Origin: Methanobacteriota archaeon
GTDB lineage: Archaea; Thermoplasmatota; Thermoplasmata; SG8-5; JAGLSY01
NCBI GenBank assembly: GCA_020696385.1
Contig: JAEHCQ010000004.1
Span: 64,001-128,000, forward strand
Direction of reading: 5' to 3'
DNA: 64,000 nucleotides
Shown here: piece by piece, positions 1 to 64,000 of the stretch
How positions within the stretch are numbered: position 1 is the stretch's first letter
Layout: each line of letters opens with the position of its first letter
Notes under the pieces: model-generated
Databases searched by the model: none
What the model saw: only the letters and a program-made list of their open reading frames with translations
Told to the model about the DNA's origin: nothing
Translations under genes and position numbers: made by a program

Positions 1-507
1 AATGAGACTCGCGGTGCAGTACTTGGAGAGAACTGCGTCATAAGGGATTACACGATCATATACACGGATGTTAAAATGGGCGATAGATGCCAGACTGGCC
101 ATCACGCTCTCATCCGGGAAGAAACAGAAATAGGCGATCAGGTCATAATCGGAACCAGCACGGTCATCGAGGATCAGTGCAAGATAGGAAACCGAACATC
201 TATCCAGACAGGTGTTTACATACCAACTAACACGATAATTGGTGATGATGTTTTCATCGGACCACGCGCGTGCTTTACAAATGACAAGTACATGGGCCGT
301 GGCGATATCAATCTGATAGGAGCCAGAGTCGGTGACCATGCCCGGATTGGTGCAAATACGACCATCCTGCCGGGCGTGAAGATCGGCAGGGACACAGTTA
401 TTGGAGCTGGCGCGGTAGTCACGAAGGACGTGCCAGACTTCGCGATTGTGGCCGGCGTGCCAGCCAGACAAATAAGCGAAACACCAAAAGATCACAGGAG
501 ACTGTAG
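1..507 (+). CDS. Hexapeptide-repeat sugar N-acetyltransferase (WbpD-like), 5' truncated by window edge
   Basis: Frame open from base 1 ([17 protein letters not shown]...); hexapeptide repeats, FTND motif, C-terminal [11 protein letters not shown]...GVPAR. Confidence 0.85.
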
Positions 508-508
508 A

Positions 509-1567
509 ATGATAAATGTAGCAAGCCCCCAGATAGGGGATGAAGAATTTGAAGCAGTAAAGGCCGTTATGCAATCCGGCATGCTGGCCCAGGGAAAGAA
601 AGTCGCCGAATTGGAAGAAAAATTCGCCGAGTACTGCGGAGCCAAACACGGTATCGCGGTAGGAAACGGAACCCAGGCCCTTCACCTCGCCCTATTGTCA
701 ATGGGCATCGGCAAGGGCGATGAAGTGATAACCACTCCTTTCAGCTTCGTGGCCAGTGCGACATCCATCTTATTCACAGGGGCTACTCCGGTCTTTGCGG
801 ATATCGATCCAAAGACCTTCAATATCTCTCCGGATTCAATAGCCGAGAAGATCACTCCAAGAACCAAGGCCATCATGCCAGTCCATATTTTCGGATTATC
901 AGCTGACATGGAAAAGATTAACAAGCTCGGTATCCAGCACGGATTAAAAGTCTTAGAAGATTCCTGCCAGGCTCACGGAGCTTCCATGAACGGGAAGACA
1001 ACTGGCTCGATGGGGGATGCAGCCTGTTTCAGCTTTTATCCAACAAAGAACATGACAACTGGCGAGGGCGGCATCATCACGACAAATGATGATGTGATAA
1101 ACGACCTGGCCAAGAAGTTCAGGAACCACGGCATGGCCGACCGCTATGTTTATGAATTCCTGGGATACAATTTCAGAATGACCGACATCGCGGCATCAAT
1201 CGGCGTGGTCCAGTTGGCCAAGCTGGAGCAGATGACGAAGGCCCGTATCGAAAACGCGGCTTACCTCACAGAAGGATTGAAAGCCAAGGGCATTGTCACT
1301 CCTTTCGTGCCGGATGGCTACCGCCACGTTTTCCACCAGTACACGATCAGAGTGCAGGATAGGGACAATGTCATCCAGAAGCTGAGGGATAATGGTGTGG
1401 GCTCGGGTGTGTATTACCCCAAATCTCTGCATAAGTTCGACCTGCTATCGGATTACGGTAGCGAGGGACTGGATAATTCGGATAAGGCCGCGGAAGAAGT
1501 CCTCAGCCTGCCGGTGCATCCGGGATTGACGAAGGAAGATCTGGATACGATTATTGGTGCGTTCTAG
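509..1567 (+). CDS. DegT/DnrJ/EryC1/StrS family PLP-dependent sugar aminotransferase
   Basis: NGTQALHLAL, EDSCQAHGA, FSFYPTKNMTTGEGG, GYNFRM motifs. Confidence 0.95.
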   Translation: MINVASPQIGDEEFEAVKAVMQSGMLAQGKKVAELEEKFAEYCGAKHGIAVGNGTQALHLALLSMGIGKGDEVITTPFSFVASATSILFTGATPVFADIDPKTFNISPDSIAEKITPRTKAIMPVHIFGLSADMEKINKLGIQHGLKVLEDSCQAHGASMNGKTTGSMGDAACFSFYPTKNMTTGEGGIITTNDDVINDLAKKFRNHGMADRYVYEFLGYNFRMTDIAASIGVVQLAKLEQMTKARIENAAYLTEGLKAKGIVTPFVPDGYRHVFHQYTIRVQDRDNVIQKLRDNGVGSGVYYPKSLHKFDLLSDYGSEGLDNSDKAAEEVLSLPVHPGLTKEDLDTIIGAF

Positions 1568-1608
1568 ATTCGGTATTTAGCCCACCCCAAATTTTGGGAT
1601 AGCCCCCC

Positions 1609-1663
1609 ACCCAGCTCCTGTGCTGGACATCCCCAACCCCCGATGTCCTGCTCGGAGCTAAAG
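1609..1663. repeat. GC-rich imperfect hairpin element 1 (attC-like architecture, AGC/GCT ends)
   Basis: AGCTCC/GGAGCT outer stem, internal loop, GGACATC/GATGTCC inner stem; overlaps the stop codon of the 1658-2155 ORF. Confidence 0.55.
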
Positions 1664-2155
1664 CTTATTATCGCCATCTATGATGCTAATATGTTTTGAG
1701 ACAATGATATCGAATTTCGGTGTGTCTGCGAATGCCCCCTCGTCTAAACCCAAATAGAAACTTTTTAAGAGCCCGGGAACTTTATTTCTCAGAACGATTA
1801 TGAAAAAATAATCAGGTTTTTTTTCTATATTGACCCCATTTTTATATTTGATATAATGCCTAGTTATAGTTTCAATATTGGACCAAGGAATAAAAACTTC
1901 TTTTCCAAAATGCTTATTCCCTGATGTAAATCCATTTTCATAGACTCGGACATAATCTAAATTGATCACAATGTAAAGGACAATAGTGGCTGGAAATAAA
2001 TAAAATGGCCAAATAGATACCTCAAGTACAAAACTAATTACTGACAAACCGAAGAGTACGGCCATCACTATCAGTACTTTATTTCGCATTTCTCTATGTT
2101 TATAAATAACTCGCCAATTTTTTGAAGAATCAATTAATAGCTTACCCCGGTCCAT
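1658..2155 (-). CDS. Hypothetical membrane protein (two TM segments, then a PH-like soluble part)
   Basis: AT-rich ORF, two hydrophobic stretches followed by VYENG...IPWSNI; own TTTAAATA box upstream. Confidence 0.6.
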   Translation of the reverse strand: MDRGKLLIDSSKNWRVIYKHREMRNKVLIVMAVLFGLSVISFVLEVSIWPFYLFPATIVLYIVINLDYVRVYENGFTSGNKHFGKEVFIPWSNIETITRHYIKYKNGVNIEKKPDYFFIIVLRNKVPGLLKSFYLGLDEGAFADTPKFDIIVSKHISIIDGDNKL

Positions 2156-2221
2156 ATATTATACAATACATTTTCTGTATTTAAATCAGTCTTGGGAAAT
2201 CCCTGGGTTATCCACAGATCA

Positions 2222-2399
2222 GTCCAGCACCACTTTTTTCTTTTAACCCTCGCTGTGCTTGCTCACCCTCAAAAAGAAAAAAGACGGACAAATAAAGAAA
2301 CTCGGGTGAGCCTGCTCGCTCGGGATATGCCCTAACCATCCCCTTCCCACGATGCCCCTGCGCTGGTCCCATCCCCAACGCCTGCTCGGTGTGCTAGAT
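2222..2399. repeat. GC-rich multi-stem element 2, related to element 1
   Basis: CCAGCAC/GTGCTAG outer stem, GCTCACCC/GGGTGAGC inner stem; shares CATCCCCAAC and CCTGCTCGG words with element 1. Confidence 0.55.
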
Positions 2400-2404
2400 A
2401 TAAT

Positions 2405-2737
2405 TTATACCAAATCAGCATCGTCTAAATATTTAGGTATGTTTTTCTCAACTTGATTAGATAAGCCATCTATTATTGCTAAAAATCCTGGAGTCATTGC
2501 TGAAGGTATAACTTTCCCTTCTCCTCTAACTCTAATTAATAATCCAACCTCTTCAAGATTATTTACTCTTGTATTTATGGATTTGACTCCCTTCGTTTTT
2601 AAAATTCCTTGAATCTCATCTATAGATGAAGGGAGCATTTTTAATATTCTATAGTTCTTTTCATCAGACCCTACTCTAAAGACTGCTAATGTGTCTTTAA
2701 TTATCTGATTTTTTATCCATACTTCGTTTATTTTCAT
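2405..2737 (-). CDS. Winged helix-turn-helix protein (putative transcriptional regulator)
   Basis: ILKMLPSSIDEI...INTRVNNLEEVGLLIR pattern typical of wHTH. Confidence 0.65.
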   Translation of the reverse strand: MKINEVWIKNQIIKDTLAVFRVGSDEKNYRILKMLPSSIDEIQGILKTKGVKSINTRVNNLEEVGLLIRVRGEGKVIPSAMTPGFLAIIDGLSNQVEKNIPKYLDDADLV

Positions 2738-2834
2738 TGTTTCCCTTTTTAAAGCGTTTTTTAGCTTTTTTGATCACAATTTTAGTAATCTCCTGGGCCA
2801 CTATTTGCATAGCGGATATCATGATTTCATTCAT
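2697..2834 (-). CDS. Small basic 45-aa ORF (MNEIMISAMQIVAQEITKIVIKKAKKRFKKGNNENKRSMDKKSDN)
   Basis: GGAGGT Shine-Dalgarno shortly before the ATG; below the ORF-track length cut-off; overlaps the wHTH start. Confidence 0.35.
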   Translation of the reverse strand: MNEIMISAMQIVAQEITKIVIKKAKKRFKKGNNENKRSMDKKSDN

Positions 2835-3055
2835 GTTTCAACCTCCTATGATTGTTGGATGGCCTCTCATCATCCAAAGAGGTGAAACATTAATCCGAAA
2901 CCTTTACGAAAGTTTCGTATTGCATATTTCCCTTCTATGAGAGACTAATGGATTTTTTTCGACGAGATCCATACTCGCGATCATTACTTTCCCCCCCAAG
3001 GCTACTAACCTTGGTGCAATAAACACTATGAAATATGAACTATTTAAATGTTCTC

Positions 3056-3167
3056 ATTGTAGTGAATGCTACAATCTTAAATATAGCCATGTACGTATCA
3101 ATAAATTCTCTCTGCTTAGTGAATGCTACAACACAAAGATTAATTAACTCGATATTAATTCACTAAG
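3056..3167. promoter_or_regulatory. Putative operator array between divergent wHTH and ATPase genes
   Basis: TAGTGAATGCTACAA direct repeat at 3060 and 3117; ATTGTAG-N6-CTACAAT palindrome; CTTAGTGAAT/ATTCACTAAG inverted pair. Confidence 0.55.
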
Positions 3168-3169
3168 TG

Positions 3170-4288
3170 ATGTTCAAGAAAATTGAGATAAAAAATTATA
3201 AAAGTATTAAAAATGCAACAATTCACCTCAATAATGTAAATATATTGATTGGCCCTAATAATTCAGGTAAATCCAACCTTCTTGATTTCATTGATTTTTA
3301 TCAGACTATTTTGAGCTTTGAATTGAAAGAAGCATTTGGTCCTAGGCCATTTGATTTTCGAGATATAGTTTGTATGGCTTCTGATTTTAGAACTGATGCT
3401 ATTGAAGGTAGTTTTATTAGTGAAACTCGAGAAGGAAAGGAAATAACCCATGAATATGGAATTGAAAATTTCAGAAATTCAAAAGGAAGATTTGGTGTTC
3501 GTTTTAAACATGAACATGTTTCATTAAATGGCGACAATCAGAGCTATACAGACAGAACTGTTTCGATACTAAATGAACAATATAGAAATAGATCTATTGC
3601 AAATCAAAATTTATATGAATATGTTAGAGAATGTCGTTCAATACGGCGTTTTCAATTTTCACCAAAATTAATTAAGAAAGAAGAGGAGATAGATATTGCT
3701 TTACCTGATATTCCATTTTTACGATATAGTGGCGAAAATTTGATTGAAGTTCTGTTTCATATAAGAGATCACAATCCTGAAAATTATCGTAAAATTGTAA
3801 ATGATTTTAGATCAATATTTCCAGATATAACAGATATCTCATTCAAACATCTTGGTGAACAACGTTATGGTTTATCTTTTAACAAGAAGACATCAAAAGG
3901 CTCATGGCAACTCATGGCACCTCAAATATCAGATGGATTAGCAATCACTCTAGCTATTCTTACATTAATAAATTCAGCAAAACCCCCTAGATTTATACTG
4001 ATGGAAGAAATAGAAAATGGCATTAATCCGAATACATTGAGAATCCTTTTTGAAAAAATAGTGAGTGTATCAAATAAAAAAGGAATTCAATTTTTTATTA
4101 CAACTCATTCACCCATTCTTCTTGAGCTTATGAGTGATAATCCCGAATATGTAATCGTATGTGAACAAAAAGATGGTCAGTCTGAATATTTACCGTTAAA
4201 TGAATTGCTTCTTAAATTTGGTTCAGAATACCAGCATGGCGAATCTTTATTCCATCTTTGGTTTAATGGTCTTATTGGTGGTTTATAA
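3170..4288 (+). CDS. ABC-type ATPase (AAA_15/AAA_21-like), putative defence or TA component
   Basis: IKNYKSI, Walker A GPNNSGKSN, signature ISDG, Walker B LMEEIENGINP, H-loop ITTHSP; AT-rich. Confidence 0.85.
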   Translation: MFKKIEIKNYKSIKNATIHLNNVNILIGPNNSGKSNLLDFIDFYQTILSFELKEAFGPRPFDFRDIVCMASDFRTDAIEGSFISETREGKEITHEYGIENFRNSKGRFGVRFKHEHVSLNGDNQSYTDRTVSILNEQYRNRSIANQNLYEYVRECRSIRRFQFSPKLIKKEEEIDIALPDIPFLRYSGENLIEVLFHIRDHNPENYRKIVNDFRSIFPDITDISFKHLGEQRYGLSFNKKTSKGSWQLMAPQISDGLAITLAILTLINSAKPPRFILMEEIENGINPNTLRILFEKIVSVSNKKGIQFFITTHSPILLELMSDNPEYVIVCEQKDGQSEYLPLNELLLKFGSEYQHGESLFHLWFNGLIGGL

Positions 4289-4909
4289 TTGAAAATTCAT
4301 CTAATTACTGAAGGTCCAACGGATAGACTAATACTGAAAGCTTTACTTAATAGAATGATTGAAAGGCAACCCCATTTAATTTCTGAAAGTAAAACACAAA
4401 AAAAAAATCGTAGTGTTTCTTCATTACTCGATTATGCTTTTTTTTCGAAATTTCTTCATTACGCCTTTTATCACAGTGTTGATGTAATTATTACTTGCCT
4501 TGATAATGACGCTCATGAGCTAGATAGAACTGGTATATCCATAGAAAGAAAAGAGATTATTGAAGGCTATAAAAACAAATTTTTACTTGAAAATCAGTAT
4601 ATATACCCAACAGTCAATCCTTGCTTTATTATTATAGTGCCAGTTGAAACTCTAGATTATTGGGTAAAATGTATTAAAATGAGAACAACTAATTGTACAG
4701 AAATATTGAATATTCGACAAATAAACAAGGCCCAAATTAAATCATTAACCTATGGGGAACAGAATATTCATTTTGGATGGATGATTGATGATCAAGCAAT
4801 AACTAATGTCATTAATCAAATTACTGGACAAAATAATCTGATTGAAAAATTGGAATGCTTACCCTGTTTTAAAGATTTTCAAACACAGTTAGAAAATTGT
4901 CTATCCTAA
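4289..4909 (+). CDS. DUF4276/TOPRIM-like partner of the ATPase
   Basis: N-terminal ITEGPTD, DND, ETLDYW motifs; directly abuts the ATPase (TTG start). Confidence 0.6.
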   Translation: MKIHLITEGPTDRLILKALLNRMIERQPHLISESKTQKKNRSVSSLLDYAFFSKFLHYAFYHSVDVIITCLDNDAHELDRTGISIERKEIIEGYKNKFLLENQYIYPTVNPCFIIIVPVETLDYWVKCIKMRTTNCTEILNIRQINKAQIKSLTYGEQNIHFGWMIDDQAITNVINQITGQNNLIEKLECLPCFKDFQTQLENCLS

Positions 4910-4941
4910 ATTTCTCAATCTTTATTTGTATTATTTTAGTT

Positions 4942-6063
4942 TCAGTCCAGCATCCCCAGTTCGGTCAGCTTCTCCGGCAGGTACTTATCCGTCACGAAGT
5001 TCAAACCGTATTTTGCCAATGCCTGTTGTTCCGCCTTCTTGTTTATTTTTAGCATCAGCTCGATCTCATCGCGCCAGAACCTGTCCTTGAACCTCGGATC
5101 TGTTAATTCTGATTTTAGAGCTTTCACATCCTGCGCATTCAGTTTATCTGTGGGGAGGTCGTAGGTTAGTATATCGTCGGTCGTTATGCCGATGTACACC
5201 GCACTTGGACATGCCAGGTATTCCGAAATATGAGCTGTCTTTATCGCGCCATAAGCGATTGAAGAGTAAATTCTGAAGGACCAGGGATCGCAATCAGTGA
5301 ATACAAGAATAGGAAGGTTCATCTCCTCGTTAAGACGCTTCATCATGCGGCGAGTGGAACGGGCTGGCTGTCCCTTGAGATGCAGTACAATTGCATTTGA
5401 ATCCTCGTCAAATCCATTTTCAACCAACCTGTCGAACATACCACCAGTTTCGACAGCCATGACGAACTTCGCATCTGTTTCGACGAAGTTCACCTTGTCG
5501 CTCTCTACATTGTACGGAATGCTGTAACCACTGTCACCGACATCGTCCTGGCAGTTGATCCTCTTCTTGATACCTTTTCTGTTCACTTCGTCCAGGGTGA
5601 TATTGCCGATGATTCTGGCTCCATCCTCTTCCGGCCTGAGCTTGAAGTCCTCCCTCATGCACGCGGTTATTATTTCCAGGTCTTCGGCCAGGTTGTTCGA
5701 TTCGTCCTGTGATCCGAACTTGCCTTTGTCCCAACCCTCGGATATGTAGTACATTTCTCTCAGGGTGGATGATTTGCTGTCCTTGATCATGTCCTGGATG
5801 AACTCCAGCATGTACATCGTGCGTAGCAACATGTACGCGCCATTGAGCTTCTTCGCACTTCTCACACCCTTCATGTTCCCGTACTTCCACACGCCTTTTC
5901 TGGGAGCGAATTGAATATTTTTCTTCGACCTGAGAGGGATCTCCATCTTCGGTATCTGGCCCTTGTCTATCTGTTTGTAAACACTATCGGCTATCTTGTA
6001 AAGCTCTTCCACTGCTTTCTGGGATCTGTCATCAGCAGTCTGCTTGTCGTCACTAGATGTCAT
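4942..6063 (-). CDS. top6A: DNA topoisomerase VI subunit A
   Basis: STLREMYY catalytic Tyr, [28 protein letters not shown]. Confidence 0.97.
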
Positions 6064-8129
6064 TCGTCGCTCACCTCCGCCTTACCATCGTCATCAATGC
6101 CATCGTCATCATCCAGATCTTCGGCCACATCGTCATAATCAACATCGTCAATTTCATTCGCTGGCTTCACAACTGGTCTATCCTTTTCCTCATCATAATC
6201 AAAGAGGGATTGTGCCGCTGCCGTGATCTTCTTATCATCCAGGTTCCAATCACCCGGTAGCATGTCGGCTCCGATCACGATGGCTGGATTCATATCACTG
6301 AAATAAACCTCGACATCACCGAACTCTTCCTTTTCCAGACCCTTTAATTCGAACTTAATAGGATAGCTACCAGTACTCTCTATCCGATTAATATTCCACT
6401 GCACCTTATCGCCATTGATGTCATCAGGCTCTGGATCGAATTTCTTCACATCGATATCATCCATCGGAAGTTCCGCGTACAGTTTCATTTTCTTGATGGT
6501 CGATGTGTAGTTATATACGTCAACCTGCACCTTGTGCCTTTTCTTGTCATATTCGATGGAATCATCTATCCAGATAACATCCATGATGCTGGTGATCGTC
6601 CTGCCAAGTTTGGGCACTGGCTTGCCCACGATGTTCGCGGATTTTTTGGCAATCTCCGGAAGTAATATCTGAACAATATTGAACTTTTCTCGATTCTTGG
6701 CCTTGGTCGCGCTCTTGCTAAGATGTGACTTAAGCTTCCGGGCGCATAATCTCAGCGCCCGTTCTATCTCGCTGTCGATGATCTTGATATTTGCTATCGC
6801 GTCCTTGGACTCGCTGGTGAAAGGTATCTGGGTGGAAGCCACATGCACAAGGATAACTGCTGGTCCATAGGGAATTCCCTTGCCGCCACGCTGTTCAAGT
6901 CCATAGCGTCGCCAGTCCACCTTGGAGATGGCATTGGTGATCACATCCCCGCCCTGCTGGTACAACAGCGGCACGCGATTAGCGAATCTTAGAATTTCAA
7001 CCTGCTTGTCCTTGGGTAGCTGGCCTCCATAGACCATACCAACTTCAACTTGGAATGGGTGGCCGGAGTACACGCTTGGATCACGAGTGATCGGGGGCGC
7101 GTAGAACTTCGGCTTCAGACCGCTCAGAACATTCCGCAAGCCTTTCTTGATAAGTGTGGGGCCAATGGGTGATAGGCAATCTGTATTCGGCGCCATTATT
7201 TTCACTTCATCAATGGCCTTGACAACTGCCTTCGCTTCCTGGATGCTCAGTGTCTTGGGGCTTTTCTTTTCTCGAACCCCGGCCTTTTCGAGAATGTCCT
7301 TGGCAACTCGGGGGCTCACCCTGGAGAATTCGTCGGTTAGGAAAGCCACCATGCGGCGATGCCTGGATGCCTTGGCCATATTGTGGAAATGGCCAAGTTC
7401 TATTCCTTTTGGATGTGGCTTCACTTCCTTGGTCTGTCGTGGGATCTCCTCACTCACCCGCTTGAAATCATGAATCTCCCCAGCCGGATCCTTGAAAGCA
7501 ATATGGGCATGAGGATTCACAATGGCGGTTCCCTTCAGATATTCGAGGACCGATTGCTTGCCCGCGGTATATCGGGCATTGATGTAAACTTCAATTCTGG
7601 TTCCATGCTCCTTGCCCTCCCAGATCTTGAAATCCTCCTCGATTATGTCCGCTCGATTCTTCTTCGTATTGAGCACGAGGTTCATCCAATGGGCGGCCTC
7701 TTCTTTCTCGGTCTTGGAAATAACGTAAGTAGGCTTTCCGGTTGTCAACTGGCCATACATTACCACGGCTGAAATACCAATGCCTTGCTGGCCTCGGGAT
7801 TGTCGAATTGAATGGAATCTGGAACCATACAGAAGTCGGCCGAAAACATTGGCGATCTGGCGCTTCACAATACCTGGTCCATTATCCTCCATCGTGATCT
7901 TGAACTCGATCTTGGATATCTGTTCGATCTCGACATAAATATCTGGTAAAATTCCGGCTTCCTCGCAGGCATCCAGGGAATTGTCCACACCCTCTTTCAC
8001 GGATGTCAATAAAGCTCTGGTCAATGAGTCAAATCCCAGGATCTGCTTGTTTCTCTGGAAGAACTCTCCGATCGATATTTCTTTCTGACTCTGTGCCAAT
8101 TTCTCTGCTGTTGAGACTGCCATTTCCAT
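6060..8129 (-). CDS. top6B: DNA topoisomerase VI subunit B
   Basis: GHKL motifs [25 protein letters not shown]; RFANRVPL; acidic C-terminal extension. Confidence 0.97.
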
Positions 8130-8368
8130 CCCTTCACTCTGTTAATATTAAGGAATGCTGGCATTCGCCATATTAATTAGACAAGCTGGCCTTGCAATAA
8201 AGACCAATCTTCGAATGCATCCCTTATGTCCGATGGTAATATCTATCGAATAATTAAAGTTTAACCTCGCACAGTCCCTAATGCATCACCTTCTCGTCCT
8301 TTAAAAAATAATATATATCTCTCTCTCTTTCATTGTATTATCTTGATACACCATATTGGAGTGATCAC

Positions 8369-9406
8369 ATGAACCTAAAAAAAGAAGACCTTCTCAAAGA
8401 CCTGATAGTGCATTATGACATGAAAGAACATGACGTGGTCGACATCGTGGAATCCATGTCCACCATGGCTTTTCAAGCCCGCAATCTATCACGCGCTGCT
8501 GAGATATACGACATGATGCTGGCTGACCATGATTGCAAAGTCATCCTTTGTATGTCCGGTTCCTTATTTTCAGCGGGTCTGAAGAAGATCGTTCATGACA
8601 TGATAATGAACAATATGGTCGATGCGATTGTCTCGACTGGCGCGGTCATAGTCGATATGGATTTCTTCGAGGCCATTGGATTCAAGCATTACATTGGAAC
8701 CCCATTTGTGGACGACAATGATCTCCGCGAATTGCACATTGACAGAATATATGATACTTTCATAGATGAAGAAGAGTTGCGCGTGTGCGACCAGACAGTG
8801 AAGGTAATAGCTGACAAGCTGGAAAAGCGCCCATATTCATCCCGTGAGTTCATCAAGGAGATGGGAAAGTATCTGGATGATCAGGGGCCGAAAGTTGACG
8901 ATTCGGTCATTCACGCGGCCTACAAGATGGATGTTCCGATATTCTGCCCAGCATTTTCAGATTGCAGTGCGGGCTTCGGACTTCTTGACCACCAGCGGCA
9001 GAATCCGGACAAGCACCTGAGCATTGATTCAGTTGCAGATTTCAGAGAATTGGTAGCTCTTGTTACAGCATCAAAACAGAGCGGCATCTTCATGATAGGC
9101 GGTGGAGTTCCGAAGAACTTCGTGCAGGACACTGTCCTCGGAGTGGAAGTTGATCCATCCGGCAAGCTTCTTGAGGATGTCCGGATGCACAAGTACGCGA
9201 TACAGATCACAGTAGCTGACGAGCGCGACGGTGCGCTATCGGGCTCCACCCTGAAAGAAGCCAGCTCCTGGGGAAAGGTTGAGACAAATCATGAGCAGAT
9301 GGTCTGGGCAGAAGCGACCATCGCACTTCCGCTTATAGCCGGATATGCTTATAACAAGGGCAACTGGAAGGGCAGAGAACCTTCCAGGTGGGGAAAACTT
9401 CTGTGA
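8369..9406 (+). CDS. dys: Deoxyhypusine synthase family protein
   Basis: IGGGVPKNF, DGALSGSTLKEASSWGK (catalytic Lys); ATG at 8369 after GGAGTGA SD. Confidence 0.9.
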   Translation: MNLKKEDLLKDLIVHYDMKEHDVVDIVESMSTMAFQARNLSRAAEIYDMMLADHDCKVILCMSGSLFSAGLKKIVHDMIMNNMVDAIVSTGAVIVDMDFFEAIGFKHYIGTPFVDDNDLRELHIDRIYDTFIDEEELRVCDQTVKVIADKLEKRPYSSREFIKEMGKYLDDQGPKVDDSVIHAAYKMDVPIFCPAFSDCSAGFGLLDHQRQNPDKHLSIDSVADFRELVALVTASKQSGIFMIGGGVPKNFVQDTVLGVEVDPSGKLLEDVRMHKYAIQITVADERDGALSGSTLKEASSWGKVETNHEQMVWAEATIALPLIAGYAYNKGNWKGREPSRWGKLL

Positions 9407-9423
9407 GCCAGATATCTGTAAAT

Positions 9424-9452
9424 AAAAAAGTTAACGGGGTGTTAACTTTTTT
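9424..9452. terminator. Bidirectional terminator-like hairpin between dys and folD
   Basis: AAAAAAGTTAAC-GGGGT-GTTAACTTTTTT. Confidence 0.65.
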
Positions 9453-9539
9453 CCAAAGCGGCCTTCACCACATTACTCATCCGTATGATAATGTATCTTA
9501 AAGGCTGCCATTTTCAGCAGCCTTCACCACATTACTCAT
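9442..9539 (-). repeat. Duplicated folD 3' end with hairpin unit
   Basis: ATGAGTAATGTGGTGAAGGCYGCT present at 9539 (in gene) and 9480 (downstream), 59-nt period. Confidence 0.85.
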
Positions 9540-10379
9540 CAGCATCGCGATCGTCATCGGCCCCACACCTTTTGGCACAGGGGTGATGGCACTGGCCACT
9601 TCCTTCACACCCTCAAAATCAACATCCCCGACAAGACGGTAGCCCCGCTTGGCACTTGGGTCATCCACGCTGTTTATTCCCACATCAATGACAACGGCAC
9701 CAGGCTTTACCATATCTTGCTTGATATAACCTGGCACTCCAATGGCCGCGATAAGTATGTCCGCCTGACGTGTAAAAACACTCACGTCAGGAGTTCTTGA
9801 ATGGCATATCGTAACTGTTGCATTCGCCCCCTGCTTCTTCTGCATCAGGAGGTTAGCCAGTGGTTTTCCCACGATATTGCTTCGACCGACAATGACCGCG
9901 TGCTTTCCAGATGGGTCGATGCCACTTCTTTCCAAAAGGACCATGATCCCAAGGGGGGTGGCTGGGACAAAATATTCCCTGCCAGACATTATTTTTCCAA
10001 GGGAATCGGCGCTGAAACCATCCACATCTTTTGCCTGGGCTATCGCATCCAGTACCTTGTTGGAATCGATATGGTTTGGAACTGGCATCTGAACCAGAAT
10101 GCCGTGAACCTTATCATCAGTATTCAGGTCCTGAACAAGTGCCAGAAGTTCAGATTCCGTGGTCTCCTCTGGAAGCCGATGAACAAAGGAATTGATACCC
10201 AGCCTTTCACAGGCCCTTTCTTTCATGGCCACATAGGTCTTGGAAGCTTGATTGTCACCCACTATGACGGCAGCCAGTCCTGGAATTATTCCTCTCTCGC
10301 CCAGGCTCTTAATGGCTGGCTTTAACTCTTCCTTCACCTGGGCGGCAATTGCCTTTCCATCAATTATCTCGGCTGTCAT
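9498..10379 (-). CDS. folD: Bifunctional methylene-THF dehydrogenase/cyclohydrolase
   Basis: HGILVQMP, KDVDG, GRSNIVGKP, TPVPKGVGPMTIAML. Confidence 0.97.
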   Translation of the reverse strand: MTAEIIDGKAIAAQVKEELKPAIKSLGERGIIPGLAAVIVGDNQASKTYVAMKERACERLGINSFVHRLPEETTESELLALVQDLNTDDKVHGILVQMPVPNHIDSNKVLDAIAQAKDVDGFSADSLGKIMSGREYFVPATPLGIMVLLERSGIDPSGKHAVIVGRSNIVGKPLANLLMQKKQGANATVTICHSRTPDVSVFTRQADILIAAIGVPGYIKQDMVKPGAVVIDVGINSVDDPSAKRGYRLVGDVDFEGVKEVASAITPVPKGVGPMTIAMLMSNVVKAAENGSL

Positions 10380-10430
10380 CCCGTGGAATATAGGGAAAAG
10401 TCTATTTTAACGTTGGGAATAGGGGGTTCA

Positions 10431-10973
10431 ATGTCTGGAAGAATGACCCTCGGTCTCTACAATTGCTATGATCTGAAGAAGATAAGGGAAGCCCACAGGA
10501 GAGCACTGGCCAGAGCTGGTCCTGTTGCTCTGGCATTTGATTGCAATCTTGTCACATTTGGCTTTCCCTATGACCGGGAAATGCGCACACCAGCAGACAT
10601 TGTGGAATGGATCTCGGATACCACGTCGATAGGCGACAACGGTCAGTATTTGATAGAACTGGCCGAAGCTGGAAGGTTTCAGGCTTTTGATATTCCGAAA
10701 AAAGGCTTTCCTCCGCAATTTGGTGATGTGATCGTCACCACCCGCAAGCCAGAACCAAAGAAGAATATCACCCCTAATGAAGTGGCCAGTCGGGTCAAAA
10801 GAGGCCAATCTGTTCTACTTCTTATCGGCCTTGGACCTCATGGTCTGCCGAAGAAGGTATTCGAGGTTGGAAATCACCATCTGGATATAACACAGAAAGG
10901 CCTATCATTGGAGACCTGCACCGCGATGGGTATAATTCCTGCAGTTTTAGGAACGATAAACCGTAAAGTTTAA
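10431..10973 (+). CDS. DUF531 family protein (SPOUT-like)
   Basis: TLGLYNCYD...HRRALARAGP, IGLGPHGLP, SLETCTAMG. Confidence 0.75.
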   Translation: MSGRMTLGLYNCYDLKKIREAHRRALARAGPVALAFDCNLVTFGFPYDREMRTPADIVEWISDTTSIGDNGQYLIELAEAGRFQAFDIPKKGFPPQFGDVIVTTRKPEPKKNITPNEVASRVKRGQSVLLLIGLGPHGLPKKVFEVGNHHLDITQKGLSLETCTAMGIIPAVLGTINRKV

Positions 10974-10977
10974 ATAT

Positions 10978-11009
10978 TAGACAAAATCCCGTACAAATCT
11001 CTTTATATA
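10978..11009 (+). promoter_or_regulatory. ACAA-N6-GTAC box adjacent to TATA box
   Basis: TAGACAAAATCCCGTACAAATCTCTTTATATA; same motif at 12241-12314 and 21836-21899. Confidence 0.6.
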
Positions 11010-11032
11010 CTCCCGGTCACATATTTATATTA

Positions 11033-12058
11033 ATGAGATGGAACGAGAGCGGAGCTGATAATAGAGGTCATTTTACAGGCATCATTTTAGTACTGGCTCT
11101 ATTAATTATATCCTTTTCCATCATACCTGGTGTTCTGGCAGACGATATGGTATCACCATCAGACAATGCAAATCCTGGTGCTTATTTGGACATTGAGTTC
11201 GTTCTTGACCTGGATGTTGTCAATACCGGTGATTCTCTTTACATATCAGTACTGGTCTTGGAAAATGATTATCCCGTGGAGGGAGCCACTGTTCAGTTAT
11301 TGTCCACCTATTCGGACAATGTCACCATCGAGGTTATCGATGACCTCACTGATCAGGATGGTATGGCTAAATTCATAATTGTTGGCGAGGTACATGAGGA
11401 TAGAAGCATACTTCTGAATGCCATAGCCACCTATAACGGTCATGAGGCCGCTCTGGATTCAAAAGAGGTCACCATACTCTCAAAGCCAACTCCTGTAATT
11501 AATAGGGAAGTTTGGTACATAGGCGCAAGTGCTCTTTTACTACTTTCAATAGGAGCTATAGCCACCGAGGTCGGTAAATATGGAGCTCTTAAGTTAGTCT
11601 TCATACCACTTTATTCTCGAGTGAAGAAAGAAGAGGTATTGGATCATTTCGTTCGAGGTCAGATATATGGGCATATCATGTCCCACCCAGGATCTCATTA
11701 TAATGCGATAAAGCAGGAACTGAAAGTGACCAATGGCACACTGTCTCACCATCTTAGGACATTGGAGATGCAGGGCTTTGTCAAATCACAGAGAGATGGA
11801 ACATACAAGCGTTTCTACCCAATGGGAGCCAAGCATTCGAAGGACAAGGGAATAAGGCTGAGTGATCTTCAACTCAGCATAATCGATTCCCTCAGGCAGA
11901 CAGAGGGCATGACCCAATCCGATATCGCGGCTGGATTAGGTATGAGCCAGCAGTCCATTAGTTATAATTTGAATATACTCGTCAGAAAGGATATTCTTAG
12001 ATTTGAGAGAAATGGTGTCAGAAAGCATTATTTCATAAATGATGATATTTACACATGA
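11033..12058 (+). CDS. Membrane-anchored transcriptional regulator (signal/TM, Ig-like domain, TM, two wHTH domains)
   Basis: Hydrophobic N-terminus, YPVEGATV Ig-like segment, TM, then PLYSRVKKEEVLDHFVRGQI...HHLRTLE and SQQSISYNLNILV HTHs. Confidence 0.8.
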   Translation: MRWNESGADNRGHFTGIILVLALLIISFSIIPGVLADDMVSPSDNANPGAYLDIEFVLDLDVVNTGDSLYISVLVLENDYPVEGATVQLLSTYSDNVTIEVIDDLTDQDGMAKFIIVGEVHEDRSILLNAIATYNGHEAALDSKEVTILSKPTPVINREVWYIGASALLLLSIGAIATEVGKYGALKLVFIPLYSRVKKEEVLDHFVRGQIYGHIMSHPGSHYNAIKQELKVTNGTLSHHLRTLEMQGFVKSQRDGTYKRFYPMGAKHSKDKGIRLSDLQLSIIDSLRQTEGMTQSDIAAGLGMSQQSISYNLNILVRKDILRFERNGVRKHYFINDDIYT

Positions 12059-12240
12059 AAACATTGAGTATATTTTATATCTGGATAAATTAAGTAGATA
12101 ATTTAGAAATATAAGGATTTATATGCATAATCTAATAATCTAATATTTTTCAATCGTTTTCACTACTCCAACACATCTCCAATATACTGCTTTAGACATA
12201 CGCATATTTGGCTAATATCGTCCGCCAAAACAAAGTTAGA

Positions 12241-12314
12241 ACAATGCTTTGTACAAAAGTCCGTACCAAAAATCATTTATATTAGACAAAAATCTGTACA
12301 AGTTTGCTTTTATA
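12241..12314 (+). promoter_or_regulatory. Tandem ACAA-N6-GTAC boxes plus TATA boxes upstream of the peptide ABC operon
   Basis: Three copies of the motif, two followed by TTTATA. Confidence 0.65.
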
Positions 12315-12444
12315 CCATGAAACAATGTTATATCAATTAATGATGACTAAAACAAGATTCCAATAAAATATATATATAGTCACCACTTACAGCGGACTGA
12401 ATTCCATCAGAATTTACGTTGCTGGATATCATAATAAGGAGGTA

Positions 12445-15234
12445 ATGACAATGGTCAAAAATGAGAGGAATAAAAGCAAAAGGATAGCAGCTTTATCAAT
12501 AGCATTTGTATTTGTGATGATATTGAGCGCTTTCCCAGCAGCTGTCGCAGCCCCGGATGAGGGTACTCGACAGGAAGATGACACATACGTGTTGAGAATA
12601 GCTATGCAGGATGATGTCAAGACCCTGAACCCATTGGTTGCAGGAGATGTCTGGACATGGAATGTTATTGGATATCTCTATGAGAGCCCACTTAACTCCG
12701 ATCCTAATACAGACGAATTGATACCATATATCGCTGTTGGCTCTGCCAACGGAACTGGCAAGGGCGCGGATGAAGCCTGGGGCTGGGAAGATATGAACCA
12801 GGGTGTCTTTGGTTTCACACCAGAGGATGACTGGGACATAGGTATGACAGGTATTGCAGAGACAACAATTTTCTATGATTTTACAGATGTGAAATGGCAT
12901 GATGGAACACAGATGACCATCAGAGATGTTTTGTTCGCATACCATATCCAGTCACAACTTCCAGACTGGGTATCCAGTGTTAAGTGTCTTATGGACAAGG
13001 GCGGAGAAGCCGGTACAAACCACACAGATTCACACTATTTGCACATCCAGAAGGTTTACGAGAGTGCAGATGGTCTGCAGGCTGGACTGAGGTTCGAGCT
13101 TCAGACACCTTTCGCAGACTTTTTCAGGAACACACTATCAGCTTTCCTGATCCCATATCACATATGGGGAAACACCGAGTCTGGACAGCCATCTGACAAT
13201 ATGCTCATATGGACTGACCCAGGTTACACAAAGGACAATCCAATGGCATGGGATTCCGCATCAGCTTTGGCTTGGGACAACCCAAAGCCAGTTGGAAGCG
13301 GTGTTTTCAAATTCCACTCATGGAATGTCGGTGTAAGCTCCAAGATCGAAACATATAGGGACCATTTCTACAAAGAGGGATGGAACCCAAGTTATGATCT
13401 CAATGGAGTTGCAAAGCAACCGACCATTGAGTCAATGGTATTCAAGATCTACAAGACAGCGGAACAGGCCGTTTTGGCTCTGAAGAACAATGATGTGGAC
13501 TACATAGCATGGTCCATTCCACCAACCTTCGTTCAAGAGATAATGAACGAGCCGGATCTTGGTGTTAAGCAATCTGCTGAGAAAGGTTTCTTCTACCTGT
13601 CTTACAATATGAGGCCAAACAAGAGATCCTTCGGATACGATGATAATGGTGTGGATGTAGGCATGCCACTCAGGAAGGCCATAGCCCACTGTATCGATAA
13701 GCAGACAATTGTTCAGAGGCTGCTTCAGAACTTCGGTATACCTGGAGATGGACCTGTGTCATCAATTAGTACATGGTACAATGAGACCATTCCAAAGTAT
13801 GCTTTCGACCCTGCAGAGGCCAAGAACATCCTTACCAGGGCAGGTTACAAATTGACTAACCCAAGTGCCGAGCCAGGCGTCGGTAACTGGTGGCTCAACC
13901 CAGATGGCTCAAATATTGGTAATTCTGATGGCGGTAAGATAGAGATATTGACACCACCTGCAGATTATGATCCAATAAGGGCTCAGGCTGGATTGATGAT
14001 CGCCAAGCAAATGCAGGATATCGGTATCTATGCAGAGTCCATTGCTATGGATTTCGGAACCATCGTCAACCACATCGACCAGAGGGATTTCGATATGTAC
14101 ATCCTTGGATGGAGTATCGGTAGTGACCCAACAGATTTCTTGTATGCTTTCTTCCATTCCAGCACAGCAGCAGCAGGTCAGAATTACCCTGGATACTCCA
14201 ATGCCAGTTTCGATTCTATAATCGATGAGGCAAGGGAGACTGGAGATGAAGATGCTAGACTGGAGCTCATCAAGGATGCCCAGGCATCTATCACATATGA
14301 TCTTCCATACGATGTCCTGTATTTCAGGACCAATATCGAAGCATACCGTGCAGACAGGTTCACAGGCTGGGTAACCGGATCATCTGGTTCTATCTACAAC
14401 TGGAGATCTATTCTCGAGCTGAGGCCTCCATCAAATCAGTGGCTGAATGCTAGATTCGTCAACACAGTATCTGCTATCGAATCCAATGCAACCACCGATG
14501 TCGAGGTACTTGTTACCGGGATCACAAAGAACTCTGACGGAACTCTTTCAAGAGAGCCAGTCAAGAATGCATTTGTCGAGCTCGCAGTGACAAATGGAAC
14601 TTTATCCATATACAATGGAACAACAGATTCAACTGGAAAATTGAGAACCTCTTTTACAGCACCATATGTGCCGTCAAATGCGGAATTCGATAAGAATGGA
14701 TCTGGTATTCTCATTGAGATAGTGAGTGCTGAATTGGAAGGATATGATATCGCTCCGAATAAGCTGACTCTTTTGACAGCTTATCCAGAAGGTGTAGATT
14801 TCCTTGCGGTTCAGATGGAAGCCGACCCGGATGTTATAGACGATAAAGATGCAACAGGAACACCTGGACTTACAAGTGTTGTTGTTACAATAACAGATCA
14901 GTCTAATAATCCAGTCAGTGGAGCAAGCGTGGTTGTAAAGGTAGATCCAAATGAACCCGATGTTTCACCATCGGAGGCTACCACCGATTCGAATGGAGAA
15001 GCGACCTTTACATTCAAGGCCGTGGATATAGATGAAGACAAGGAATACACTGTAAGTGTGATAGCATTCAAGGATGGTTTCAAGAATGGAACACAATCCA
15101 TGCCTATCAACGTTATCAATGTAGAAGATGCTGTAGTAGTACAGGAGACACCGTTCCCCTCGTTCTTACTTATTGCATCACTGTTCTCGATAACGGCCGT
15201 TGCAACAGCAGTGTTTAGAAAAATAAGGGTCTAG
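12445..15234 (+). CDS. oppA: Peptide ABC transporter substrate-binding protein (family 5) with C-terminal Ig-like domains and membrane anchor
   Basis: KTLNPL, VKWHDG..TIRDV, PVGSGVFKF, RKAIAHCID; C-terminal TM with basic tail. Confidence 0.9.
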   Translation: MTMVKNERNKSKRIAALSIAFVFVMILSAFPAAVAAPDEGTRQEDDTYVLRIAMQDDVKTLNPLVAGDVWTWNVIGYLYESPLNSDPNTDELIPYIAVGSANGTGKGADEAWGWEDMNQGVFGFTPEDDWDIGMTGIAETTIFYDFTDVKWHDGTQMTIRDVLFAYHIQSQLPDWVSSVKCLMDKGGEAGTNHTDSHYLHIQKVYESADGLQAGLRFELQTPFADFFRNTLSAFLIPYHIWGNTESGQPSDNMLIWTDPGYTKDNPMAWDSASALAWDNPKPVGSGVFKFHSWNVGVSSKIETYRDHFYKEGWNPSYDLNGVAKQPTIESMVFKIYKTAEQAVLALKNNDVDYIAWSIPPTFVQEIMNEPDLGVKQSAEKGFFYLSYNMRPNKRSFGYDDNGVDVGMPLRKAIAHCIDKQTIVQRLLQNFGIPGDGPVSSISTWYNETIPKYAFDPAEAKNILTRAGYKLTNPSAEPGVGNWWLNPDGSNIGNSDGGKIEILTPPADYDPIRAQAGLMIAKQMQDIGIYAESIAMDFGTIVNHIDQRDFDMYILGWSIGSDPTDFLYAFFHSSTAAAGQNYPGYSNASFDSIIDEARETGDEDARLELIKDAQASITYDLPYDVLYFRTNIEAYRADRFTGWVTGSSGSIYNWRSILELRPPSNQWLNARFVNTVSAIESNATTDVEVLVTGITKNSDGTLSREPVKNAFVELAVTNGTLSIYNGTTDSTGKLRTSFTAPYVPSNAEFDKNGSGILIEIVSAELEGYDIAPNKLTLLTAYPEGVDFLAVQMEADPDVIDDKDATGTPGLTSVVVTITDQSNNPVSGASVVVKVDPNEPDVSPSEATTDSNGEATFTFKAVDIDEDKEYTVSVIAFKDGFKNGTQSMPINVINVEDAVVVQETPFPSFLLIASLFSITAVATAVFRKIRV

Positions 15235-15306
15235 CTTAGCTAGATCCTTCTTTACCTTTTTATCGGAGAGTCCGAGAGAGAAAGGAAGGAAATCGGAGAT
15301 GTTTAA

Positions 15307-17277
15307 ATGAGACTGAGGAAATATCTGGTCAAACGAACGATACACATGGTAATTACCTTGTTGATCGTCCTAGTGCTCTTATTCGTATTGTTCAGGCTGA
15401 TGCCTGGAGATGCGGCCATGGGCCTTTTCATGACACCAGGAATAACAGATATCGAGAAGGATCAAATAGCCCTGAGATATGGATTTGCCAAAGAGGTTGA
15501 TTATCCAGGAAATCATTTCGTGTATAATTTCAATCCAACCAGGATTGGACACTACACTATTGATATAGAAGCTGATAGTGATACGGTTCAAACGTCCTTT
15601 GATGTGAATATGGATCCTGCAATTACTGATCTTAACCCACCTACTATATTCGATATTGATGCTATTCCAGCAGGAAATAATACGATAGCTTTGATGGTCA
15701 ATGCCACTGATTCTAATGAAATAAAGAATATAAAATACAGTGTCACAGACCCTGAATTTGTTACCAATTATGATATCATAATGAGTGAGGTCACATCTGG
15801 TCATTATGAGGCCATCATACAGCACACATCAGTAGCTAACAACAAAAACTACAGTGTGATGATTGAAGCTAGTGATATTTACCAGAACACTGCGACCGCG
15901 GCAATGACATTCGAGATAACCGTGGATGCTACATCTGGCAATATTACAAGCATTGCTCCATCATTCAAGATGTGGAACCTGATGGTGGGAGTATCTGATG
16001 GTGATGTTGCTGCTAACGGCGAATCTTTGCCAATAATGGCTCAGATCGAAGGTGCGACCTCTGTTGAGATGGTAGTGGTGACCCCAGACAATACGACATC
16101 ACAGCCACTCACTCTTACACAGGGTGCGAATTGGTACAATGGATCTTATGCTATTCCTATCAATGGAATGTTTATCATAGATGTCGAAGCCGATGGAATA
16201 GAGATATCATCGTCCTTCCCTGTCAATGCAGCTTCTTCCAGCCTGTCCCTGCCAGCCGACTCAACGATCTTGTCAGCTTTCACGATGCAGAGAGAGGTCA
16301 ATGGGATATTGGTAGATGAATATCCATTCATTTACGATCAAGCTTCCATTCCCGAGATAGTGGTAAATGTATCCGCAGTCCAAGGTGGAGAGAGGTTCTC
16401 AGACAATTTGGAGGGGCATATCACCTTTCCAGATGGAGCAGTCTCAACTGTCTACCTCAGTCATCCGGTTGATGTTGTTGACAGAGGCATGCTTGAGCAG
16501 TTCCTTTACTACATGAAATCCATGCTTCTGTTCGACTTTGGAAATTCCTTTGAGGATAACAGACCAGTCTGGGATGTTATTCTTGAGAGAGTGCCACCAA
16601 CCCTATTACTGTTCGGAAGCTCTTTGATATTGAGTTATATGATCGGTATCGTAGTTGGTGTCGTAGTCGCATGGAGGAGAGGCACAGCTCTTGAACTAGG
16701 AACTATTGTTGCAACTCTATTCTTGTACTCTATGCCGATCTTTTGGTCTGCTTTGATAGCTCAATGGCTATTCTTTGTTCAACTTGAATGGTTCCCTCTG
16801 AGTGGTCTCGGAGGTGTTTCCATGACCGGTGATAAACTTCTTGGTATGGAATATTTCGTTGATGTCATATGGCATTTGACTTTACCACTTATGACCTTGA
16901 CGGTATTAGGTTTGGCAGGTACCATCCTTCTGATGCGTAGCTCCATGCTAGAGGTTATGGGTGAGGATTTCATCACAACAGCCAAGGCAAAAGGTTTGAA
17001 GACCAGGCAGGTCGTGTACAGACACGCTGCCAGAAATGCGATGTTGCCAGTTGTGACATCCATGGCACTTTCACTAGGTGGTATCATCAGTGGTGGTGTT
17101 TTGACAGAAACGATCTTTTCATGGCCAGGAATGGGAACACTTCTGGTTAGAGGGACATTGATGCACAATTACCCGATTGTCCAGGGCGCATTCTATATCA
17201 TGGCAGGCATGACCGTTCTCGGAAACATGTTCGCCGATATACTGTATGCGTATCTAGATCCGAGGGTCCAATTATGA
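15307..17277 (+). CDS. oppB: Peptide ABC permease B with large extracellular insert
   Basis: RLMPGD, DFGNSF, DFITTAKAKGL, HAARNA, ETIFSWPGMG, LDPRV. Confidence 0.9.
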   Translation: MRLRKYLVKRTIHMVITLLIVLVLLFVLFRLMPGDAAMGLFMTPGITDIEKDQIALRYGFAKEVDYPGNHFVYNFNPTRIGHYTIDIEADSDTVQTSFDVNMDPAITDLNPPTIFDIDAIPAGNNTIALMVNATDSNEIKNIKYSVTDPEFVTNYDIIMSEVTSGHYEAIIQHTSVANNKNYSVMIEASDIYQNTATAAMTFEITVDATSGNITSIAPSFKMWNLMVGVSDGDVAANGESLPIMAQIEGATSVEMVVVTPDNTTSQPLTLTQGANWYNGSYAIPINGMFIIDVEADGIEISSSFPVNAASSSLSLPADSTILSAFTMQREVNGILVDEYPFIYDQASIPEIVVNVSAVQGGERFSDNLEGHITFPDGAVSTVYLSHPVDVVDRGMLEQFLYYMKSMLLFDFGNSFEDNRPVWDVILERVPPTLLLFGSSLILSYMIGIVVGVVVAWRRGTALELGTIVATLFLYSMPIFWSALIAQWLFFVQLEWFPLSGLGGVSMTGDKLLGMEYFVDVIWHLTLPLMTLTVLGLAGTILLMRSSMLEVMGEDFITTAKAKGLKTRQVVYRHAARNAMLPVVTSMALSLGGIISGGVLTETIFSWPGMGTLLVRGTLMHNYPIVQGAFYIMAGMTVLGNMFADILYAYLDPRVQL

Positions 17278-17281
17278 GGAG

Positions 17282-19585
17282 GTGAGAAAAATGGTTACAT
17301 CAAAACAAATAAAAGAAAAATTCAGAGACACAAAACGTTCATTCACACATAACTGGAATCTCTTCAAGGAGAACAAGGTGGGTCTTCTGGGCCTTGCAAT
17401 AATGGTGGCTTTCATATTGATCGCAGCTACATCTCCTTTAATGGGATTGAAGCACCCGATTGATTGGTTTGCTCCGGATGAGGACGTGGTCAATGTTGAG
17501 AACTATTTGAATCAGAAGGCAGATGGAATTGTGACTACTAGCGCTGTAGGAAGAATAGTTCCTTCTGCGAATTCCAAGCCTGTTGACCGACTATATTTAG
17601 CAGGTGGTGAAGAGGGTTCGGTCTTATCGCCTTATGGCCTTTATGCGAAATCATCCAGTGATGGTAGTCAAGCTTGGCTGAGCTTCTCTGGTGCATTCGA
17701 GACCAATTCCCGAATCTCATCAAATGTCGAAGGCCATAATTTCGGACACAAGAGAGACCCAACTGGAATGGACTTCAGACTGATCTTTGGAACTGAGAAT
17801 GGTGTCGTGTATGTTCTCCAGGATTTATTGAGTTCACAATATCCCCCAACTGGTTCCAGTGTGTATGCTATCAACTTGGATGGCCCAGTTGTTGGTGTTG
17901 ATATTTATGAGTCTATAAATCGATACATGGACAGCGATGATATCTTTGTCGTAACAACCACCAGTTCATTATACATCATGGATGGTTCATTCAATATCAG
18001 ATCCTCTACGTCGGTTTCAAATACAACACTCACCGCCCCCACTATATCTTTGGATGGGGAACAGGTATATGTTGGAACCACTGATGGTCTTATCTATGGG
18101 TTCAACACGTATGATGGAGCACAGATCGGTGTTACATATGATCTGTACGATCCAGCCTATGATTATACTGGAACCACTCCTGCAGAAACAGCTGCAAATG
18201 ATAGGAGGGACTATTGGTCCTCATATCCATTAGTTGCTGAAGGCAAGATCTTCGCATCAACAGATGATGGTAGGATCCATGTATTATCAGATACTGACAT
18301 GATGCCATTGACTGGCTGGGAAGGTGGATACAAGGTCGACACCACACTCGCAGACCTTGATCTTGGAAACCTTACCACCCCATATGTGAGAAGTGATGGT
18401 AATGAGGTTGTAGTTGGTTCGGACACAGGCTATATCTACAGGGTGGCAACAGAGCCAAGAGTGGACACAGTCGAATCAATGGTGAGGCTGGTCTTTGATA
18501 CATCTATCAACGATGCTTTGGATACTTCTTGTGTCGCAATGCCATATTATGATGCAATATACTCGAGGCTCATATTTGCCACGGTGAAGAACTCCAATTA
18601 TACAGCAGACCCAACAGATGACTCCACATTGGTCTATGGAATAGATACAACAGGCGCAGTCAAATGGAGAAAGAGTCTGGATGGCGTAGCTTATGGAACT
18701 CCTATCGTGTATGATGATTATCCTTCTGGATCTGATCAACACAGCGGTGAAGGTGAAGTGATAATAGCTACCTCACAGCTTGATGCGGACGGTAATCCAT
18801 CATCAGGAGTCCGCTCAAAGTTGTATTCATATAGATGTACTGGAACCATGATAGCTCCATTGCCTCCTACATGGACAATGAGTGAAGAGGAACTGCCACC
18901 AAGTGGTATAGACTATCCTCTGGGCACAGATGCTCAGGGTAGGGACATACTGAGTCAGCTTCTTCTGGGTTCAAGGATCGCTCTATTGGTAGGATTCGCA
19001 GCAGCTATATTCTCGATAAGCATAGGTATGCTGGTTGGTCTGGTATCAGGTTATTACGGTGGCAATGTCGATATAATATTGATGAGGTTCACTGATGTTA
19101 TCCTGACGCTTCCAGGTCTTCCACTGCTTATCATTTTAGCGGCACTGATGGAACCCAGCGTATTCAATATCGTATTCATTATCGGTATTGTCGGTTGGGG
19201 TGGAACTGCCAGGGTTATAAGATCTGAGGTTCTCACATTGAAAGAGAGACCTTTCATCGACTCTGCAAGAGTTTCTGGAGCCAGCAAGACAAGGATCATG
19301 TTCAGGCATATAGCTCCGAACATTCTTCCATTGGCTGTTCTCTATATGACCTTCTATGTTAGTGGTGCTATCCTTTCAGAAGCTTCATTGAGTTTCATTG
19401 GATTGGGTGACCCGCGAACAATGAGCTGGGGAATGATGTTGAACTTCGTTCAGCACGCGAATGCATTGACCGCATGGTGGTGGCTATTGCCGCCTGGCAT
19501 CTGTATCACTCTGATATGTTTGTCTTTCTTCCTTCTTGGAAGAGCATTCGATGAGATCGTTAATCCAAGATTGAGGAGGAGGTGA
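17282..19585 (+). CDS. oppC: Peptide ABC permease C with beta-propeller-like insert
   Basis: PLGTDAQGRD, FIDSARVSGAS, RHIAPN, EASLSFIGLG, SWGMML. Confidence 0.9.
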   Translation: MRKMVTSKQIKEKFRDTKRSFTHNWNLFKENKVGLLGLAIMVAFILIAATSPLMGLKHPIDWFAPDEDVVNVENYLNQKADGIVTTSAVGRIVPSANSKPVDRLYLAGGEEGSVLSPYGLYAKSSSDGSQAWLSFSGAFETNSRISSNVEGHNFGHKRDPTGMDFRLIFGTENGVVYVLQDLLSSQYPPTGSSVYAINLDGPVVGVDIYESINRYMDSDDIFVVTTTSSLYIMDGSFNIRSSTSVSNTTLTAPTISLDGEQVYVGTTDGLIYGFNTYDGAQIGVTYDLYDPAYDYTGTTPAETAANDRRDYWSSYPLVAEGKIFASTDDGRIHVLSDTDMMPLTGWEGGYKVDTTLADLDLGNLTTPYVRSDGNEVVVGSDTGYIYRVATEPRVDTVESMVRLVFDTSINDALDTSCVAMPYYDAIYSRLIFATVKNSNYTADPTDDSTLVYGIDTTGAVKWRKSLDGVAYGTPIVYDDYPSGSDQHSGEGEVIIATSQLDADGNPSSGVRSKLYSYRCTGTMIAPLPPTWTMSEEELPPSGIDYPLGTDAQGRDILSQLLLGSRIALLVGFAAAIFSISIGMLVGLVSGYYGGNVDIILMRFTDVILTLPGLPLLIILAALMEPSVFNIVFIIGIVGWGGTARVIRSEVLTLKERPFIDSARVSGASKTRIMFRHIAPNILPLAVLYMTFYVSGAILSEASLSFIGLGDPRTMSWGMMLNFVQHANALTAWWWLLPPGICITLICLSFFLLGRAFDEIVNPRLRRR

Positions 19586-19590
19586 TTTAA

Positions 19591-20619
19591 ATGGCACTGT
19601 TAGAAATAGACAATGTAAGTGTGCATTACGGCATTCAAAGAGGAACAGTTAAGGCTGTCGAGAAAGTCACATTGAAGCTGGACAGGGGTGAGACCTTAGG
19701 TCTCGTCGGTGAGTCCGGATGTGGCAAGACAACAGCAGCCTATGCGATCACCAGGCTTCTTCCCGATAATGGAGATATCGTCGAAGGTACGATCACCTTC
19801 GACGGTACGGTCATTGCCGGAAGCGAAGAGGAAATGGCTCTTTCTCCCAAAAAGAGAAAGAAATACGTGGAGAATCTCATGGTGGATTTCCGATGGGATG
19901 AAGTTGCTATGATCTTCCAGAGTGCGATGAATGCTTTCAACCCCGTGTTCAGGGTCGGAGACCAGATCGCTGAGGCCATAAGGGCCCATGACGATATCAC
20001 GAAGGAAGAAGCAAGGAAAAGGGTACTTGAGCTTTTCAAGCTTGTTGGTCTTGATTCTGAGAGAGTAGATGGATATCCACATGAATACAGCGGTGGAATG
20101 AGACAGAGGGGTATGATCGCTATGGCTCTTGCCTGCAACCCGAAACTCATTATTGCCGATGAGCCCACAACTGCTCTGGATGTGATCATGCAGGATCGTG
20201 TCTTGGCCGAGATCAGGGACCTTCAGAGGAAACTGGGCATGGCCATGATCATCATCACTCACGACATATCTGTGGTTGCGGAAGTGGCCGAGAAGATAGG
20301 TATCATGTATGCTGGAAGAATATTCGAATACGGAGACATAGATGCGGTATTTGAGAGGCCAGCAAACCCATACGCTATGGGTCTACTCGCTTCTTTCCCA
20401 AGTATCATTGGTGAGAAGAAACCACTCTATTCGATCCCAGGTTCACCGCCAGATCTTTCAAACCCACCATCTGGATGTAAATTCCATCCAAGGTGTAAAT
20501 ATGCGAAAGAGATATGCAAGGATCAGGAACCTGATATGGTCGAGGTCGAACCCAACCACTTCTCTCTTTGTCACTTCGCTCTTGAGCTGTTCAATGGCCA
20601 ATTGAAGGAGGTGAGATGA
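19591..20619 (+). CDS. oppD: Peptide ABC ATPase
   Basis: GESGCGKT, YPHEYSGGMRQR, ADEPTTALD, C-terminal Cys cluster. Confidence 0.93.
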   Translation: MALLEIDNVSVHYGIQRGTVKAVEKVTLKLDRGETLGLVGESGCGKTTAAYAITRLLPDNGDIVEGTITFDGTVIAGSEEEMALSPKKRKKYVENLMVDFRWDEVAMIFQSAMNAFNPVFRVGDQIAEAIRAHDDITKEEARKRVLELFKLVGLDSERVDGYPHEYSGGMRQRGMIAMALACNPKLIIADEPTTALDVIMQDRVLAEIRDLQRKLGMAMIIITHDISVVAEVAEKIGIMYAGRIFEYGDIDAVFERPANPYAMGLLASFPSIIGEKKPLYSIPGSPPDLSNPPSGCKFHPRCKYAKEICKDQEPDMVEVEPNHFSLCHFALELFNGQLKEVR

Positions 20620-21716
20620 TGGCAGATTCAGATGTAATATTTGATGTTGTAAACCTACGAAAATACTTCGAGATGTCTGGAGGTTTCCTATCATCATTGA
20701 TGAGCAAGGAATCCATGTTCGTTCACGCGGTCGATGATATCTCCTTCCAGATCAAGAAGGGAAAAATCCTTGGATTGGTCGGAGAGAGCGGCTGTGGTAA
20801 GACAACTGCTGGTAGGCTTCTCGTTAGGTTGGAAGACCCAACCTCCGGACACATGTTCTTCCAGGGAGAGGATATTGCTGATAAGAAAGGTAATGAACTG
20901 AAAGATTTCAGGCGAAAGGTTCAGATGATCTTCCAGGATCCATACGAATCTCTAAACCCAAGGTTCACAGTATTCGGCACAGTGGTGGAACCATTGCTCG
21001 TACACGGTGTTGGAGAATCCTATGAGGAAAGAGAGGACATGGTCGCAAAGGCACTTGAGTATGCGGAATTGAAACCATCCTCCGAATACATGGGAAGATA
21101 CCCACACGAGTTGAGTGGTGGACAGAGACAAAGGGTGGCTATCGCGAGAACACTGGCACTGAGGCCGGAGTTCATAGTGGCTGATGAGCCTGTATCCATG
21201 TTGGATGTGTCCATCAGGGCGGGAATCATGAATCTCATGCTGGGCTTGAAGGAAAGATATAATATTCCTTTCATGTTCGTAACACACGATCTTTCCGTGT
21301 CAAGGTACATGAGCGATCATATCGCTGTTATGTATCTGGGAAATATTGTGGAATACGCACCAGCGGAGACCATCATACACAATTCCTTCCATCCGTACAC
21401 CAGAGCTCTTCTTTCTGCGGTTCCGATACCAGATCCTGGTATGGAACGTGGTAGGACCGAGATCAAGGGAGACCTTCCATCGGCTTTGAATATCCCATCC
21501 GGATGTTCCTTCCACCCAAGATGTCTTTATGCAAAGGACGTGTGTAAGGAGAAGAAACCTGCTGTCAAAGAGATCGAGACCGGTCACTTTATCCAGTGCC
21601 ACTTTGCAGGTGACATATCCTTCAGAACAGATGAGCCCAAGATCCCAACCTTTGAGGATCAGGTGAAGGCAGCTGAAAAAGAGCCGTCTGAACCAGTAGC
21701 TCGTCAGGTAGCCTGA
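20616..21716 (+). CDS. oppF: Peptide ABC ATPase
   Basis: GESGCGKT, FQDPYESLNPR, LSGGQRQR, DEPVSMLD. Confidence 0.93.
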   Translation: MMADSDVIFDVVNLRKYFEMSGGFLSSLMSKESMFVHAVDDISFQIKKGKILGLVGESGCGKTTAGRLLVRLEDPTSGHMFFQGEDIADKKGNELKDFRRKVQMIFQDPYESLNPRFTVFGTVVEPLLVHGVGESYEEREDMVAKALEYAELKPSSEYMGRYPHELSGGQRQRVAIARTLALRPEFIVADEPVSMLDVSIRAGIMNLMLGLKERYNIPFMFVTHDLSVSRYMSDHIAVMYLGNIVEYAPAETIIHNSFHPYTRALLSAVPIPDPGMERGRTEIKGDLPSALNIPSGCSFHPRCLYAKDVCKEKKPAVKEIETGHFIQCHFAGDISFRTDEPKIPTFEDQVKAAEKEPSEPVARQVA

Positions 21717-21732
21717 TAGGGAAGACATAATA

Positions 21733-21760
21733 TCAGCTTCGGTCAATTGGCCGAAGCTGA
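21733..21760 (+). terminator. Hairpin after the opp operon followed by AT-rich TTATTTAA repeats
   Basis: TCAGCTTCGGTCAATTGGCCGAAGCTGA. Confidence 0.55.
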
Positions 21761-21835
21761 CCACATTATTTTAATATTTAATTATTTAATTATTTAATTA
21801 TCTATGTATTGTTACTACGTAAGTCACATTGCAAT

Positions 21836-21899
21836 TACAAAGGTTCGTACCACAAAGAATTTATATTATACAAAAAATTGTACAACTTTGCTTTTATAT
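21836..21899 (+). promoter_or_regulatory. Tandem ACAA-N6-GTAC boxes plus TATA boxes
   Basis: About 63-nt block similar to 12251-12314. Confidence 0.65.
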
Positions 21900-21917
21900 T
21901 AGTCTAACATTGTCCAT

Positions 21918-22496
21918 ATGATGAGTAAGCCTGGCAAGATGAAGAGAAGTGATATTATCGAGATAATCGGTATCTGTTTAATAATAACAGCTCTCATTTC
22001 TACTTATGGAATATATTACACATCCAATGAATATGCAAAAGTGACAGAGACCCAAATGAACATCAATGCCGTGGTGCCTTATTATCCACAATCTGTATCT
22101 ATGTTTATGGCAGATAATACATCTACCATAAATGTGAATATCGCGGTGCTCAATAATGTAAGCAGAATAGATGTCGAGATCTATCTTATAGAATACACGA
22201 TATATGCCTCTGATGAGCCTATACATCTTCCAGATTACAATGATTATATCGGAATAGTTGCATTTTCAGGTAGCGGGAATGAAATAGTACCGGCTGGGGA
22301 GAATCAGATATATAATGTCCCGATAGTGATAGATTCTGACAATGAGTATTATCCAAAATTACAGGACATCACCCTCGATGGCTCTGCTTATCTTCTTATT
22401 CAAGGCAGGGTTCATTACAAGCTCACTGGAGCTAGTGGGCTTCAGGATTCTATAATTTTCTATTATATTAACGAGGTGGGTGTAAATGCAAGGTGA
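21918..22496 (+). CDS. Hypothetical single-TM protein with beta-rich extracellular domain
   Basis: N-terminal TM followed by a beta-strand pattern. Confidence 0.6.
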   Translation: MMSKPGKMKRSDIIEIIGICLIITALISTYGIYYTSNEYAKVTETQMNINAVVPYYPQSVSMFMADNTSTINVNIAVLNNVSRIDVEIYLIEYTIYASDEPIHLPDYNDYIGIVAFSGSGNEIVPAGENQIYNVPIVIDSDNEYYPKLQDITLDGSAYLLIQGRVHYKLTGASGLQDSIIFYYINEVGVNAR

Positions 22497-23100
22497 TGGG
22501 GGCATGAGCAATATGAGGAAGTTGAAGCTTCTAGCATGGTCCATATCGGCAGGTACTGTGGTGGCTTTCTTCTTCAGTAGTAACTTTTTGAAATTTGCAA
22601 CCGGGTTTTCTCCAGGGGGAGAGATCCTTGTCATGAGTCCCCTTTTCTGTGGTTTCATTCTAGGTATCCTTACAACGATGGATGAATTACAGCATTCGGT
22701 ATTTGCCTCCATATTGATGACGATATCTGCAGTGGCAATAATCATATTGTCCCTATTCTCGCCTATATTGTTTGGTGTATCTGGAGACTTCGTAGGCCTT
22801 TATTATGTGTTCGTCATCCAGAACATGCTGATAGCCATTGTTCTGATATTCCCAGTTTCTCTTGTATCGACCATTATAGGAAAGGTCGTAGGCGAATACG
22901 CACTCCTTTCACATATTTACAAAAGTGAAAGAGCGACTCTGAGAAGTGAGACCATCAAATGGTATAACATGCTGGAAGAGGCTGCTGACGATGAGACTGA
23001 GTTGAAGCCCATTGGGTGGAAGCCCGAGGATGCTGGACCTGAGCAACCTGAAATGACACCCGTTGTCTCTTTAGAGCCTGAAGAAGTAACTGATGAATAG
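22486..23100 (+). CDS. Hypothetical multi-pass membrane protein with acidic tail
   Basis: About four hydrophobic segments; start may be 22504. Confidence 0.6.
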   Translation: MQGDGGMSNMRKLKLLAWSISAGTVVAFFFSSNFLKFATGFSPGGEILVMSPLFCGFILGILTTMDELQHSVFASILMTISAVAIIILSLFSPILFGVSGDFVGLYYVFVIQNMLIAIVLIFPVSLVSTIIGKVVGEYALLSHIYKSERATLRSETIKWYNMLEEAADDETELKPIGWKPEDAGPEQPEMTPVVSLEPEEVTDE

Positions 23101-23220
23101 TTACATGGATAATTGGTCTGGGTGTTTTAACAAGTAAATGGATGCAACTGATGTTTTAAGAGAATATCATAATGCTTTACCCTGGAAAATAATTTATCAC
23201 ATGATATCAATTCCCATTCT

Positions 23221-23892
23221 ATGTTCGATTCCCCACAGGAAAAGATAAGAAAATGGCTTGAAAAAACCATAAAGGATAGCCAGCAAGCTGTAGATCATGG
23301 ATGGATTATAGAGGAAGAAGGTAGCACCATGGTCATAGACACTGAGCAGATGCCCTTCAAAATAATCATTCAGGTAGATGATGATCTTACCTACATTGCT
23401 GTCAAAACCGCCATATATACAAAGGACAAGCCAGTGGAGATCGCTGAATCAGTTTTCCGCTCTCTTCTCAAGAAGAACAAGGCCATGGGTCTTTCCAAGT
23501 TCTTTCTCATGGATGAGGATGATACCCTTTGCCTAAGGACCGATCTATACACCCAGCATATGGATAAGAAAGAGTTCAATCTGGCACTGGAATCTACCAT
23601 ACTTGGTGGCAGATGGCTGATAGCCGAGCTGGGTGAAACAGAGGAGGACAATCGTTTTGCCAAGGAGATGGCCACCCTTGGATCTGCTGAGCTGCTCATA
23701 GGCACACCCATGGAAGAAGTGGAGGCCAAGATGGTGGAGGCTGGGTATCCGGAGGATCAGGCTGTAATACTTGTTAAGAGCCTGGCATATCAACTGGGTT
23801 TGATAGAAAAAGAAGAAAATGAGAGTGAAGACGTTCAGATCCAGACTCCTGAAGAGGAAGACACCAGCGCGGTAGATCGATATATTTGGTGA
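23221..23892 (+). CDS. Hypothetical acidic protein, YbjN/CesT chaperone-like N-terminal domain
   Basis: LLKKNKAMGLSKFFLMDEDDTLCLRTDL resembles the YbjN/T3SS-chaperone pattern. Confidence 0.5.
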   Translation: MFDSPQEKIRKWLEKTIKDSQQAVDHGWIIEEEGSTMVIDTEQMPFKIIIQVDDDLTYIAVKTAIYTKDKPVEIAESVFRSLLKKNKAMGLSKFFLMDEDDTLCLRTDLYTQHMDKKEFNLALESTILGGRWLIAELGETEEDNRFAKEMATLGSAELLIGTPMEEVEAKMVEAGYPEDQAVILVKSLAYQLGLIEKEENESEDVQIQTPEEEDTSAVDRYIW

Positions 23893-23964
23893 TCATATCA
23901 ATAACTCAGATGCGTAATCATGCGCAAGTTTTATTATTCTTGTATCATATTGACAAATGTTAAT

Positions 23965-25092
23965 ATGCTTGATATCGACACCGAACTGGGTAAAGCGAAG
24001 CAGGCACTAGATGCCAGGAATTTTGATGAGGCCAAGGACATCTGCAAGACCATTCTCCATGATGTGACCGGAACTCTTGAGTCCGACCTGCGCGATAAGA
24101 TGAGCATATACGATGTTCTAGCAGAGATCACAAGGATTGAAGGACGTCTAGTGGACAATATAATGTACTCGGACCATGTGATAGACGGTGCCCGGAAATT
24201 GAATGACCGAGAGACACTGGCCAGGATGCTGAATACCAGTGGTTTCACCCTCAATAGAATGGGGAACCGTGATGGTGCTATGGAGAGGTTCAAGGAGGCT
24301 GAAAAACTGGTTCATAACTTCAAGAACCAGGTGCAATACGGTCGTGCATTGGCTGGCCAGGCAAATATTCTATGGCGAAGTGGGAAGAATAGAGATGCGA
24401 TCCAGCTGGCCGAGAAAGTTTTGGAGATCGGTCTGGCGAATGATGAGAACATGCTTACAGCTGGAGCTGCTGGTATACTATGTTCATGCTGGTATGAGCT
24501 GGCCGAGTTCGACAAGGCACTTCAGGCTGCCAAGTTATCTGTGTCCACTTACAGGAATATGGTCAATCCAGCTGATCTAGCCCGGGCATTGAACAATCAG
24601 GGTGAGATATACAAGAGGATGAAGCAATTCGACAATGCCATAACTTCGTACCAGGAGGGCATATCCATTCTGGGCTCTGGCAAGGAAAGACAATTGGGCT
24701 ATCTTTTGACCAATTTGGCCGAATCCCAGGTCCGTAAGGAGGATATCTCCACGGCAGAGGCCAGCCTTGGTGAGGCCAAGGCCATTCTGGAGGGTAGTGA
24801 GGATAAATTCGCAGTGGCCTGCATGTGGTTCGTCACTGGGTTGATAGAAGTGGCCAATGATCGCCCTGAAAAGGGAATAGAATGGATCCGCAGGGCCGAA
24901 AGGCGTATGGAAAGTTTGGGTATGGTCTATGACCTCGGGGTCATCCAGTATGAGATGGCAAGCATATACATGAAGATCGGCAGGGTGGACCTAGCGGTCA
25001 TGAATATTCACAAAGCCATCGATGTGCTGGCCAAGGCCGGGTCCAAGGATCTGGTAGATAATGTGAAGGATATCATCCGCGGTGGCAAGTGA
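23965..25092 (+). CDS. Tetratricopeptide repeat protein
   Basis: ARALNNQGEIYKRMKQFDNAITSYQEG and similar repeats; start uncertain (23920 or 23965). Confidence 0.8.
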   Translation: MLDIDTELGKAKQALDARNFDEAKDICKTILHDVTGTLESDLRDKMSIYDVLAEITRIEGRLVDNIMYSDHVIDGARKLNDRETLARMLNTSGFTLNRMGNRDGAMERFKEAEKLVHNFKNQVQYGRALAGQANILWRSGKNRDAIQLAEKVLEIGLANDENMLTAGAAGILCSCWYELAEFDKALQAAKLSVSTYRNMVNPADLARALNNQGEIYKRMKQFDNAITSYQEGISILGSGKERQLGYLLTNLAESQVRKEDISTAEASLGEAKAILEGSEDKFAVACMWFVTGLIEVANDRPEKGIEWIRRAERRMESLGMVYDLGVIQYEMASIYMKIGRVDLAVMNIHKAIDVLAKAGSKDLVDNVKDIIRGGK

Positions 25093-25133
25093 GCGAGGCA
25101 AAACATATTATCTTCTTCATCGATATTAGGCCA

Positions 25134-26174
25134 ATGAAGATTCTTTTCATATGGAACGTGCGCGCGGAGCTGAGATCATATCTGGAAGATGCCCTTCCAG
25201 AGATGCAGATGATATACCCTTGTCCAGTTGGCTCGGATGATAATTTCGACACAGTGACAGAGGATATGTACCTGCCCTATGCCAGTGAGGTAGATGTGAT
25301 AGTTGGCTGGAGACCATCAAAGGAGCTTCTTCTTGCAGCCAGTAATATTAAATTGTTCATCAATCCCGGGGCCGGTGTGCAACATATAACCGACCTCTTC
25401 CTGGAACTGAGAGAAGAGGGACGAACCATACCATTGGCGAATGGGCATGGCAATGCTTATTTCACGGCCACTGGCGCGGTCGGTATTTTGCTCTCTCTAA
25501 TGAACAAGACCATCGTTCACCACAACTGGATGGTGGATGGGAACTGGCGATTCCTGGATGACAAGGCCAAGACCATCCCACTGAGGGATAGAAAAGTGGG
25601 ATTCCTTGGATACGGGCATGTGAGCCAACATGTACATTCATTTCTATCAAATTTCCGACTGGAATTCCACGCTCTTAGGAAGGACTGGACAAAGCAAAAG
25701 GATGAGGGTCCGACACCCATTATCCGGTATGGTCCGAATGGGCTGGACGAGTTTCTTAGGACGGTCGATATTCTGTTCATCAGTTTGCCGAGTACGAAGG
25801 ATACCATCGGTCTAATAGCAAAGGCCGAGCTGGACTTGCTTGGACCAGATGGAATATTGGTGCAGACTGGCCGTGGTGATATTGTGGATGAGAAGGCCCT
25901 TTTCACAGCCCTTAAGGACAAAAGAATAACAGGGGCAGCCATTGACGTGTGGTATGATTATAGGCCAAAGGAGGGCGAACAAGGCCGTAAATATCCTTAC
26001 AACCAGCTCGAACATCCTTTTCATGAGCTGGACAATGTCGTGATGTCGCCGCATAGATGTGCGTCGCCTTTTGATGATCTGGAGAGATGGGATGAGGTCA
26101 TTGAGAATATTAAGAGGGTGAGAGACGGAAGTGCTGACTACCTCAATATAGTGGATATTGAGGCCGGATACTAG
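25134..26174 (+). CDS. D-isomer-specific 2-hydroxyacid dehydrogenase
   Basis: GFLGYGHVS, LPSTKDTIGLI, TGRGDIVDE, AAIDVW, VMSPH. Confidence 0.9.
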   Translation: MKILFIWNVRAELRSYLEDALPEMQMIYPCPVGSDDNFDTVTEDMYLPYASEVDVIVGWRPSKELLLAASNIKLFINPGAGVQHITDLFLELREEGRTIPLANGHGNAYFTATGAVGILLSLMNKTIVHHNWMVDGNWRFLDDKAKTIPLRDRKVGFLGYGHVSQHVHSFLSNFRLEFHALRKDWTKQKDEGPTPIIRYGPNGLDEFLRTVDILFISLPSTKDTIGLIAKAELDLLGPDGILVQTGRGDIVDEKALFTALKDKRITGAAIDVWYDYRPKEGEQGRKYPYNQLEHPFHELDNVVMSPHRCASPFDDLERWDEVIENIKRVRDGSADYLNIVDIEAGY

Positions 26175-26203
26175 ATCATTGATCCATCATTATCCCTTTA
26201 ATC

Positions 26204-27796
26204 TCATTCAAGTTTGAATTCCTCAACCGCCATCTCCCTGAGCTTGAACTTCTGTATCTTGCCGGACTCTGTCATTGGATATTCATTGACGAACCAGATG
26301 AATTTTGGAACCTTGAAATTGGCTATATTTTCCTTGCAATGGCTGATCAAATCTTCCTTAGTCACATTGTGGTCATTCTTTAATTTGATGACCGCCATTC
26401 CGGCCTCGCCCAGTCTCTTATCCGGAACACCTATAACGGAAGCCGTGTCCACATAAGGCAGGGTGAAGAGGAATTCCTCGATCTCCCTGGGATAGACATT
26501 GAAGCCGCCTGATATGTACATCTCCTTCTTTCTTCCCACGATCCTGATGTATCCTCTATCATCCATTGTGGCCAGATCTCCAGAATGAAGCCAACTGCCA
26601 TCGTCAATTGCTTCTTTTGTTTGGCCTGGCATCTTGAAATAGCCTTTCATTATATTGTAGCCCCGGGAGACAAGCTCGCCGGTCTCGTTGAGGGGAAGTT
26701 CCTTTCCCTCGACGTCGATGATTTTTATTTCCTGTTCTGGCAAGGCTCTCCCAACGGTCTCCACCCTGTCCTCAAGGGAGTCATTCAGCCTGGTCATGGT
26801 TATGACGGGCGATGCTTCCGTGAGTCCGTAGGCTATTGAGATATTGGCCCCCATCTTGTCAATGGCCCCCTTCATCACCTCTATGGGGCAGGGAGCTCCG
26901 GCCATCACACCAGTCCTTACAGCATCCAGGTCGTAATCCTTATTTTTGAGCACATCCAGGTAGTTGATGAACATGGTCGGAACACCGTGAACCACCGATA
27001 TTCTGTATCTCTCCATGGCTTCCAGTGAACTCTTGGCATCGAATACAGGCATGGGAACCACACCAGAACCAGCATGGACTGAAGCCGAGAGAGCGATCAC
27101 ACAGCCAAAGCAGTGGAAGAAAGGCACTACAATGAGGGTATTGTCATGCTCATTTTGCTCAAGAACCTCGGCGACCTGGGCAGCATTTTTCGCGATGTTC
27201 AGATTGGTCAGCATAGCTCCCTTTGGCTCTCCGGTCGTTCCAGAGGTGTATAGGATGAAGACCGTGTCATCTTCTTTTGCTTTCTTAATGATATCTTCCA
27301 GAGCCAGGTCATGAGCATGATCCGAGCCAGCCTCCAGAATTTCATCGAAAGCAGTCATTCCAGATAACACCCTGTCACCAAGTACGATAACCTTCTTCAG
27401 CTCGGGTATCTTGCCTCGGAGGGAATCAAGTATTGTAATATAATCAGAGCTCATAAAATCCGAGGTCATGACAAGAGCTGTTGCCTGGGAGTTGTTCATT
27501 ATGTAATCAACTTCCTTGGCCTTATATCTGGTGTTCATGGGGACCACGACACCACCCATCCTGGCAATTCCAAAAAAGGCGATTATCCATTCGGGATAAT
27601 TCGGCATATATAGACCAACACGATCTCCCTTTTTAATATCGTTCTTCAAAAGACCGCTGGCGAATCTGGATGCTTTACTGTCCAGTTCGCTAAATGTCAT
27701 CTCTATTCCTTTAAAATAGATGGCAGTCTTATCAGGGAATCGCTCTGCCGCCCTCTTTAGCAAGTTTGATAATATATAATCCGTCATCTGTTTCAC
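26204..27796 (-). CDS. Acyl-CoA synthetase (AMP-binding)
   Basis: YTSGTTGEPKG, YGLTEASP, SGDL, SGKIQK. Confidence 0.93.
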   Translation of the reverse strand: MKQMTDYILSNLLKRAAERFPDKTAIYFKGIEMTFSELDSKASRFASGLLKNDIKKGDRVGLYMPNYPEWIIAFFGIARMGGVVVPMNTRYKAKEVDYIMNNSQATALVMTSDFMSSDYITILDSLRGKIPELKKVIVLGDRVLSGMTAFDEILEAGSDHAHDLALEDIIKKAKEDDTVFILYTSGTTGEPKGAMLTNLNIAKNAAQVAEVLEQNEHDNTLIVVPFFHCFGCVIALSASVHAGSGVVPMPVFDAKSSLEAMERYRISVVHGVPTMFINYLDVLKNKDYDLDAVRTGVMAGAPCPIEVMKGAIDKMGANISIAYGLTEASPVITMTRLNDSLEDRVETVGRALPEQEIKIIDVEGKELPLNETGELVSRGYNIMKGYFKMPGQTKEAIDDGSWLHSGDLATMDDRGYIRIVGRKKEMYISGGFNVYPREIEEFLFTLPYVDTASVIGVPDKRLGEAGMAVIKLKNDHNVTKEDLISHCKENIANFKVPKFIWFVNEYPMTESGKIQKFKLREMAVEEFKLE

Positions 27797-27949
27797 CTAT
27801 GGATATTGTATCTGGGTAATTTCTTGTCAGCGGTCAAATCATACCTGATATAAGATTTTTATCCTTGTATGGAAAGTGTTGGCTGATCATCTCTAGTAAT
27901 TGAAATGGCAATTAGGTTTCCTTCTCCGATATATTGGGATAAAATAAGG

Positions 27950-28061
27950 TGGGCCCAACGAGATTTGAACTCGAGACATCCCGGTATCAGAGAGAACAAC
28001 CCCTTATTTGAGGTTTGTTCCATATCAGCCGGGCGCTATAACCAGGCTAAGCCATGGGCCC
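27950..28061 (-). tRNA. tRNA-Ile(GAT) with 37-nt intron at 37/38 (intron 27986-28022)
   Basis: GGGCCCA/TGGGCCC acceptor stem, CCCGG-CTGATA...A-CCGGG anticodon arm, GTTCAAATC T-loop; relaxed BHB. Confidence 0.9.
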
Positions 28062-28464
28062 ATTGCGTTTGGTAAGTGACTCCATCCCCTGGTTGGGTCA
28101 AATAGAACTAGAGCCCTTACATGTCCCTGAAATAAGTTATTTGATTTAAACCTATCTCGCCCCTCTGCTCATTTTCATGTATTGAAGAATTATATTGTCT
28201 GACAGAAGGTGCCAGTAATTATTTAATCAATAGATTATTAGTTTCATTATATTGATAATCAAATATAATCCATATACTTGATATTTAGTGCATTTATCCT
28301 AAAAAGGAAACATTTATATATACAGCAATAGATATAGTTGCTTGTCTGACAAAGGTCGGACTCTACATGGGATGGGATGTAGAAAGCACTTTCAGGACTA
28401 ATATGAAATAAATCGAGGCCAAGTGAAAGTTGACCTTTTTTGCCTGTTCCAGTAATTTGGATAG

Positions 28465-31400
28465 GTGACGAGTTTGTATCTCAAACAACTTGAAGTGGAG
28501 AATTTCAAATCATTCAAGGGCAAATTGTCCATACCATTTATGGATGGATTTACGGCTATTACAGGGCCGAATGGCAGTGGGAAATCCAATGTATCTGATG
28601 CTGTGCTTTTTGTGTTGGGGCCAAGGAGCTCCAAGGCCATAAGGGCGGGTAAGCTCACTGATCTTATATTCAATGGTGGTAAGACTGGTAAGCCAGCATC
28701 ATTTTGCAAGGTATCTTTGATCTTTGATAATTCGGAGAATATTCTACCGATCTCGACCAATGAAGTAAAATTGACCAGGCTTGTCAAGCGCTCGAAGAAC
28801 CAGATCGGGTATAGCAGTAATTTTTATGTCAATGGGAAGAAGTCCACATTGGGAGACTTCGACAATATTCTTTCTCATGCAAGGATCTCATCAGATGGCT
28901 ATAATATCGTACAGCAGGGTGATATAACCAATATCGTCAGCATGGGCGGTGTAGAGCGCAGGCAGATATTGGATGAGATAGCCGGAATAACAAGATTTGA
29001 CAAGGATATCGACTCTGCCAATGTCGAGAAGATAGAGACCGATGACAACCTTGAACGTATTGATATCATAATGGATGAGATACGCAAGCAACTGAAGCAA
29101 TTGGAAGGCGAAAGGACCAGTGCGATGAAGTACAAGGAGATCAAGGAAAAACTGGACCTTGCCAGAGCCCAGATCGAATACAAGAAGAAAAGCAGTGTGG
29201 AGAATGAGCTTCAGGGAATGGAAGAGCAGATCAATAAGAGGGAAGAGGAGATATCAAAAACACATGCTGAGAAAGCCGCTCTTTCCAAGAAGCTCAATGA
29301 TATATCCATCGAGTTGGATGAGCTTGAAAAAGAGTTCTCCGAGAAGAGCTCGCAGGAAAACCTGGAATTGAAGAATAAAATTGATTCTTTACGCGTCGAG
29401 GTTGCAAGAAGTAATGATTCTATAGAATTGTCCAAAGAACAGATACCTGAGCTTAAGGGTGAGAAAAAGAAAAAAGCTCTGGATATGAAAAAGATAGAGA
29501 CAGAGCTTGTGGACTTGAATACTGAACTCAAATCTACAGAGATCAAGATCAAGGACAATGATCACGAGATGAAGGAATTGGACAAGTCTTTGAAAAAGCA
29601 CAAGTCCAAGCTTTCCAAATCCGATACCGACCTCTCCAAACTTCAGGATGATGTTGTTGAGATGAAGAACAATATGGATGTAGGCGCGACCCAAGTTCAG
29701 AAGCTTATCATAGATAAGGACAGGGCACTTGATAAGAGCAAAAGGATCAAGCTGGATATATCTGAGCTTGAAGAATCAAAGAAGACCCTGGAATTCGAGA
29801 TCAAGGATACTGACTGGCGCCTTAAGGAATACAGTTCCACCACGAAGAATTCGGATAAAGAAATGAAGGCACTGCAGGAGAATTTCTTCCAGAAGAAGAG
29901 CAGGGAGGAAGAACTCTCCAAGCAAGCGGTGGAGCTTGAGAGCGCGATCAAATCCCTGACAAGACAATATAATCAATTAAAAGCAGAAAGCGAGGCTTCA
30001 CAATCTGTGGCCAAAGGTTACACAGCAGCTGTTAACAAATTGGTCGAGGCAAGGGATCGTGGAGATATCAAAGGTATTCATGGAACGATCGCCGAGCTGA
30101 TAAATGTGGATGATCAGTTCGAAACTGCGATCAACACGGCCGCTGGCCCAAGAATGCAGGCCCTGGTTGTCAATGATGATGCAGTGGCTGAAAAATGTAT
30201 ATCCTATCTCAAGAAGAACAAGATAGGCAGGGCGACCTTCCTTCCACTCAATAAGATGGTGATGCAGAAGCCAAGGGGCAAGGCTCAATTGGCTGTCAAG
30301 AGATCACTTGGCTTTGCCTTGGATCTGGTTCAATTTGACGAGAAATATCGAGATGTATTCTCCTATGTATTTGGCGACACCCTGGTCATGGGCTCTCTCT
30401 CGGAAGCAAGAGAGATAATGGGCGGTGTCAGGATCGTGACCAAGGATGGAGAGCTTATTGAAGCATCAGGTGCCATGATAGGTGGATTGAGATCCCGATC
30501 TATGCTCAAGATCGGAAGTACGGATAAGAAATCTCTGGATGATGTTTCAAAGAGGCTGAGAAAGGCCACGAATGAAGCAGATAATATCAGCGGGGAATTA
30601 AGCTCATTGAGATTGGAGCTCATTGGAATTGAAAAGGAGATAAAAGAGACAGGAGCCTCATCCGGTGGATCATTGGGTAAAGGCGAAGCCCTCAAAATAA
30701 AAAAGAAAGAGCTCCAGACGAATCTCAAGACCCTTGATAACAATATCACAGGATTGAAGAAGGAACTCGGAATTGTGGAAAAGAGCATCACGAAGCTCGA
30801 ATCCGAACTGATGTCCCAGGCGGACAAGATGGAGACTTTGAAAGCACAGAAAGATGAGATGGAAAAGAATCTCTTCAAATTGACCCCTGCAAAGATGGGC
30901 AAAGAGATGAATGAACTTCAATCAAAATTATCCGAACATATCAATATCAAGTCCGAGTTGGAAGCAGGTGGATCATCTCTGAAGGCACAGATCAAGCTGT
31001 ATACGGAAAGGAAGAAAGAAATACAAGCTGTATTGGATGAACTGGAAAATAAGATCAATGTAAATCAGGATAATATCAAATCAAAATCCAAAGAGACAGA
31101 CAAGCTTAAGGTGAGCTTGAAAGCAGAATTGAAATTACAGGAATCGATGGGCAAGGATCTTATCATTGCCAGGGATAGGCGAGATAAAGTTTATCGAACC
31201 AAGATGGAGACCGAGGCCGAGATAGAGAAGCTCAATCACAGAGCGGAGACCAAGGAAGACTTCATCAGAGGTTTAAGGATCGAATACGAGAATGCTTCCA
31301 AGAGATTGAAGGAGATAGAGGAAGCGGTTAAAGATATCAAGATCGAAGATAAGGACAAGATACCTTCAATGGAAACACTGAAGAAGATCATCAGAAGATC

Positions 31401-32127
31401 CGAAGTATCACTGGAGACCATCGGCAGTGTGAATATGCTGGCTTTGGAAACCTATGAAGAGCAGAAGGACAGACATGAAGAACTGAAGGTCGAGGTCAAG
31501 AGATTGAAGGATCAGCGAAAGAGATTGATCAAGCTGGTTGACGAGCTCAAGGAGAAAAAGAAGACCGGGCTCCTCAAAGTATTCGATGGTATCAATGAGA
31601 AGTTCAAGGATGTGTATGCGGATCTCTCGGATGGGGGAGAAGCTGAGCTTCTTATAGAGAATATGACGGATCCTTTCCAGGGTGGCCTGCAGATAAAGGC
31701 CAGACCCAAGGGGAAGAAAGTGCACAGGTTGGAAGCACTTTCTGGTGGTGAGAAGGGCCTTGTTTCCATGTCCTTCATATTCGCGATCCAGAGATATCAG
31801 CCATCACCTTTCTATGTTCTTGACGAGGTAGATCAGAACCTCGATGCTCTAAATGCACGCAATATCGCGCAGATGATAAAGAGGAATTCCGAGCGTGCTC
31901 AATTCCTTCAGATATCACTTAGAGAGGTTACATTGAAGGAGGCTTCCAATCTCGTGGGGGTCACCATGCAGAATGATGGTATTTCCAAGGTCATAATGAA
32001 AGTCGATCTGGGAACTGTTAAGAAGGATATCATGGACATCAAAGATGCCGATATCAAGGATATCAAAGGAACTGATATCGATAATATCGAAGAAGATACA
32101 CCAAGTATGAACAATGGGATGGGATAG
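28465..32127 (+). CDS. smc: Chromosome segregation protein SMC
   Basis: ENFKSF, GPNGSGKSN, hinge GIHGTIAELI/GRATFLPL, LSGGE, LDEVD. Confidence 0.97.
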   Translation: MTSLYLKQLEVENFKSFKGKLSIPFMDGFTAITGPNGSGKSNVSDAVLFVLGPRSSKAIRAGKLTDLIFNGGKTGKPASFCKVSLIFDNSENILPISTNEVKLTRLVKRSKNQIGYSSNFYVNGKKSTLGDFDNILSHARISSDGYNIVQQGDITNIVSMGGVERRQILDEIAGITRFDKDIDSANVEKIETDDNLERIDIIMDEIRKQLKQLEGERTSAMKYKEIKEKLDLARAQIEYKKKSSVENELQGMEEQINKREEEISKTHAEKAALSKKLNDISIELDELEKEFSEKSSQENLELKNKIDSLRVEVARSNDSIELSKEQIPELKGEKKKKALDMKKIETELVDLNTELKSTEIKIKDNDHEMKELDKSLKKHKSKLSKSDTDLSKLQDDVVEMKNNMDVGATQVQKLIIDKDRALDKSKRIKLDISELEESKKTLEFEIKDTDWRLKEYSSTTKNSDKEMKALQENFFQKKSREEELSKQAVELESAIKSLTRQYNQLKAESEASQSVAKGYTAAVNKLVEARDRGDIKGIHGTIAELINVDDQFETAINTAAGPRMQALVVNDDAVAEKCISYLKKNKIGRATFLPLNKMVMQKPRGKAQLAVKRSLGFALDLVQFDEKYRDVFSYVFGDTLVMGSLSEAREIMGGVRIVTKDGELIEASGAMIGGLRSRSMLKIGSTDKKSLDDVSKRLRKATNEADNISGELSSLRLELIGIEKEIKETGASSGGSLGKGEALKIKKKELQTNLKTLDNNITGLKKELGIVEKSITKLESELMSQADKMETLKAQKDEMEKNLFKLTPAKMGKEMNELQSKLSEHINIKSELEAGGSSLKAQIKLYTERKKEIQAVLDELENKINVNQDNIKSKSKETDKLKVSLKAELKLQESMGKDLIIARDRRDKVYRTKMETEAEIEKLNHRAETKEDFIRGLRIEYENASKRLKEIEEAVKDIKIEDKDKIPSMETLKKIIRRSEVSLETIGSVNMLALETYEEQKDRHEELKVEVKRLKDQRKRLIKLVDELKEKKKTGLLKVFDGINEKFKDVYADLSDGGEAELLIENMTDPFQGGLQIKARPKGKKVHRLEALSGGEKGLVSMSFIFAIQRYQPSPFYVLDEVDQNLDALNARNIAQMIKRNSERAQFLQISLREVTLKEASNLVGVTMQNDGISKVIMKVDLGTVKKDIMDIKDADIKDIKGTDIDNIEEDTPSMNNGMG

Positions 32128-32128
32128 A

Positions 32129-33094
32129 ATGAAATACGACACAGAGGAAATATTGAACCACTTGCTTTTTCACAAGGCAATAATCAAGGAGAACGATGAG
32201 GATCTGAACATGGACAATTACCTGTCTTTGCTCCATAAATTGGATGAAGGCATGCATGTTATTATCGAGGATCCTGTTGAAAAGGCGGTTGCCATTGCAT
32301 TCCAATTGGTCATGGAGAGCAAGTTCGATCCATGGGACATGGACCTTACTGAATTCACCAAATTATATTTGAAAAGGATAAATAATGATGACGATGTTAA
32401 TTTCATAATAGCTGGAAGGCTCATTCTCATGGCCTGGTCAGTTCTCAAGATGCAGAGTGATAAAGTTCTGTTGGATGCGGACAGACCCGAAGAAGTGGAG
32501 GAATACTTCTTCGAGGACTGGGATATCATGGAGCATTCCGAGGAGCCATCAAGCTCTGGTTATTTCCAGACTGTGTTGCAAAGTGAGGCCCCCATCATCC
32601 AGGAGGCCGTCAGGAATACAGCCACTCGTCAGGTGTCACTCATGTCCCTTCTCGAAGCTTTTGACGAGGCTCGCCAGGAGATCGAATTGAGAAAATTGGT
32701 GGGTAAGCGCTTTGATGAACCTGAGATCGAATTCAATCTTTCAGACAATATGCATATGGAGAATCTGGAAGAGAATATCAGTATCACATGGCAGAGAATA
32801 TGTAATTGCGACGAAGGAGCAATTCCAATTACACAGGTTTGGAATGACGAGCCCATGGATAGAGTACGCGTGTTCGTGTCCAGTCTCTTCCTGGCCAAGA
32901 TGAAGAAGATATCCCTTTCACAGAAAAGATTTCCATATAGTGAGATCATGGTCAAAAATATCGAGACCATGGAGAACACCGAGATGCCATCCATCGAGGC
33001 CGAGATGGATGTCGAGCTGCCTGTTACCTTCGCTACCGACTCCCAGACGGCTGAGGGTGAAAGCATCAGCCTAGAAGAATTAGCGGTGGTGTGA
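32129..33094 (+). CDS. scpA: Kleisin ScpA
   Basis: FDPWDMDL, C-terminal FVSSLFLA...SQKRFPYSEI; follows smc. Confidence 0.88.
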   Translation: MKYDTEEILNHLLFHKAIIKENDEDLNMDNYLSLLHKLDEGMHVIIEDPVEKAVAIAFQLVMESKFDPWDMDLTEFTKLYLKRINNDDDVNFIIAGRLILMAWSVLKMQSDKVLLDADRPEEVEEYFFEDWDIMEHSEEPSSSGYFQTVLQSEAPIIQEAVRNTATRQVSLMSLLEAFDEARQEIELRKLVGKRFDEPEIEFNLSDNMHMENLEENISITWQRICNCDEGAIPITQVWNDEPMDRVRVFVSSLFLAKMKKISLSQKRFPYSEIMVKNIETMENTEMPSIEAEMDVELPVTFATDSQTAEGESISLEELAVV

Positions 33095-33095
33095 T

Positions 33096-33599
33096 TTGAC
33101 AGAAGTCGAGATAGTGGAGGCAATATTGTTCTCTTCCGGTAAGCCGATGACGATCCCTGATATTGCTAGAGCCGGCGACCTGGATGCTGATAAGATACGT
33201 TCTGCTCTCAAAAAGCTCTCCAGATCATACAAGAATCGCAATACCAGTCTTGAAATTGCCAAGATAGGTTCGAAATATGTTCTACAGCTTAGAGAGGAAT
33301 ATAAGAAATCTACCGAAACTGTCGCACAAAGAGAGCTCCCTCATGAAGTGATAAAAACAGCCGCCCTCATAGCCTATTACCAGCCAATGAAGAAGAAGGA
33401 TCTGGTGGAAATGATAGGCAGGCCAGCCAATCCTCATGTGGACGAGCTCAAGAAGCACAGGCTGATAACCGCCGAGCGCGGTGCCCAGGGAAACATCATG
33501 CTGAATACCACGCCCAAGTTCTTCGAATTCTTTGGATTGGAGATGACGAAGCCAGAAGAGCTGAAACAGATGCTGATGAAAAAAGCAGGATTAAAATAA
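33096..33599 (+). CDS. scpB: ScpB
   Basis: VEAILFSSGKP, TAALIAYYQP, TTPKFFEFFGL. Confidence 0.92.
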   Translation: MTEVEIVEAILFSSGKPMTIPDIARAGDLDADKIRSALKKLSRSYKNRNTSLEIAKIGSKYVLQLREEYKKSTETVAQRELPHEVIKTAALIAYYQPMKKKDLVEMIGRPANPHVDELKKHRLITAERGAQGNIMLNTTPKFFEFFGLEMTKPEELKQMLMKKAGLK

Positions 33600-33708
33600 T
33601 CAGCTACTTTTATCATACTGATGAAGAAAGCGGGTCTCAAATAAGACCCACTTTAACTTCATGCTGATGAAGAAGGCTGGGCTTAAATAATTGCCCAGCC
33701 ATATTCAT
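33570..33708 (+). repeat. Three tandem scpB-3'-end hairpin units (45/46-nt period)
   Basis: Copies at 33570, 33615 and 33661 all encode (M/I)LMKKAGLK-stop; each is followed by its own inverted repeat. Confidence 0.92.
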
Positions 33709-33770
33709 TTATTATTAAAGTAATGTCCACAACTATAAATCCTTAAAGACCTTTCTCAGTACCGAAGCAC

Positions 33771-34832
33771 ATGTCTGGTTTTGAAAAGAGTAAGAGAATG
33801 GAATTGCCCCGAGAGGTCGTAGTAGGTCACGATGCCTTAAATGAGGCTCCCGAGGTCTGCAAACATCTTGGTCTTCAAAACTCCGGTATCCTGGTATGTG
33901 ATGAGACTACCAGATCCATTGCGGGAGATAAGGTCAAAGAACTCCTGGAGGATGCTGGTTTTGATATTGATGTGGTCACGATCAAAGCCGCAGATGGTGA
34001 CACTGTGAACACTGTAAGTTCTTTGGCAACAGAAGGAAAGGCTGGCTTCGCTCTTGGAGTTGGTGGCGGCCAGCCAATAGATATTGCCAAATCCGCCTCT
34101 TTCAATATCAAAATACCATTTCTAAGTATTCCGACAGCGGCTTCTCATGATGGTATCGTATCATCCCGAGCCTCGATAACAATGGGCGGCGTTAAGAAGT
34201 CACTTGACGCACATACTCCATTGGGGGTCATCGCTGATACCGGGATCATATCACAATCCCCGCATAGGCTCTTAGCGGCCGGTTGTGGGGACATTATATC
34301 CAATCTCACCGCAGTTAAAGATTGGAAATTGGCTCAGAGGCTGAGAAATGAGGAATACAGTAGCTATGCGGCCACGCTTTCCGAGATGGTTGCCAAGATC
34401 CTAATTGAGAATGCGTCACATATACGACCTGGCCTGGAGGAATCATCCTGGACCGTGGTCAAAGGTCTTGTGTCCTCAGGGGTTTCGATGAGCATTGCTG
34501 GCTCCTCAAGGCCAGCAAGCGGCTCCGAGCACAAATTCTCCCATGCCCTTGACATGATATGTGAAAAACCCGCCCTGCATGGTGAGCAATGCGGGCTGGG
34601 AACGATAATGATGATGTATCTTCACGGCGGTGATTGGGAGAAGATCAAGGAAGCTCTTTGGATAATCGGAGCTCCCACAACCGCCAAGGCCGCTGGCTTA
34701 TCAAATGATGATGTGATAAACGCACTGGTCAAAGCCCATGAGATAAAGCCCGATAGGTACACGATACTGGGCTACAAGGGAATGACCATAGACGCCGCAG
34801 AGAAATTGGCCAAGACCACGATGGTGATATGA
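33771..34832 (+). CDS. egsA: Glycerol-1-phosphate dehydrogenase
   Basis: GVGGG, PTAASHDG, GSSRPASGSEH, LHGEQCG. Confidence 0.96.
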   Translation: MSGFEKSKRMELPREVVVGHDALNEAPEVCKHLGLQNSGILVCDETTRSIAGDKVKELLEDAGFDIDVVTIKAADGDTVNTVSSLATEGKAGFALGVGGGQPIDIAKSASFNIKIPFLSIPTAASHDGIVSSRASITMGGVKKSLDAHTPLGVIADTGIISQSPHRLLAAGCGDIISNLTAVKDWKLAQRLRNEEYSSYAATLSEMVAKILIENASHIRPGLEESSWTVVKGLVSSGVSMSIAGSSRPASGSEHKFSHALDMICEKPALHGEQCGLGTIMMMYLHGGDWEKIKEALWIIGAPTTAKAAGLSNDDVINALVKAHEIKPDRYTILGYKGMTIDAAEKLAKTTMVI

Positions 34833-35257
34833 TGAGTATGTTGACAGTAGTTGGCGTAAGCCTGGCAAAGAAAGGCACGGAGATCATTTTTCTAGGCCCC
34901 CTATCTGAATGTAAGGTGTGTAAGGTCAAGAATATATGTTTTCATCTTGACAAGGGCAGTCATTACAAGATCGTCGGGGTAAGAGATGTCAAGCATGGAT
35001 GTGAAGTTCATGAAGATGGAGTCAAGGTCGTCGAGATCGAGAAGATACCTTTCAAGGCGGTCATGGACAAGAAGAAGGCCATTGATGGCTCTACCATGGC
35101 CTTTGAGTTACCAAGCTGCATAGAGAGAGGATGCGAGCATTATCTGCTGTGCTATCCACCGGGACTGGCTTCCAAGAATAAGGTTAAGATCCTATCACTG
35201 GATGGCAAGGTGGAGTGCCCTGCAGGCATGGCAAGAGTTAAGGTCACTCTTGAGTGA
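34829..35257 (+). CDS. UPF0179 family protein
   Basis: CKVCKVKNIC...C-E-VH Cys pattern; typical egsA neighbour. Confidence 0.8.
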   Translation: MMSMLTVVGVSLAKKGTEIIFLGPLSECKVCKVKNICFHLDKGSHYKIVGVRDVKHGCEVHEDGVKVVEIEKIPFKAVMDKKKAIDGSTMAFELPSCIERGCEHYLLCYPPGLASKNKVKILSLDGKVECPAGMARVKVTLE

Positions 35258-35436
35258 CCTATATGATTTCGAGTAGGTGAGGGCGATTTTTCTTTTGGAT
35301 TGGAAACCTTGTTCTTTTGGAGCCCGAGCCAGCACAGAAATCAATAAAAGAAAAGGCTTCCGTTAAGACCCTATCACTGGATGGCAAGGTGGAGTGCCCT
35401 GCAGGTATGGCAAGAGTGAAGGTCACTCTTGAGTAA
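35183..35436 (+). repeat. 75-nt direct repeat of the UPF0179 3' end (35183-35257 and 35362-35436)
   Basis: 4 mismatches in 75 nt; 104-nt spacer. Confidence 0.9.
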
Positions 35437-35520
35437 TTAATCAAACCAAACTAGGTCATTTAGAGTTTACATATTCTATACAATGAGCCTGTGGAAATAT
35501 ACCGGTTCTAATAATTTACA

Positions 35521-37470
35521 TTAATCTTTCAATTCAGGAAGATCACGATATAGGTCCACAGCTTCCGGATTCCCAAGAGCGTCCTTGTTCTTCACTTCTT
35601 TGCCATGTATGGCCTTTCTGACCGCCAGTTCCACCTTTTTCCCATTTATCGTGTATGGGATATCGGCGATCTGTATCACCTTGGCCGGCACATGCCTTGG
35701 AGTGGTGCTTGTTCTGATGGTGCCACGTACCTTGGCGATAAGATCATCATCCAGTTCATAGCCCTCCTTCATCTTCAGAAATATGATCACCCTGACATCA
35801 TTGTCCCAGTCTTGTCCAACAACAAGACTGTCCTCTATCTCTGCCATGTTCTCCACAACACGATAAATCTCCGCAGTGCCGATCCTCACACCTCCAGGAT
35901 TGAGGGTCGCATCGGACCTTCCGTACATTATCACTCCGCCTCTTGAGGTCACGACAACATAATCTCCATGATGCCAGATATTCGGATAGGTATTGAAATA
36001 AGCCGCTCTGTATTTCTTATCATCCGGGTCATTCCAGAAATATATCGGCATTGAGGGAAAGGGTTTTCTGCAGACCAATTCGCCCTGTGTGTCGAATACG
36101 GGTTTACCGTCATCATCCAGAGCCGCTATGTCCATACCCAGACCACGGCATTGAAGCTCTCCGGCATATACTGGCAGGATCGGATTTCCAAGGGTGAAAC
36201 ATGATACTATATCGGTTCCTCCAGCGATCGAAGATAGAATAAGATCCTTCTTGATATCCCTGTAAACATATTCAAAGCTCTCGATCGACAATGGTGAGCC
36301 AGTGGATAGCATTGCTCTTACTGAAGGCAATGCTCCCTCCTCCAGTTTGACTCCAGCTCCTTCGATCGATGCAATATATTTGGCACTGGTTCCAAAAACG
36401 GTCATCTCCTTTTCTTTTGCGAATTCGAAAAGCGCATATGGATCTGGATAGAATGGGTTACCATCATAGAGCATGATAGTGGCTCCGACAGCCAATGAAG
36501 ACACCAGCCAGTTCCACATCATCCAGCCGCATGTGGTGTAATAGAATATGTTATCATCCCTGGTCAGGTCAGTGTGGAGAATGAGCTCTTTAAGGTGCTG
36601 GATAAGGGTTCCACCAGCACCATGCACTATACATTTTGGCACTCCTGTTGTTCCCGAGGAGTACATGATGTAAACTGGATGATCGAAGGGAAGCTGTTCG
36701 AATTCAATATCCAGCCCATGTTCCTCGGAGGTGAAATCATCCAGCATTATGGCATTGGACAGTCCGCTGATATCTGGCGACTGCCTTGTGTAGGGGACCA
36801 CGACTATCCTTTCCACTGAAGGAAGCTCGGTAATTATTTCAGAGATCCTCTCAAGCGAGCTGAACTCCTTATCCTTGTAAAGATAGCCATCGGCCGTGAA
36901 GAGAACTTTGGGCTGTATCTGGCCAAAGCGATCCAGCACTCCTTTTATTCCAAAATCCGGGGAGCAGGAAGACCATATCGCGCCGATGCTCGTAGCCGCG
37001 AGCATCGCGATTATCGATTCAGGCATATTGGGCATGAACCCTGCCACTCTATCGCCTACTTGAATTCCCATATCGCGCAAAGCTTTTGCTAGCTTCGCGA
37101 CCTCGTCATACAGCTCGGCATAGGTGATGGTTCTATTTATCCTGGCCTCGCCCTTGAATATTATCGCTGGCTTATCGTCCTTGAATCGAAGTAAGTTCTC
37201 GGCAAAGTTCATTTCAGCGCCTATGAACCATTTGGAGCCAGGCATTATGTCGAGGTTATCGACAACAGTATCGAAATCTTTGGAGTGTTTGATATCTCCA
37301 AAGGACCACATATCTGCCCAGAAATCGGGGATCTCATTGATGGACCAGTTGAATAATTCATCATAATCTTTAAAATTCGTGCCACGCCTTTGATTCACGA
37401 ATTCCATGAACCTGGTCATATTCGCTTTTTTGATATTTTCCTCTGTTGGCTCCCAAAGTGATTTTGCCAT
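35521..37470 (-). CDS. Acetoacetate-CoA ligase
   Basis: SSCSPDFG, MYSSGTTGVPKCIVH, TTCGWMMWNW, GRSDATLNPGGVRIGTAEIY, NGKKVE. Confidence 0.93.
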   Translation of the reverse strand: MAKSLWEPTEENIKKANMTRFMEFVNQRRGTNFKDYDELFNWSINEIPDFWADMWSFGDIKHSKDFDTVVDNLDIMPGSKWFIGAEMNFAENLLRFKDDKPAIIFKGEARINRTITYAELYDEVAKLAKALRDMGIQVGDRVAGFMPNMPESIIAMLAATSIGAIWSSCSPDFGIKGVLDRFGQIQPKVLFTADGYLYKDKEFSSLERISEIITELPSVERIVVVPYTRQSPDISGLSNAIMLDDFTSEEHGLDIEFEQLPFDHPVYIMYSSGTTGVPKCIVHGAGGTLIQHLKELILHTDLTRDDNIFYYTTCGWMMWNWLVSSLAVGATIMLYDGNPFYPDPYALFEFAKEKEMTVFGTSAKYIASIEGAGVKLEEGALPSVRAMLSTGSPLSIESFEYVYRDIKKDLILSSIAGGTDIVSCFTLGNPILPVYAGELQCRGLGMDIAALDDDGKPVFDTQGELVCRKPFPSMPIYFWNDPDDKKYRAAYFNTYPNIWHHGDYVVVTSRGGVIMYGRSDATLNPGGVRIGTAEIYRVVENMAEIEDSLVVGQDWDNDVRVIIFLKMKEGYELDDDLIAKVRGTIRTSTTPRHVPAKVIQIADIPYTINGKKVELAVRKAIHGKEVKNKDALGNPEAVDLYRDLPELKD

Positions 37471-37578
37471 ATTATTGTCTCCCGAGTGGTCAAGGCTAAA
37501 TTGATTTAAAAAGATGTCGAAGACTCATAATATACGCAATCATTATTAATTCGATAATATTAGCCCCTCTCAGCAGGT

Positions 37579-37662
37579 GCGGGGATAGCTCAGCCTGGTA
37601 GGGCGCAGGATTGCTAATCCTGTGTTGGTAACAACTCGGGGGTTCGAATCCCCCTCCCCGCG
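37579..37662 (+). tRNA. tRNA-Ser(GCT)
   Basis: GCGGGGA/TCCCCGC acceptor, CAGGA-TTGCTAA-TCCTG, long variable arm, G discriminator. Confidence 0.93.
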
Positions 37663-37686
37663 CTCTTTTATTTCAATCGCAAACAT

Positions 37687-37772
37687 GCTGAGGTAGCTAA
37701 GCCCGGTTTAAGGCGCTGGCCTTGAGAGCCAGTGGGAGCAATCCCTCAGGAGTTCGAATCCCCTCCTCAGCG
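37687..37772 (+). tRNA. tRNA-Ser(TGA)
   Basis: GCTGAGG/CCTCAGC acceptor, CTGGC-CTTGAGA-GCCAG, long variable arm. Confidence 0.92.
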
Positions 37773-37814
37773 CTCTTTTATTTTCGAACGAGTAGGCTCA
37801 CCGAGCTTGATCAA

Positions 37815-38216
37815 TTATGGTTTTGGTATAAACTTATAACCGTAATGGATCACACCACATTCTCCTTCTTGGCCAAGCTTTCTGAAGACTGATTCGACCT
37901 CTGTTCCGATCTTTATCTCACCGGGCTCGACATCGACGATCTGTCCAGTTATCCTGGGTCCTTCTTCCAGTTCGATTATCGCCATTGTATAAGGTACCTG
38001 CATGGAGAATGCGGGAAGCCCATCATGTACTTCAGTATATGATATGACCACTCCCTTGCCAGATAGTTTTATTTTTTCCATCTTGCCAATGCTTTCCCTG
38101 CGGCATTTCGGACATAGATCTCGTGGTGGAAAATACACAATGTCGCATGCGCCACATTTCTTTCCCTGCATATTGTACCTGCTCTGGTTCTCTCTCCAGA
38201 ATCTTGCAACTTCCAT
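37815..38216 (-). CDS. DUF35 Zn-ribbon/OB-fold scaffold protein
   Basis: CGAC...FPPRDLCPKC, GYKF; ATG overlaps the thiolase stop. Confidence 0.9.
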   Translation of the reverse strand: MEVARFWRENQSRYNMQGKKCGACDIVYFPPRDLCPKCRRESIGKMEKIKLSGKGVVISYTEVHDGLPAFSMQVPYTMAIIELEEGPRITGQIVDVEPGEIKIGTEVESVFRKLGQEGECGVIHYGYKFIPKP

Positions 38217-39385
38217 CAGAATCCCCTCCCGAGAATATGAACTATACAAGTCGAGCCAGTTCCTCCAACATTGTGTATGAGCCCCTTTTCAGCATCCTTC
38301 ACTTGCCTATCGCCAGCTTCGCCTCTTAATTGCAATGTCATTTCAACAGCTTGACCAACTCCAGTGGCTCCCATCGGATTTCCCTTTGCTTTGAGGCCTC
38401 CGGATGTATTGATGGATATCTTGGAGTTCAAAGAAGTTTCACCATCTTCGGTGGCCTTACCGCCCTTGCCTTTCTCAAAGAATCCAAGGTCCTCGATCGC
38501 CATAATCTCCGATATGGAGAAGGCATCATGCACCTCGGCAAGTTGGACATCATTCGGTCCGATACCTGCGTATTTGTAAGCCTTTTTGGAGGCTTCGATC
38601 GTGGCATCCATCCTTGTAAGGCTTGGTCGGTCATGCAGAGCCATATAATCTCCAGCCTGTCCACAGCTCAGGATCTTCACTGGTGAGTCTGTGTATTTCT
38701 TCGCATCCTCCCATGGACACAGTATGACAGCTGCGGCTCCATCCGAAAGGGGCGCACAATCAAAGACACCAAGGGGATCTGCCACCATTGGTGCGTTCAG
38801 AGCCATCTCTATCTTTATCGCTCTCTGGAACTGAGCATCCGGGTTCATGGATCCATTAAGATGATTCTTCACGGCCACTGAGGCCAATTGCTCTTTTGTT
38901 GTGCCAAAATCATTCATGTGTCTTCTTGCCATCATCGCGTACAATGATCCAAGAGTTGCACCAAATACAGCTTCCCATTCCTGGTCCGCGGTGCTTGCCA
39001 GTATCTCAGCTGCTGATTCTTCTCCAACATCCATCATCTTTTCAGCTCCTCCAACGACAACTACATCATGAACACCACTAGCTACCGACATATAAGCCTG
39101 TGAGAGTGCTATACCTCCAGATGCATTTGCTGCTTCCACTCTAACCGAGGGAAGGTTTCTTTCACCAAAACCAGAGTAATCGGCTATGAGAGGGGCGATA
39201 TGCTCCTGATCGATGAGACGGTCAGCCGACATATTTCCGACAAACATAGCATCGATATCATCACCAGCTATGCCAGCGTCTTCCATGGCCTTGAATCCTG
39301 CTTCTATTCCCAGATCTCTGAAGGATCTCTCCCACAATTCACCGAACTTTGTTTCTCCTACTCCGATTATTGCTACTTCTCTCAT
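38216..39385 (-). CDS. Archaeal thiolase-fold protein lacking the canonical catalytic Cys and His
   Basis: GAEKM, DGAAA, EVHDAF, HNVGG present; VEAANASG and KGNPMGATG replace VEAACASG and KGHPxGATG. Confidence 0.9.
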   Translation of the reverse strand: MREVAIIGVGETKFGELWERSFRDLGIEAGFKAMEDAGIAGDDIDAMFVGNMSADRLIDQEHIAPLIADYSGFGERNLPSVRVEAANASGGIALSQAYMSVASGVHDVVVVGGAEKMMDVGEESAAEILASTADQEWEAVFGATLGSLYAMMARRHMNDFGTTKEQLASVAVKNHLNGSMNPDAQFQRAIKIEMALNAPMVADPLGVFDCAPLSDGAAAVILCPWEDAKKYTDSPVKILSCGQAGDYMALHDRPSLTRMDATIEASKKAYKYAGIGPNDVQLAEVHDAFSISEIMAIEDLGFFEKGKGGKATEDGETSLNSKISINTSGGLKAKGNPMGATGVGQAVEMTLQLRGEAGDRQVKDAEKGLIHNVGGTGSTCIVHILGRGF

Positions 39386-39386
39386 C

Positions 39387-40439
39387 TTAGACCCCTCCCA
39401 TCTTTATCTTGCCACGGAATTTTGCATAATTCGCATAATCCAGATATATTAGATCTTGATTCGAGCAGTCGAGACTGCACCAATCACCTGTTCTATAATC
39501 ATCAATGGAATCCTTAACCGTTATATCAAATCCATCTGATCCAGCTCCAGAACCATAGGCCATGACAAATATCCTATCTCCTGGAGCGGCGTGATCTAAT
39601 ACATTGGTCAGGCCAAGAGGTACGGCACCGGAGTAGGTATTGCCAATTATAGGTGTGAGCAGGCCGTATTTCATTTGATCTGGCCCGAATCCCATACTCT
39701 TTCCAATTCTCAATGGGAATTTGCCATTTGGCTGGTGGAAAATAGCATGCTGGTAATCATCAGGTTTAGTTCCCATAGCTTGAAAGAGCTTGTGTGAACA
39801 TGCATTGATATGCTTGAAATAAGCTGGTTCGCCCGTGAACCGACCTGCATGTTTGGGATACATCTGTCCCTCCCTTCTCCAGAAATCAGGTGTATCGGTG
39901 GTGTATGACACAGTGTGATTGATCTCCGCTATCAGGTTATCTTTTCCTATCAAGAAGGCCGCTCCGCCTGCTGAGGCTGAATATTCCAATGGATCTCCAG
40001 GTGCTCCCTGTGATGTGTCCGCGCCTATTGCCATCCCATATTTCACCATATCCGATGTTACAAGACCCATGCAGGTCTGTATCGCGGCAGTTCCAGCTTT
40101 GCAAGCGAATTCAAAATCTGCCGCGGTGAGGTCTGGTGCCGCCCCTATGGCTTCAGATACTATTGTTGCCGATGGTTTTACAGCATATGGATGTGATTCA
40201 GAGCCAACGTATATCGCTCCGATATCATCTGGACATACATCGCATCCTTTCATGGCCTTTCTAGCTGCGGTTACCGCGATAGTGATCACATCTTCATCCG
40301 GACTTGGTATGGATTTCATCTGGATGCCCAGGCCTTTTCCGCGAGCTGTTCCATCCACTCCCCAGACCTTTCCAATATTGTCTGGAGTGATCCTGTATTT
40401 GGGCACATACCCACCGTAGCCAACAATACCTACCGTCAT
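39387..40439 (-). CDS. Hydroxymethylglutaryl-CoA synthase
   Basis: VGSESHPYAVKP, EFACKAG, HQPNGKFP, GNTYSG, YGSGAGSD. Confidence 0.95.
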   Translation of the reverse strand: MTVGIVGYGGYVPKYRITPDNIGKVWGVDGTARGKGLGIQMKSIPSPDEDVITIAVTAARKAMKGCDVCPDDIGAIYVGSESHPYAVKPSATIVSEAIGAAPDLTAADFEFACKAGTAAIQTCMGLVTSDMVKYGMAIGADTSQGAPGDPLEYSASAGGAAFLIGKDNLIAEINHTVSYTTDTPDFWRREGQMYPKHAGRFTGEPAYFKHINACSHKLFQAMGTKPDDYQHAIFHQPNGKFPLRIGKSMGFGPDQMKYGLLTPIIGNTYSGAVPLGLTNVLDHAAPGDRIFVMAYGSGAGSDGFDITVKDSIDDYRTGDWCSLDCSNQDLIYLDYANYAKFRGKIKMGGV

Positions 40440-40465
40440 TGTTAAATTCCTCCTGCATGCTTCAT

Positions 40466-41152
40466 TCAATCACCTATTTCTTTAAATCTTTCGAGAAGCT
40501 CATTTCCTGAGAGTTCGGTCACCAGGAGAATGATATTCTCGAGGGTTGCCAGCCTTAAAGCTAGATCATCCACATTCTCTGGTTTTACATAGACCACCAT
40601 GGCTGGTTTCATTGGATGAGCTCTGACAGCTATCATTGGTGATCTTCCATGTTTCACACCAGTGAACAATAGAGCTCTCTCCGTGCTCCAGCCATATATT
40701 TTCATATAATCCTCCGAGGACAATGTCGTGATGGCCTTCAGGCTGTCTATGAGGGTGAATCCATTTATGCTTCTTTCCAGATTCACACCAGGGTTCAGTA
40801 CCTTTGCCTCTATGAGCTCGCAGAATTCCGATGCGTCCAATGATCTTTTGAACTCACCCATTCCGATTATGGCCTCTATTCCTATATCGGCTCCGAACTG
40901 CTTTGTGATCTGGCCACCTCTTTCCTGATCAATGTTCAACAATCCATCCACGATCTTCCTGACTGTGACAACCCCTGGGGATTGTCTTCTGCCTGCTTCA
41001 TAATCGCTTATTACGGATGTGGATATTTTCAGAAAATTTGCAAGATCCTTCTGCGATATCTCAAAAAGAGTTCTCCATTTCTTTATAGTGCTCCCAGGCT
41101 CATTAGATACAGTGATCTCTCCTGCGATCTTTTGCCTGAGCATCTCGGTCAT
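40466..41152 (-). CDS. Archaeal HTH transcriptional regulator associated with the HMGCS cluster
   Basis: IAGEI...WR..F.ISQ..LA...SVISDYE.GRR.SPG. Confidence 0.85.
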   Translation of the reverse strand: MTEMLRQKIAGEITVSNEPGSTIKKWRTLFEISQKDLANFLKISTSVISDYEAGRRQSPGVVTVRKIVDGLLNIDQERGGQITKQFGADIGIEAIIGMGEFKRSLDASEFCELIEAKVLNPGVNLERSINGFTLIDSLKAITTLSSEDYMKIYGWSTERALLFTGVKHGRSPMIAVRAHPMKPAMVVYVKPENVDDLALRLATLENIILLVTELSGNELLERFKEIGD

Positions 41153-41229
41153 TGGAGGGTGATCGAAATAACACTATTTATTATTGTCGAAGTGAATAAC
41201 GTCAAATGACGAATATGAATATGATTGAA

Positions 41230-42531
41230 TTAACTCTTCTTGGTCTTTTTGGTCGTTGTTTTCTTAGTGGTCTTCTTGACCGTGGACCCTTTTGGGCCAG
41301 GCTCTGTAGAGGTTTCCTCTATGACCACTGGCTTCTGAGCTTCAAGCTCGAAAACAACAGCCTTCGCGATCTTTTGATTCATATCCTTATCGACCTTGTC
41401 AAACCTCTTAACAAGAGCTTTAATCTCCTGTTCCAACTTCTTTGATTTACTGGTAGATAATTTTTCAACTTCTTTTTCCAGGTCAGTTGTCCTGTCATTT
41501 AGGTTATGGATCCTTTTGCTATCTCTGAAAACAGTATCCTTGATCTCTTCAGTTATAGCGGTGTTCTTTTTCAATTCCTTGATCTCTTTTTCTGAGTTTC
41601 TGACCTTAGTGTTCGTTTTTCGGTCTGTGTCCCTCAATTCCTTGATATCATCCAATAGATCATCATTTCCTTTATCATCATCTGCAATGGATTCAAGGCT
41701 ATCAATCTTCAATATAGTTGCCTGTAACTTCTTTCTGAGGCCTTCGAATGAATCATTCAATCCATCTCTGAGGTCATTGAATTCTTTTTCAAGTGCGCTC
41801 ATCTGTCCTTCCATTCCATTGAATTGCTCCTCGATTTCACTGAATTGCTCCTCTACCTCGCCGATAGCGGTCTCTACCTCGACCTCCATCTCGGAAGCAA
41901 TGGCCTCTATCTCGACCTTTTCGAAGGCCTGTATCTCCATCAATTCCCGTTCATATCTGGCAAATCTCTCATGATCGTCTGTCTCTATCTCTCTGTAGAG
42001 TTCCTGAATCAGAATTCTGGCTTTCTCGATCTTCTCTGCCTGTGCCTTTGATTGCTCGTCCAGCCATGGGTTCAATTGCAGTATGTTATCAGATTCCTTT
42101 TTCACATCATCCATATGGGATTCGATGCCTCCAAGGAGCTCCAGGCGCTTGGCACTTGCCAGATCCCTGTCCGCATCCAGTATGGATATGCGATTAGCTT
42201 CATCCTCCGTCCATTGAGTGTATGGGGGAAAGATCTGCATGAAGTCAAAGCTTTTCTCAGAGATCTTGCTTCGAACCTCTTCGAACTCTCCTTCCACGAT
42301 CAGGATCCTTGACCTATTGCTTTTCTTCAATAGAACACTCACACTGTGATTTGGGTGAAAGAAAGCCTCTATGCTGTAAGGAAAGCCTTTGTAAACAGAG
42401 GGCAGGTGCCTCTCATCAATATCCATCTTGCCAAGATACTCTTTGTAATTCGCGACATAGACATCGATGAATTCTTCTATCGCCTTCTTAAGATCATCAC
42501 CCATAAATAAAGCATCATTCTCGGGACTCAT
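41230..42531 (-). CDS. Hypothetical coiled-coil protein with Lys/Thr-rich tail
   Basis: Heptad E/K-rich C-terminal two-thirds. Confidence 0.65.
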   Translation of the reverse strand: MSPENDALFMGDDLKKAIEEFIDVYVANYKEYLGKMDIDERHLPSVYKGFPYSIEAFFHPNHSVSVLLKKSNRSRILIVEGEFEEVRSKISEKSFDFMQIFPPYTQWTEDEANRISILDADRDLASAKRLELLGGIESHMDDVKKESDNILQLNPWLDEQSKAQAEKIEKARILIQELYREIETDDHERFARYERELMEIQAFEKVEIEAIASEMEVEVETAIGEVEEQFSEIEEQFNGMEGQMSALEKEFNDLRDGLNDSFEGLRKKLQATILKIDSLESIADDDKGNDDLLDDIKELRDTDRKTNTKVRNSEKEIKELKKNTAITEEIKDTVFRDSKRIHNLNDRTTDLEKEVEKLSTSKSKKLEQEIKALVKRFDKVDKDMNQKIAKAVVFELEAQKPVVIEETSTEPGPKGSTVKKTTKKTTTKKTKKS

Positions 42532-42598
42532 ACTAACACCGCCCTTTAATTGATGCCGAGACCTAAAAACCTTTGGTTCAATAATTAAACGAAAAAAA

Positions 42599-44734
42599 TC
42601 ACTCTTTTACCTGGTCTTTGATGCTCTTCGCGGTGATATCCCCTATCATCGGCACCCTGCTTATGTCCTTCAGTGTGGCTCTTTGTATGGTGTAAATGTC
42701 CTTGTAACCAGCTCGGAAAAGAGATCGGGCTCTTTTCCGCCCAATACCTCTTAATTTGACCAGTGGGACAAGCTCTTCTTTTATTCCGCTCTTCACTCTC
42801 AATACCAATTCATTGAGATCCTCTGTCATCTTATTCCCGAAAAGCCTGGCTATCTCTCTCATTGAATATGTGAGCCATTCTGCGGTATCCACCCTATTCC
42901 TGATGTCACCGGGTCCGACATTGTATTTCAAAACAATGTCGTTCTCCTCAACTTCTTCCATCCAGTCATTTATCAAAAGAGCGGTCTTGACCTCTCCAAG
43001 GAAGAAGTCGAACTCCATGCCATCTGGAATTGGTAGAAGGAAATTATCCATGTTCTCCTCCACCACTTTCTCCACCCAGTCATAGTCCTTCTTTCTCATG
43101 TAGAGATTGTACATATCGGGCGTGGAGCATATGGCCTGCAATATCGCCAATGTGCTTTTTGTCTTGTCCTCTCCAGCTTCTATCGCATCACGTAATTGTA
43201 CAGCGGATAGAGGATCTATATAAAGGTCAGATGTTCGCTTGCCGAATAATGTCGCTTTCAATCCATCATCGGTTCTGATAAGCTCTTCCTTTTCCAGAAA
43301 TTCCAGTATTTCCATGATCTTGCTCTCGATGGACCAGAGCTCACCCTGATGAGCGAAGAAGGTCCCGTCAATGAATTCCATAAGCTCTTCTTCAGAGATC
43401 GCGAATCCAGTTGCGATGGTAGCCAGTATATGCATCCTCAGGGCTGATTCACTTCCCAATTTGGAGGACACGGCCTCGACATCACCCAGTATATATCTCT
43501 CGAGTATCTTTCTTCTTTGATACTCATCCTTGGCTATCAATATTCCTTCACCATAGGGATCGAATTGCGGCCTACCAGCCCTGCCACACATTTGTCTTAT
43601 CTCCAGTACTGGAATTGGAATATTTCCATAATTTGCATCAAATCTGGTCAGGTCCCTTACTATGACCCTTCGGGCAGGGAGGTTGATACCAGCCGCCAGT
43701 GTAGGAGTGGCGACTATGCATTTGATTTTTCTATCCCGAAAGTTCTTTTCAACGAACTTTCTCTGTACATTTGTAAGGCCAGCGTTGTGGAAAGCGATAC
43801 CTCCTTCCAGACACCTTTCCAATCTTGCTCCGAAGGATGTTGGCTCCTCCTCCTTGCTTGATAATTGACCTGCCAGGGTTTTTAATGTGTCTGCATCTTC
43901 CTCTTTCAAAAGTTTGATATTCGCCTTGCTCAACCTCTCGGCCAGGCTTTCGGTAGAGCGTCTTGTGTTCACGAAGACAATACACTGACCATCATCCTCC
44001 AAGGTATCGAGCACCAGTGATACGATATTGTGCTTCCTGTTCAGTATTGGTCTTATGGTATTATCAAGAAATTCTATTTTGTATTCATCAGAGCTTTTAT
44101 CTTCAGTGTATATGCCGTATTTGAGATCAACAGGTCTCCAATCACTGGATACATGAGCCGCACCAAGCCATATTGATAGATCCAATGAATTGCTTATGGT
44201 TGCAGAAAGAGCTATGATCTGCAATTCAGGGTTTACCAGTTTCATCTTCGTGAGTGTGACCTCGAGGGTCGGTCCCCTATTTGGATCATTCATGAGATGC
44301 ACTTCATCCGCGACCACAACTGTCATCTTGTCCAGCCAGCGTGTCCTGTGTCGGAGAAGGGAGTCTGCCTTCTCCGATGTGGCAACAACAATATCCAATT
44401 TTTCCAATGAGGGATCAGGATCATCGAAATCCCCTGTCGCCCTCCCAATTTTAATTCCCAGAACCTCAAATGCCTTTAATTCATCATATTTCTCATTTGC
44501 CAGGGCTTTCAAGGGAACTATGTACAGAGCCTTACCCCCCTCCAATACAGATCTGATGATGCCGATATATGCGACAAGTGATTTGCCACTGGCAGTTGGC
44601 ACTGCCAGTACCAGCGATTCGCCTTTCAATATATGCTTCACCGCATCCGCTTGGGGAGGATAAAGCTCCTTTATGCCCTGATCCTGCAGGATCTCGATCA
44701 TGCGTTTGTCGATAGCCAATTCATCTGTTCTCAT
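42599..44734 (-). CDS. hel308: Ski2-like DNA helicase Hel308/Hjm
   Basis: PTASGKS, DEVH, LSAT, TLAAGINLPAR, QMCGRAGRP, C-terminal HhH. Confidence 0.95.
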   Translation of the reverse strand: MRTDELAIDKRMIEILQDQGIKELYPPQADAVKHILKGESLVLAVPTASGKSLVAYIGIIRSVLEGGKALYIVPLKALANEKYDELKAFEVLGIKIGRATGDFDDPDPSLEKLDIVVATSEKADSLLRHRTRWLDKMTVVVADEVHLMNDPNRGPTLEVTLTKMKLVNPELQIIALSATISNSLDLSIWLGAAHVSSDWRPVDLKYGIYTEDKSSDEYKIEFLDNTIRPILNRKHNIVSLVLDTLEDDGQCIVFVNTRRSTESLAERLSKANIKLLKEEDADTLKTLAGQLSSKEEEPTSFGARLERCLEGGIAFHNAGLTNVQRKFVEKNFRDRKIKCIVATPTLAAGINLPARRVIVRDLTRFDANYGNIPIPVLEIRQMCGRAGRPQFDPYGEGILIAKDEYQRRKILERYILGDVEAVSSKLGSESALRMHILATIATGFAISEEELMEFIDGTFFAHQGELWSIESKIMEILEFLEKEELIRTDDGLKATLFGKRTSDLYIDPLSAVQLRDAIEAGEDKTKSTLAILQAICSTPDMYNLYMRKKDYDWVEKVVEENMDNFLLPIPDGMEFDFFLGEVKTALLINDWMEEVEENDIVLKYNVGPGDIRNRVDTAEWLTYSMREIARLFGNKMTEDLNELVLRVKSGIKEELVPLVKLRGIGRKRARSLFRAGYKDIYTIQRATLKDISRVPMIGDITAKSIKDQVKE

Positions 44735-47700
44735 TTTTCATCCACAGGCTCATTTTGTGTAATATCGGTCTCTTCAACCTGCTTAGATGATTCGATCTCT
44801 TCAATTTGTTCAGGCTTATCATTTGATGCGTCCTCCTCTATATGAGGGACTTCATCATCATCATCATCACCATCATCATCACCGAGGTCTTCATCATCTC
44901 CTGCTGGCTTGGATCTTCTTCCTTTCAGGAACCAGGCAGCGGATATCACACCTACAAGAATTATTATCGGTATCAGGTATAACAGCCACGGAGTTTCGGT
45001 TCCAACTACTGGTAATTCATGGGCAAGGTCCTGGATATCATCAAGTGTGGAGGCTGAATTTCCAGATGTGTCGGTTGCATTTATGTAATAATATACAGTG
45101 CCGCTCTTGGTTTGAGCTGGTATCGTGAAAGAATATTCGTCATCGCTAGTTTCATTATTGCTCATTGACCTTTTCACCCATAGGTCTCCGCCAACTGCCT
45201 TGAAATACAGTGAAACTTCGTCGAGGTCGACATTGTCAGTTACTGTTGCGGAGATCCTTATGGATTTATCTTCCAGTATCTCAGCGTCTTTGAGTACTAT
45301 CACTGGTTTGATATCATCTATTATATTGATCGACCTCAAGCTACTATCATTCTTATTTCCATGAGTATCTGTTGCGGAGATATTGTACGTGATAACTCCA
45401 ATATTATCCTGCTGTGGAATTACAGCTTGATAGTTTCTGGCTACAGGATCGAAACTTAGGTTCATCTCTTTAGCAAAAGGAGCACTGCTTTCCCAATAGA
45501 TCATTGCCACATTTTGAATGGCCGAGAAATCAGTTACTTCCACATCGATAGAGACTGTCTGGCCAACGGGCTGTTCAGTTATGTTTGGCATCACGATCTC
45601 CGGCATTTTCATATCCTTTACCTTAAATGAATATAGGGTGGTATTTCCGGTATTGCCGATCACATCACTCGCCCATATGTACAGGGATACATTTCCCAAT
45701 GCATTCTGCGCTGGTATTGTGGCAGAATATCGATCATTGTTCAAATCTGTATTATTTTCCATATTCAATGCAGAATATGTGCTTTCTCCAACTCCTTTGT
45801 AGTATAGCTTTGTTTCATCGATCTTGCCATTGTAATCCTTTATCTCCGCACTTATGGTCACTGTTTCATCATAATTGACATCGAATGTACCATTCTGCAT
45901 TATCGTGAATAGCATATCAGACACTTCGATGACCAATTGAAGTTGGATAACAGGAGCATCCGTATCTATGCCAGTGCTGAAGCTCCATGAATAGTCTCCA
46001 TCCATGACATTATCCGAGATGTCCTTTGGACCATTGTCAAGAGTTGCTGTGTATGTGGTACTGTAAAGCAATGGGGTCAATGGCGAGAGTCGTATCTCAT
46101 CATCATAATCAGACCAGGTTATGAAGAAATCATTGACATTGAAGGTTCGGTTCCCATCTGTTAAGCTGAAGGTATTTTCCACACTGGCTCTATCCATAGG
46201 TTCAGAGAATTCGATGTAAATTGACTTGAATATTGAAACATCGATGGAGCCATCCAGAGGAGTTGCGGATGTGATAATTGGGTTGTATGTATCCGAAACA
46301 ACACTTCCCGAATGATATATGTTAATTCCAACTTCTCTGTAATCACGCCATACCAGGGATACATCACCATAGACATTGCATGCTATTGCCGGAAAGTTCT
46401 TGGATTGTGTGCTTTCATCATTTACCACATCATAGCCTGTGAAGGTCGATCCACCATCCGAGGATGAGTAAAGGAATACCTGATAACCTCCAAGTCTGGA
46501 ATCTATCCATGTGACATATATTATGCCGCCATCAGGAGTTACTGCTATATCCGAAGCTTGCTGAACTGCAGTGGTGCCGTCAATTATCTTCACATTGCTG
46601 AAGCCATCGGACGAATTGGAATAATGGATGTCGTATATTGGATTGGAATTATCTCCGCCAGTTCCCTTTTGCCAGGTGATGTGGACAATTCCTGTATCTC
46701 TCTCCACATCCAATGCCGGAGTGTTCTCCACCTTGTTAGTTACGGAGATATCAATATCCATGGAGAAGCTGGCACCATTGTCTGTTGAGTTTGCATAATA
46801 TATCCCCTCATTGCCTGTTCTGTCATCACTCCAGACAATGTGGGTGCCATTATTGGCATCCATTACGATATCTGGTGAATTCTTCGATCCTTTCAGTGTA
46901 TCGGATACAATAATTGGATCGCTGAAGGTCTGCCCTCCATCTGATGAGTAAGCACAGAATATTTGACTCTCCAGAAGTCCTTTCATTCTGGAGTTCCCTC
47001 CTGCTGTGGCTATCTCGCCATTTGTTTGCGACCAGTCCAAAGAATACACGGTGTTCCTGTGCCCGCTTAGATTGACAAGATTCATAGTTGAATCTGTGTC
47101 CCATATCCTGGCATTTGGCTCGGATGCTACAGAGGCTAGTTGATCTGTCACTTCATTCCATTGCAGATCATTCACACTTCCTTCATGGCCCTCCAGCCAA
47201 AATTGGTCTGTATAATTTGTATGATTGAAGACCAATATTGAATTATTGGTAAGTCCAGCTGCAATGAAGATATCATCCGGTGACCAGGCCACGGAATTCA
47301 CTTTCGATATTCCAACATCGAAATCATATTCCAGGCTGCCGTTTGTTGGATTCCATACCTTCACATTGTTGGAAGCTGTGGCTATAAGGCCATCATCATG
47401 GCTGAACTTTACGTCCATTATAGAACTGGAGTCTCCACCACCTGACTTTTCATTCACGGTGAAGCTGCTCCAATCTCCTGTATCCCAGACAGTCACATTG
47501 TAATATTCATCAGGCAATCCATCAGAGAATGAATTTGGATTCTCCTTTCCATTGTAACCAACTGCGATATGACCCATATCATCAGAGATATCAACTGCAT
47601 TGGCAGGGTTATCTATCATGATCCCTCCGACCTCATCCAGATCGTCCAATTCATCCAGGGTTACAGGATCCCATATCTTCACGGATCCGTCCCATGAAGT

Positions 47701-48489
47701 GCTGACGAATCTTGATCCATCACTGTACCATGCGATATCTGTAACTATGTCCCTATGGTTGTATATAGAATCGATCTCGGTCCATGTTGTGGTATCCCAG
47801 ACGATGATCGAGCTATCTTCGGAGCCAGATGCTAAGATGTCGCCATCTGGTGAGTATCCCAAACCTCTAACAGCACCTGTGTGTCCATCCAAGGTTTCCA
47901 GTAGATCGCCATTGGTTGGATCCCATATCTTGATAGTGTTATCGGAGCCTGCATCGATCCAACTCACTGCCACATTATCTCCATTGGCAGCTACGGATGG
48001 CCAGTTCTGGATGGAATTGCTCATGTTCGCAACTTCCTGAGGTTCCTCAAAGGACTTTCCGCCATCCATCGATCTGCTTATAAAGACATGATCGTCTTGA
48101 TATGAGTCCTGCCATACGACATAGACATCATCCCCGCCACCATTTGCCAGGGCGGGCATTATCTGATTCCCGTTCGTATTAAGATTCACGGTCTTGTCAT
48201 CTGTAAATGAGGTTCCATTATTGGAGCTGTATGAGATATAAACATTCTTATTACCTCCCCTTTCCTCACTCCATGTGGAGATTATCCTTCCTGAATCAAG
48301 AACAGTTACATCGATATTTGTCTTAAGTCCAGTATAGCTGTCATCATTTACCTTGATGTTCGTGGATAGGCTGATAGCTCCAACATTGGGAGATACATTC
48401 ATTATCAAGCCGGATAACATGGCTGTTATCATCAGCATCGTTATAAACAGGGTGAATTTTTTTTTCAAGTAGACCACCTTTATAGACAT
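44731..48489 (-). CDS. Large surface protein: BNR/Asp-box propeller, WD40 propeller, Ig-like domains, C-terminal TM
   Basis: Signal peptide; SxDGGxSF boxes; GHTGAV...ASGSED..IIVWD repeats; FSEPMD Ig-like motif; TM and acidic tail. Confidence 0.85.
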   Translation of the reverse strand: MSIKVVYLKKKFTLFITMLMITAMLSGLIMNVSPNVGAISLSTNIKVNDDSYTGLKTNIDVTVLDSGRIISTWSEERGGNKNVYISYSSNNGTSFTDDKTVNLNTNGNQIMPALANGGGDDVYVVWQDSYQDDHVFISRSMDGGKSFEEPQEVANMSNSIQNWPSVAANGDNVAVSWIDAGSDNTIKIWDPTNGDLLETLDGHTGAVRGLGYSPDGDILASGSEDSSIIVWDTTTWTEIDSIYNHRDIVTDIAWYSDGSRFVSTSWDGSVKIWDPVTLDELDDLDEVGGIMIDNPANAVDISDDMGHIAVGYNGKENPNSFSDGLPDEYYNVTVWDTGDWSSFTVNEKSGGGDSSSIMDVKFSHDDGLIATASNNVKVWNPTNGSLEYDFDVGISKVNSVAWSPDDIFIAAGLTNNSILVFNHTNYTDQFWLEGHEGSVNDLQWNEVTDQLASVASEPNARIWDTDSTMNLVNLSGHRNTVYSLDWSQTNGEIATAGGNSRMKGLLESQIFCAYSSDGGQTFSDPIIVSDTLKGSKNSPDIVMDANNGTHIVWSDDRTGNEGIYYANSTDNGASFSMDIDISVTNKVENTPALDVERDTGIVHITWQKGTGGDNSNPIYDIHYSNSSDGFSNVKIIDGTTAVQQASDIAVTPDGGIIYVTWIDSRLGGYQVFLYSSSDGGSTFTGYDVVNDESTQSKNFPAIACNVYGDVSLVWRDYREVGINIYHSGSVVSDTYNPIITSATPLDGSIDVSIFKSIYIEFSEPMDRASVENTFSLTDGNRTFNVNDFFITWSDYDDEIRLSPLTPLLYSTTYTATLDNGPKDISDNVMDGDYSWSFSTGIDTDAPVIQLQLVIEVSDMLFTIMQNGTFDVNYDETVTISAEIKDYNGKIDETKLYYKGVGESTYSALNMENNTDLNNDRYSATIPAQNALGNVSLYIWASDVIGNTGNTTLYSFKVKDMKMPEIVMPNITEQPVGQTVSIDVEVTDFSAIQNVAMIYWESSAPFAKEMNLSFDPVARNYQAVIPQQDNIGVITYNISATDTHGNKNDSSLRSINIIDDIKPVIVLKDAEILEDKSIRISATVTDNVDLDEVSLYFKAVGGDLWVKRSMSNNETSDDEYSFTIPAQTKSGTVYYYINATDTSGNSASTLDDIQDLAHELPVVGTETPWLLYLIPIIILVGVISAAWFLKGRRSKPAGDDEDLGDDDGDDDDDEVPHIEEDASNDKPEQIEEIESSKQVEETDITQNEPVDEK

Positions 48490-48583
48490 TGTATTACATA
48501 CTATAATATTATAGATTTTCGCTATTATTTGATATCATATGCCATTTGAGAGCATATTCCAATCTTTTATCCTCATCATCTCA

Positions 48584-49048
48584 TTATTTGGATCTATTGA
48601 CGATCTCGAATCCTTTCCTGGTTATCAGCCTGTCATTTTCATGCTTTAGCAGTTTCATGGCTTCCTCTTCCCCGGACCATAGATACTCACTGAACTCCTT
48701 CTCCATATTGAGTGTGGGGTCGCCATCCACCTTCATGAGGAAATAATGAACGCTCTTATTGTAATTCATATCATCCGGATACCAGAAAAAGGTGTACCGG
48801 ACGATACCAACTGGCCTATCGATATAAGGTGCTTCAATGCCGGATTCTTCCGTGACCTCCCTCAGGGCATTTTCCCTCAGGGTCTCGCCTTCTTCCCGCT
48901 TGCCCTTTGGAAGTACCCAGATCTTCTCCACCTTCCTCTTCATTATCAATACTTTATTATCATCATTGAACAGAACGCCACCAGCTGATACCACAAGCTC
49001 GGTGGGTTTGTCTGGGTTTGGAGGACCGGTCATTCTCTGATTGCCCAT
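48584..49048 (-). CDS. NUDIX hydrolase (Ap4A hydrolase-like)
   Basis: LPKGKREEGETLRENALREVTEESG Nudix box. Confidence 0.9.
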   Translation of the reverse strand: MGNQRMTGPPNPDKPTELVVSAGGVLFNDDNKVLIMKRKVEKIWVLPKGKREEGETLRENALREVTEESGIEAPYIDRPVGIVRYTFFWYPDDMNYNKSVHYFLMKVDGDPTLNMEKEFSEYLWSGEEEAMKLLKHENDRLITRKGFEIVNRSK

Positions 49049-51132
49049 CAGATCACCTCCGCTGTGCTGGAGCCGTCTTCCAATCTCTTAACCACGATGG
49101 CATTTCCAAGCATATCCTTAACATCCTCTACATGGGTTATCAAGAATATCTGCTTAAATCTATTGCTAAGGCCTGCCAAGGCCGAGAATATATTGTTTCT
49201 GCGACTCATATCCTGGCTGCCAAATATCTCATCCAGGATTATGAAATCCATGCCACTTGTTCCAGCTCTTTCGGCAATGACCTGTGATATGGCCAATCTT
49301 AAACACAGATTGGCCAGGTCCTTTTCTCCACCTGAAAATCTGTCTATGGAATGAATATCACTTTCGTCGGTCATCGTGATCTCATAATCCTCATTTAGAA
49401 TGATCTCATTGTATCTGGAATCCGTGAGAAGACCTATCAATTTGGATGAGGACTGGGACAGCCCTGGGCGTATCCTGGATATCATGTGGGTTCTGAAGCC
49501 TCCAAGTACCTCATCGAGTTTCAGCAGCAAGTCCAATTCCACCTTCTTGACCTTGAATCCTTCCGCAAGGCCATCCAGCTCTTTCAATTCCTTCTCCAGA
49601 GAGGATATCTTGACCTCCAAACGACCGGCCCTTTCCCTGGCCTGGCTGGACTCCCTTTCTATCTTTCTGATCTCGATAGAGATCTTTTCCACCCCTGCCT
49701 TGACCTTTTCATAGCTGGCCTCATCGAACTCCAGCTCTTTCAATTTTTTCTCTGTCTTTGAAAGCTTATCCTGTTTTTCTTCGAGGTCTTTATTTGTGGA
49801 TATAAGCTTCTCCTGAAGGCCAGTCAATCTTTCCATCTTGGATCTCAGCCTGTCGAAGTCCCTTTTCTTTTCATTGAGTATCCTCTCTCTTTTGTCCAGG
49901 GCTTTCATTCGTGCATCCAGGCCCATCATCTTTTCCTCAATGGCCTCTGCTTTTTTACCAGCCTCTTCCTTCTCTTTGAAGAATTTATCCCTGTGCTTTC
50001 CAAAGGATGTTAGTAGTTTTTCATATGTGGCTCCAAGTTTTCTCTGGCATGTGGGACATTCGCTTTCAGCCCCCAGACCTTCGATATCTTTGATATTGAT
50101 ATCGATCTCAGAAATGTCCTTGCTAAGTCTCCTGATGCTGGCTTTCAGCTCGCCAGCATTTGCCTTTATCTCATCTCTTTCTTTTCTTGCCACATCTCTT
50201 TTCTCTGAGACACCATCAAGATCTTTATCCACCCTATTGCTGGATTCCTTCTGCTTGATGAATTCCTTCTCAATCTCTTTAAGGGACTTGATCTCAGTAT
50301 CCAGTTCCTTGCCTTTTTGCTTCAGGGAGAAGATGGTTGCTTTCAAGGAGGCCTTCTCGCGCAAGGCGATATTCTGAGCCTTGGCCTTTTCCTCAAGACC
50401 CTTGATCTTCTTCTTCGCCTCCTTTAATTCATCTTCTTTTTTCTTCAGAATTTTGTCATTTTCCTTCTCCAGCTTGATCTCGACCTTTTCCCTGGATCGG
50501 AGCTCTTTGAGATCCGACTGTATGATCTTTATCTTTTCTTTCCCATCATCATCGTAGAGCCTTTTTCCAGCTTCCTTCAAGCTGGCATCCGCATAGCGTT
50601 TATCCTCTCTCAGGAGTTTGATAGCATCTTCTATATCCTGAATGCCAAGCATTCGAAGTACTTCCTTGCGGCGTGCTGCTGGCTGCAAGGTTGTCAGTGC
50701 ATTCAGCTCTTTTTGTTGAGCGAAGACCGAGATGAAAAAGGCCTTGTGATCCATTCCCAGTACTTTTTCAATTGCTTCAGTGGTCTCCCTGGTGCCATTG
50801 GCCATGATCTTTCCATCTGCCATCAGGGTGGCGGACATGGTGAGATTCTTGCCAGTCATCTTCCTATGCATCCTGTATGTGGTTCGATCCAGTTCGAATT
50901 CCAGAATTGCTTCACAAGGGTCAGAATGGGCCGAGCCCTGCCTCTTCACTCCTTCTCTATCAGTTCTGACTATGGCCTTCTCATTTCCAAAAAGGGCCCA
51001 GGCCACTGCCTCCAGAAGGCTGGACTTGCCTGCTCCATTGAGCCCGATAACCCCTATCAGGCCATTGGGGAATTCCAGTTCCAGGTTCTTGAAGCGTCTG
51101 TAATTCTTCAATTGAAGGTAGGCCAGTCTCAG
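49048..51132 (-). CDS. rad50: Rad50/SbcC ATPase (probable CTG start)
   Basis: GLNGAGKSS, CPTC zinc hook, FSGGE, LDEIFGSQD; frame extends to CTG at 51132. Confidence 0.92.
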   Translation of the reverse strand: MRLAYLQLKNYRRFKNLELEFPNGLIGVIGLNGAGKSSLLEAVAWALFGNEKAIVRTDREGVKRQGSAHSDPCEAILEFELDRTTYRMHRKMTGKNLTMSATLMADGKIMANGTRETTEAIEKVLGMDHKAFFISVFAQQKELNALTTLQPAARRKEVLRMLGIQDIEDAIKLLREDKRYADASLKEAGKRLYDDDGKEKIKIIQSDLKELRSREKVEIKLEKENDKILKKKEDELKEAKKKIKGLEEKAKAQNIALREKASLKATIFSLKQKGKELDTEIKSLKEIEKEFIKQKESSNRVDKDLDGVSEKRDVARKERDEIKANAGELKASIRRLSKDISEIDINIKDIEGLGAESECPTCQRKLGATYEKLLTSFGKHRDKFFKEKEEAGKKAEAIEEKMMGLDARMKALDKRERILNEKKRDFDRLRSKMERLTGLQEKLISTNKDLEEKQDKLSKTEKKLKELEFDEASYEKVKAGVEKISIEIRKIERESSQARERAGRLEVKISSLEKELKELDGLAEGFKVKKVELDLLLKLDEVLGGFRTHMISRIRPGLSQSSSKLIGLLTDSRYNEIILNEDYEITMTDESDIHSIDRFSGGEKDLANLCLRLAISQVIAERAGTSGMDFIILDEIFGSQDMSRRNNIFSALAGLSNRFKQIFLITHVEDVKDMLGNAIVVKRLEDGSSTAEVI

Positions 51133-52268
51133 AGTTCTCCCCCCGCCTTCTCAATATATTCAAGTCCTCGTTTTCTGAGAGCTTCTTTGTCAATTCCTTC
51201 CACAGCCTTTTGCTCAATATAGCCAGCAAATTCTTTTTCCAGGGAATCGAATATCGAATTGCCAGATGAAATGGCCTGCTCGCTGGATGTCAGCTCTGCC
51301 TTGATCTCAAAATGCAGACTTTCTTTCATCCTCTTTTTCAAATTGCCAGTATCCAGGAGATGGTATTCACTGGATATCACGTCGATCAGCTTGAGCCTGA
51401 TGATCTTGCCATCTGGCTTCACCCTTGCCAGCTTCTTCTCAATGGCATTCATGATCTCCTGGGATTTCAAGCCCTGGCATTTTACCGGGCCAATGTCCAT
51501 CATTTCCCGAATATCAATAGCATGGAACTTCCACTTGCCAGTTTCCAGATCCAGCATCACGAAACCCTTGTCCTGGCCTACCTCGCCAAAGCCCAACCTT
51601 TCGGTCGAACCCGCATAGACTGCGTTTGCAGTCACCTCGCAATGATCGTGATAATGTCCAAGTGCGATATAATCGAAGTCCTTGCTCAAGTTTCCGGATT
51701 GAGCAAGCTGTTCATTGAACTCGCCTGTCTTGAAAACACTCAAGCCAGCGACTCCCGCATGCAACATCGCGATATTGTGCTTGAACTTCTTGTCTGGCTT
51801 TAATTTCTTCAATTCTTCATCAAATGTATCTTTATCAATGCAATGTGGAAGAGCGTGAACTTTCAATTCTCCAAATTTGAAAGTCTCCAGATGGCTTTTG
51901 TAAACCGGAAATACAGACTCGATATGCTCGAACAATCTGAACACGCTCCCCGTTTCTCTGAGGCGGGGAGCCTCATGGTTGCCGGCGATCATGACCAGGG
52001 GTATGCCAGCCTCTGATAATCGAAGGATCTCCTCCATCGCGAAAGATATCGCGCGATTGGTCGGCCTCACCGTGTCGAAGAGATCTCCCGAATGAAGCAC
52101 CAGATCAGGCTTTTCCCGAATTGCGAAGTCAATTATTTGGGAAAAAGAATTCTGTATATCTATCTCACGCTGATTGTATCCATTATCATCCAGCTTATTG
52201 TAGGTGCTGTAGCCGATATGGCTGTCGGAGAAATGTAATATCTTCATTTCTTTCCCCATTTTTTTCAT
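51129..52268 (-). CDS. mre11: Mre11/SbcD nuclease
   Basis: SDSHIG, GDLFD, GNHE, GHYH; start may be a few codons later. Confidence 0.93.
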   Translation of the reverse strand: MKKMGKEMKILHFSDSHIGYSTYNKLDDNGYNQREIDIQNSFSQIIDFAIREKPDLVLHSGDLFDTVRPTNRAISFAMEEILRLSEAGIPLVMIAGNHEAPRLRETGSVFRLFEHIESVFPVYKSHLETFKFGELKVHALPHCIDKDTFDEELKKLKPDKKFKHNIAMLHAGVAGLSVFKTGEFNEQLAQSGNLSKDFDYIALGHYHDHCEVTANAVYAGSTERLGFGEVGQDKGFVMLDLETGKWKFHAIDIREMMDIGPVKCQGLKSQEIMNAIEKKLARVKPDGKIIRLKLIDVISSEYHLLDTGNLKKRMKESLHFEIKAELTSSEQAISSGNSIFDSLEKEFAGYIEQKAVEGIDKEALRKRGLEYIEKAGGEL

Positions 52269-52292
52269 ATCATTCGATCTATGCCAGTATCC

Positions 52293-53867
52293 TCAGAAAA
52301 AGGAGGTGTCCACCTTTTTCTTCTCTGGTACATTGGCCTTCACGGTCTTAATGTAATCCTCGTAAAGGTCGATCTTGAGCGGTAATGCGAAGGGTGTCTT
52401 TGGCGATACAACCAGTCCCTCGCCTACCATGAGTGTTTGTATCTCATGGTCCAGCTTGGAAACATCCTGCCTCGCGGAGCTGGCCAGTTTCTCACGATCC
52501 ATTTTATCCGCCAGTCCCAGTATGAATAGTGAATTGAACTGGGATATGACCTGCGAATCGATAAGCTTTGGCTGCTGTGATACTGCACAAAGCCCGGTCT
52601 TGAACTTTCTGCCCTCTCGAGCTATCTGGCCGAAGATACTTCCCTTTGATCTGTCCAGCACCCGTTGTGCCTCTTCCAACACTATCATGGTAGGCGGCAT
52701 CTTCTCGAATTCCTTCATCTCTTTGTAAATTTTCTTATTCCTTTCGAAAAGAGTCCGCACAAGCACGCTGGATACCAGTAATTCCTCTCTCTCGCCAGCA
52801 CCAGATACATCCACCAGCACGACCAATCCTTCTCGAAGTTGTTGGATGACTGTATCGGTCATTGAAACCGTGTCATCAAATGTTATGAGTGGCGAGCGGG
52901 CTATGGATTCAATGCGTCGCTTGACCACACCTATGGTCCCCTCATGGAATCTTGGCTGGTACTGCTCGATCAATGCTTCAATTCCGGTATCATTCAGATA
53001 CTGGAGCCAGTTCCTTCCGTGACGACCACGGACCGCGCTCAGGAACTCCACCTGTGGTTCTGAAAGTGAATAAATATTGCCAAGATCCTGCGTACCGATC
53101 TCACTGGCCGCGATCCTGACATCCGAAACATTTCCCTCCACCTCGCGGGTGACATAGCATCTGAGCCTTTGGCCAGCCAGTGGGTGATCCATCAACCCCT
53201 TAAGCTCGGATTTACCACCATTGATATATTCTCCATGTGGGTCCAATATCAACATTCCAATCTGGCCGGATTCAAGAACCGATCCTGCGAATCTCTTCAT
53301 CAAATTGCTCTTACCCATACCCGTGGTTGCGAAGACCCCCAGATGGTGACATAATACATCTGCGTGGACCCCGACTGGCACGCTGTCAATGGTGCGCTCA
53401 CCACTTCGGAGAACTCCTACTTTCATATCGCCTAAATAATCCTTGAGGAACTTGTAATCCTCATCCCCGGCATGTCGGACCTTGGAGAAATGAGCGGGGA
53501 TGGTCTTCGGTTTCTTAAACTTACCACCATCCAGATATCCCAGGGGCGCGCATACCGCGACATTGAATAGTCTTCTCTCCTCATCATAGATATTGTAATT
53601 CTCATCGCGATTGTCCATGTCCATCATATTACCCGCGGCACGTGATGCCCAATCCGACTCCCTGGCCTCCACGCCGTGCATGAGGTTGATAACTCGCAGA
53701 AGGAAACGGCGGGATGATGCATCGTCCAGCCCTATCAATATCTCTCCGAGGAAGATATCCTCATTTTTGAAGGACCTGAAATGTATCTCCGTGACATCCT
53801 TTCCGATAACTCTGCCTAATCCGTTATTATTATTTCCTGTCATATCATCTTCCTCCATCCAGCACAT
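52293..53867 (-). CDS. herA: HerA helicase/translocase
   Basis: HAS barrel, ATTGMGKSN, DPHGEY, EEAQ, AREGRKF, SQQP. Confidence 0.92.
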   Translation of the reverse strand: MCWMEEDDMTGNNNNGLGRVIGKDVTEIHFRSFKNEDIFLGEILIGLDDASSRRFLLRVINLMHGVEARESDWASRAAGNMMDMDNRDENYNIYDEERRLFNVAVCAPLGYLDGGKFKKPKTIPAHFSKVRHAGDEDYKFLKDYLGDMKVGVLRSGERTIDSVPVGVHADVLCHHLGVFATTGMGKSNLMKRFAGSVLESGQIGMLILDPHGEYINGGKSELKGLMDHPLAGQRLRCYVTREVEGNVSDVRIAASEIGTQDLGNIYSLSEPQVEFLSAVRGRHGRNWLQYLNDTGIEALIEQYQPRFHEGTIGVVKRRIESIARSPLITFDDTVSMTDTVIQQLREGLVVLVDVSGAGEREELLVSSVLVRTLFERNKKIYKEMKEFEKMPPTMIVLEEAQRVLDRSKGSIFGQIAREGRKFKTGLCAVSQQPKLIDSQVISQFNSLFILGLADKMDREKLASSARQDVSKLDHEIQTLMVGEGLVVSPKTPFALPLKIDLYEDYIKTVKANVPEKKKVDTSFF

Positions 53868-54882
53868 CGTGGAAGTTCTGGAAGGACAAATGCCATTTCG
53901 CCATGTCCATGCCCATTTTGCCTGCCTCGCGCTCCATCAAATGTCTGATATTCTCCACCTCGGTTCGGCTGAAAGCCACCTCATTATGGGCCTTTGCCAG
54001 TGGGTAGGGATATCCCAAATAACCGGGATCATTGCTGTATCCGGCTAGCTTTGAAAACAGCTGCCCGGCCTCCACACCTTCCGGCAAGGATATGTCCACC
54101 TTGAATACGAATATCGATCTACTGGCCAGGGATACTACATAAGGCTCTCCGAACAATTTGTCCTGACCACCTTCGATATCCAGTTTGAAGTACCAGGGTG
54201 AACCTGAGGCATAAGCCTCTCCGAAGGTCTGGATCATGGGTATCGCTGGCATTCCCATATATGCCAGCGAACTTCTTTTACTGACACCGCAGAGCATTAT
54301 CTTCCTAAACTTACAAAGTTCGATCAATCTCTCCAGCAGGGCTTCCGAACCTTTGATGCCCGCCCACAGTGAGCCATCAAAGGCCAGTACATCGCCCTCT
54401 TCCATATTCTCGGCGGATGCCAGCACTTCCTTCCATTCAATGAGGGAGCGGATCCTGCCCACACCTTCCTCGATGGTTCTGGGAATGTCCTGAGGTTCCT
54501 CACCAATTATCTTCCTGTGATAGTCTGAATAAACCTCTTCCAGGTTGGAAGGTGATAATGTGATCAATTTGAGGGATGGACTGGATGTCTTCTCGGATGA
54601 GAATTTTCCATCCACAAAGGCCGCCCTGCCAGCTCGGATGCCGGACACATTGAACAATGTGTATCCGTCCAGTATGACCGCGCTGCCGCCATCCACACCG
54701 ATGAAAGTGCCCTGGTTCTCGACTTTCTGGAACTTGATGAAACCATCTTTGTCAATGTCCCTGAGCCAGAGAGTTCCGGATGTCTCGTCCATCACCATCT
54801 CATTGTCATTGGGTTCCTCTATCATGGCCCTGGTGTGTGTGACAGCCTTTTCTATTTCAGAAAGATCAAGTCCCCTCAACAT
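53845..54882 (-). CDS. nurA: NurA nuclease
   Basis: GVDGGS, DGSL, GVSKRS, GYPYPLAKAH. Confidence 0.92.
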   Translation of the reverse strand: MLRGLDLSEIEKAVTHTRAMIEEPNDNEMVMDETSGTLWLRDIDKDGFIKFQKVENQGTFIGVDGGSAVILDGYTLFNVSGIRAGRAAFVDGKFSSEKTSSPSLKLITLSPSNLEEVYSDYHRKIIGEEPQDIPRTIEEGVGRIRSLIEWKEVLASAENMEEGDVLAFDGSLWAGIKGSEALLERLIELCKFRKIMLCGVSKRSSLAYMGMPAIPMIQTFGEAYASGSPWYFKLDIEGGQDKLFGEPYVVSLASRSIFVFKVDISLPEGVEAGQLFSKLAGYSNDPGYLGYPYPLAKAHNEVAFSRTEVENIRHLMEREAGKMGMDMAKWHLSFQNFHDVLDGGR

Positions 54883-54933
54883 GCGACCTGAAATCTATGA
54901 GACCGTACTTAAGGGTATAGGGAGGGGGTGGGC

Positions 54934-55085
54934 GGAAGTAAATATTCAGCCCCTCAAGTATTTGGATTTAAACTCGGGCCTGAAACTTTACTTCTACAAG
55001 GCCATAAGCCCAATTTCGTAGAGGTGTAAAACCTCTACGATTATTCAAATATCCATTGATGGGCTTACGGCAACCGTTTACTTCT
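54934..55085. repeat. Two tandem hairpin units bounded by TTTACTTC words
   Basis: GGAAGTAAA at 54934, TTTACTTCT at 54987 and 55077; TCGTAGAGGT/ACCTCTACGA and TAAGCCCA/TGGGCTTA stems. Confidence 0.55.
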
Positions 55086-55113
55086 CAAATGTTTCTGTAC
55101 ACATCTAGGAAGA

Positions 55114-56151
55114 TCACTCAACCTCAACATCCAGCACGAAATGTCCCACACCCGGGGAGTAGGATTTGATCAATCTCTGTTTGATATCAGTCACTTTTCT
55201 ACCCTCCAGCTCAGCCGCTTCACGCACTCTGCTGGCCGGCCTCTCATCGGCCAGCACATTGGGACAAGTCTCGTGATAATGGATGAAACCACCTTCTGGC
55301 TTCAATATTCTCATGCCCTTCTGGAGGAATTCATGAGTTGTCCCAACATAGCCCATGACCACCCGATCTGCAACTCCTTCCATCGCATCCAGGCAATTGG
55401 AATTGTGAGGTTTGACAATACCACTCACATCATTCAGCTCGATGTTCTTCTTCAGATAATCATGAGATAGTGGGTTGAGCTCGTAGGCCAGTATCTTCGA
55501 TGGCTTGCTGTGAAAAGCCATCGGTAGCGTGAAATACCCAATGCCCGCGAACATGTCCACAACTACTTCATCAGGATTGCAGACACTGGCCATCCTGATG
55601 CGCTCATCCACATTCCCGCTGGAGAACATCAATCTGGAAGCATCGAAATTGTAAAGAATTCCATTCTCCAGATGAGTTGTCACGGTGTCATTTCCAAATA
55701 ATAATTCATGAACAGGCTCTCGGAATTGCCCGGCAATTCCGCCGGTATCCCACAGAACTGCCTTGACATTCAGAATGCCAGCATACACTTCGGCAATGTG
55801 CTTGCCATATTCTACAATGTCATCATCCAGCTTGATAACAAGCACATTGCCCATGAACTCCCATCTTTTCGGTATTTTCTCGACAAGCTCATCTGGAATA
55901 TCGAGGTGAGCCAGTATGTCCTTCATCGGGTCGTAGAAAGTCTCGCGCTCGATGATCTCCGATAGCTCACAAACACTACCACCAAGCTCTTCGATGAGCT
56001 TGGTCTCTTGGCCTGATAGTTCTCTCGTGATAGGTATTTGGATCATATCAGAATTGGAGATAATGCGATGATATTTGTCAAGGGCACCCAGACTGGTAAT
56101 TAACAGTCTGGTCTTTTCCGCTTTTTCCTTGTGTATGCTCACGGCCAGCAT
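55114..56151 (-). CDS. Trm5/Taw2 (TYW2-like) SAM-dependent tRNA modification enzyme
   Basis: MFSSGNVDERIR, DMFAGIGYF, ADRVVMG, KSYSPG. Confidence 0.88.
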   Translation of the reverse strand: MLAVSIHKEKAEKTRLLITSLGALDKYHRIISNSDMIQIPITRELSGQETKLIEELGGSVCELSEIIERETFYDPMKDILAHLDIPDELVEKIPKRWEFMGNVLVIKLDDDIVEYGKHIAEVYAGILNVKAVLWDTGGIAGQFREPVHELLFGNDTVTTHLENGILYNFDASRLMFSSGNVDERIRMASVCNPDEVVVDMFAGIGYFTLPMAFHSKPSKILAYELNPLSHDYLKKNIELNDVSGIVKPHNSNCLDAMEGVADRVVMGYVGTTHEFLQKGMRILKPEGGFIHYHETCPNVLADERPASRVREAAELEGRKVTDIKQRLIKSYSPGVGHFVLDVEVE

Positions 56152-56154
56152 GGA

Positions 56155-57192
56155 TCATCCCACTTTATATCTGAGCAAAGCCCCCACATCCCCGATGGAT
56201 TCCAGCTTCCTGCCAGCATCATGCAAGGTGCTAATCACCACCACCTTGCTCTTGCTCTCATCGGCCTTATTGAGGAGCTTCTCATACTTCCTGCTCCTCA
56301 TCGCTTTGTCCGTTATCAGAACAGTTTCAACCGCTCCCGCATCCAGGCAGTTTCCCACATCCGCCACTCCATAGGCGAAGGCTCCGTCCTTGGCAATTTG
56401 GGCCATCAGATCCTCTATTAACTTTGTTTCAATGGCCACTCTGGATTCCTTCAGCACTTCTGCCCCGATTCCTTTCTTCATGACCTCCTGCACAGCGGCC
56501 ATGCCCGACTGGCCGGTGGAAAGCACATGTAGACTTTTGGCGATCGGCCTGTTCTTATCTCGAATGTAATTGGAAAAATTCTCTTTCTCAAAACCAGGAC
56601 CAAGAATGATACACACTCCTTCACCAGCGATGGATTCCAGTTTGGCCAGAACCTCTGGATAGAATTCGTTCTTGCCGGGTTTCTTGGTCGTGTATTGCTT
56701 GCCAGAGGCATTGGATCTTATCTTGGCCACTTCCTTGATACCGTATTCGCGAAGTTGGACCAGAACAGCTTCCTCTTCATCGATCGCTACAAAAGTTATG
56801 AGGGGGCGCTCGACCGCCTTCTCGGCATCGAAGAGCCTGTCCATCAGCTCCCGTCGCCAGACTTTGATAATCGAAAGATCCTCGCCAACAGAAAGATTGA
56901 ATGTGTGGTAGGAGCCGATGTCCTGAGGCCCCTCCTCTATCACGCCGTGAATCCTGAGCCAGTCTGTGAATTCATGGAACTCGACGGACTCAACGCGGAT
57001 GCCGAGGCGCATCTTTCTTTTCTCGCCTCGTTCGGCTCTGAGCTTGTCATCTTTCGACTCCTCTCTGCGAGTGGTGAGAGCATAGGCTAGATCATCCTTT
57101 TCGACAATATTGTACAATTGCCAGAGGTCGTCCTCGGTTTGTATGAGGACCTTTATCTCACCACTCCTGTGGTCTTTCTTGAGGATCTTCAC
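56155..57192 (-). CDS. pelA: Pelota
   Basis: DDLWQL, FHEFTDWLRIHG, YHT, GPGF, ALLRY. Confidence 0.93.
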   Translation of the reverse strand: MKILKKDHRSGEIKVLIQTEDDLWQLYNIVEKDDLAYALTTRREESKDDKLRAERGEKRKMRLGIRVESVEFHEFTDWLRIHGVIEEGPQDIGSYHTFNLSVGEDLSIIKVWRRELMDRLFDAEKAVERPLITFVAIDEEEAVLVQLREYGIKEVAKIRSNASGKQYTTKKPGKNEFYPEVLAKLESIAGEGVCIILGPGFEKENFSNYIRDKNRPIAKSLHVLSTGQSGMAAVQEVMKKGIGAEVLKESRVAIETKLIEDLMAQIAKDGAFAYGVADVGNCLDAGAVETVLITDKAMRSRKYEKLLNKADESKSKVVVISTLHDAGRKLESIGDVGALLRYKVG

Positions 57193-57676
57193 GCATATTC
57201 CTTCTGAACCAAGATTGAAGGTTGTGTATATGAATTATACGTAAGCACTGATAAGTCAAACTAACCGTCGTTCAACTGGACTCGAAGCCAAACTAGGCTA
57301 AGCTTCGAAAGTCTCAACTTGTTGCATAAACCCTGTTAGATCTGTATGATCCCGTAGATCGTGAAGGCAGCCAACGAGAATGAAACAAAACCCCATTTCA
57401 TTGCCGCGAACCTCTGCCTTTCATCCATCCCATATATAATGTTTAGACTTTCGTCCATAGATATCCCATCCAAGCAGGTATATATAAATAAATATATAAA
57501 AGTCTTTCGTAATATAAAATTACAGTTTAGCCATTGAACAAATATATATTAAATATTAATTCATGTATAAATCTATTTTTCCTATCATTTCAACGCAGTT
57601 ATAGAAATATAGGTCGATATAAATGATTAAATAATGCAAATCCAATGTCCACAAGGATCTAAAAAGGGGTTTTCAG

Positions 57677-60283
57677 ATGACTGTGAAATACGTTTATGCA
57701 TTCTCAGAGGGCAATGCTGGAATGAAAGAATTGATGGGGGGCAAGGGAGCCAATCTTGCAGAGATGACCAAGATAGGCATCAATGTTCCACCTGGCTTCA
57801 CGATAACCACCGAGGCTTGTAATCAATTCCAGGGTACTGGGGAGATACTGGATGGAACATGGAAACAGGTTTTGAAGGCGATCAAGAAGCTGGAGACCCA
57901 AACAGACAAAGGTCTTGGAGATTCCAAAAATCCACTACTTCTATCGGTCAGGTCTGGAGCCCCGGTTTCGATGCCTGGCATGATGGACACTGTGCTGAAT
58001 CTCGGCCTGAATACGGAGACCGTGAAAGGAATGATAGAGAAGACGAACAATGAAAGATTCGTCTATGATTCATATCGCAGGTTCATCCATATGTTCTCGA
58101 ATGTCGTGCTGGGGTTGCCACATTCGAGCTTTGACGATATACTGGATAAATCCAAGGCCGATGCAGGAGTTGAGTTGGATAGTGAGCTAAATGCGGACCA
58201 GTTGAAAAAATTGGTTGATGATTACAAGGTAATTGTGAAAAACTCTGGCCTCGAATGGCCAGATGATCCTATCATGCAATTGAGATTGTCCATTGAAGCC
58301 GTTTTTAAGTCTTGGGACTTAAAGAGAGCCCGGGTGTACAGGGAGGCCAATGGCATATCGCACAATCTGGGCACAGCTGTCAATGTACAATCCATGGTCT
58401 TTGGCAATATGGGGCAGAATTCCGGTACAGGAGTTACATTCAGCAGGAACCCATCCACAGGCGAGAATAAGATATATGGTGAATATCTGATGAATGCCCA
58501 GGGTGAAGATGTGGTGGCTGGCATAAGGACACCGCTTCCGATATCCGATATGGAAAAAGCTCTTCCAGACATCTACAAGAAATTCTGGGATATCGTGGAT
58601 AGATGCGAGAAGCATTATGGTGATATGCAGGACATGGAGTTCACGATCGAAGAGGGTGAACTCTATATTTTACAAACTAGGACTGGCAAGCGCACTGCAA
58701 GTGCTGCAATTAAAATTGCTGTAGACATGGTGATAGAAGGTATAATACCAAGAGAAGAGGCTCTGATGCGTATCGAGCCATCTGCTCTTAATCAACTTCT
58801 CCACAAACGCCTGGACCTTTCAGGTGGGGAGAAAGAGGCGGCAATTGGCCTGCCAGCATCACCCGGAGCCGCCGCAGGCGAGGCGGTCTTCAATGCGGAT
58901 GAGGCCCAGCGTATGAAAGAAGAGGAAGGGAAAGATGTCATTCTGGTATCTCCAGAGACATCACCTGAAGATATACACGGAATGATAGCCTCTGAAGGAA
59001 TTCTCACATCAAGAGGTGGCATGACATCCCATGCGGCCGTGGTGGCCAGAGGAATGGGCAAGCCCTGCATCTGCGGTTGTGGGGACCTGAAGATCGGAAA
59101 AGGCGAATGCTATATTGACGATCTTGTGATCAAAGAAGGTGATTGGGTCACATTGGATGGAACAACTGGCAAGGTTTATAAGGGCCAGGTTCCGACCATC
59201 GATCCGGAGATGACATCCGAGTTCAAGGTATTCATGAACTGGGCGGATTCGATCAGTCGCATGACGGTGAAAACAAATGCCGAGGTACCATCGGATGTTC
59301 AGGTGGCCAAGGATTTCGGGGCTGAAGGAATAGGTCTGGCAAGGACCGAGCATATGTTCTTCGGAGAGGACCGCTTACCTTGGATGAGAAGGATGGTGCT
59401 GGCCTCTACGCCTGAAGAAAGGCAGAAGGCACTGGATCAGCTTCTGCCGATGCAGAGACAAGATTTTGAAGAGATATTCACGATCATGGACGGTTTACCA
59501 GTTATAATACGCCTTCTGGACCCGCCATTGCACGAGTTCCTTCCAAAGGACAGCGACGAGATTAAAGAGCTGTCCAAGGCACTGGATATACCTGTAAAGA
59601 CCATTGAGGAGGCCATAGAGAACCAGCATGAGTTCAATCCCATGCTGGGATTCCGCGGTTGCAGGCTGGGCATCATGTATCCGGAGATAAACGCGATGCA
59701 GGCCAGAGCGATATTCGAGGCCGGTCTGGCTGTTCAGGAAAAAGGCGTCAAACCGATCATCCAGGTGGAGATACCACTTATCGGCAAGTTGGAGGAGTTC
59801 AGGATGATAAATAATATCATCAAGGACGTGGCCTGTGATATGAATATCGCCGGCAAGTTGGACTACCAGATCGGAACCATGATAGAGGTTCCGAGAGCCG
59901 CGCTCACCGCGGATGAAATTGCTGTCGAAGTGGATTTCATGTCCTTCGGCACTAATGATCTCACTCAAATGACATGCGGCCTGTCACGAGACGATGCTGG
60001 CAAGTTCCTGGGAAAATATGTTGAAAAGGAGATCTACGACAGGGATCCATTTGAATCCATTGACCAAACAGGTGTGGGCCTTCTGATGAAGATATGTGTG
60101 GATAAGGCAAGGAAGATCAAGCCAGACATGGAGATCGGCATATGCGGGGAACATGGTGGCGAACCAGAGTCTGTAAAATTCTGCCATCGCATCGGAATAA
60201 ACGATGTCAGTTGTTCACCATATCGTGTGCCCATTGCGAAGCTGGCCGCTGCTCAAGCAGTTATCGAGGAACGGATGAAATAG
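57677..60283 (+). CDS. ppdK: Pyruvate, phosphate dikinase
   Basis: GGKGANLAEM, SVRSGA, GGMTSHAAVVARG, GTNDLTQ, ICGEHGG. Confidence 0.97.
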   Translation: MTVKYVYAFSEGNAGMKELMGGKGANLAEMTKIGINVPPGFTITTEACNQFQGTGEILDGTWKQVLKAIKKLETQTDKGLGDSKNPLLLSVRSGAPVSMPGMMDTVLNLGLNTETVKGMIEKTNNERFVYDSYRRFIHMFSNVVLGLPHSSFDDILDKSKADAGVELDSELNADQLKKLVDDYKVIVKNSGLEWPDDPIMQLRLSIEAVFKSWDLKRARVYREANGISHNLGTAVNVQSMVFGNMGQNSGTGVTFSRNPSTGENKIYGEYLMNAQGEDVVAGIRTPLPISDMEKALPDIYKKFWDIVDRCEKHYGDMQDMEFTIEEGELYILQTRTGKRTASAAIKIAVDMVIEGIIPREEALMRIEPSALNQLLHKRLDLSGGEKEAAIGLPASPGAAAGEAVFNADEAQRMKEEEGKDVILVSPETSPEDIHGMIASEGILTSRGGMTSHAAVVARGMGKPCICGCGDLKIGKGECYIDDLVIKEGDWVTLDGTTGKVYKGQVPTIDPEMTSEFKVFMNWADSISRMTVKTNAEVPSDVQVAKDFGAEGIGLARTEHMFFGEDRLPWMRRMVLASTPEERQKALDQLLPMQRQDFEEIFTIMDGLPVIIRLLDPPLHEFLPKDSDEIKELSKALDIPVKTIEEAIENQHEFNPMLGFRGCRLGIMYPEINAMQARAIFEAGLAVQEKGVKPIIQVEIPLIGKLEEFRMINNIIKDVACDMNIAGKLDYQIGTMIEVPRAALTADEIAVEVDFMSFGTNDLTQMTCGLSRDDAGKFLGKYVEKEIYDRDPFESIDQTGVGLLMKICVDKARKIKPDMEIGICGEHGGEPESVKFCHRIGINDVSCSPYRVPIAKLAAAQAVIEERMK

Positions 60284-60294
60284 TTCCTCTCTCA

Positions 60295-63200
60295 TTATTT
60301 GATGAACTTCTTCATGTTCTTCGTATAACTCTCTTCAGATATCTTGCCATCTGCAAATGCTTTATCTATTTTGGCGATCATTTCCTCATCTGATAATTTG
60401 GGTTTTGCAGACACCTCTGGTTCTGGCTGTGGAGTAGCTTCCGGTATGGGAGCTGGCTCAGCAACCGGAGCGACTACTGGTGGAACTGCTGCTGACATTT
60501 CTGGTGGAGGAGTTGCCGGTGGCATTCCAGGAGGTGGTGGTGGTGGTAGTTCTCCTGGCTGAATCGGTATTTGGGCCTGAGCTGTTGGTACTGGCTCTGC
60601 CTGTGGTACTGGTACTTCCGCTGGCGGTGTCGGTGGAGCTTGGGGTTGAATCGGTGTTTGGACCCTTGGTGCTGGTTGCGGCATGATGGCAGGTGCAGGA
60701 GTTATCATAGGTCGTTGTGGTTCATCCTCATCCCTGTCCCTACTCACAAGCAATATGATCGCTAATACCACCAGGAGGAATAAGAGTAACACCCACCAGT
60801 ATTTTAGCAAGAAGTCATTGAAGCTAGAAGTAGATGCTGGCGAGCTATCTGGATCCTGCGGATCCGTACCTTCCTCATACTCTTCCAGGTTGGTGAAGCC
60901 ATCTCCATCATCGTCATCATCATCATCATTCGAGTTCAATGGATCAAGATCATTCTCCTCTTCCCATGTATCTGGCATATCATCATTGTCGTCATCATCA
61001 TCTTCATTGTTACCAGTTCCATCCCTATCCGTGTCTGTATCCTCGGAGGGATCCAATGGGAAATCATCATCCACATCATCCACACGATCATTATCATCAT
61101 CTGGATCATCGATGTCAAGTATGCCATCCCCATCTGTGTCCGTGTCATCCACTGGTGTGATCTGCTGATCACCCTCAATAGTGATGAATCCCCAACCATA
61201 TCCTCCCAATGCGTTCCCTGCAATGTCACTTGCCGATGTGGGGATGGATATGATGTACGATGTATTGTATTCCAGGGCTGGAGTGGGCATAAAGAGAAGA
61301 ATGCTATTGCTGTAGCTCCAAATCGCATTGCCACTGAAGAGGGTCCAGGTATTTGTTCCATCTGTCAGCTCAAAGCCATTCTCAATGCTCTGTTTGTTCA
61401 TCGGTTCATTGAAGACCAGCTCGATAGATGGTGTAACTGAGACATCTATTCCTGTTGGAGCATTTGATTCCACATAAGGTGTGATCGTGTCCACAATGGT
61501 CTGTACGAAATCTGTTCTCATTGCCTCTTCATTGCCAGCGTGGTCTGTCGCCATGGTGTAGAATTCGTATAAACCATCTGAAGGAGCGGTGAAAGATATG
61601 GAAATGCTGGCGGAACTATAGGTATTGTACAATCTCCAGGCACCGCCATCCACTCTGTAACATAATTTCATAATACTGATCCCACTTCCATCATCGTCCT
61701 GCGCATCTAAATCCAGGGTGAAGGTTCTTGACGTTTGGTAAGTGTTCAGATCCCACATCTGTGATATTGGTGCTGTCGTGTCAATAATGAAATTATCTAA
61801 AAAGTCAGGAACTACGATGTTTCCTACCATATCCTCTGCACCAGATACGATCAAAGTATATCTCCCGTTAGTGGTCGATTCTAGAATTTCAAAATTGCCT
61901 TCCCATATGGTCATCGATGTCCAATATCCACTGATCACAATATCATCATAGGGTGATGCAGTGCCCATTGTTACTATTGGCTGCAATCCCTGGTTCATGC
62001 TCTTGCTGAAGGTGATCGTGAAGGTGACCGTGCCCGTGTTCAGTGGCGAGTTTGGACTCATAATTATAGAGGTTATAACAGGCCGAGTGCCATCATATCC
62101 AGCATCCGAGTCTTTACTGGCCGTTGCATTCTCGTAATTGCCAGCATCATCGATGGCCACTGTGTGGAATTGATAATATCTCTCTCCATCCGGACATGTG
62201 AATGCGAAATTCCCATTTGCTGATGTTCCGGAAATTGCCAGGGTCTGGAACATCGCCCAGCCTCCCCATGTCACATTATCCACACTGGATCTGTAATAGA
62301 GATCGATATTGCTTAGTTCATAATTATCTGTTGCCAAATACGGAACATTGAATGGGGAAGAAGTGAACCACCCCAGCCATCCGCTTCCCGCGTTGGAAAC
62401 TGGTTCAATTCCATCTGTGACATTGACCCACATGGTATCTGTGTCCGAGCTACCCACTCCATCTCTCACAGTCAGAGTGACCTGTATATTGCCGACATTG
62501 TTGAATGTGTATGATGGGTTCACACCATACAGTCTGACTATTCCTCCATCTGTGAATGTCCATGTGTAATTGACTATGCCTATGACATCTATAGAACCGC
62601 TTCCATCAAACTGTACGAACAAGCTCTGCGGTCCTGCTTTATCAGAACCTGCGTTCGCGATCGGTGAAACACTATCATATCCCGCATTGGAATCCATTGT
62701 AAATGGGCTAGTTTCCACATTGCCAGCACTATCTGTCGCTATTGTGTAGAATTGGTAGTATCCTTGTCCGTTCGGACATCCGAATGCGTAGTTTCCGCTT
62801 GCTGATGTTCCGAAAATAGCTATTGACTGGAAAGGTGTCCAGCCACCCCATGTAACATTATTCGCACTGTATCTGTAATAGAGATTGATATTGCTTAGTT
62901 CGTAATTGTCTGATGCTGAATAAGGAACATTGTATGAGGATGTTATGAACCATCCCAGCCATCCGTTTCCCGCATTGGAAACCGGGCGATATCCATCTGT
63001 GACATACACCCACATGGTATCCATGTCCGAGTTTCCCATCCCATCTGTCACGGTCAAAGTGACCATCACATTACTGATATCATTGAATGTGTATGATGGG
63101 TTTTCTCCATATAGTGTGACTGCCCCTCCGTCTGTGAATGTCCATGTGTAGTTGTCTATTCCGATATTATCCAATGAGCCACTCCCATCAAAGATGACAA

Positions 63201-63999
63201 ATAGACTTTGAGGTCCAACCATATTGGCTCCTGCATTTGCGATAGGTGAAACATTATCAAATCCAGCTTCAGAGTCTCTGCTAAGGGGTGATATTTCCAC
63301 ATTGCCAGCATCGTCTGTCGCTATTGTGTAGAATTGGTAGTATCCTTGTCCATTCGGACATCCGAATGCGTAGTTTCCGCTTGCTGATGTTCCAGAAACA
63401 GCAATTGATTGGGATAGTGCCCAGCCACCCCAAGCGATATTATCTGTACTGAACCTGTAATAAAGATTAATATTGCTTAGTCCGTAATTGTCTGTTGCCG
63501 AATATGGAACATTGAATGGGGCGGTCGTAAACCATCCCAGCCATCCACTTCCTGCACTGGAGATCGGATCATATCCGTCTGTGACATTGACCCATATGGT
63601 ATCCGTGTCCGAGTTTCCCACTCCGTCCATCACGGTCAGAGTGATCAATATATTGTCAATATTATTGAAGGTATATGAAGGATTTGATCCATATAATGTC
63701 ACTGGGCCAGCATCCATAAATGTCCATGTGTAATTGGCTATGCCCGTGGTATCGGATGATCCTGAGCCGTCAAGTAGTAGGTTAACCCCTTGTATTATCT
63801 GCTGATCTGATCCAGCATCTGCGATAGGCGGGATCCCATCATATCCAGCTTCTGAGTCTGTGGTCAAAGGTACATCTTCCACATTGCCAGTATCATCAAT
63901 GGCTACTGAATAGAATTGATAATATCCTTCCCCATTGGGAGATGTGAATAGGAAATTACCATTTGCCGCAGTTCCGGAGACTGGTGTTGAACCAAAGAA
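60295..63999 (-). CDS. Large repetitive surface protein (PKD-containing 194-aa repeats, Ig-like, DxDxDG Ca-binding repeats, TM, Pro-rich, SHOCT-like end); 5' end beyond window
   Basis: Frame open to the window edge; 582-nt repeat period; NYTWTF...Y.F PKD motifs; GKISEESY tail. Confidence 0.85.
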   Translation of the reverse strand, partial: FFGSTPVSGTAANGNFLFTSPNGEGYYQFYSVAIDDTGNVEDVPLTTDSEAGYDGIPPIADAGSDQQIIQGVNLLLDGSGSSDTTGIANYTWTFMDAGPVTLYGSNPSYTFNNIDNILITLTVMDGVGNSDTDTIWVNVTDGYDPISSAGSGWLGWFTTAPFNVPYSATDNYGLSNINLYYRFSTDNIAWGGWALSQSIAVSGTSASGNYAFGCPNGQGYYQFYTIATDDAGNVEISPLSRDSEAGFDNVSPIANAGANMVGPQSLFVIFDGSGSLDNIGIDNYTWTFTDGGAVTLYGENPSYTFNDISNVMVTLTVTDGMGNSDMDTMWVYVTDGYRPVSNAGNGWLGWFITSSYNVPYSASDNYELSNINLYYRYSANNVTWGGWTPFQSIAIFGTSASGNYAFGCPNGQGYYQFYTIATDSAGNVETSPFTMDSNAGYDSVSPIANAGSDKAGPQSLFVQFDGSGSIDVIGIVNYTWTFTDGGIVRLYGVNPSYTFNNVGNIQVTLTVRDGVGSSDTDTMWVNVTDGIEPVSNAGSGWLGWFTSSPFNVPYLATDNYELSNIDLYYRSSVDNVTWGGWAMFQTLAISGTSANGNFAFTCPDGERYYQFHTVAIDDAGNYENATASKDSDAGYDGTRPVITSIIMSPNSPLNTGTVTFTITFSKSMNQGLQPIVTMGTASPYDDIVISGYWTSMTIWEGNFEILESTTNGRYTLIVSGAEDMVGNIVVPDFLDNFIIDTTAPISQMWDLNTYQTSRTFTLDLDAQDDDGSGISIMKLCYRVDGGAWRLYNTYSSASISISFTAPSDGLYEFYTMATDHAGNEEAMRTDFVQTIVDTITPYVESNAPTGIDVSVTPSIELVFNEPMNKQSIENGFELTDGTNTWTLFSGNAIWSYSNSILLFMPTPALEYNTSYIISIPTSASDIAGNALGGYGWGFITIEGDQQITPVDDTDTDGDGILDIDDPDDDNDRVDDVDDDFPLDPSEDTDTDRDGTGNNEDDDDDNDDMPDTWEEENDLDPLNSNDDDDDDDGDGFTNLEEYEEGTDPQDPDSSPASTSSFNDFLLKYWWVLLLFLLVVLAIILLVSRDRDEDEPQRPMITPAPAIMPQPAPRVQTPIQPQAPPTPPAEVPVPQAEPVPTAQAQIPIQPGELPPPPPPGMPPATPPPEMSAAVPPVVAPVAEPAPIPEATPQPEPEVSAKPKLSDEEMIAKIDKAFADGKISEESYTKNMKKFIK

Positions 64000-64000
64000 G

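Follow-up and report, generated by a model that had tools for sequence, protein, structure and literature searches.

A stop-spanning hairpin and a displaced second gene end at folD of a Thermoplasmata archaeon: a plausible product of an old template-switch or slippage mutation

Introduction

The 3' end of folD in an archaeon of the Thermoplasmata raises the question of how a housekeeping gene comes to carry a strong hairpin across its own stop codon and, beyond the hairpin, a second gene end that is not translated. The gene lies in a stretch of 64,000 nucleotides (contig JAEHCQ010000004.1 of assembly GCA_020696385.1, positions 64,001 to 128,000), which is called the window here and to which all coordinates without a contig label refer. 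A preliminary description of the window, made from its letters alone, had seen a hairpin inserted at this gene end and a similar one at the end of scpB, and had proposed that one sequence-specific mechanism acted on both genes.

Results and discussion

The product of the reading frame 9498..10379(-) was identified as FolD by PF00763 (THF_DHG_CYH) and PF02882 (THF_DHG_CYH_C; Pfam, E 1.8e-43 and 1.5e-67), and its translation ends ...MSNVVKAAENGSL. The gene for deoxyhypusine synthase (8333-9406(+), PF01916) converges on it. On the minus strand the end of folD reads ...GCGATGCTG ATGAGTAATGTGGTGAAGGCTGCT GAAAATGGCAGCCTTTAA GATACATTATCATACGG ATGAGTAATGTGGTGAAGGCCGCT TTGGAAAAAAGTTAA CACCCCGTTAACTTTTTT, with the following features.

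9498..10379, minus strand: folD coding sequence, 293 aa, with the present stop TAA at 9498-9500 (ORF list and Pfam)
9516..9540, minus strand: copy 1 of the repeated segment, G + ATGAGTAATGTGGTGAAGGCTGCT, coding MSNVVKAA; translated, and 5' arm of the hairpin
9485..9539, minus strand: interrupted hairpin of about 22 pairs (fold), enclosing the codons for ENGSL and the stop codon
9481..9497, minus strand: 17-nt linker GATACATTATCATACGG from the present stop to copy 2 (direct sequence reading)
9485-9494, minus strand: inverted copy ACATTATCAT of the start of the repeated segment, within the linker (sequence)
9457..9481, minus strand: copy 2, G + ATGAGTAATGTGGTGAAGGCCGCT; untranslated, with one third-position difference from copy 1
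9442..9456, minus strand: displaced tail TTG GAA AAA AGT TAA (LEKS-stop), apparently a degenerate homologue of the E-(N/K)-S.. tail
9424..9452, minus strand: A/T-rich 12-bp hairpin AAAAAAGTTAAC / GTTAACTTTTTT, then T-rich sequence (fold)

The 25-nt segment coding MSNVVKAA (G + ATGAGTAATGTGGTGAAGGCYGCT) is present in two copies with a period of 59 nt, as the preliminary description had it; the sole difference between them is T/C, and the 34 nt that separate them are all local sequence. The 20-mer ATGAGTAATGTGGTGAAGGC of the repeat has exactly two matches in the window, at 9520-9539(-) and 9461-9480(-), where 0.01 would be expected, and no further match anywhere in it. In the hairpin, the outer stem is formed by ATGA.TAATGTG with TACATTATCAT and the inner stem by TGAAGGCTGCT with GGCAGCCTTTA. 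Folding of the 64 nt at 9482-9545(-) gave -25.0 kcal/mol (z -5.81), a value reached by 0 of 200 shuffles. Two direct copies flank an inverted copy, the match of which to the repeat has p=0.013 (ungapped scoring), and the repeat starts at most 1 nt from the base of the hairpin. Microhomology at the junction is just 1-3 nt, which is not diagnostic of mechanism.

The A/T-rich hairpin further downstream (z -3.04 over a 72-nt stretch) is kept in the sister species G002 and is likely to be the terminator common to folD and the deoxyhypusine synthase gene; its low G+C kept it from being picked up by a terminator consensus scan. A search of the whole window against Rfam at the gathering threshold gave three tRNAs only, with no match at folD, at scpB or at the intergenic element described below.

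Both the duplication and the hairpin occur in three of the four species of the genus (G000, G002 and G003), among them the most divergent, G003 (folD identity 77-80%), and G001 is without them. An equivalent hairpin is seen in G002 and G003 when the arms are aligned, and the ATG of copy 2 stands exactly 17 nt past the stop in all three unit-bearing species. Among eight outgroup loci, three ends were readable (G004, G017 and G024) and all three are single. Read from these alignments, the arrangement, being absent from the readable outgroup ends, is derived and old. In G001 the single end is ...KAASN-stop, lacking the 59-nt unit; 26 nt of it are identical to the displaced copy of G003, and its tail, SN-stop, resembles the displaced tail of G003, SSK-stop. 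With G003 apparently basal, this fits loss of the unit, a direction of change that rests on four species. An allele without the unit had been predicted in the preliminary description, and G001 supplies it; tails of the type AASN or AASNL are found in 3 of 11 genus-level clusters of FolD proteins.

The hairpin had also been thought to supply the C-terminus of FolD. This does not agree with the more distant FolD proteins (P0016-P0030), of which 13 of 15 have tails of the type AAEN(S/T)L or AAEKS... The present tail, AAENGSL, is family-typical, and therefore the hairpin did not create it. It is the displaced tails, LEKS-stop, TKS-stop and SSK-stop, that look like degenerate copies of this type. 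In the conserved FolD tail, AGC CTT (Ser-Leu) is complementary to AAG GCT (Lys-Ala), and the inner stem of the hairpin may be an older quasi-palindrome that predates the duplication. The motif AMLMSNVVKAA is conserved in FolD out to unrelated bacteria. A pattern scan of metagenomes for the folD repeat returned 10 loci, all from unrelated organisms (bacterial FolD with AMLMSNVVKAA, or other proteins) and none from members of the genus. A search of public sequencing runs for the folD unit gave one match (0.04 of words) and no RNA run; the matched pieces were short parts of other organisms' conserved folD, with no contig across the 59-nt unit.

The pairing of the hairpin has been kept while its sequence changed. 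At columns 15, 18 and 21 of the 5' arm both sides have changed with pairing kept across the three species, and at columns 12 and 24 the same is seen in two species; ACATTATCATAC in the linker is unchanged in G000, G002 and G003. A second linker-like 12-mer, TATCATACGGAT, is found in G002 about 55 nt past the terminator and fits the duplication of a larger pre-existing hairpin unit.

The displaced copy is codon-clean. When the 24-nt segment was compared in eight sequences, three displaced copies included, all 7 variable columns were third codon positions and 0 of the 16 non-third columns varied. The same tendency is found genome-wide: third positions hold 16 of the 23 differences between translated and displaced copies at loci free of the intergenic element and 19 of 22 in the element class, where about 46% would be expected if the displaced copy were neutral (left out of this count are two duplications beside N runs, C33 stop 11897 and C46 stop 178293, which are artefacts of scaffolding). 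Synonymous and non-synonymous codon differences between copies stand at 19:2 and 14:7. Copy 2, although untranslated, does not decay like a neutral fossil, and the simple model holds only with a further assumption, be it recurrent deletion or re-acquisition, import from another allele, or gene conversion. That copy 2 is conserved through pairing with the inverted copy was considered and rejected, as this suits only G002, in which the stem has four differences, all of them transitions giving G-U pairs, and not G003 or G000.

The genome carries about thirty duplications of gene ends in 2.3 Mb, and the folD locus is one of them. In a scan of 1676 long ORFs, a downstream copy at a score of at least 14 was found at 29 gene ends versus 7 internal control windows, and of 242 loci with short-range direct repeats, a stop is spanned by 35 and a start by 10. 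The spacers hold no common insert but inverted copies of each gene's own sequence: a significant inverted match in the spacer was found at 6 of 16 element-free stop-spanning duplications at p<=0.05 (about 0.8 expected) and at 3 of 16 at p<=0.01. Stop-spanning hairpins are not the general terminator style of the genome: at least 10 pairs bridging coding and downstream sequence occur at 779 of 1673 gene ends, and internal windows reach that number no less often (847 of 1673). Periods at loci other than folD range from 32 to 90 nt. At several gene ends there are arrays of 2-4 hairpin units that expand and contract between species. A literature search on gene-end duplications in prokaryotes and archaea listed no paper on the subject.

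The second gene named in the preliminary description, scpB (PF04079, Pfam), goes beyond what was described there, its end being triplicated.

33573..33712, plus strand: scpB gene end, three tandem hairpin units (33573-33617, 33618-33663 and 33664-33712)

Each unit codes (M)LMKKAGLK-stop and is matched by a complementary 3' arm of its own; the units differ synonymously only, and the first alone is translated. All three run from ATGA to TCAT and fold with z of -3.89, -6.17 and -6.17.

Much of the resemblance between the two genes is real. The 11-mer GATGCTGATGA is common to folD (9536-9546(-)) and scpB (33569-33579(+)), and the TCAT-N4-ATGA junctions recur as reported (TCAT ACGG ATGA at folD; TCAT ACTG ATGA and TCAT GCTG ATGA at scpB). 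A mechanism specific for this 11-mer does not follow. The core is absent from the other stop-spanning duplications, about 35 in number, which share no left-boundary sequence; over the left boundaries of 37 duplicated genes no common motif was found, and repeat lengths run from 14 to 86 nt or more. In the genome as a whole the core has 16 occurrences. A third site in the window, 48429-48439(-), has no duplication. The 12 other in-frame sites are uninformative either way because they lie at least 190 nt inside genes. Of 2000 sets of 37 gene tails drawn at random, 68% shared some 11-mer, and the core codes Met-Leu-Met in both folD and scpB. In the explanation preferred here no specific target sequence is involved, and the common 11-mer reflects the Met-Leu-Met codons. 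What stands of the preliminary reading is the anatomy, a stop-spanning hairpin with a displaced second gene end, and the unit-less allele; the sequence-specific mechanism and the hairpin-supplied C-terminus are not supported.

A mobile hairpin or a site-specific enzyme acting at GATGCTG^ATGA near stop codons would still account for the fact that the core sites found no more than 50 nt from a stop are duplicated in 2 of 2 cases. It would also account for the junction TATCATAC[G/T]GATGA, which is found at folD and scpB unit 1 and nowhere else in the genome. TATCATAC is the sole sequence common to the two spacers, and this positional coincidence, put at roughly 1-2%, is left unaccounted for by the explanation that we prefer. 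TGATGA also shows a mild excess among duplicated tails (6 of 37 versus 98 of 1639, p=0.024 uncorrected over 8 motifs), but the best of the 8 motifs (p=0.016-0.024) is not significant once corrected. Against such a process, the inserts are locus-specific inverted copies, the other duplications lack a common boundary motif, random tail sets so often share an 11-mer, and G001 has the core beside a stop yet no duplication. The two events also differ in age, as scpB unit 1 occurs in G000 only, whereas the folD event predates the split of the three species. A site-specific process is therefore very unlikely. A MITE-like transposable hairpin with a fixed target was rejected, there being no common insert among loci, no conserved target motif and no fixed duplication length.

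Several known systems yield gene ends of comparable appearance. Integrative elements replace gene 3' ends, as e14 or phage 21 do in icd of E. coli and as tRNA-targeting archaeal elements do. There, as here, the gene end is duplicated, one copy is functional and the other displaced, differences are mostly synonymous, and tRNA 3' ends are hit too. In those systems, however, a kilobase-scale element with an integrase lies between the repeats, whereas folD has 17-34 nt of local sequence and the element-bearing loci have about 100-230 nt without any gene. An att duplication at folD was rejected on the 34 nt between its repeats, the four tyrosine-recombinase matches being on other contigs. A diversity-generating retroelement was also rejected: no match to reverse transcriptase (PF00078) was found in the genome, which is 94% complete, and the sole difference between copies is T/C rather than adenine-specific. 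CTGATGA contains box-like motifs, but a C/D-box sRNA was dropped informally, as internal boxes are lacking and the ends close in a full helix where a kink-turn would be expected.

The displaced end might itself be expressed, by bypass, by re-initiation at the ATG of copy 2 or by removal of 59 nt of RNA, to give two C-termini. Copy 2 is conserved in a codon-like way, and its ATG keeps its distance of 17 nt from the stop in all three species. Programmed translational bypass is known from T4 gene 60 and the mitochondrial byp elements, where, as here, matching codons surround an untranslated gap of about 50-60 nt with a hairpin and a stop codon. At folD the stop is five codons past the repeat and not beside a take-off codon, and the other loci share no recoding signal. 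A -1 frameshift into the frame of copy 2 was rejected, that frame having two stops within copy 1 and the sole A-rich run lying in the hairpin loop. The hairpin has single-base bulges on opposite strands with a 4-bp helix between them, which recalls the bulge-helix-bulge motif. That motif has two 3-nt bulges around a 4-bp helix and is removed in frame; the bulges at folD (G at 9535, A near 9484) are 1 nt and cutting there would not restore the frame, so an archaeal intron of this kind was rejected. Independent translation of the displaced copies was rejected, because across 21 loci they are not consistently preceded by a start or an open frame. Expression of the displaced end is the least credible of the readings weighed here.

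The reading that we consider somewhat probable is that the 3' end of folD is an old template-switch or slippage structural mutation at a gene-end hairpin, one that spans the stop and can be removed by slippage. It could be a whole hairpin unit present in duplicate, or else a small inverted triplication in the order repeat, inverted repeat, repeat. While folD was being replicated, the nascent strand would have folded back or slipped at the gene-end inverted repeat, re-aligned at the start of the MSNVVKAA segment and copied the segment a second time. As the locus now stands, the upstream copy is in frame with a family-typical tail and a stop, copy 1 and the inverted copy form a strong hairpin across the stop codon, and the downstream copy, its tail and the original terminator are 3' untranslated. 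Lying across the stop codon, the unit does no damage to the protein, and this would be why it survived. The hairpin may since have been kept by selection or by repeated homogenisation of its arms, its likeliest use being as a 3' mRNA structure, and precise loss of the unit by slippage between the direct copies would give alleles like that of G001. Of the inverted part, no more than 10-11 nt (ACATTATCAT) are clearly new, and the inner stem may predate them; a single-step inverted triplication is thus unproven.

Small inverted triplications are described as arising by replication errors and being removed precisely by slippage over the hairpin (PMC13334657), short template-switch mutations have been reported (PMC8794818, PMC5453318), and RNA hairpins can be created and maintained by template switching (PMC8794818). 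In the cases set out there, as at folD, repeat, inverted repeat and repeat follow one another with a short spacer, the hairpin is made from local sequence and changes in the arms look compensatory; removal by slippage is precise there and would be so at folD. At folD the state is moreover derived and of local sequence only. The cases these papers present are from yeast, human and cancer genomes, rRNA or miRNA, and the triplication segments have a mean of about 150 bp (PMC13334657). Loci of the folD type differ in their 10-25 nt segments, their position at stop codons of archaeal housekeeping genes, their genus-long fixation and their codon-clean displaced copy.

This last property would be explained directly if a diverged allele had been imported, by recombination that was homologous inside the gene and illegitimate or Campbell-type at its end, with the resident end left as the second copy. 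The imported copy would be the upstream one, or at other loci the downstream one. Both copies would then look coding-evolved, as the 19:2 and 14:7 ratios indicate, and the scpB units would differ synonymously only, each with a matching 3' arm. At C48:76.5 kb both copies code IHRRLAEL-stop with 8 synonymous differences in 27 nt, and copy 1 matches the unduplicated end of G002; at C46:97.1 kb the inverted arm is closer to copy 1 (16/17) than to copy 2 (12/17). However, the interspecies divergence of the folD unit, about 21-22% by hand count, is like that of the rest of the gene (16-23%), no donor lineage was identified, and no recent import is needed, because the unit is common to three species. 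The two copies at C11:175.4 kb evolve in concert within each genome, and therefore on-the-spot conversion or re-duplication can give the same pattern. We regard import as unlikely at folD.

A little less likely again is a plain tandem duplication by slippage without fold-back, in which the hairpin evolved before or after for an unrelated reason such as termination or mRNA stability. Ten of the 16 element-free loci have no significant inverted copy, several loci are multi-copy tandem arrays (C22:56.7 kb, C44:26.7 kb, C46:40.5 kb and C2), and the inner stem at folD may predate the event. Yet the repeat boundary coincides with the hairpin base at folD, scpB and four other loci (C46:97.1 kb, C22:178.0 kb, C47:60.4 kb and C48:72.6 kb), inverted copies at 6 of 16 loci are well above the expected 0.8, and gene ends in general are not enriched in bridging hairpins. 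Hairpin-promoted slipped-strand tandem duplication is a known mechanism with traits found here too: the unit is a whole hairpin plus 2-4 nt and arrays have 2-4 units; alone, it leaves synonymous-only units with matching 3' arms unexplained.

Seen in passing was an order-wide family of structured intergenic elements in the Thermoplasmata, likewise flanked by duplicated gene ends. The elements have the motifs CCGAGCGAGCAGG ... GCCAGCACAGCGAGG, in two conserved flanks with a T-rich core. They are 75-230 nt long and terminator-like, with a 7-bp stem that is hypervariable yet paired, and both gene and tRNA ends are affected. The folD unit was rejected as a member: the motifs have no match at 9442-9545, the nearest copy in the window being at 35258-35361. 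The elements, and not the folD unit, are comparable to REP and REPIN sequences with their RAYT (Y1) transposases (PMC3116915): both are short structured extragenic repeats at gene ends in many copies per genome, with vertical persistence (here across the order), and the genome has one Y1 transposase gene (C50:2010-2357). Just one element lies near that gene here, about 300 nt away. Unlike these elements, REPINs are not known to have long gene-end flank duplications or a hypervariable paired stem.

A wider proposal, rather doubtful at present, is that gene ends are exchangeable cassettes throughout the order, hairpin units and elements inserting together with a second gene end and then being lost or exchanged. 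If this were true, cassette exchange would keep displaced gene and tRNA ends coding-competent rather than decaying, and the elements would make up a new class of small mobile DNA, their integration guided by homology to the gene end that each brings along.

Conclusions

For annotation, such loci yield variable C-termini and apparent small ORFs downstream of genes. The intergenic element family with the same flanking signature is previously undescribed and order-wide. The folD locus suggests that an error of replication can harmlessly reshape an essential gene's end, adding a strong 3' hairpin and a spare end, and in one archaeal lineage such remodelling is seen at about thirty genes. The spare ends persist without non-synonymous change, and frequent reversal, conversion or inter-lineage exchange is therefore implied. 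They may thus offer a natural system for measuring these three processes in uncultured, probably polyploid archaea.

The folD gene end

The genome to which the window belongs comprises 2.28 Mb in 50 contigs, the window itself being bases 64001-128000 of contig C44. The 3' end of folD, as transcribed in the preliminary description, matches the minus-strand sequence, and contains a translated repeat (copy 1) and a displaced, untranslated repeat downstream (copy 2), with a period of 59 nt and a difference of one third-position base.

Features at the folD gene end
9498..10379, minus strand: folD ORF, encoding FolD
9540-9516, minus strand: copy 1, G followed by ATGAGTAATGTGGTGAAGGCYGCT
9481-9457, minus strand: copy 2, G followed by ATGAGTAATGTGGTGAAGGCYGCT
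9539-9485, minus strand: interrupted hairpin, made up of copy 1, GAA AAT GGC AGC CTT, the stop codon and ACATTATCAT
9500-9498, minus strand: present stop codon TAA, inside the hairpin and directly before ACATTATCAT
to 9442, minus strand: displaced tail TTG GAA AAA AGT TAA, directly after copy 2
9452-9424, minus strand: A/T-rich 12-bp hairpin followed by a T-run, enclosing the displaced stop
ending at 9406, 36 bases beyond the displaced stop: deoxyhypusine synthase gene, convergent with folD

The window holds two occurrences of the repeat's 20-mer core, where 0.01 would be expected, and the hairpin folds with -25.0 kcal/mol (z -5.81), a stability reached by none of 200 shuffles.

The hairpin had been proposed to supply the C-terminus of FolD, a reading that is not supported. 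AAENGSL, the tail now in use, belongs to a tail type shared by more distant FolD proteins: 13 of 15 (P0016-P0030) carry (A/C)-E-(N/K/S) beyond the last helix. When the protein tails of 11 FolD clusters (at least 79% identity) were compared, Glu directly followed an Ala/Thr pair in six (AAENGL, AAEKSGL twice, ATEKSSL, AAELSGL and AAEASGS), three ended in AASN or AASNL, and the other two in AAAESQ and AAER. The displaced tails (LEKS, TKS and SSK, each followed by a stop) look like degenerate copies of E-K-S. As the present tail is typical of the family and the displaced ones appear degenerate, the C-terminus does not owe its origin to the hairpin. The duplication spans the last helix and part of the tail, with function retained by the upstream copy, and all that is clearly new is a 17-nt linker with a 10-nt inverted copy. 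Since AAG GCT can pair with AGC CTT, the inner stem is possibly an older quasi-palindrome.

The folD end in related genomes

Four species of the genus were sampled, the genome under study (G000) and G001 to G003. Over the last 270 nt before the repeat, folD of G000, G001 and G002 is mutually 82-85% identical, and that of G003 is 77-80% identical to these. The unit is present in G000, G002 and G003, in which ACATTATCATAC is invariant. G001 has a single folD end with no unit, confirming the predicted polymorphism at this site within the genus, and so does G004, a member of a different genus in the family. Single ends were likewise found in the outgroups G017 and G024; the motif search located no gene end at five of the eight outgroup loci. 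The single end of G001 equals the displaced copy of G003 over 26 nt, and its tail, SN-stop, resembles the displaced SSK-stop of G003. With the unit in three species and single ends in G001 and the outgroups, the unit is therefore old and missing from part of the genus, most simply by precise loss.

In the three unit-bearing species the hairpin folds with -24.6, -20.9 and -25.9 kcal/mol. At columns 15, 18 and 21 of the 5' arm both sides differ and pairing is kept across the three species (G-T, C-G and C-G; G-C, A-T and G-T; T-A, C-G and C-G, respectively), and columns 12 and 24 change likewise on both sides in two species. This fits either selection for structure or arms that were homogenised repeatedly, three species being too few for statistics.

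scpB and the shared core

scpB was described as carrying one extra unit of the same kind. It does carry a gene-end unit, but there are three in tandem.

Features at the scpB gene end
33096..33599: scpB (PF04079)
33573-33617, 33618-33663 and 33664-33712: tandem hairpin units, each encoding (M)LMKKAGLK and a stop

The units differ only synonymously, the 3' arm of each is complementary to its own coding arm, and their folds have z scores of -3.89, -6.17 and -6.17, in order. The array is unlike in all four species: G000 has three units, G002 one and a partial 18-nt repeat, and G001 and G003 one.

As noted in the preliminary description, both genes have the 11-mer core GATGCTGATGA ahead of the repeat and TCAT-N4-ATGA at the junctions. 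The suggestion that this core is a sequence-specific insertion target is disfavoured by several lines of evidence. The core occurs 16 times genome-wide, 14 times in frame within long ORFs; among these in-frame sites only those of folD and scpB lie within 50 nt of a stop, the other 12 being at least 190 nt inside genes. No common motif was found at the left boundaries of the 37 genes with a stop-spanning short-range duplication. TGATGA, one of eight motifs tried, is present in 6/37 duplicated tails vs 98/1639 others (p=0.024), and random sets of 37 gene tails had some 11-mer in common in 68% of 2000 trials. Furthermore, AMLMSNVVKAA is a FolD motif kept even in unrelated bacteria. At the junction folD and scpB also have TATCATAC[G/T]GATGA in common, which the genome has at no other site; this positional coincidence is rated at about 1-2% and remains odd.

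Gene-end duplications across the genome

The last 48 nt of 1676 long ORFs were sought within 200 nt downstream, with internal windows as the control. This gave 29 matches vs 7 in the control at a score of at least 14, and 20 vs 5 at 20 or more. Short-range direct repeats, counted independently, make up 242 loci, of which 148 are inside ORFs and 48 intergenic (several being ends of tRNAs (3') or small genes), while 35 span a stop, 10 a start and one both. Duplications on C33 (minus-strand stop 11897) and C46 (minus-strand stop 178293) are perfect copies abutting N runs; they are scaffolding artefacts and were dropped. Stop-spanning hairpins were not seen as a general feature of gene ends in this genome.

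The remaining duplications form two classes. In class A, some 11 loci with a period of 78-236 nt, a member of a repeated-element family separates the copies; class B comprises some 17 loci and scpB, with periods of 32-90 nt and nothing but local sequence in the spacer. An inverted match to the repeat lies within the class B spacer at 6/16 loci at p<=0.05 and 3/16 at p<=0.01, and at such loci the repeat begins at the hairpin base. Ages differ: four class B duplications and three class A insertions are confined to G000, and two class B duplications are common to G000 and G002, with or without G001. At C22:178017-178130 in G000, and at the orthologous site in G002, a gene-end repeat unit, TGGAGGTCATCGCGTGA...ATGACCTC, includes GGAGGT, which also precedes the start codon of the next gene; G000 and G002 have two full units and a partial one, G001 one and a partial, and G003 one.

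The class A elements are structured, intergenic and 75-230 nt long, with T-rich tracts facing both directions. Each consists of a left flank CCGAGCGAGCAGG, a 7-nt arm, GA, a T-rich core with optional hairpin modules, AG, the complementary arm, a right flank GCCAGCACAGCGAGG and then AAAAGAAAAGG, both flanks being conserved. The 7-bp stem is hypervariable yet complementary: there are 25 distinct arm pairs, and pairing is complete in 23/32 copies but in just 23/960 combinations when arms are mixed between copies. Dozens of copies per genome occur in three families of the order, and the elements are also found in several Thermoplasmata MAGs; our literature searches turned up no description of them. 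Besides the copy in the window, others were seen at some 30 further sites in the genome and at loci L028-L037.

Element in the window
35258-35361: element, between UPF0179 gene-end copies at 35183-35257 and 35362-35436

The usual flanks are a duplicated end of the neighbouring gene, from 14 nt to >200 nt, with mostly synonymous differences; sometimes the duplicate is a tRNA 3' end or a gene 5' end. tRNA 3' ends (20-26 nt) are duplicated beyond an inserted element on C11 near 632.3 kb (plus strand) and on other contigs, as with integrative elements, but here only 120-220 nt away. The genome's sole Y1 (IS200/IS605-type) transposase gene (C50:1500-2360) has about 26 nt of its 3' end repeated some 480 nt downstream, past a tRNA gene and one element copy. 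Members of another repeat family, some 200 nt long and with hairpin-forming GCATGCCCCG...CGGGG (L062 490-701, C48:76.6-76.85 kb), number at least 20 further copies in G000 and G002, and two or more species of the genus carry the family in multiple copies.

Codon pattern of the displaced copies

The repeated 24-nt folD segment was compared in eight sequences (translated and displaced copies from three species, plus G001 and G004). The seven columns that vary all sit at third codon positions, and the remaining 16 are constant. Between translated and displaced copies across the genome, third positions account for 19/22 differences in class A (codons 19 synonymous vs 2 non-synonymous; p=1e-4) and 16/23 in class B (14 vs 7; p=0.02), against about 46% expected under neutral drift of the displaced copy. 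No start codon or open frame leading consistently into the displaced copies was found.

Three explanations are possible. Under recurrent precise deletion and re-acquisition, the displaced copy would regularly serve as the functional gene end, which agrees with the unit-less alleles of the genus; in large populations a deletion rate as low as 1e-5 would give effective selection. Conversion or re-duplication has a direct case at C11:175449-175535 and the orthologous regions of G001 and G002, where the copies of a 39-nt gene-end duplication are closer within than between genomes and so evolve in concert in each of the three; it is also suggested at folD of G000, whose copies differ at 1/24 positions. 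The third is that one copy was imported from a diverged lineage, as C48:76.5 kb strongly suggests: its two copies encode an identical peptide, although 8 synonymous differences separate them over 27 nt, and copy 1 matches a sister species that has no duplication.

Mechanism

Template switching or slippage during replication, at an inverted repeat, is indicated by four features: the repeat-inverted repeat-repeat layout, a repeat boundary that falls at the hairpin base, the return of the arrangement at unrelated genes that have no sequence in common, and what looks like precise loss. Events of this class have been described under the names small inverted triplications (PMC13334657) and short template switches (PMC8794818). 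A template switch or slippage at a gene-end inverted repeat would be followed by selection retaining only events that span a stop codon. The folD unit may be the product of a single step, or a larger hairpin unit that already existed may have been duplicated. Relevant to the latter is a second linker-like 12-mer in G002, the linker-end sequence TATCATACGGAT at ~1894 of locus L002, roughly 55 nt past the folD terminator; it hints at a formerly larger duplicated unit or at an additional one. A search of the genome for reverse transcriptase gave no match.

The observation first made at folD is confirmed and its original interpretation supported in part. The feature falls within a known class of structural mutation, with an evolutionary signature that is unaccounted for, and gene ends in this genome and its order are unusually prone to duplication.

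Follow-up and report, generated by a model that had tools for sequence, protein, structure and literature searches.

Three hairpin-forming copies of the scpB gene end in an uncultured Thermoplasmata archaeon as possible stacked former gene ends

Why should a gene that already has its stop codon carry behind it two further copies of its last codons, each complete with stop and hairpin? This question is raised by scpB in an uncultured archaeon of the Thermoplasmata (genome G000; 2.28 Mb, 50 contigs, metagenome-type assembly, 94% complete). The window, i.e., the whole stretch of 64,000 nucleotides that was analysed, is located on contig C44 of this genome. For comparison we used three other genomes of the genus (G001, G002, and G003); C-numbers denote contigs of G000. 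The array and its neighbours comprise the following features:

28465-32127: smc, the upstream neighbour (open reading frame list and Pfam)
32114-33094: scpA, between smc and scpB (open reading frame list and Pfam)
33096..33599, + strand: scpB, 167 aa (open reading frame list; Pfam SMC_ScpB, 9e-32, 110 bits, residues 6-151)
33570..33614, + strand: unit 1, 45 nt, the active gene end (MLMKKAGLK-stop at 33570-33599 plus its own 3' arm)
33615..33660, + strand: unit 2, 46 nt, a displaced copy ((I)LMKKAGLK-stop plus its own matching arm)
33661..33708, + strand: unit 3, 46 nt + 2, a displaced copy (MLMKKAGLK-stop plus a two-part stem)
33724..33742, + strand: block upstream of egsA with a TATA-like core, identical in G000, G001, and G002
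33771..34832, + strand: egsA-like gene, glycerol-1-phosphate dehydrogenase family (open reading frame; Pfam Fe-ADH_2, 4.8e-37)

The array begins with the final 30 nt of scpB (33570-33599), extends over the 109 nt that follow, and is arranged head-to-tail in units of 45, 46, and 46 nt. Each unit holds nine codons, (M/I)LMKKAGLK, and a stop, and behind these come 15-16 nt that fold back to pair with the coding part, so that the stop codon comes to lie in or beside the hairpin loop. The 30-nt coding parts occupy 33570-33599, 33615-33644, and 33661-33690, which confirms the three tandem LMKKAGLK-stop copies described in the first-pass annotation. A repeat search also returned three copies, at a spacing of 45 and 46 nt and with the expected inverted arms, and Tandem Repeats Finder reported 33570-33691 with a period of 46, 2.7 copies, and a score of 121. 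As the scpB reading frame ends at 33599, unit 1 alone lies inside the gene; its 3' hairpin arm spans 33600-33614, with pairing that reaches 33616. Unit 2 is in the same frame as unit 1, yet past the unit 1 stop, while unit 3 is out of frame with unit 2, carries an inner 8-bp G+C-rich stem and an outer ATGAA/TTCAT stem, and is followed by a T-rich run. The joint TCAT-RCTG-ATGA that had been described between the units is present twice, and its parts, the unit ends TCAT, RCTG, and ATGA, follow from the scpB codons. Within G000, each unit matches only itself when up to 6 mismatches are allowed, and identity at the junctions between units extends over no more than 11-12 bases. The block upstream of egsA is common to G000, G001, and G002, and the native downstream border of the array is thus fixed; based on its position and on the archaeal TATA consensus, this block is the probable egsA promoter.

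A 166-nt stretch folds as three separate hairpins, both as top-strand RNA (-54.6 kcal/mol, z = -7.2; none of 200 shuffled sequences folded equally well) and as bottom-strand DNA (z = -7.6). It had been proposed that mismatches in the arms favour the bottom strand, as expected for a folded single-stranded DNA substrate, but the units do not agree in this respect. Unit 1 is about equally stable as bottom strand and as RNA (-11.6 versus -11.1 kcal/mol), unit 2 is stabler as bottom strand (-22.0 versus -17.6 kcal/mol as RNA) due to one C.A mismatch, and unit 3 is stabler as top strand (-21.2 versus -19.9 kcal/mol).

The differences among the units are informative on where they come from. Six coding columns vary, five of them at codon position 3 and one at the first base of a Leu codon, and the minimum of 9 substitutions needed to relate the units is synonymous throughout (9/9). 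With 18 of the 81 possible single changes being synonymous (22%), the chance of all 9 being so is ~1.3e-6 (P about 1e-6), in line with the purely synonymous codon differences noted earlier. The claim that each unit carries an inverted repeat matching its own variant holds as well. The arms were found in all three hairpins, and in per-unit minimum-energy folds the variable positions 9, 12, 15, 18, and 19 (5 of the 6) are paired in two units or more, and at each of these five positions the partner suits the base of the unit concerned (at position 18, for example, A-T, T-A, and G-C). The unpaired positions of units 2 and 3 (the loop AAATAA and the 5' CTG) are unchanged. Folding was done per unit, given that a joint alignment fold yields only -1.13 kcal/mol, with the 3' arms misaligned by MAFFT; this misalignment arises because the loops differ in length. 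Overall, the units show 15-22% synonymous, compensated divergence, and their differences are of the kind allowed by selection on protein and helix. Throughout the order, ScpB keeps the tail xAG(L/I)(K), which places the active end under protein-level selection. In-place decay would be ruled out as a source of the differences, since the ~27 free sites of a displaced copy should outpace the ~9 synonymous sites of an active one; the differences would then have to derive from gene ends that were in service.

The number of units at scpB differs across the four species, a variation that the first-pass annotation had named as support for its reading. While G000 has three, G002 encodes a ScpB that is 94% identical and ends in a unit-1-type tail, after which come two stops and the inner unit-3 hairpin, which is conserved. 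In frame, the 5' arm of this hairpin reads AGLN-stop and is a displaced remnant with 1 difference in 15 from unit 3; the unit-3 hairpin is kept in both G000 and G002 even though its 5' arm is non-coding in G002. G001 has one clear scpB end, nearest to unit 3 (3 differences in 24), and G003 has one clear end and then a different downstream sequence, with a 1.1-kb insertion behind scpB that is bounded by inverted ends related to the small element described below. The codon choice of unit 1 is nearest to the active scpB end of G002 (5 differences in 27), although the assignment of units to lineages is weak at 27 nt per unit. The synonymous compensated differences, together with the likeness of unit 3 to the G002 remnant and to the active end of G001, support the earlier proposal that the units are former functional gene ends. 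Unit 2 is known from the G000 assembly alone. A metagenome scan with ScpB returned a single locus, which ends before the C-terminus.

These comparisons also bear on the suspicion that three strain variants of one scpB end were concatenated during assembly. G000 is a metagenome-type assembly in 50 contigs, and scaffold gaps do make false duplications elsewhere in it (three rows in the scan reported below). However, the junction identity of 11-12 bases, set against the word lengths that assemblers use, is judged too short for assembler cycling, and two independent assemblies (G000 and G002) agree in having an active end of the unit-1 type and, behind it, a displaced end of the unit-3 type. Stacks of a comparable kind, with differing unit numbers, are found at orthologous loci, where as many as three independent assemblies have them. 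This makes an artefact, including a collapse of strain variants, very improbable at scpB, and the comparisons at the other loci rule it out as the general cause of such stacks.

The scpB array is not the only one of its kind in G000. We scanned naive open reading frames of at least 80 aa for a repeat of their last 7 residues plus stop within 250 nt downstream. Positives were 26 of the 5053 reading frames, which were reduced to 22 loci by removing 3 rows at scaffold gaps and 1 opposite-strand view of one place. These loci comprise 12 cargo-less arrays, 9 loci with a small element, and 1 unclear case. The cargo-less arrays have 2-5 units with periods of 34-90 nt, and a hairpin of coding end and spacer is seen in about half of them. 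In a control with 1920 reading frames of at least 150 aa, gene-end 24-mers recurred downstream (at least 19/24 identical) in 22, whereas they recurred upstream in 4 and gene starts recurred in 1. Codon differences in the peptide-found set were 36 synonymous versus 7 non-synonymous. This criterion is biased to synonymous differences, and repeats were therefore also found by nucleotide alignment: at ten element loci in real same-strand reading frames, differences at codon positions 1/2/3 number 10/5/57 when eight rows are left out (tRNA targets, intra-element repeats, identical repeats, and spurious reading frames), and 28/20/66 unfiltered.

The spectrum among these loci is wide. At C46:40538, four identical 62-nt units represent a fresh local amplification. 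The displaced units at C22:198021 differ non-synonymously (K/R, A/S, and I/N), and non-synonymous differences in other cargo-less arrays place scpB at the clean end of the spectrum. Array periods are a multiple of three in 4 of about 13 cases, no more than by chance, and read-through translation of the displaced units was rejected on this ground. The junction TCAT-N4-ATGA, which the first-pass annotation expected at other gene-end duplications, was present in 0 of the 11 other cargo-less arrays of G000.

A second example of a displaced gene end lies in the window itself, 1.6 kb downstream, and introduces the small element:

34829-35257: UPF0179 gene (Pfam UPF0179)
35183..35257, + strand: active 3' end of UPF0179, first copy of a 73-nt direct repeat
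35258..35361, + strand: element copy of ~104 nt with two T-tracts, inserted directly after the UPF0179 stop codon
35362..35436, + strand: displaced end of UPF0179, which begins at the first base past the element right end and has its own stop

Over 73 aligned bases, the two UPF0179 copies show 3 differences (at codon positions 2, 3, and 3), and their stops differ too (TGA versus TAA). The element at this site is absent in G002 and G003, while another small module is found there in G001. In general, the element is 105-190 nt long and modular, with a conserved left end, a conserved right end, and T-tracts that run in the sense of the neighbouring gene. About 25 copies are present in G000 and many in G001-G003. 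In one genome each of 185,579 species, the exact pattern of its right half was found in only four assemblies, all of this genus, and the right end gave 0 matches in viral contigs. The features of a MITE were looked for and not found: the element has neither terminal inverted repeats nor a short fixed target duplication, and its single-stranded DNA fold is unremarkable (z = 0.24). A search of the whole window against Rfam returned 3 tRNAs only, and no family at the array or the element.

The arrangement seen at UPF0179 recurs. G000 has 31 matches to the right end of the element. A flank repeat that scores at least 40 starts within 6 nt of it in 18 of them, and a weaker repeat at offset 0 accompanies another 4; the remaining 9 include chance matches and reverse views. 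In the other genus assemblies, the element loci show the same flank-repeat arrangement in 7 of 7 cases. The flank repeats measure from 22 to over 300 nt, their upstream copy is the active gene end, and they end 0-25 nt past the stop codon or at a tRNA 3' end. The orientation of the element is always that of its flank repeats. Unrelated filler of 1-45 nt separates the active gene end from the left end of the element, so that the left junction is ragged, while the right junction is clean and abuts the displaced copy. The repeats are identical at young insertions (for example, G000 has such repeats of 32, 22, and 24 nt, and other assemblies have them of 29 and 111 nt), which indicates that the duplication is born from native sequence, and for one such locus the empty site is present in G002. 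Arrays of repeated gene end and element occur at C2:1751 and C33:72874. Furthermore, a 599-nt contig that was binned with another assembly and is ~99% identical to G000 at one element locus carries the full element where G000 retains only the last 35 nt. This locus shows loss of cargo between conspecific strains.

These observations give substance to an origin of the scpB units as scars of a mobile element, in which the small element would bring or create a replacement gene end and would later be lost. The commonest demonstrable route to displaced ends in G000 involves the element, which favours such an origin, and the precedent for it within G000 is the stronger one: the element is genus-specific and flanked by active end and displaced copy, its repeats keep its orientation and end near a stop or tRNA 3' end, it forms arrays with gene ends, its cargo can shrink, and the G003 insertion with related ends sits behind scpB. 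Against this, no element or remnant lies between the scpB units in G000 or in the relatives compared, nor does one lie between the units in relatives at any of the three cargo-less arrays compared (scpB, C22:56763, and C11:54172). In addition, the tails of the scpB units pair exactly with their own unit and end at the hairpin base, where the element loci have filler. The earlier idea of cargo-less cassettes or scars is therefore upheld in part, for the element between active end and displaced copy, but not for the scpB units themselves, for which we regard a scar origin as unlikely.

The search for an enzyme also weighs against such an origin. Phage_integrase (PF00589) is found at 4 places in G000, on contigs C47 and C1, with none on the contig of the window. 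The C1 integrase, which is not Xer-like, was used as a query and found in 0 of the 3 other genus genomes, and it was rejected as the driver for that reason. The family RVT_1 was found in 0 of the 4 genus genomes. A retro-element that works by target-primed copying and then jumps to the 3' end of the local mRNA would account for junctions that are clean on the right and ragged on the left, as well as for the orientation and the position at transcript ends; given the absence of RVT_1, it is a remote option. A Y1 HUH transposase gene occurs once per genome in 22 of the 41 genomes of the order that were compared; it was rejected as well, being single-copy order-wide and having the element nearby only in G000, with no element adjoining it in G001 or G002. 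The insertion chemistry of the element fits none of the enzymes sought (RVT_1, the C1 integrase, and Y1 HUH). An att-like core at the element targets was likewise rejected: the gene upstream of the first repeat is unlike the element right end, with 8.65 versus 7.5 matches in 30 nt in the comparison for a shared core. The folded single-stranded, integron-like hairpin-att system put forward in the first-pass annotation is not supported, as there is no common junction, no consistent strand bias, and no co-occurring recombinase (one integrase tested, as above), the element is not a hairpin, and its junctions are without a core common to the targets.

Two further cargo-less arrays in the relatives are instructive on how alleles and units may move. 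At C22:56763, the units number 4 in G000, 2 in G002, 2 in G001, and 1 in G003. In G001, the displaced and active copies differ at five third positions only, and the active unit of G001 equals displaced unit 2 of G000 at 35 of 36 bases, against 82.3% identity over the 280 nt upstream. G000 and G002 share one layout at C11:54172: the active unit is followed by its inverted arm, then by 9 nt of linker, and last by a displaced unit. Between the two species, the displaced units show six differences, every one of them synonymous or from stop to stop. Comparing units within a genome gives fewer differences (4) than comparing positional orthologues (6-8). The 599-nt contig, finally, has a cluster of 7 differing bases in 20 nt relative to the displaced copy of G000. 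Taken together, the sequences show that the displaced copies undergo patchy exchange.

Based on these data, we propose that the scpB array is a stack of former scpB ends, built by duplication of a hairpin unit and by exchange among related lineages, a reading for which we consider the chances about evenly balanced. The stack would represent three versions of the scpB 3' terminus, of which only unit 1 would be translated and units 2 and 3 would have been pushed downstream. The length of a unit is exactly that of one hairpin and 4 further nt. Folding would bring the two terminal bases of the hairpin next to each other, so that a polymerase or a recombination intermediate, on reaching the hairpin end, could continue at its beginning; AT is all that the junctions have in common. 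Re-copying one hairpin unit in tandem would keep the gene intact and leave the old end behind. The geometry and the 2-nt microhomology would point to a template switch at the hairpin base. The differences among the units would be allelic, from scpB ends in service in other lineages of the genus or at an earlier time, and the alleles could have been joined by homeologous, out-of-register recombination between arrays, which are present in all four species. Selection on structure might have further kept the displaced hairpins. Import of alleles is seen at other loci, not at scpB itself.

The last step of this proposal can also be taken as the whole explanation, with the displaced units selected in place for supplying additional hairpins that terminate or stabilise the transcript, and spare gene ends that would become active again when recombination between units contracts the array. 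In a very large population, rare contraction would suffice to keep the displaced units coding, an argument from population genetics that is inference only. Such selection would agree with the unit-3 hairpin that is kept in G002 with a non-coding 5' arm, with C11:54172, where only-synonymous displaced differences and closer units within a genome form a pattern of concerted evolution, and with the unchanged loop AAATAA and 5' CTG of units 2 and 3. Selection on structure, however, leaves precisely those unchanged loop bases unexplained. The periods of the arrays are not enriched for multiples of three, and recombination between units that are only 75-85% alike should be rare. We therefore hold selection in place to be improbable as the main cause.

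A broader possibility, which we put forward tentatively and consider rather doubtful, is a previously undescribed movement of DNA in this genus at the 3' ends of transcription units, with the scpB array as the cargo-free product of three events. The element, or the terminal hairpin of a gene alone, would be copied behind a stop codon or tRNA 3' end, and the stretch from an upstream point to the gene end would be re-copied, giving a clean right and a ragged left junction. Each event would result in an intact gene and a fossil of the old end, and the repeat-flanked modules might spread between species by homologous recombination alone.

Displaced gene ends as such have precedents. Prophage e14 in the icd gene of E. 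coli is described in PMC13626634 (citing Hill et al. 1989) as having replaced the active 3' end and left a displaced icdC fragment. According to the same source, icdC differs from the icd end by synonymous and a few conservative changes, and recombination between them yields a working chimera. The scpB locus resembles icd/icdC in having an active end and a downstream fragment that differs synonymously (9/9). It differs from the system as portrayed there, in which a 15-kb prophage with an integrase lies between the copies and one copy is displaced, in that its units have no intervening DNA, two copies are displaced, and each carries a hairpin arm. By this comparison, e14/icdC would be the nearest precedent of the scpB array, followed by stacks of partial target genes. 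In the tycheposons of Prochlorococcus, newcomers push older elements downstream and partial 3' ends of the target pile up, as outlined in bioRxiv 10.1101/2020.12.28.424599. Archaeal integrative elements and casposons can be in tandem and often target the 3'-distal parts of tRNA and protein genes, as summarised in PMC6563490. As in arrays of att sites of tyrosine recombinases, the direct repeats at scpB are the 3' part of the target gene; unlike there, the scpB units come without element DNA, and the 15-16 nt between their coding parts are hairpin arms. As far as the two sources portray them, the repeats of tycheposons and archaeal elements flank present or former recombinase genes at one fixed target, whereas about 20 different genes are affected in G000 and no cognate recombinase was found.

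Other systems share the hairpins or the tandem order. Like integron attC arrays, the scpB array has tandem units that each end in an imperfect hairpin, which the end of a reading frame can overlap. In contrast to integrons, no integrase or attI lies near the array, the units hold no genes, the junction motif is absent from the 11 other arrays, and there is no consistent preference for the bottom strand; core motifs, which attC sites carry at both hairpin ends, are not seen in the scpB units. REP/BIME sequences with their RAYT are similar in being imperfect palindromes behind a stop, at times in tandem, and a single-copy Y1 HUH gene is present here too, but REP is one sequence in many copies, whereas each scpB unit occurs once in the genome. 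Hairpin or quasipalindrome slippage with template switching gives duplications with an inverted middle copy and yields identical copies. The borders of the scpB units at the hairpin base with 2-nt microhomology are like this process, as is the direct, inverted, direct order (unit, arm, unit), clearest at C11:54172; the synonymous compensated divergence of the units, in contrast, needs a further process. With plain slippage repeats the array shares the head-to-tail order and a number that varies among relatives, but its non-coding copies do not drift regardless of codons. Within the terms and the collection searched, no described element with these properties was found. The scpB array may be a case of displaced gene ends, of a known kind, while the mechanism of the genome-wide phenomenon may be new.

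Displaced ends are known from prophages and islands at one fixed site. Here, some twenty ordinary genes and tRNAs in a single small archaeal genome are affected, part of them with cargo and part without, and sister species show such ends at the same loci. If the proposed process is real, it would reveal a renewal of stop-spanning hairpins and gene tails in archaea, and the stacks would be a built-in record of past or foreign alleles, usable to measure recombination between lineages. The small element is noteworthy in itself for its lack of terminal inverted repeats, its long and variable duplications, and its strict orientation with the gene. On the practical side, such stacks can be mistaken for assembly errors and can mislead the calling of gene ends.

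Regarding function, stop-centred windows reach -15 kcal/mol or lower in 41 of 1325 cases versus 93 of 1325 for coding controls. Hairpins are therefore not enriched at stops genome-wide, and a general terminator role for stop-spanning hairpins is unsupported at that scale. At scpB itself, the hairpins and the T-rich run that follows them most likely end or stabilise the smc-scpA-scpB transcript before the egsA promoter.

Beside a copy of the small element, the short repeated element specific to this genus, the UPF0179 gene in the window has a displaced end, that is, an extra downstream copy of its last codons. The loci considered together with this gene end, in the window, elsewhere in the source genome (G000) and in other genomes, are as follows.

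Window 35183-35436: active UPF0179 gene end, small element copy and displaced end
Window 27950-28061, minus strand: tRNA of 112 nt (Rfam)
G000 contig C46:40506-40723: gene-end array of 62-nt units
G000 contig C50:1-2500 (locus L052): Y1 HUH (IS200-like) gene locus
G000 contig C1, 30.7 kb (loci L079 and L080): contig with a tyrosine integrase
Sister genome G003, locus L004/L034, about 690-1580: 1.1-kb insertion in the scpB/egsA interval
G003, locus L004/L034, 1620-1770, and G000: G+C-rich palindromes in this genus
Loci L006, L007, L011, L012 and L014: G+C-rich palindromes downstream of scpB

The element copy (104 nt) lies directly 3' of the UPF0179 stop codon and is followed by the displaced end, a 73-nt copy that differs from the active end inside the gene at three aligned bases and in the stop codon. 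Neither the element nor the displaced end is present at this site in the sister genomes G002 and G003, and a different small module is found there in G001. The fresh gene-end array on contig C46, yet to diverge, consists of four identical 62-nt units, in each of which the final nine codons of a 172-aa ORF recur. The identical duplications that flank runs of N in G000 at C33:249671-249760 and C46:8365-10098 are scaffolding artefacts rather than biology, and must be left out of gene-end repeat counts.

The source genome has a single Y1 HUH gene, followed on C50 by a tRNA and then by the small element. Beyond the element lies a diverged second copy (>300 nt), which takes in the last 20 codons of the gene, the structured region downstream of it and the tRNA in a second version. 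Of 41 genomes of the order, 22 carry exactly one copy of the gene, as expected for a domesticated RAYT-type gene. The G+C-rich palindromes, which start with a common GCATGCCCCG-type arm, look like REP sequences and might belong with this order-wide gene; another family of the order has two of them per locus downstream of scpB, and they occur in this genus too.

The insertion between scpB and egsA in G003 encodes one ORF of 223 aa, and its two borders carry copies, inverted relative to each other, of a small-element-related end. Contig C1 is probably a provirus or plasmid; 28 of its 32 ORFs lack a Pfam match, and it carries a large PKD-domain protein and, at one end, the integrase, for which no homologue was found in the sister genomes G001-G003. 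The tRNA just upstream of smc, detected by Rfam and not by ARAGORN, may be an intron-bearing tRNA gene.
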